This document shows positions 1 to 64,000 of a DNA stretch of 64,000 nt, piece after piece. Numbering within the stretch: the first letter of the stretch is position 1; each line of letters starts with the position of its first letter. Below the pieces are notes generated by a model. That model was not told the origin of the DNA, searched no databases, and worked only from the letters and a program-made list of their open reading frames with translations. Origin of the DNA: Macrostomum lignano (taxonomy: Eukaryota); assembly GCA_002269645.1 (NCBI GenBank), contig NIVC01000013.1, forward strand, positions 806,001 to 870,000. The letters run 5' to 3'. Both the position numbers and the translations under genes were made by a program.

Positions 1-111
1 TGACTTTCTAATAGTCAGACAGGTACACTCTCTGTGCCCTCGAGGGTTGGCCTCCATAGGTGTGAATTCCACATCAACAGTCAAGCGAATTTTGTTCACA
101 AGTCCCAAATA
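1..111 (+). mobile_element. Partial copy (cut by the window edge) of a dispersed structured repeat also found at 33130-33245 (-), 55416-55546 (+) and 57419-57972 (+)
   Basis: tgactttctaatagtcagacaggtacactctctgtg...agtcccaaat aligns by eye with 55434-55546 (tgactttctaatcatcaggagtgtacactctctgtg...agtcccaaat). Confidence 0.8.
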
Positions 112-1094
112 AACTGTGGGAATCTACATTGCACAGGTTCGATGCAGTGCACTTCTAAATTAACTTTGAGCCAGTATGCGTTGAAGCGCATTTCCTGAAA
201 TTTTTCCATGCAGTTTCATATTTTTCGCCTGCAGACACAACAGAGAGACCCACTTAGCATAAAACTGAGTCCAATAGTTACATAATTTGATACACTCCTC
301 TTCTCCTTCCTCTAACTTTTTTACCGTTAGAGATTTCAGCATTTAGCTTGTAGTTCATGCAGAAATGCAGAAGCTAGAAATTGTCTAATCGATCGAACTG
401 ATCCCGAACTATAATATCACCAAACTGTGTCCCCGATCTCCCGGATCTTAACTTGTTCTGGACGCCAGAACCTGGACGAGCTAAAGCTGGCTCGTGGTAA
501 CAATGTGAATGATGCGTATTTAATAGGTCTCCAACCAAAGCGACATTATATGGAGAATGCCTCTGACTCAGCTACAGGCTCAGTTCATCCTTACTCACTG
601 GATGATAAATTGAGGCTCCTAGGGACTCGCAAGCATAAGCAAAGGAGACCTAAGAGCTTAAATTGTGTCGCTCTCGTCCCTGTTGTTAAAGTCACTGTTG
701 CGAATAATAATGCGATTACGTCATCATGCCATCGGAAAGAGCCGCAGCGGGGGGGTTGAATTTCTCATTATTCACCGCCACTAGCTAAAGGCCTCTTGAA
801 GAAGATCTTCTATTTATTTTCTTTTTCTTGTCTCTGTGACAAGCCGCACGCAATGATGTAGGTAAGAGTGGCCTTGAGATGTAGTTAGGGTTCATTCCAG
901 GTCAGAATAGCCGGGTGTCGAATCCTGATCTTGGCGACAGTAGACCTGCAGACAGGCACGAAGGACAGATGCCTCAGCGCTGGCTGTAGGACGATGCTCA
1001 TAAGCCCTCCAACGAATATTTGTTGCTTATAAATCTATAATTTCCTAACTTTGAACCCTTTCATCACCAAACCCAAAATCTGTCCTCTCTTCAG

Positions 1095-1819
1095 CGCTTC
1101 GACGTCGCAAGCGGGAGCCGCCCGGCTGCCTAGCCCACTGCCTCTGCGTCAGCACTGTCCAAGTGGTGGAGAAGGACTCAGCCAACCAAGCTGGCAGCGG
1201 CGCCACTGGGGCAGGCGGCGAGGACATGTACGAGGAGGTTCTTCCTCGGATGGCTCGTCATCAGCCGCAACGCTCGTCCGTGCGCACGATGGAGACAACT
1301 TACATCGAGGCGCCAGGGATGCACCGGTCTCGAACGCTCCCGCCGGTTGTTGGTCAAACCCAAGCCAGTCTATACTACCTGCAGGGAGTGTCCGACTCAA
1401 TGTCGCGCATACTTTACGACGATGTGCCGCCAGCATCGTCGCGTCACAGTTCCCGACCGTCGAGTCCGTACGGACAGTTAATGTCTGGCCGGAACTCGCA
1501 TTCCCGCAGTTCGCTTCGCGGCGTTGGAGCCAAGCAGCAGCAGCTGCAGCAGCAGTTTGCTGGCGGCGGGGTGAACAACTCGGCCAACTCCATCCCGGCT
1601 GTTCCAGAAGAATCGACGCCGTTTGTAGCCGACGCCCAGCCCGAAGAAGACGATCAGGACAACGGGTCGGATTATTCGGGTGCAACTCGACTCGAGCTGA
1701 GCAGGATGATGCTGCGCAAGGCGGACACCCTGCTGAGGGAAGCCAACTCGTTGCTGAGAGACACAGCGCATGGAGACGCAGCAGGGGAGGGTGGCAACCA
1801 GCTGCACTCTGCTGACTAG
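1095..1819 (+). CDS. Probable 3'-terminal coding exon of a gene starting upstream of the window; low-complexity, likely cytoplasmic tail (LRRRKREPPGC...GNQLHSAD*)
   Basis: Pyrimidine-rich acceptor ctctcttcag at 1085-1094. Frame is open from 1097 to TAG at 1817-1819 and includes track ORF 1163-1819. GC-rich, codon-like island with a CAG/Gln run. No recognisable domain. Confidence 0.55.
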
Positions 1820-3029
1820 AGACCAGTTTCACTGACTAGCCTTCTGTACATACTGCACTCTTAAAACCAGCAATTAGCTTCAATGCTTTACGAACACATG
1901 GGCAAAAATCTGGTCTCGGCCTAACCAATCGTAATCATATTTAAAAAACGCGTAGACACTACTTACTGGAAAATTCGTCAGTAGTATAGTAGGGATATTG
2001 GGAGGTATATATTTCTTTCTATATTTAGTTGGTAGAAACAGCCATTGCATCGTCAGAAGCATATTCCAATTCAAGTACACTCGTACTCATTTTCGAGATC
2101 TGATAGACACTTTTTATTGTCGAATATCTGCTGCTATAAACTCTAGTAATCGTTCACTCAATGCAAACCTGTACAGACTTTACTTTGTCTTTTGTAACTG
2201 CTTTAATATACTTAGCTAAGTAAATGACCTCTGTTTGTAGCGATTAATTTTGTAATTAAACATTCCACACTGCTGCAGCTCCTCCATCCGTGTGGCGACT
2301 CAAATTTGCAATAAAACTCACAGCATTCCAATGAATATTTTGCTTTGCTGGCTGAGCCAAACCTCCTAACATTGTTTAATTTCAAGGGCGAGCATTTTGC
2401 ATTTTCTCTTTGTAAGGTCAGCTGCCACTCACCCGAGCAGTTGCAATTGCTATCAAATGTTCGCGATCCCAGTTCAAATTTTTTTTAGCTAATGTTTTTC
2501 TTAATCGCTCTATTCCTCTAATCGCTACTATAAGTAGCTTCTAGTTAGTAGTGTCAACAGTTTCCATGCAGTCGTTTTATAAACCCATTTCTGCCTGACA
2601 AATAAACCAATATATAGAAACACAAAGTATGCAATCTGTTTAAACAAAACTGGACTTAGAGTTTCAACAATTAGTCATTTTTGAAAGAAACAGGGACACA
2701 TCCGGATAAAATTGATTTATCCCAATTGGGGAGTTCGACAAGTAAAACATTTATACAGTTACGTTTCATTAAAACTGAATTCGCTATTTAATTTGACTGA
2801 AAGTACCTCGTGCTAGCCCAGTTAGCGGCTGCCACTTAGCTCAACTATGCAATGTGCCTAGTTACAATCTATACAGATAATGGATACGTTTGCTTTCACG
2901 GGCTTTAAAAATTGTTACAATTTGTTGCAATTGATGGAATTCGAAGTGGAAAAATGTTCACACATTTTTCTCATAGCTCTGACTGCCCTTCATTCACAAA
3001 GGAACTCACTCTTCAGCTCACTCGTGAGC

Positions 3030-3845
3030 TCACATATGAACTCATGAACTCACTTATGAACTCACTCGTGAACTCACTTATGAACTCATGACTCACTCAT
3101 GAACTTATGAACTCACTCATGACCTCATGAACTCATTCATGAACCCATGAACTCACTCATGAACTCATGAACTCACTCATGAACTCACTCATGAACTCAT
3201 GAACTCACTCATGAACTCGTGAACTCACTCATGAACTCACTCATGAACTCATGAACTCACTCATGAACTCATGAACTCACTCATGAAATCATGAACTCAC
3301 GCATGAACTCATGAACTCACTTATCAACTCACTCATAAACTCACTTATGAAATCATAAACTCACTAATGAAACCATGAACTCACTTATGAAATCATGAAC
3401 TCACTTATGAAATCACAAACTCACTTATGAAATCATGAACTCACTTATGAACTCATGAACTAATGAACTCACTTATGAACTCACTCATGAACTCATGAAC
3501 TCATAAACTCACTCATGAACTCACTTATGAAATCGTGAACTCACTCATGAACTCACTAACTCACTCATGAACTCACTCATGAACTCACTAACTCACTCAT
3601 GAACTCACTTATGAACTCACTAACTCACTCATTAACTCATAAACTAACCCATAAAGTCACTCATGGACTCATAAACTCACTCATGAGCTCACTCATCAAC
3701 TCATTCATGAACACACTTATGAACTCACTCATGAACTCACTCATGAACTCAATCATGAACTCACTCATCAACTCACTCATGAACTCACTCATGAACTCAC
3801 TCATGAACTCACTCATGAACTCATTCATAAACTTATAAACTCATG
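3030..3845. repeat. Degenerate minisatellite built from ATGAACTC / ATGAACTCACTC units
   Basis: Directly visible tandem repetition; explains ORF 3599-3838 (MNSLMNSL...). Confidence 0.95.
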
Positions 3846-4174
3846 AATGAAAGAAGAAAACCTGCACTGAACCCCCAAATTAGCATTTAAAAGTTGAAAG
3901 CAGGCAAAGTGGAAGCAGTATGGCAGCCTGATACGGTGCAAATGCCATAGCTACCTGATTGGCTGCGGGCCACAACGGGTCTCCGATAAAAAGCAGCGCC
4001 TGAATGCGGCTTGTATGAGAAATCAAAGAGCTCTCAACACATCTTTCAATACCCTTGAAACTTGAACAGAACTGCACAGAATAGCACAGCATAAAATAGT
4101 GATGCACCACTGCCTCTAGGACCCCTAGAGCTAATTGTTTCTGAATTGGTCAATAAAGCCCAGAGGGTGTAAAC

Positions 4175-4245
4175 ATGATCAGCAGAATCCTGTCCTTAGC
4201 TGTTTGTCAGACACTTCTCCTACTCGGAATTCTAGTCATCAATTC

Positions 4246-4286
<41 letters not shown>

Positions 4287-7200
4287 GCGACAATCATTTC
4301 CACCATGACAAGATAAGCAGCTTCCGAGCTGCAGCCAACAAGTCCCGGGAGAAGACTCTGATCCAGCGACTGGTGCACCGCTATCAGGACTTCGGCCTGC
4401 TTGGAAGACCAGTGCTCAACAGCTCAGATCAAATCACCATTGAGTTCGGTTTGGCCATCATTCAGATTCTCGATTTAGACGAGAATCGACAGATGCTCCG
4501 GACGAACTGCTGGCTGAGGTACACTTGGAAGGATCCTCTGCTCAATTGGGAATCTTGGTTAGCTAATGGCGAGTTCGAGAACATCACCCAGGTGAGACTG
4601 TTCCCATACGAGGTGTGGACTCCGGATATTAGATTGCACAACTTCGCAGACGAGAGACTGCTCGAGAAGCGGATGGCCCGAGTAGTGGTGTACTCAGACG
4701 GCACCGTGCTGTGGATTCCGCAGAGTCTGTTTAAAAGCACCTGTCCAGTGGAGATTCAGTACTTTCCATTTGACACACAGATCTGCTATCTGGAGTTCGG
4801 CTCGTGGACTTATGATATAACGCAGCTGAATCTCACCTGGTTCGGTTTTGAGGTGAGATTATTCCGAATTCTGAATAATGACCATCGCTCCATTAACTTT
4901 TTACCTCTGAGTATACTTCTCACTCTCTCCTGCCCACTCTCCTGCTCTCCTGCCCACTCTCCTGCTCTCCTGCCCACTCTCCTGCTCTCCTGCCCACTCT
5001 CCTGCTCTCCTGCCCACTCTCCTGCTCTCCTGCCCACTCTCCTGCTCTCCTGCCCACTCTCCTGCTCTCCTGCCCACTCTCCTGCTCTCCTGCCCACTCT
5101 CCTGCTCTCCTGCTCACTCTCCTGCTCTCCTGCTCACTCTCCTGCTCTCCTGCCCACTCTCCTGCTCTCCTGCTCACTCTCCTGCTCTCCTGCCCACTCT
5201 CCTGCTCTCCTGCCCACTCTCCTGCTCTCCTGCTCACTCTCCTGCTCTCCTGCCCACTCTCCTGCTCTCCTGCCCACTCTCCTGCTCTCCTGCTCACTCT
5301 CCTGCTCTCCTGCCCACTCTCCTGCTCTCCTGCCCACTCTCCTGCTCTCCTGCTCACTCTCCTGCTCTCCTGCCCACTCTCCTGCTCTCCTGCCCACTCT
5401 TTCATTCATCTTCTATCTCCCTCTCCCTTTCTCCATCTCACTCTGCCCTTTTCTATCTCACTCTCCCCTTCTCTATCTCACAATCCCTCCTTTGTCTCCA
5501 TCTCTCATCTATCTCTTTCCTTCTGTGCTTCGCTGTTTCCATCTCACTGATCTTCTCTGCATGTCTCACGACATCTCTGAAAGATTATTTATTGAACCAT
5601 TTCTTTACATTTCAAGTCTTTGCTGTGTTATGCATCAAACTGATGGCTTCATTTGATGACGTTGTAAACCAGCTTCAATTTTCCCCAGGAAGTTCACCCT
5701 AGAGATAATCTCATATGTTCATTCGTCATTCTACATGGGTAACACGAATACCAAATTAATTGCAGGCTGTCATAATCATGACACGATTACAGGAAATCAA
5801 AATCTATAATAAATGAACACAAAATCATGTTAGCTAAATAAAATTGACTCCTCTGCAATAGCACCCAGGCAGTCAGACAGTCAGGCAGTCAGACAGTCAG
5901 ACAGTCAGACAGTCAGACAGTCAGGCCAGTAGTTGCACACACGATAATTAAAGTTCTAACAGTGCTGACAAAGATTGATTAAAACTGACTAATTTTATCC
6001 GCGCTATCCGCCCCTGTCCTGACCCGGCTCCCGGACCAAATTTTAGCATCTAATTGTTAGGCCAGTCACACACACACAGAAATTCTCGCATGCTAACGCA
6101 CACCCACACCCACACACACGCCATGAGCCAAGTGCGCGGAATCCCACACGCTGCAGCCAGAAAGAGAGAGAGAAAAAAACGCTTGCAAACATCTAATTTC
6201 TTGCAAGCCTGCGCTAAAATGCCAGACTGAACCAATTATCTTTAGACTCCGTTGTCGCGCGCAGTGTTGAAACACAGAAAAACACAGAAAAAGCTACAAA
6301 AAACTTTTACTGTTTTACATACGACAAACGTGTAATTTTAAACTGTCGATAGTTCCCTTGGAGAGGAAAGGAGCATCAGGGGAAATCAGTCATAGGAGAA
6401 ACATTGACAAGAAAATTACAGACCTGTCTGGGGAACTCTCATGATTGCTCTGCTCCGGAGAGAGAACCAACTTCATCTCCTTCTAGCTAGGAGCAGCTTT
6501 AGAGCTCTCCCCATTCCTGCTGGATTAGCACATGCAGACACTGGTGCATTGAAGTTTGGCACCATAGACACTGGTGCATTATCACCCATAGACACTGGTG
6601 CATTATCACCCATAGACACTGGTGCATTATCGCCCATAGACACTGGTGCATTATCGCCCATAGACACTGGTGCATTATCGCCCATAGACACTGGTGCATT
6701 ATCGCCCATACACAATGGTGCATTATCACCCATAGACACTGGTGCATTATCGCCCATAGACACTGGTGCATTATCGCCCATAGACACTGGTGCATTATCG
6801 CCCATAGACACTGGTGCATTATCGCCCATAGACACTGGTGCATTATCACCCATATACACTGGTGCATTATCACCAATACACACTGGTGCATTTTCACCAA
6901 TACACACTGGTGTATTATCGCCGATAGACACTGGTGCATTATCGCCCATAGACACTGGTGCATTATCGCCCATAGACACTGGTGCATTATCGCCCATAGA
7001 CACTGGTGCATTATCGCCCATACACACTGGTGCATTTTCACCAATACACACTGGTGCATTATCACCCATAGACACTGGTGAATTGTCACCATAGACACTG
7101 GTGTATGAGTATTATCACACAGATACTGGTGCTCAGACACTAGCGTATGAGTCTCATGACTCATGACTGCTCATTCTTTGAAAATATGTGTAAAAATAGA

Positions 7201-10200
7201 AGCAACGCAATAAATAAACTAATGCCTTCGAATAAAATTACATTACACTCCGTTGCTACAAAGTCGCTTCGCTGTCACGCTAATTTGAATCACGCACAGT
7301 AATTTCCGTTTCAATTGACGGGCTTCAGAAATTGAAAGCAGCTTAATGCGGATGGCAGGTTCTGAAACAATTTCCTGTTCATGAAGGAACACCAATCGGG
7401 AACCGCAGAATTAAGTTTTCCAATAATTGAAATGAGATGATGCGAGTAAATCAGGCAATTCTAATGATGATGAAAAATAGTAAAAGAAAGATAAAAATTA
7501 AACCTGAATTAAATATAGAGATAGCTTATACTAGAAAAGTAAGATTTACCATTAGTCAAATCAGTTATATTAATCCTAACAGCAATGCCTCTGCAGAAGC
7601 TCACAAAATTTAATAATTCAAGTCAGGATGTCTACGAGAATATTGTGTAATTTTCTGAACCGAACAAGGCAGTTCTAATGAAACCGTCATTCATAGGTCA
7701 TGCAAGAGAAAAAAACTCGTGTTTGGCTGACATGGACACAACTTGGTCGGCTGTGCACTGCTTTCATCTTAGAAGCTCTAAAAGCTTAAGATTAGGCCTT
7801 GACAGAGAACAAGCTTTTTACACTTGCTGTGCAGTAGTGAGGCTTCTTTATGACCCCGCTGAAGTTGCGATTACCAAAATAAATGGTGAAAATTCTTAGC
7901 TTGTGAAAAAAAATCAGTGCGTATATTAAGAGACCTAACGGGTGCATTACTACCCATAGACACACAGGGGTGTACCACCCATAGACACACAGGGGTGTAC
8001 CACCCATAGACACACAGGGGTGTACCACCCATAGACACACAGGGGTGTACCACCCATAGACACACAGGGGTGTACCACCCATAGACACACAGGGGTGTAC
8101 CACCCATAGACACACAGGGGTGTACCACCCATAGACACACAGGGGTGTACCACCCATAGACACACAGGGGTGTACCACCCATAGACACACAGGGGTGTAC
8201 CACCCATAGACACACAGGGGTGTACCACCCATAGACACACAGGGGTGTACCACCCATAGACACACAGGGATACATCACCCATAGACACACAGGGATACAT
8301 CACCCATAGACACACAGGGGTACATCACCCATAGACACACAGGGATGCATCACCCATAGACACACAGGGATACATCACCCATAGACACACAGGGATACAT
8401 CACCCATAGACACACAGGGATACATCACCCATAGACACACAGGGATACATCACCCATAGACACACAGGGATACATCACCCATAGACACACAGGGATACAT
8501 CACCCATAGACACACAGGGATACATCACCCATAGACACACAGGGGTACATTTTAGTACCCATAGACACACAGGGATACATCACCCATAGACACACAGGGA
8601 TACATCACCCATAGACACACATGGATACATCACCCATAGACACACAGGGATACATCACCCATAGACACACAGGGATACATCACCCATAGACACACAGGGA
8701 TACATCACCCATAGACACACAGGGATACATCACCCATAGACACACAGGGGTACATTATTACCCATAGACACACAGGGATACATCACCCATAGACACACAG
8801 GGGTACATCACCCATAGGCACACAGGGGTGCATTACTACCCATAGACACACAGGGATACATCACCCATAGACACACATGGATACATCACCCATAGACACA
8901 CAGGGATACATCACCCATAGACACACAGGGATACTTCACCCATAGACACACAGGGATACATCACGCATAGACACACAGGGATACATCACGCTTAGACACA
9001 CAGGGTAAATTGCTACCCATAGACACACAGGGATACATCACTCATGGACACTCAGGGGGTTACATTACCACCCGTAGACACACAGGGGTACATCACCGAA
9101 GTACATTACTACCCATAGACATGCAGGGTTACATTTCTACCCATAGACACACAGGGGTGTACCACCCATAGACACACAGGGGTGTACCACCCATAGACAC
9201 ACAGGGGTGTACCACCCATAGACACACAGGGGTGTACCACCCATAGACACACAGGGGTGTACCACCCATAGACACACAGGGGTGTACCACCCATAGACAC
9301 ACAGGGGTGTACCACCCATAGACACACAGGGGTGTATCACCCATAGACACGCAGGTGCATATACCAGTCAAAGATATGAGATTCTGCAAAAGTTCTGCAA
9401 AAGTACAAATCAGCGATGGGTTGCTGGAAAACTGCGTAGCTATAATACGAGTAAAACGGTATTTCGAAAATACACTGGCTTTCTCGAATCAACACGAATG
9501 TTGCCCTAAAAATGGGACAAAAATGTTGTAGCCGAGGACTTCAGAAATTTAATTTCTCTTGGACCCGTGGGAGTTTTATAGCCATGGTTCCGCGTGCAAC
9601 AATTTAATATGAGATGAGTTGCAGAGACGAAAAGAAGAGAGGACAGTGGCGGCCCCCTTCCCAGCATTCGCCGATTCCATAAGCGAAAGCTAGAAAAAAT
9701 GAAGTCAAGTAAAAAACACGTTTTCAGATCTCAATTCCGGGTGGCTCACTAATAATCTCGACGCCTGTGCCAGCTAAACCTCGTATGAATGAGCCATGAG
9801 CTTCCGCGGGGACTCTCGCATTTCTCTTGTTGCAGTAAATTATTAATCAATTAATCACGTTTTGGTTGCATGTGCGTGACTGAAGCGATAATAGGGACTT
9901 TTTTACGTACGTAATTTCCATTCTTTCTCTCTTAACGTCTCTTCTATTGTTGCCCGACTGCATAGCGGGGCCAAAGTCGATTGATCCTGCTTAATACAGA
10001 CGCTCTCAAGTACTTGCGGGTTGTAATAATTTTGCCAGCTCTCTCGAGCACTGTTTCGATAGAGGTCATGGGTGCTTTCTAAACTACTACGCCACTACGG
10101 GAATGTTTAGGCAAATGTTGTCTGGTCACGCGACAACCGGTTTTCACTCATTTGTGTAGATTCACGTACTACTGCTAGGTCAAGGAGTAAAATAACTTTC

Positions 10201-11346
10201 ACCAACCACACTGACACTCTGCAGTACGAGCCGTTCAGCTACGAACCCAATCCGTACGTAGACTTTACCAACTACATCAAGAGCAACGAGTGGTACTCGG
10301 ACGGCCAAGACGAGTATCGAGTTCGACCGTCGCTACGCAATCGACAAATTCGGTCGCAGATCCGCTGCACTAACGTCACCTATCAGGACCCAAGCGGACG
10401 GCTGTACAATCGGACCTACAAGAAACTGGAGTACAAGATCCGCATGCACCGAAATCCGGCTTTCTACCTGTCAATCCTGGTCCTGCCCTGCATTCTGCTG
10501 TCATGTCTCACCTGGGTGATCTTCTGGCTGCCACCCGAGTCGCCAGCGAAGACCCAGCTTGGCATGAACATCTTCGTGGCATTTTTCATTCTTCTCCTGC
10601 TGTTAGCGGAGACAACTCCCAGCGCGGTTCGCACCTTTCCACTCATCGGCTATTTCTACTGCCTCAACATGATTCTCATAACGCTTAGCACCTTCCTGGC
10701 AACTATCGTACTTAATCTCTACTTTCGAGCCGAAAGTCAGGGACGCTTAAATCCAATTTTACGCAGATTAGTAGTCGAGGGCCTCGGCCGATTGTTCCTC
10801 GTGCGACAGTCGGTTCCTCTGCCGCCAGTGCGTTGCGAAGAGCTGGACAAGACGCCAACGCAGCCGCCGCAGTCGTTGTTGCTGGCTTCGGTGGCCGGTC
10901 TTCGTCGAGTGCCACCGCTTCGGCACAACAAATTCGACAACAGTGTTGCGGAGTCGGAGGCCGACTTCACAATCGGCTGCGATCAGCGACCTCCGGCCAC
11001 GGTGGAGGAGGCTATGTCCGGTCTGAAAGCAACCCCGGACCATTCGCCGATTTTGTCGCGACCCAGCGGCCCGTTGGAACGCGAGGTGCACGAGGTCAAG
11101 CGGCACCTGCGATTATACCTTGGCAGGCTGCGCGACAAGGAGAAGCGTAACCTCATAGCGATGGAGTGGCGAGCTATGGCTATGGTGCTGGACAGGGCCT
11201 TCTTCACGCTCTACACCCTGGCTATCCTAATCGCTGTGCTGCTACTCATTCCCAGGTCACATCCGGAGTCACTGGACCATTATGACCCAGCCGAAAGGCT
11301 GGACTGCACCCTCCCACCGCTGCCACAGCTGCCTAAGACTGTCTGA
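4175..11346 (+). CDS. Cys-loop ligand-gated ion channel, nAChR-like non-alpha subunit with an anion-selective-type M1-M2 linker (ACh-gated chloride channel-like); exons 4175-4852 and 10225-11346
   Basis: Signal peptide; WTPDI loop A region; Cys-loop CPVEIQYFPFDTQIC; loop B GSWTYD. Phase-0 intron gag|gtgaga (4853) ... ctgcag|tac (10224) joins the frames. Four TM segments, LPPESPAK before M2, EW-type MA helix and M4. No vicinal Cys-Cys in loop C. Confidence 0.95.
4925..5400. repeat. 20-bp minisatellite (ctcctgctctcctgcccact), ~24 copies, in the receptor intron
   Basis: Visible period of 20; a 60-bp higher-order pattern appears from ~5101. Confidence 0.95.
5866..5930. repeat. Short (CAGTCAGA)n microsatellite
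   Basis: cagtcagacagtcaggcagtcagacagtcaga... Confidence 0.85.
6535..7105. repeat. 24-bp minisatellite (catagacactggtgcattatcgcc), ~23 copies
   Basis: Visible tandem repeat; translates as (DTGALSPI)n in ORF 6441-7094. Confidence 0.95.
7941..9355. repeat. 25-bp minisatellite (catagacacacaggggtgtaccacc / catagacacacagggatacatcacc), ~55 copies
   Basis: Period 25 measured at 7961/7986/8011; two sequence variants arranged in blocks. Confidence 0.95.
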
Positions 11347-12048
11347 CTGACTGACTGACTGACTGACTGACTGATTGACTTAAGTGAGTGAGTGAGTGAG
11401 TGAGTGAGTGAGTGACTGACTGACTGACTGACTGACTGATTGACTTAAGTGAGTGAGTGAGTGAGTGAGTGAGTGAGTGAGTGAGTGAGTGAGTGACTGA
11501 CTGACTGACTGACTGACTGATTGACTTAAGTGAGTGAGTGAGTGACTGAGTGACTGACTGACTGACTGACTGACTGACTGACTGACTGACTGACTGACTG
11601 ACTGACTGACTGACTGACTGACTGACTGACTGACTGACTGACTGACTGACTGACTGACTGACTGACTGACTGACTGACTGACTGACTGACTGACTGACTG
11701 ACTGACTGACTGACTGACTGACTGACTGACTGACTGACTGACTGACTGACTGACTGACTGACTGACTGACTGACTGACTGACTGACTGACTGACTGACTC
11801 TCATTGACTGACTGACTGACTGACTGACTGACTGACTGACTTGAGTGAGTGGGTGACTGACTGACTGACTGACTGACTGACTGACTGACTGACTGACTGA
11901 CTGACTGACTGACTGACTGACTGATTGACTGACTGACTGACTGACTGACTGACTGACTGACTGACTGACTGACTGACTGACTGACTGACTGACTGACTGA
12001 CTGACTGACTGACTGACTGGACTGACTGACTGACTGACTTGAGTGAGT
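11337..12048. repeat. Compound (GACT)n/(GAGT)n tetranucleotide microsatellite, ~700 bp, starting at the receptor stop codon
   Basis: Directly visible; explains the antisense (SQSV)n ORFs. Confidence 0.97.
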
Positions 12049-12806
12049 TCCCGAGACGTTTACTAGAAAGTAATTCTGCTTTTCTGAGTGATTAGCTTCT
12101 GAAAAGTATCTAATTCGGAGTACTGGATGGTACCTCGTGTTGCGATTCAAATTCTGCAACTTAAATCACAGTCTCGATATTTATTAATTAAAATGCATGC
12201 GTTTCTTAATTGCTTTTGTTGGAAATCTAATTTCTTCCAGCTATCTACAATTGGAGTGAAGTTTATTAATAAATATATTGAAGTATATCCGCATGGCAAG
12301 GGTTATAGCTTGTAGTCATAGCTAAGTAAAGGCAATGAAGTATTCATATTAGTAAATTTATAATACTATCGAGTACTTTAGAAGGTTTCATAGCATCTAT
12401 CCGTATCCCATAGCGCTAATACGATATTCCTCAAGTAGAGCTTCTATCAAATTAGTCTCCAAGCAATTAAGTTGGTCAGAAATAGACTTAGAAAATTGGG
12501 TAGTAAGCTCGATTTGCTTCGCTTCTCAGCCAAAGCTCTTTTACTGCTCTTCAATTCTTTTATATACATATATGCATGGGTGTGTGAGTATTAAGCTGGA
12601 CATCCAGGTCCGCACTCAGACTGGAGATTGATTTATGAGGCTGAAAGCTGGAGTGCTGCTGGAGAAAATGGGGTCGAGTATTAGGTGGAAGAAACCCAGC
12701 GCGAATTACTTGTTCACTTGCCAGCTCGAGTGATGCAGCCGCCTCCTGCATGCATTCTGCTGGCACTCCGAGAGCCGCTGAGCTGAACTATTCAACAGTT
12801 CTGTCA

Positions 12807-12891
12807 AAGCTCTTCTTTTTTGGGACTTTTGAGGTTCTTTTTTCGCCAAGCTCTTCTTTTTTGGGACTTTTGAGGTTCTTTTTTCGCCAAG
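12807..12891. repeat. Tandem duplication of a 41-bp unit
   Basis: aagctcttcttttttgggacttttgaggttcttttttcgcc occurs twice. Confidence 0.85.
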
Positions 12892-13338
12892 TTGATAAAG
12901 TCACAGAGTATCAGAATTCACACTACTATCAGTAAATTTCAAGTAGTGACAATTGTGTTAGTCAATCTCTGAACTCTTTTATTCGAAGAAGAACTTGATA
13001 GAAAACTAATAGAAAAAATTAACCTTAATTCACGTTCATTTTAAACTATACGAATATTAGAACAATATCGGTTCTCTTAACTCTGTACATCTCAATCAAG
13101 TTAAAGCCAGTCTTACCAGTATATACAGACACAGTGCTTATAAAATCTGAAGCATCTGACTACATACAGGGTTTTATATTGGCTCTATTGGGTTCCCGCT
13201 TATCGATTGATTCGCCGATAAAAATAAACATTAACAACGTAATACATTAGCAACAATTAATCCAAATCTACATTTAACGAATCATCTCTTGACCAAGGTC
13301 ACAGAAGACAAAAAGAAAAACTTGTTTGCTACATAAAG

Positions 13339-15168
13339 TCATTTATTTGCCAACCGACTCCGCTTGCCCGTCGCGTTTTTCTTGCCGAACCTTCCGCCGG
13401 CGCCACCGCCCCGGCCACAGGCGTCGTTCTTTCCGACATCCTGATCGAGCCAACGCGCCCGAGCGGCTCCACGTTGGTAGCTGGGCCTGTGCTGCTCGCT
13501 CCACAAATCGAAAACGTCGTGTACCAGCTGCTGCGAGGTCTTGCTAGTTGGCGGCGCCAGCAGTTGCATTCGAATCTCAGCGTAGGTTTCGCCGCGTTCG
13601 GTCACGGGCGGCACCGGGAGAGCTTCGATTGGTGACTCTTCCTCGGTCAGCGGCAGCACCGCTCGATTTGTGTACCGCAACAGCTGCTGCTTTGCCATCA
13701 GCCGTTCTTGCCGGCCGATGACCGACCATTCACGAGGACTGCGTAAACTTACTGGGTCGCTTTTGTGTGCGCTAGCGCGGCCTCGCTGTTGAAGGCACTG
13801 CGAGATACGGGTGTAGCCCAGCTTCCTCGATAACAGGTAAGGCGTGATGCCCTCTGCGTCAGGCATGTCTACGCTGACGTCTAGCCGACGAAACTCGTCG
13901 ATGATGATCTCTACGGTGGGTAAGCTGCCGGACATCACCGCGAGGTGCATATAAGTGAGACCGAGGGCGTCGCGGTACTGAAGATTGACCTGAAAAGATA
14001 TGCAATAAAAGGAATTAATTTCGATGAGGATGTCTTAAGCTACTAGTGGATTTTGCTAATACCACTGAAAAACTTCTACTGATATGAATATTTTGCATGC
14101 AAGGCGACAACTCACCTCTTCCGTTGTGTCCCGCAAAATATCGCGCAACTCCTCGTGCCGACCCAGCGCTGTTGCCCAGCCAACTAGATCCCGTCTGTAC
14201 TGGTCGTCAACTCCGTCATAGACAGCTCCATGATGAGCCAGGTAGTTGAACACTTCCTGGCGTCTTTTTTCGGCGCCTATGTGCAATGCGGCCATCAGAG
14301 GCGTCTTACCATCGGCCGGGTCCACGCTGCGAATGCTGACTACACGTAGGAAGTACAGAATGTTCGACAGTTGGCCCTGGAATTTAGGACACGCTTGGTT
14401 ACTTAGTAACGGTGTTTCGTCATTAACGTTTGCGTCGCATTCAAAGCACTGAAATTTACATACAAGTATTGTCATAAACAAGCTATTACACGTACATTGA
14501 ATCATTAAATCACCATTCACCATTGAATCTCTGGTACGAGGGTAATTACATAATAATAATACTGAACCTACAGAATATTATGTGCCTTAATTATCCTAGG
14601 CGAGGCTATCTAATAACAAAAACTCAATTATAAAACCTTGGTAATTTTTATGAATTTTCAAAATATATAGATGTACATGTAGCATGTTCTTGTATAACTT
14701 TAGTAATCTAGCCATCGTTGATATGAAATATGCAACGCCTAGCAACAGGCTAAAAATGGACTACTCTAAGTTCTTCAAAAAGTGTATGCTTCGTACTCAT
14801 ATCACAAAGGTACTTTCCACAGTTGAACAGACCTGATAAATGGCTTTGAAAAACTCGTGAGCGTTCAGATTTCGCTTAGGAACGTGCGCATGCCGTCTCA
14901 GCAGCATCTTGGTGCTATTAACGCTTGACTCTTTGTTTAACTGACGCGAACCCGGTGGCATAATATTAGAATAGAACACTGGCACTATAGAGATGGTCGG
15001 CTCCCGTTCCTGTGGCTGACCTTGCGACGCCGAGGCAGGTGCAGTTGCTCCGGAGGCGGTCGCCGGCCCAGGTCCCAGTGGTCGCTTGACTTTCGGCTGC
15101 AGCATCTCTTTATGCAGCGTTAATCGCACAGTCAATTGGTCTTCGTCTTGACGCTTAGTCATGTACAT
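13339..15168 (-). CDS. Ankyrin-repeat protein, ~439 aa; exons 15168-14833, 14448-14116, 13989-13339
   Basis: Ankyrin motifs DGKTPLMAAL, DALGLTYMHLAV, DAEGITPYLL. Two phase-0 GT-AG introns join the three track ORFs in frame (AIYQ|CFEC, TTEE|VNLQ). Confidence 0.85.
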
Positions 15169-16055
15169 TGTAGCTGCTTGTTTATCAATGTCTGTAGGCT
15201 TCTAGGGTTCAAGAAGGCGTCTAAATAGCGGGGCGGAGCAGCAGAAAAATAAAGACGCAGTCGAAGCCACGGGCCAGACAGAAAAAGAGACTGGCAGAGG
15301 GTGACAGTGAATGTTTGGTCTCTTAGTTGCTGACGCCACTCCACTGTCTGCTTCTTTGGAAGCGCACAGTCTCACTATAGCAGTCACTATGCTGTGTTCG
15401 CCATAGCAGGGCAGCGCGCTTATTATTTTTTCACAGCTGGCTCGCTCTATATTCTTCTGTGTTTTGCTCGCCTTAAAAGCGTACGAAGCCTGGTTAAAAA
15501 TGATGAAGCTCAAAGCCAGGGAAGGGTTAGCCTGTTTACGAGCTAAAGAGGTTGAGCCGCCAGAAACTGTCTTATTGTGCCCCCGTCGTAATTTTTTCCA
15601 GCCTGTAACGGCAAAGAATTGAAAAGCACAAAGGGCATGAGACGCAGTTAGGATAGGTTTTCGGCCTCTCTGCTGTCTGCTCGCTGTACAGACTGGATGG
15701 TCACTTTATGAGAGAGAGGGAGAAAGAGAACCGAAGAGAATGGTATTGAGTTAGTATGGAGAAGCCTCTAATTAGATGGAGACGGGCAATCCAATCAGAT
15801 ACCTACTGCCATTGACAACGGAGTGGAGTGTGCAAGCACCCTTTCCCCCATGCCTAGACGTCATTCAATAGCACAATCCGTATTTTTCTCTTGTTTGCGT
15901 ATAGGGAAATGCAAGTACGTACGCAGACCCATTAACTCCCGGCTTCGTCTGAATTTCTGGATTTCAACTCGCTGCAAGGATCTAAAAAGGCATTTTGGGA
16001 TTCAGGGGACAACTATGGGAAAGGATCAAATATTTTAGCCACTAATAAATAATAG

Positions 16056-16328
16056 TAATAATAATAATAATAATAATTGATTACATCTGCCCAGGGCAGA
16101 TGTGCAACCGACAGCTCAGCCGCAGCTATTGCACGGCGCATCTGAAGGCTGCGTACGGCTGTTCAGCCCAAGGACTGGGAGGGGGTCGCCCTCAATTAAC
16201 CCTGCTGATGCTGGCACTCATTTTACTGCTGGGTGAACTGAAGCAATGCGGAGTTAAGTGTCTTGCTCAAGGACACAAATTGTTTCAGTCGTAAGTCCGA
16301 CGCTCTAACCACTAGGCTACAACCAGCC
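16056..16328 (-). mobile_element. tRNA-derived SINE (V-SINE-like central domain) with 3' hairpin and (ATT)n tail
   Basis: Minus strand begins with a tRNA-like A box gtagcctagtggttagagcg, then gtgtccttgagcaagacacttaac...cacccag...aaatg (resembles the V-domain of V-SINEs, from memory). Hairpin catctgccc-n-gggcagatg at ~16084-16102; (AAT)n on + at 16056-16077. No intact B box seen. Confidence 0.7.
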
Positions 16329-16522
16329 ACTAGAAATGAAAGTCTGATCAAGTTAAAGAAGCTATTATCAGTTGAAAAAAACACGCAAGTATAGTGCAGT
16401 GCGGTTTTGTAAATTATTTAACGTCAAATTCTTGCATCTTACGCAGTATCGTTTATGTACATTCCAATTGAACATAAATAAGGGTACGCGCATTAGTCGA
16501 CAGTACAAACTGTCAGAACGGT

Positions 16523-17402
16523 TTAGCGAAAATTTGCGCCAAAGTGGCACAGCATCCGACGGCAGAGAAAGCGACAACCTCGTTGCAAAGGTGTCTTTGT
16601 TGCTGCCTGCTGAATGGTTGCAAATTTTTCGATTGGTTTGCGATCGAATTGAAGACTTGAGGGAAGAGTGCCATGGCGCTGCGATGAAGCACTCGACTCA
16701 TCGCTGCTTGGCAAGTTGTATTCATCGTCGTCATCGTTAATATGGATGTTGTGTGCCTGTGCACATAAGTTCTCATTGTCGATGGGCATTGGTGTCGCTT
16801 GAGATAAATCCCAGCAACACTGCTGCTGATGGAGAAAATCTTCACTTTGGTGTTGCCTAACCTCTGCGTTTGACCTGTCAGGTTATAAGAAATAAGCATA
16901 TCCCATGATATTTTTGAAGATCCTTTATATGAGAACTGGTATCTCCTACTCACCTTGGTGTTTCGCTACAAACTGTCTCAAATCTAGTTGGTAGCGAGTC
17001 TTCACACTGACTGGATTGAAAATTCGTCATCTGCTGTCGCTGTTTCTTCTCGTGCTCGGCCAGCAGTTTCCGCGCCGCCTTCATCATGCTGTACTGCCAG
17101 ATCAGCAGTCCCAATCGATCTCCGGGCAGCAGCTTTTCTCCGGGTTCTCGCACCCAATAGAGCTCGCGAATTGCCTTGCACGGAGGGACGCCCCGATGCA
17201 TGCGACTCGAGGTCGCCTCTGTTTCTGCTAGTTTCGCCTCTAGAAAGTTCTGCAAAGCGGCCAGACGGCATTTCGTAAATCGAGACGAGCTTGATTGGAC
17301 AGACTTTGCGGAGTTTTGCCACGAATACTGGCTCTGCTCCCAGTTGGAAGGACTGCTTCCAGACAAAGCGGATTTGGATGAACTTTGCGAATAGGTTTTC
17401 AT
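16523..17402 (-). CDS. Orphan protein, ~266 aa; exons 17402-16954 and 16874-16523
   Basis: A 79-nt intron ccaag|gtgagt ... tgacag|g joins ORF 16950-17402 in frame with ORF 16523-16789. Codon-like stretch WVREPGEKLLPGDRLGLLIWQY...AARKLLAEHEKKQ. No domain recognised. Confidence 0.55.
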
Positions 17403-18208
17403 TTACTTGCTGTAGTTATCGTGCTTCGATGTACTTCGATCAAAATATAACATTACGAGTGTAATTACCAAGGGTCTTTGCTTTATTTCTAGCAAGCTGC
17501 TTAACAGAGTCAATATTTTTATAATTCTCGATAGAAGTAGATTTTATCTGATAAACGGTGTTTAATCAAGGATGGAAAATGCTCACCCGAAAAAATCTAT
17601 GGTCAAAACGTTATTGGAAACTTGAGATGCCAACCGTAGGAATCTAATGGGTGGTTAAACTAAAAAATAATACAAATATTAGTAGCTACACCATTTAAAA
17701 ATCTCGAATACCGAATTGCCACAAGTAATTTCAAATGAGGGAATTGTGTTTTTGGTAGAATCACAGCATGTAAATAAGTACATGTAGACCCAAATGGGAC
17801 CAAATGATGGAACCAAATGGGATTGGGACTGCTGAAAGTAAAGATATGTGACAGTTTATGTTAAAGAGAGCATCTTCGACAGCCGGTAAAGGGGAATTGT
17901 TCCCTTTTGTCTATGGTTTCCGGCATTCATACTTGCGGTAACAATTTAATTGTTTGTCGGCTTTTTTCGATTGTTGCCGGATTTCAGACGAATGTATTTG
18001 GCTATCAAAACAAGGAACAACAATAGCAACACGGCGAAAGTGTTTCATAGTCACAAAAAGTTCTTAAGAACAAACCGATCGAATCAATTGTTTTACTTTC
18101 CGTAAAAGTTGAATGTGCAGTTGTGGAACTGACCACCACAGAGGCTTCTCGGCAGGTCTTGGCCGCCCTCGGGTGCTTTCATCAGCTCGCCTCTATCAGA
18201 CCCAGTTG

Positions 18209-18442
18209 TCACACTTTCGATGGTGGATTCCGCATCGTCGTCAATCTTGGTGACTTTGGACCCATTTCCAGATCTTCGCTACCTAGCTCAGGCAGCCCGT
18301 TGGAACTGGACGACGCATCCAGGTTGTCCATCTCCAGAACGTAGCGCGTGCTCGACTCTCGGGTGACAAAAGCCAACTCGTCCGTGGAGAGTCCACATAT
18401 TTCTCCGCCAGGAATGTTTGCGTAGCGAATCATAGCTACTTT
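18209..18442 (-). CDS. Possible coding exon of unknown gene (GKVAMIRYANIPGGEICGLSTDELAFVTRE...)
   Basis: GC-rich codon-like island with a possible acceptor aaatag| near 18444; partner exons uncertain. Confidence 0.3.
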   Translation of the reverse strand, partial: KVAMIRYANIPGGEICGLSTDELAFVTRESSTRYVLEMDNLDASSSSNGLPELGSEDLEMGPKSPRLTTMRNPPSKV

Positions 18443-18714
18443 TCCTATTTGCACTCCGAATAGGAGAATTAATTCAAGCTCAAAATCAACTTGAGAATTA
18501 ACTCATGGCAGCCAGGCTAGCTGTCTTCACTGTCCTTTAAATTTGCCATAAACGATTAATTATCTCTACAACCCTTTCATTTAGAGAGCAACTAAATTTG
18601 CCATAGACGATTGATTATCTCTACAACCCTTTCAAAGCGCATTCCGGCAACAATCGCATTTCATACTCAGCATCCGCACTATGTCTGGGCCATAGACAAG
18701 GGAAGTCAAAAGGG

Positions 18715-18835
18715 TACAATAATGACATGTACCGATTTTTTTCGGCAGCAATTGCTCTACTAAGCTTCAGCCGCTACGTGGCTTCAGCTTACGCAATTGC
18801 TGCCGAAAAAAATCGGTATATATCGTTACATTGTA
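18715..18835. mobile_element. Palindromic MITE-like element with perfect 26-bp arms
   Basis: taccgatttttttcggcagcaattgc (18730-18755) is the exact reverse complement of 18793-18818; imperfect arms extend to tacaat/attgta. Confidence 0.75.
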
Positions 18836-20197
18836 AAAACAGTAAAAAGAATAGAAACAGTAAACATGCAGTTGCTAAAGTAAACAATATCTAGTTCCAA
18901 AATTCTTCTGTGTGGACTTTTGGTGTAGATCTTGCTTCCTTTGTCTGAGGTATGCCACATTTCGCTTTACTTAGCTATACTATTTTTGATTTGCATTTAG
19001 TGACCTTAGTCCAGGGAGTTAGAGATTTTATAAAAAACGTTAGGCCTTCCTAACCCGTTACAGTCGAAAAATATACCATCGAAGTTTTACTTGTGTCACA
19101 TTTGAGGTTGAAAAAGCAACTTTGAGACTGGGTACATTAAACATAAAGCCACTGTGAAAAAGAATTACAGTACGGTGAGGATCAAAAAGCAGTGTCAATT
19201 TTACGAATATATAATTGTAGCTCCATGATAGTCTGTGGCCCGTATATGTGCAAGCTCTATGAGCGAATTTTACTCATGCATCTAATTTACCGAACAAAAC
19301 TTCTAGAAAGTGTGGTAATTAGGTAAAAAATATATGCACGCTTATTTATGCTACAACTGTCACGAGATTTTTCTATTGGAACCGATTAAAACGAAACTTT
19401 ATATTGTAAATTGAAGTTTTCAGCTGCGATTGTAGGAGAGCGTACTTGAATTGCACGCAATTCTAATTTTATTATTTCGATTTGAGTCAAATGAAACGGC
19501 AAATTATTATTTTAAACGTGATCTGATTAGGATTTCATACTTGTATCATATAGGTATAGTAGCATCGTGTGTAACACAATGTATCGTAAGGCAAGTGCAA
19601 TGAGCAGAAATAGAAAAGCTGGAGTTTGAAAAAAACGATAATTTCTAACCATTTATAGTACATAAAAAGTGAGAATTTCAAGCGCTTCTAATATAAAATA
19701 TCTGATACAATAGGAAGATACAGTACTCGATATCGAAGGTAAAGACTATATACACAATATAAAAAACCTCAAACTTTTAGCAAATTTTTCAACATAACTA
19801 ACGTTTGCTTGTATTAGCTCGTAAATAACGTTCATATTGATTTTAGTTACAAAAAACAATTATATAAAGTGCAGCTATATTGATTTTAAGTCGGACCCGT
19901 AGTTTATGCTACGAGTACTTAATATAACGTGTTGTTTTTAATTAATAGAAACAGTAAAAAATTAACCATCACAGTATGCAGTATAATATACAATATGCAA
20001 CACAGAATGAGAATGGAAAGGCATTTAAAATATGCCTAATATTTTCCAAAATAAAACTGTTATGGACGTAATTAAAACTAAGTTAAGTTAACTTAGGTTA
20101 TATAAGAATAAGAACGTTCTGATAAAGTTTGCTACGTTCAGTGTGTGCTAATCTTGTCCTGGCCATTAGATTACGCCGATAACTTCTACTCTGATGC

Positions 20198-23100
20198 TTA
20201 GAATGTGTTTAAGAGAGGCCTGTGGCCACTCATCTCCAGCTCATCGTAACCAGAAGAATTTTTCAGCAGAAGCGAATCGAATTCATTAACACCTCCATGG
20301 TTCGGTACAAAAGACCTGGGCAGCCAAGGCAGACCACGCAGAATCTTATTCATAAGGTGGTACTGCCAATCCCTACTGCCGTATCGAATTGTGTGCCCCC
20401 GAGTCAAGAGGCGCATCCACAACTCCATGCCCTTGCGCTCCTGGTTGGTTCGGAAAGTTTCTTGCAGATGGGACAGTTGCATCTTCATTTCGTCCTGCCT
20501 GTCAGCAGTGATCAAAATGAGATCCCTTGCCATTCTAAGGTTTCCTAGTTCTCCCGTGATCAGCCGAATTTCATTGGTGTTGCTTTGCATCAGTTCTGTT
20601 GATAGCAGAACCAAGACCTTAACGCTTCTCTGTACAAAATAGGGAATGGACTCAGCTTTAGTTGCCAGTTCTTCTGATGGCGCTTGCTCGCCTGAATGGC
20701 GTACCACAATGCCTCTGCTTCCGGGGATCTCCGTGGGCGGCTTATTTAGATGTTTCAATATTTCCGATGCAATATCGCTGTCGCTGTCGTCGAAATAGAA
20801 AAATACGTGAAAACTTTCGTCTCCTCGATAGCGTCGAGGCTTCACTAGGTGGGTTATGACGACGTGCATAATCATGCTTTGAACAAAGTGTCGCCGACGC
20901 ACAAGAAGCGCCGTTATAATAAGACCAGCAGCGATGCTTATCGTGCTCAAAGTTGTCTGTAGAATTTTAAGTTTTAACTGAGCCTTTTGCTTGTCGATAT
21001 CTTTGCACATTTTTTTGAGCAAAGTTACACTATGCATTGGGAAGCTAGATAATGTGAAATTGGTTTTGACGAAAGAGAGGTTGTAGAAGTTGAAATCTGT
21101 GACGAATTCATCCGTTAAGTTGCAAGTTAGCTGTCTATAGTCATTAATGACACTCTTGACTCCATCGTATTGAGCCATTTCTTTCAGGTAGTTTAAATGG
21201 ATGGGAGAACAGCCACATACGAAGGGGTTGCCGAAAAGCTCTACAGTTCCTAAAGCTAACAGGGGGTCGAATACACGTTTGACAGACACCATTGTCAAGT
21301 TGTTATGACGGAGGTCGAGATGGCTTAGCGAATGCTCGAGGCCAGCAAATGTGCGTTCGTTTAGCTGTTTTATTCTGTTGTGAGGAACAATTATTTTGGT
21401 CACTTCAGGTGTCTTGGCGAATGCATAGTCTGCAATAGTAACTATATTGCTTTGCTGGGCTCTGAATTCTTTCAGGCTGAATCGATCTTCATCAAATTTC
21501 CAGGTGATGGTGTCGTTGCAAAAGGCCTGAATAAAGCTGGTCGTCATGTGCGAAAAGTCGAGCACAGTTATAGGCATAGGAATATTTCTAGCCGAGTTCG
21601 GTATTCCACGGACTGAGCAGTTCATTATGGTTTTGATGGCATTCGACCAGCAATAGCACTTAGGGTTGCATTTACCAATACAAGTTCCATTTTTTCGTTT
21701 GCAAACCGACACTGGCAGCTCAATTCTACTAGAGTCGCGAAGCTCGCATCCGAAATCATTCAAATGCAGAGCTGCAAACATCTTAGTAACGTTGCGTCGA
21801 CCCCCCAGGCTTCTCGGGAGTAGCCGGCATTCGGTTTTCTGCCTCTCCTTAGTGGCAATAGTTGGCATTTTGTACGTATGATTGTCGCTCTGCTCTTCCA
21901 GCATTGTACTAAGAAAGAAGTGCTGACAGTTGCACACAATGGTAGTCTTCTGTTTAGCTATGCTTACTTCAACTCGATCGGATGGGGCGTGTCGTTGTGT
22001 CGTTTTAAAGCTGTCGAATGGCATGTATTCGAGCATATTTTTGCTGAGATCAATTTTCTCAAGAATGGGATAATTAGTGAACGCGGATGAAGCTATGGAA
22101 GATATTAGATTGCCTTCCAAATGAATTGACCTCATGCTTCTCGAACTCGGCAAAGTGTCCCTTTTTATACAAGAAATTTGATTATTCGCAGCATTGATTC
22201 GGATTGCCTTGCTTAAACAGGTTAGATTTACTGTCTTCAAATGGTTGTTTTGAATGAAGATACGGTTCAAACTTGATGCCAGGCTTCCCGTAAATGAGTC
22301 GGTGCCTAAGACAGCCAATCTGTTGTAGGAGAGATCCAGAGTCTCCAGATTAACCTGAATTGATTTGTTAAAGGTGTACCGTTAAAACTGTTCAAAAGAA
22401 GCAACTATATTCAGTCAACCAAAGTAGATAACTTACCTGATACCAAGGCTCCACTTGGCCGAGATATTCTATTAAATTGTGGGAAAGATCAAGAACACGC
22501 AAGGATTTTCTGGATGACCAAAACCAATAGCATTGGCGCTTTGTTTTCTCCTTTATGGACAAGGGTATGCCGGTGGGAGGTCCTCCCCAGCAACCGGACA
22601 CGTCGTACAAGTCCTTAATCCCATTATTGCTTAAGTTTAGCGTGTTCAAATCGCTCATCATCGATATGCAGCTGGGAATGACAGTAAGGTGATTATTCGA
22701 CAAGTCCAAACTGTGCAGCGGATTCGCCTTGTGCAGGTCACGGACAGTTTTGCCTAGAATTAGGCGGAACTCGACATTGCTCATCTCCATCGCGTAGTAC
22801 AGAGCTCGAATGTCTGTGACAGCTCCGCTTGCTTGGATCATTGAATCGATGATTTCCTTGGCTCGGGTGGTAAAATTGGAGCACCGTTTGCCGAGACATT
22901 CTAATTTAAGAGGTTGTTCGTTCATACCGGCGATCGCTCGTTCGTCGAGACCTTCACCAAAGTAGAACATTTCGCAACCCGAAAGTACTACAACCTCAGA
23001 TGCTGATATGGCTAATACGTCCATTTCAGTTAGATCCTGATTTTTCAGAATAAAATTTATAGAGGAGAATTTAATCAGGGAAGCAAAATTAATATAAAAA

Positions 23101-25354
23101 CTGTGTGAAAATGGCAATCAATAACATCGAAGTAAACTGCTGATAAATATAACTTTTTGCTGTCCATTTGAGCTTACGCGCATTAAATTTAATCAGAGAT
23201 ACGTTTGCGAAAAGAATGGAGATTTTGTCCGAGGTAACAAGGCTTGCACAGCAGCATTTAATTTGGTCCAACAAGCAACAGCTTGGACCATTAGATATTA
23301 TGAAACCCAATCATAAGTTACAGCTATACAATGGATAAATAATCAGCGGTCTCAGTGTGTGACAACGATTGTCTGGCGAGCGCCGGTAGCGTTAATGGGA
23401 AAATCAGAGGGCGCAGTTAGGCGCCCGAGGATTTTTCATTAACGCCCGCGGCGCGAGCCATAGACAAATCGTTGTCACGTGCTGCGACTGCTGATTCTTT
23501 GCATTGTTTTTCTGTTTGACGATCCTAAAAACATTGCTTAGCAATTTGACGATCATTATTCACATTTTTAATGCAGAACAATCCATTACTACAAACAATG
23601 CATTGTCTGTAGGATCGTCAAACAGAAAAACAATGCAAAGAATCAGCGGTCGCAGTGCGTGACAACGATTGTCTGACGAGCGCCCTCGCTCGGTAGGCGC
23701 GGTAGGCGCTAGCCATAGACAATCGTTGTCACGCACTGGGACCGCTGATTATTTATCCAATGCATTGTTTGTAGTAATGTACGAGTATTGTTCTGCATAA
23801 AAAATGCGCATAATGATCGTCAAATTGCTAAACAATTAATTTTTTTGAGCAAATTTCACTGTACCAATGCAACAAGACGTAACAAATATTGAATACAATC
23901 TGCTCAACGACAACAAAATAAAAAAGCATTTCAGCATGGTCAAAACTGCGCTTCGATCACAAGCCCTTGGCGTTTGTTCGACAATCTAACATATGGTTCA
24001 CGATTCTGGGAATGCTCTGGCTCTTCCTCCGCAGTTACGAACAAATCATTGCTTTCATACTCACTGAAGTATAGGGGAGAAAATATAGAGCACTATGGAC
24101 CGAATTGATGCTTGTTGGACCAAAGTAAATGATGCTGATGGCATCCTTAAATTGCTATCATAGACAAAAGTTGCATTATTTCGGGAAACATATCTTGAAT
24201 TAAATCCGATGCGTTTAAGCCCAAAAAGCTGAAAAAAGCACAATACTTGTATTAGCTAATACCCTTTGAACTTCAAATTCGTTAAACAGTTAATCGAATT
24301 TGAAGCCACTTTGCTCAGCCTTTTGCGGTAGACACATGATTAGTCCCACCCCAGCAGTAAAGTTTCTGAGCATTTGTGTTGACAAATTTCACTCACTGTG
24401 GCAATGTTTCAGTTGCTGGCGGAATCGGATTTTGCCATAGACGTGGTATATCTTAGCTGATGAATTCCCTCACTTCGTCAAATTCGAAGTCATTTTTTCC
24501 TACTCTACCCAACCCAATAGCACTAGGATTAGCTGCGTGCATGCCTGACGAATTCGAACTCATTTTTGACGAATTAAAGTTGAAAATGTATTTCTATGAT
24601 TATGAATAGTTCTGAAATTACGAAATTAGCTTACTTAGCCTTGTAACTTATCAAATTACACGTAAAGCTATATCTTACAAACAAGACTCGATTCTGCCTT
24701 CAGTTAAATTTGTCTTATAAAACTCATACACCCGTAGTTAAAAAATTCTTACCCGAAGCCGGAGTTAACGATATGAATTCTACAGATACTTGGACAGTTC
24801 TGCAGCAGCCAGTTCGGCAGCCTCAAATCGGAGTCCCTGATGTGCAGACTGTGCAACGAGCAGCCAAATTTTTTCACATCGCTAGTCGACTTGTTGCCAT
24901 GGCTGGAAATAAACCCAGCAGAGCCCGTAATTTTTTCACTTCCGTCGTTGATTAGAACAAAATTGCTTCTGTCCAACGGTTCGGCCTCGTCGACTTCGTC
25001 GAGCTGGCAGCCGGTGATCTCCAGGCGAAGCAGACTCGAACGGCGAACTAAGCTATGTAGGTGCAGATTGGTGCAGGCGCTAAAATTGTTGCAATCAATC
25101 TTCAAGCTGCTGAGCTTAGTTGGACTAATATCTGTGCAGGGCAGCTGATCAGCTGGGACCTGATGCCCCGCCACCAGACGACAGATGGCCTCGCTGCGAG
25201 TAGCTTTCGTACAGGCGCAGACGGCGGGACCGGTCTCGCTTTGGTTGGTGCATTGTATGGACAGCCAGGCTGGATCGCCGCGTAGGCCAGGCTCGGAAGC
25301 CGGTTTAGCGCTCCAGGCTACTGTTGGCAGCAGCAGCAGTAGCAGCAGCAGCAT
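20198..25354 (-). CDS. Toll-like receptor, multiple-cysteine-cluster (protostome/Toll) type: signal peptide-LRRs-LRRCT-LRRNT-LRRs-LRRCT-TM-TIR. Firm exons 23036-22437 and 22354-20198; probable first exon 25354-24753; a short linking exon (e.g. starting at 24063) is unresolved
   Basis: LRR motifs (LHSLDLSNNHL, LRVLDLSHNLI, LETLDLSYNRL, LSHLDLRHNNL); internal CNC and CNPKCYCW clusters; NPFVCGC LRRCT; hydrophobic TM ~20905-20975; TIR-like domain from FHVFFYF. An 82-nt phase-0 intron at 22436-22355 joins frames. First exon starts MLLLLLLLLPTVAWSA and ends at donor gg|gtaaga. Confidence 0.85.
23332..23835. mobile_element. Complex of interlocked inverted repeats (two palindromic MITE-like units) in a TLR intron
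   Basis: Three inverted pairs: 23332-23374/23717-23759, 23462-23526/23611-23674, 23534-23605/23758-23835. Confidence 0.8.
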
Positions 25355-27408
25355 GGATACACTCTCACCAGCTGCTAGTATGAGGCGTTTTGAATCATTC
25401 ATGTCGAATTCATGTGAAGCAGGCAAAAATTGTTTTTAGAGTTTTTGAAATTGCTCGCTTATGTAGCCCGATGCTGCCACGCATTAAATTGTAGTAGAAT
25501 CAATGATACTAGCCTTGTACAGCAATAGTTGCATTACAATGAGCGGAGGAATATGCTTATTTACGAGCAGCTCTCCTGTCCCTTTCTCAAACTCATTCGC
25601 TTTATGCATGCGCATTATTCTCTCCTGTGGTCACTCACTAAGCATGTTAGTATTGTACGTATCTCGGTGCTTTCATAGCCGAAGCGAAAAAAGCAAGAAA
25701 ACAATGCTTAAATTCAGGATGCTAAATCTTTCGGAAATGGTCAGCTCTCAGTGCAGAAAACCACTAAGTTTTTTCTGAGAAGTTTCTCTAGCTAAGCTTG
25801 ACCTAAAATGAACTCGGGGCAATGGAACAGATTGTTGGAAAAGTAGACAAACGAATGATTTTATGTAGCAATGAGACAGAAAGCAGAAAAATAAATATCA
25901 CACCAGACTTATATTTATGCATAAACTGCATTTCATTGAATGAATAATAAAGGAGAAATTATCAGCGTCTGCGTCTAGACAGAAAAAATATTCCCGCGGC
26001 TTAGTAAAACAAGATCAGGAAAATATGCGTGGAAATTTCGGGAGATTACAAGTTAAAGAAGCAGCCAACTTTAAGTATTTAGCGCTTTTGCATGCGAACA
26101 GAGTCATAGTATTGCAATTCTAAAAAGTTTGTTATAGACCCAAGTACACCAGTTCAAGATTATTTACACCGACAAAACCTTCCGAGAGATAAAGTTAACA
26201 GTCGAAGAAAACTTGACTAAAATATTTAGCAAATCCAATTTTCAGCAGTACGAACTATTTGCGAGAAAGTATTTATTGAAAGTCAAAAGCTTGGCGCATA
26301 AGAATGTCTATTTGGGATTTACCTATGTCTTCAAGCTGCTACACCTGACACGGTAAACGTGAAAAGTTCGACGTACGCTCGTATTATATTTGTAAACAAT
26401 TCAGCATTTTCAGACGACTCACTGTCAGAGTTTGGGCGCTCAAGATTATATTAATTGATTTGTAAAATATTTATTAGCCAACTGAACAAAACAATGTGAT
26501 TTCGTCAGCCGTCTCAGCTATCCGATAAGATACAAAGCAATGATTAGATAATATTAAAACAAAAGTTTTAACGCAAGCTGCGGTTAAAACAAAGAAAAGA
26601 CAGTGAGAAAGGGTACAGTAACATAGTATAATATTAAATATTAAAATTAATGGGCGGGACAAGCTAACATGCAAACAATATTGCTGTTTTATCTTACCGG
26701 CACTGAAGGCAATGGTTGACGAAGATACACTTCAAATCTTGCAGAATAGACAAGCTTATATATCTTGTTAAAGCGCTTAAAATTTCAGGAACAAATTTTC
26801 GTAGTCACTTCACATAAAGTGATTTTACTAAGGTTTTGTCGAGTGAAATTTCTGAAATGCAATATCGAATGAACAGTTCAACAGTTCAGTTAAAAAGCAT
26901 GCACGATTTTAAACGAAAATATGAGACATTTTTTATCGAATCGCTTGTAATGAAAATATTGTTTCATTGCGACTTCCATCACAGAAGAGTAAAAGAAGTG
27001 CACAGACGCAGAGTAAGTTCTTTGCTTTTTCAACGTGCAAGCCAGAGTCTGCGATGACAGAAGTCCTCTCGCTGTGATCGGTGAGTCTGAAAAAAGAAGA
27101 GGTAGTTTAAAAAGGCTTGTTTCAGACCATCGGCGAGGAAGGACAGTCGATATTAGCATCAGCTCTACGATCTACGAGATTTAAGTTTAACCGACCGAAA
27201 AACTTTTAGGTATAAATGATAGATAGTCAAAAGTTCAAAAGTCTCATGATATTTTATGACGAGTGAATATAAACGCTTATTTTGCAGGATGAAGTTCGGA
27301 GTTCAAAACCTGCAAATTGGTGCTACACTTTAAAACACCAGCGAAAAAGTATTCTTACACCTTTTTGAGCATAATAAAAATATCAGAATATTGTGATCGC
27401 TACCTGGA

Positions 27409-62589
<35,181 letters not shown>

Positions 62590-62888
62590 TCAGCCGTTTC
62601 ACCCTGAAATGAAGCGGAGGAGAAATGGCAACTACTCAAGTGAAAGTGAAATCTTGTATTAGTAAAATCTGCCACTTTGAGCCGAGGGAACGATGCGAAC
62701 GTTTCGTTGTTGGGAAGAGCCGCGCTTATGTCTGGGGTTGCTAAAAATAATTCCAAAGTGCGCAGGTGATGTACAATAAACGTAAACAGTACGGAAGAGG
62801 TGCAGCAGAATTGAAATTAGAAATGCGACTTGCCGAGACAATTAATTTAAATTCAGAGGATGGGACAACGAAAGGCGACTTGACTCCA

Positions 62889-63690
62889 CCTATCCACTGG
62901 CAGCTCTATCTATCCACTGGCAGCTCTATCTATCCACTGGCAGCTCTATCTATCCACTGGCAGCTCTATCTATCCACTGGCAGCTCTATCTATCCACTGG
63001 CAGCTCTATCTATCCACTGGCAGCTCTATCTATCCACTGGCAGCTCTATCTATCCACTGGCAGCTCTATCTATCCACTGGCAGCTCTATCTATCCACTGG
63101 CAGCTGTATCTATCCACTGGCAGCTCTATCTATCCACTGGCAGCTCTATCTATCCACTGGCAGCTCTATCTATCCACTGGCAGCTCTATCTATCCACCGG
63201 CAGCTCTATCTATCCACTGGGCTCTATCTATCCACTGGCAGCTCTATCTATCCACTGGCAGCTCTATCTATCCACTGGCAGCTCTATCTATCCACTGGAA
63301 GCTCTATCTATCCAGGCAGCTCTATCTATCCACGGCAGCTCTATCTATCCACTGGCAGCTCTATCTATCCTGAGGCAGCTCTATCTATCCACTGGCAGCT
63401 CTATCTATCCACTGGCAGCTCTATCTATCCACCGGCAGCTCTATCTATCCACTGGCAGCTCTATCTATCCACTGGCAGCTCTATCTATCCACGGCAGCTG
63501 TATCTATCCACGGCAGCTCTATCTATCCACTGGCAGCTCTATCTATCCACTGGCAGCTCTATCTATCCACTGGCAGCTCTATCTATCCACCGTCAGCTCT
63601 ATCTATCCACTGGCAGCTCTATCTATCCAAGGCAGCTCTATCTATCCACTGGCAGCTCTATCTATCCAATGGCAGCTCTATCTATCAGTG
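62889..63690. repeat. 20-bp minisatellite (ctatctatccactggcagct), ~40 copies, ~300 bp upstream of the otoferlin ATG
   Basis: Visible period 20; explains ORF 62766-63779. Confidence 0.95.
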
Positions 63691-64000
63691 GATCTATCTA
63701 TCTACGCAGGTGCTTCCAAATCCCCGTTCAGCCTCCTCCTGCTATACAATCAGATCGAAATAATCCAGCAAATTTCTAATTAGAATCTTTTTTGTTGTGC
63801 TTCGTAATGTGTTCGTTTCAACTCAAGCACACCTCATCATATTTGAGCACAACAATTTTTTTCGGCAGGCAATTATGAAACCGTTGAACTGCAGCAAAAA
63901 ACGGTCCCACTCAGGAGTCCCCTACCTACCAGCCGCTAACTACCCCGGTTTCCCTAATTAGCGGGCGGAACAGCAATTTCAGAATTGATTGACAAGCATC

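Follow-up and report, generated by a model that had tools for sequence, protein, structure and literature searches.

Drosophila Toll is a P-type, or multiple-cysteine-cluster, Toll receptor, a class that has an internal LRRNT cysteine cluster as its hallmark. Caenorhabditis elegans, which is not known to have MyD88 or NF-kB, carries a single divergent Toll, TOL-1. Flatworms (Platyhelminthes) are described as being without Toll-like receptors (TLRs) in reviews and in the main comparative survey, which date their loss to an early point in flatworm history (PMC8609888). That survey (Orus-Alcalde et al. 2021), the one study that we found to count Macrostomum lignano, scored 0 TLRs in this species and inferred a loss early in flatworm evolution; the absence from Platyhelminthes noted in the first-pass annotation of the DNA studied here thus holds for M. 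lignano itself. A literature search returned no paper reporting a Macrostomum TLR and nothing relevant for Macrostomum and MyD88, and reports on planarians conflict (Smed-MyD88 is described in one, and MYD88 is reported absent in another). Here we analyse a gene in a 64,000-nt stretch of M. lignano DNA (the window) that probably encodes a Toll-family type-I membrane receptor of the P-type, derived from the spiralian TLR stock, that has diverged very fast and has an eroded TIR domain. It is most safely labelled a Toll-type receptor whose TIR-like domain is degenerate.

A two-copy gene with three coding exons in Macrostomum lignano

The window is identical in sequence to contig NIVC01000013.1, and three minus-strand coding blocks (25402–24753, 23036–22437 and 22354–20198) match M. 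lignano gene Mlig030947g1 (assembly GCA_002269645.1) at 100%. Exon 3 is also 100% identical to PAA94200.1 of M. lignano (Platyhelminthes, Macrostomorpha), which confirms the flatworm-like host proposed at first pass. Mlig030947 is a two-copy gene, of which the window holds copy g1. The two copies lie on M. lignano contigs of 1.39 Mb and 70 kb and have like flanks, with a ferlin gene on one side and 266/267-aa and Ank genes on the other. As the gene models of this assembly were built from genome-guided RNA-seq transcripts (PMC5730564), the GenBank g2 model (P0071, 1144 aa), which splices exon 1 to exon 2 and exon 3, is transcript-based. The features of the locus are as follows.

24753–25402, minus strand: exon 1, encoding the signal peptide, the N-terminal cysteine cluster and the first irregular LRRs (open frame, stop just upstream)
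25402–25310, minus strand: predicted signal peptide, MNDSKRL...LLLLLLLLPTVAWS (hydropathy and inspection)
25252–25136, minus strand: N-terminal cysteine cluster, within exon 1
24760–24761, minus strand: 1-nt deletion relative to g2, an A missing in the window (pairwise DNA alignment of the window with L002)
23037–24752, minus strand: intron 1 (GTAAGA...AATCAG), 1716 nt (splice sites read from the sequence and the g2 model)
22437–23036, minus strand: exon 2, 200 codons, LRRs (Pfam LRR_4 1.7e-10, LRR_8 1.2e-9)
22355–22436, minus strand: intron 2 (GTAAGT...TTCAG), 82 nt, phase 0 (splice sites read from the sequence)
20198–22354, minus strand: exon 3, 718 codons plus stop, a single ORF (100% identical to the g1 model, P0001)
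21746–21940, minus strand: LRRCT-1 (IVCNC...C...DFGC), aligning with the first LRRCT of spider Toll (VCDC...QFTCEL)
21596–21703, minus strand: LRRNT-2, internal (C..C...CNPKCYC......NCS), aligning with spider Toll CPHPCHC...NCS
21005–21229, minus strand: LRRCT-2, membrane-proximal (NPFVCGCS...LTC...C), aligning with spider Toll NPFNCNCS
20900–20965, minus strand: TM helix ILQTTLSTISIAAGLIITALLV, then RRR; a 22-residue hydrophobic segment aligning with the spider Toll TM helix
20327–20815, minus strand: degenerate TIR-like domain, from box-1-like FHVFFYF to box-3-like WQYHLMNKILRGLP

The earliest in-frame ATG of exon 1 is at 25402; position 25354, previously given as the start, is a second Met within that signal peptide. 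Counted from the first Met and taken from the intact copy g2, the protein is roughly 1135 aa long. The exon 2/exon 3 junction (...PWYQ|VNLETL...) is common to both GenBank models. Exon 3 encodes LRRs, LRRCT-1, LRRNT-2, four LRRs, LRRCT-2, the TM helix and the cytoplasmic domain; because the LRR and TIR-like parts both fall within this single 718-codon ORF, they are necessarily on one transcript, as had been supposed. Intron 1 is about 3.6 kb in g2, and that of g1 contains nested inverted repeats. The literature search and two supplement sets yielded no expression data for Mlig030947.

The first-pass impression that these exons are AT-richer than their neighbours holds for exons 2 and 3 (GC 0.44–0.47, GC3 0.50–0.53, against 0.50–0.57 and 0.65–0.70 for most ferlin and receptor exons) and fails for exon 1 (GC 0.53, GC3 0.60), which overlaps some neighbouring exons in GC. 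Such lower values in exons 2 and 3 would be accounted for if the gene were of foreign origin, either a contaminant or horizontally acquired, with a TLR-rich animal as its source. That origin is contradicted by the two syntenic copies on large M. lignano contigs with the same host genes flanking them, by the spliceosomal introns, by the overlapping GC of exon 1 and by the lack of a donor, as none of 5.8 billion proteins is more than about 30% identical. We rejected foreign origin as the source of the low GC on the g1/g2 synteny and consider it effectively refuted.

A one-nucleotide deletion in copy g1

At the deletion site, the window reads AACTCC-GGCTTCGG|GTAAGA and g2 reads AAGTCCAGGCTTCGG|GTAAGA, so that the frame shifts 10 nt ahead of the exon-1 donor. 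In g1, the exon-1 donor (24753|24752) and the g2-type exon-2 acceptor (23037|23036) are 1 nt out of frame, and g2-type splicing applied to g1 meets a TAA at 23032–23030. Because the exon 1 and exon 2 frames mismatch, the GenBank g1 model starts at Met 23024 in exon 2 and comprises 914 aa. The gene had been called complete at first pass: its three long minus-strand frames lie where they were placed, but the reading frame of g1 is not intact.

The frameshift in the assembly either reflects a genuine mutation or was introduced by polishing within a duplicated region whose copies are 98% identical. If the deletion is real, g1 would be a young pseudogene from which a full-length receptor cannot be made, leaving g2 alone functional; we regard this as a serious possibility, although somewhat doubtful. 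In its favour, the deletion persists in the assembly as deposited after Pilon polishing, the g1 product predicted by the annotators' ORF caller has 914 aa and lacks a signal peptide (the g2 product has 1144 aa), and the DV1 line has extra duplicated chromosomes that would make one copy redundant (PMC5730564). However, short-read polishing is untrustworthy in 98%-identical blocks, and the remainder of g1 is intact, with no stops, canonical splice sites and an exon 1 that differs from g2 by 5 synonymous and 3 nonsynonymous changes (omega 0.18). Over the whole coding sequence, there are 19 synonymous and 26 nonsynonymous changes between the copies (omega about 0.39). An upstream acceptor, CACACAG|T (start of exon 2 at 23100), would also rescue the g1 frame to give a 1156-aa ORF, although the identical site occurs in g2 and its use is supported by no transcript. 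We dropped the full-length model built on this upstream acceptor (exon 2 from 23100, 1156 aa) in favour of the junction that g2 actually shows.

Ectodomain, membrane helix and cytoplasmic tail

We compared the protein with the TLR definition of PMC8609888 (LRR, TM and TIR). The encoded order is signal peptide, LRR block, LRRCT, LRRNT, short LRR block, LRRCT, one TM helix and a cytoplasmic tail of roughly 230 residues. Extracellular LRRs are present, with about 15 motifs by pattern; Pfam analysis of the full g2 protein returned LRR_8 (8.1e-25), LRR_4 (4e-11) and LRR_5 (3.9e-9), and the same LRR families match exons 2 and 3 of the window. The Pfam LRRNT and LRRCT models had no match on the full g2 protein. 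Signal peptide aside, no 19-residue stretch other than the TM helix is strongly hydrophobic; both elements were assigned by hydropathy and inspection, and in g1 the exon carrying the signal peptide does not share the frame of the rest. More than one LRRCT and an internal LRRNT, as in P-type receptors, are present, and their cysteine patterns correspond one-to-one with those of spider Toll. BLASTP against the spider 'protein toll' (P0048) gave a single colinear HSP (554 columns, E=1e-9) spanning LRRs, LRRCT, LRRNT, LRRCT and TM helix and running into TIR box 1, which upholds the layout read at first pass from the first LRR block to the membrane. The best TIR-bearing matches are P-type TLRs of molluscs and arthropods. 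A search with the N-terminal 438 aa returned generic LRR proteins only; two of the matches (P0025 and P0027) were checked and are not orthologues.

The TIR assigned at first pass falls short of the Pfam cutoff: PF01582 scored 14.3 bits on the tail (E=0.035) against a gathering score of 21.3. Among 24,736 Pfam families, TIR was the sole match to the tail at E<10, covering profile positions 15–137 of 179. A local TIR HMM gave 7.9 bits, a score reached in 0 of 2000 shuffles (best shuffle 7.8; reversed sequence −1.5). Alignment of the tail with TIR by hhalign gave P=0.016 and a probability of 2.9%, and pairwise phmmer comparisons with individual TIRs were weak. In a MAFFT alignment with 10 TLR TIRs, the tail is colinear at 12–22% identity and keeps register at box 1, the SxKVLVLLS helix-C region, the LILI strand D and box 3. 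Intact boxes 1, 2 (RDxxPG) and 3 (FW) are not found. In that alignment, box 1 is partly kept with loss of the Asp (FHVFFYF versus FDAFVSY), as is box 3 (WQYHLMNKILRGLP versus WFWEKLRYALP), whereas box 2, the BB-loop RDxxPG, is absent (HSGEQAPS versus HYRDFxxG) and the SxW-C..E motif with its conserved helix-C Trp/Glu is missing. The tail also has an insertion of about 20 residues ahead of box 3. As the domain scores below the Pfam threshold and has no box 2, a canonical-TLR label depends on weak in-register similarity, from which we infer TIR homology of the tail.

An exhaustive phmmer search of the tail against 1.8 billion representative proteins (E<=0.001) found only the tail itself, which precluded an alignment of orthologues, and a phmmer search of PDB sequences gave no TIR match. 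Protein searches revealed no orthologue of the protein in other flatworms or animals, and conservation across species is thus not demonstrable. Together with an ectodomain that is at most about 25–30% identical to any TLR, this fits the fast evolution suggested at first pass. Single-sequence AlphaFold2 modelling of the tail gave a low-confidence alternating beta-alpha arrangement (pLDDT 39), for which Foldseek matches were meaningless. When TLR TIRs were supplied as the alignment, pLDDT rose to 66 and Foldseek returned TIRs (TM 0.44–0.57) mixed with flavodoxin, ParA and Rho folds (E>=4e-3), but this test is circular and carries little weight.

These data bear on a second reading, an LRR-only membrane protein of the 'TLR-like' kind whose ectodomain is Toll-shaped and whose tail is either non-TIR or a dead remnant. 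Such a protein would work in adhesion or guidance, or as a co-receptor that does not signal through TIR. Consistent with this, the Pfam score is under threshold and the hhalign probability low, the structural models gave no confirmation of a TIR fold, and hallmark residues, those of box 2 included, are missing; chaoptin and artichoke, both LRR-only proteins, are among the top ectodomain matches, and flatworms possess TLR-like proteins (Orus-Alcalde et al. 2021, PMC8609888). We nevertheless consider it unlikely. The one Pfam family matched among 24,736 is exactly that predicted by the architecture, no shuffle attained its HMM score, the alignment from box 1 to box 3 is colinear at the correct distance from the membrane, and the LRRCT–LRRNT–LRR–LRRCT–TM layout is absent from chaoptin and artichoke. 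Moreover, the 233 cytoplasmic codons of g1 and g2 show zero amino-acid changes, although this identity could reflect gene conversion rather than constraint because they also differ by just 1 synonymous change.

Evolution, signalling and comparison with known systems

The most likely history is descent from spiralian TLRs with very fast divergence, in which the ectodomain would have retained the Toll layout and the cytoplasmic TIR domain would have been worn down to the detection limit. Erosion of this kind would explain why HMM-first surveys scored zero TLRs in M. lignano. The proposal of an overlooked, fast-evolving TLR was largely right: the gene is overlooked in the literature but not in databases, as the protein is deposited and carries the UniRef name 'TIR domain-containing protein'.

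For a Toll-family receptor of this kind, we infer ligand-induced signalling through a non-canonical pathway. The LRR ectodomain would bind a ligand and dimerise, the membrane helix would pass the signal to the TIR-like domain, and this domain would assemble with a partner. Given the loss of box 2 (BB-loop RDxxPG) and of the conserved SxW/E residues, a classical MyD88-type TIR–TIR relay is improbable; by analogy, signalling more likely resembles that of divergent single Tolls (C. elegans TOL-1) or of insect developmental or adhesion Tolls. A bolder reading, which we consider less likely than not, is that M. lignano retains a functional Toll-family receptor with a cryptic TIR and non-canonical signalling without clear MyD88/NF-kB. 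If so, TLR loss would not be basal in Platyhelminthes, and either occurred after the Macrostomorpha split or is overstated by cryptic Tolls elsewhere in flatworms that HMM thresholds missed. A Toll-type gene in the early-branching M. lignano would shift the placement of TLR loss on the tree, show that TIR-HMM-first surveys can miss eroded TIRs and offer a tractable system (RNAi and transgenesis in M. lignano) for studying how a Toll functions once the classical pathway has decayed. Should the tail prove to be something other than a TIR, the standard view would hold and the gene would simply add to the known LRR membrane proteins.

Strict HMM thresholds would file the M. lignano protein with the LRR-only TLR-like proteins, and the 2021 survey presumably treated it as one; it differs from them in carrying LRRs, TM helix and TIR-like part on one polypeptide with an in-register TIR signal. 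Its parts follow the same order as in the P-type Tolls of protostomes (the spider 'protein toll' and the unionid mussel TLRs P0006, P0007 and P0009), with a signal peptide, a long LRR block, LRRCT, LRRNT, about four LRRs, LRRCT, a single TM helix and a domain in the TIR position about 30 residues past the membrane. Identity to these receptors is just about 22–25%, and in contrast to theirs the M. lignano TIR is degenerate, lying below the Pfam cutoff without box 2 and with the helix-C Trp/Glu lost. Like C. elegans TOL-1, the protein is a lone, fast-evolving P-type Toll in a lineage said to have lost the canonical pathway. The TIR domain of TOL-1 is recognised by standard models, unlike the M. 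lignano tail. A functional analogy with TOL-1 is nonetheless plausible and would imply non-canonical signalling and roles in the nervous system or behaviour.

Gene structure and a second copy

The window has the same sequence as contig NIVC01000013.1 (assembly GCA_002269645.1), and exon 3 of the receptor gene matches NCBI PAA94200.1 at 100% identity (annotated as 'hypothetical protein BOX15_Mlig030947g1 [Macrostomum lignano]'; UniRef label, 'TIR domain-containing protein'). M. lignano belongs to the Macrostomorpha, confirming the flatworm host proposed in the first-pass annotation. The gene consists of three long open frames on the minus strand, from 25402 to 20198 (splice sites from junction reading).

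Receptor gene in the window (copy g1)
25402-24753, minus strand: exon 1; donor CGG/GTAAGA
23037-24752, minus strand: intron 1 (1716 nt), between exons 1 and 2
23036-22437, minus strand: exon 2; acceptor AATCAG/GAT, donor CAG/GTAAGT
82 nt, minus strand: intron 2, between exons 2 and 3
22354-20198, minus strand: exon 3; 718 codons and stop

An in-frame stop occurs a short way before the first ATG at 25402; the start originally placed at 25354 lies within the signal peptide, but is its second methionine. Intron 1 carries inverted repeats nested within one another (such as the 71-nt arms 23467-23537 and 23600-23670, 92% complementary, and the arms 23326-23374 and 23717-23765) that look like a foldback or MITE-like element. 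It measures 1.7 kb here and about 3.6 kb in the second copy, which its pieces match in both orientations.

There are two copies of the receptor gene, of which the one in the window (Mlig030947g1; g1) is frameshifted as assembled. The 90% cluster includes a second protein, PAA63714.1 (Mlig030947g2; g2), a 5'-partial model of 1144 aa encoded on contig NIVC01001818.1 in the same gene neighbourhood (ferlin upstream, a 267-aa gene and an Ank gene downstream). The g2 model splices exon 1 directly, and in frame, to '...DLTEMDVLAIS' of exon 2. Alignment of both copies revealed that a single A of g2 is missing from g1 between 24761 and 24760, 10 nt upstream of the exon-1 donor, so that with the g2 splice sites g1 meets TAA three codons into exon 2. 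Because of this 1-nt frameshift, the GenBank g1 model starts at Met 23024 and is only 914 aa long, without a signal peptide. An alternative upstream acceptor (exon start 23100) would give g1 a 1156-codon frame; the same sequence stands in g2, whose frame it would disrupt, and use of the site is unsupported. The assembly is PacBio/Canu with short-read polishing, and its gene models derive from genome-guided RNA-seq transcripts (PMC5730564); the missing A may thus be a polishing error within a 98%-identical duplicate, and the receptor gene is expressed, with transcript-based junctions in g2.

Comparison of the coding sequences (window 20201-25402 and 10028-17107 of L002, the DNA record carrying g2) counted, over 1131 codons, 19 synonymous against 26 nonsynonymous differences, for an omega of about 0.39 (exon 1, 0.18). 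The 233 cytoplasmic codons differ by one synonymous change and no amino acid. The low omega and unchanged tail argue for a working gene, although, with a single synonymous change, gene conversion explains the identity of the tail equally well. Divergence varies along the gene: the exon-3 ectodomain differs by about 2.2%, exon 1 by 1.25%, and both exon 2 and the transmembrane and cytoplasmic part by only ~0.5%. This may reflect patchy gene conversion between duplicated chromosomes.

Neighbouring genes, repeats and base composition

The ferlin and Cys-loop receptor neighbours match their initial description. Upstream of the Toll-type receptor, on the same strand, lies an otoferlin-like ferlin gene that encodes FerB and C2 domains (~28794-53213, minus strand), in the same order as beside g2. 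Downstream, each copy is followed by a ~266-aa gene that matches no Pfam family and by one encoding ankyrin repeats (minus-strand window positions 16513-17402 and 13339-14523; L002 18987-23061), so the duplicated block spans several genes. On the plus strand, a gene for a Cys-loop ligand-gated channel (4175-11346; Neur_chan_LBD 7.7e-45, Neur_chan_memb 2.5e-30) has a first coding ORF running directly into a 20-nt tandem array (4925-5400), with more arrays in its large intron (6562-7103 and 7952-9355). Other large arrays (11337-12039, 3017-3847, 48011-48430, 57447-57972, 61164-62149 and 62890-63686) include units of GACT x175, 87 nt x6 and 20-21 nt x40-47. The arrays fit the high load of simple repeats that has been described for the genome (PMC5730564).

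The AT-richness noted for the receptor exons applies to exons 2 and 3 (GC 0.44-0.47, GC3 0.50-0.53), which fall below most exons of the ferlin, Cys-loop receptor and Ank genes (0.50-0.60 and 0.65-0.70), but not to exon 1 (0.53 and 0.60), and two neighbouring exons are equally low. Foreign origin as the reason is opposed by the two syntenic copies and the introns; the simpler reading, we infer, is weak codon bias in a lowly expressed or fast-evolving gene.

The cytoplasmic tail

TIR was the only Pfam family, among 24,736, reported at E<10 for the 233-residue cytoplasmic tail. The match spans profile positions 15-137 of 179 and scores 14.3 bits, below the gathering score of 21.3. Our own TIR HMM, built from 16 TLR matches, gave 7.9 bits, reached by 0 of 2000 shuffles (reversed sequence, -1.5), and MAFFT placed the tail colinear with the TIRs of ten TLRs, box 1 through box 3, with box 2 and several hallmark residues absent. 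Pairwise phmmer matches to TIRs were weak, and hhalign gave P=0.016 with a probability of only 2.9%. Strand-helix alternation appeared in a single-sequence structure model, but prediction without an alignment failed. With a TIR-made alignment, a circular test, pLDDT was 66, and Foldseek on this model, equally circular, returned the TIRs of TLR10, SIGIRR, RUN1 and TLR2 (TM 0.44-0.57) interspersed among other alpha/beta folds. Across 1.8 billion representatives, searched exhaustively with phmmer, the tail had no match except the receptor protein itself. On this evidence, TIR ancestry is probable rather than demonstrated.

Receptor layout and known Toll-like receptors

Absence of TLRs from flatworms, as stated initially, is indeed the published view. 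Orus-Alcalde et al. 2021 (PMC8609888) screened the 2015 M. lignano genome by TIR HMM, then LRR HMM, then BLAST and SMART, scored 0 TLRs, suggested that TLRs may have gone early in flatworms and mentioned unnamed 'TLR-like' proteins; a 2021 review likewise describes Platyhelminthes without TLR orthologues. Our literature search found no report of a Macrostomum TLR and no mention of Mlig030947. The receptor is already deposited in sequence databases and unrecognised in the literature.

Pfam matched the LRRs strongly (LRR_8, 8e-25). A single BLASTP alignment to spider 'protein toll', a P-type Toll (554 columns, E=1e-9, 23% identity), runs colinearly from the LRRs into the first TIR box.

Receptor features aligned with spider Toll, in order (BLASTP)
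LRRs
First LRRCT: VCNC...DFGCEL (spider VCDC...QFTCEL)
Internal LRRNT: CNPKCYC...NCS (spider CPHPCHC...NCS)
Four LRRs
Second LRRCT: NPFVCGCS (spider NPFNCNCS)
Transmembrane helix
First TIR box: SFHVFFYFDDSDSDIA (spider IFDAFVSYSNSDRDIA)

The Pfam LRRNT and LRRCT models did not match the protein, so the multiple-cysteine-cluster (P-type) layout is read from this alignment and the cysteine pattern. The second LRR block, transmembrane helix and tail share one exon, in keeping with the LRR and TIR parts forming one transcript; the objection that they do not is inapplicable to these parts. Of the full LRR-to-TIR Toll receptor claimed by the first-pass annotation, the layout stands, but the TIR falls below the Pfam cutoff and lacks box 2, and g1 is frameshifted as assembled. 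The observation was largely real, and its interpretation largely right on host and significance; the gene product is most aptly described as a Toll-type (P-type) receptor whose TIR-like domain is degenerate. The receptor offers a moderately interesting lead on innate-immunity evolution in flatworms, which hinges on proof of the TIR fold and on orthologues. The ectodomain matches only distant TLR and LRR proteins, and its best TIR-bearing matches are the P-type TLRs of molluscs and arthropods.
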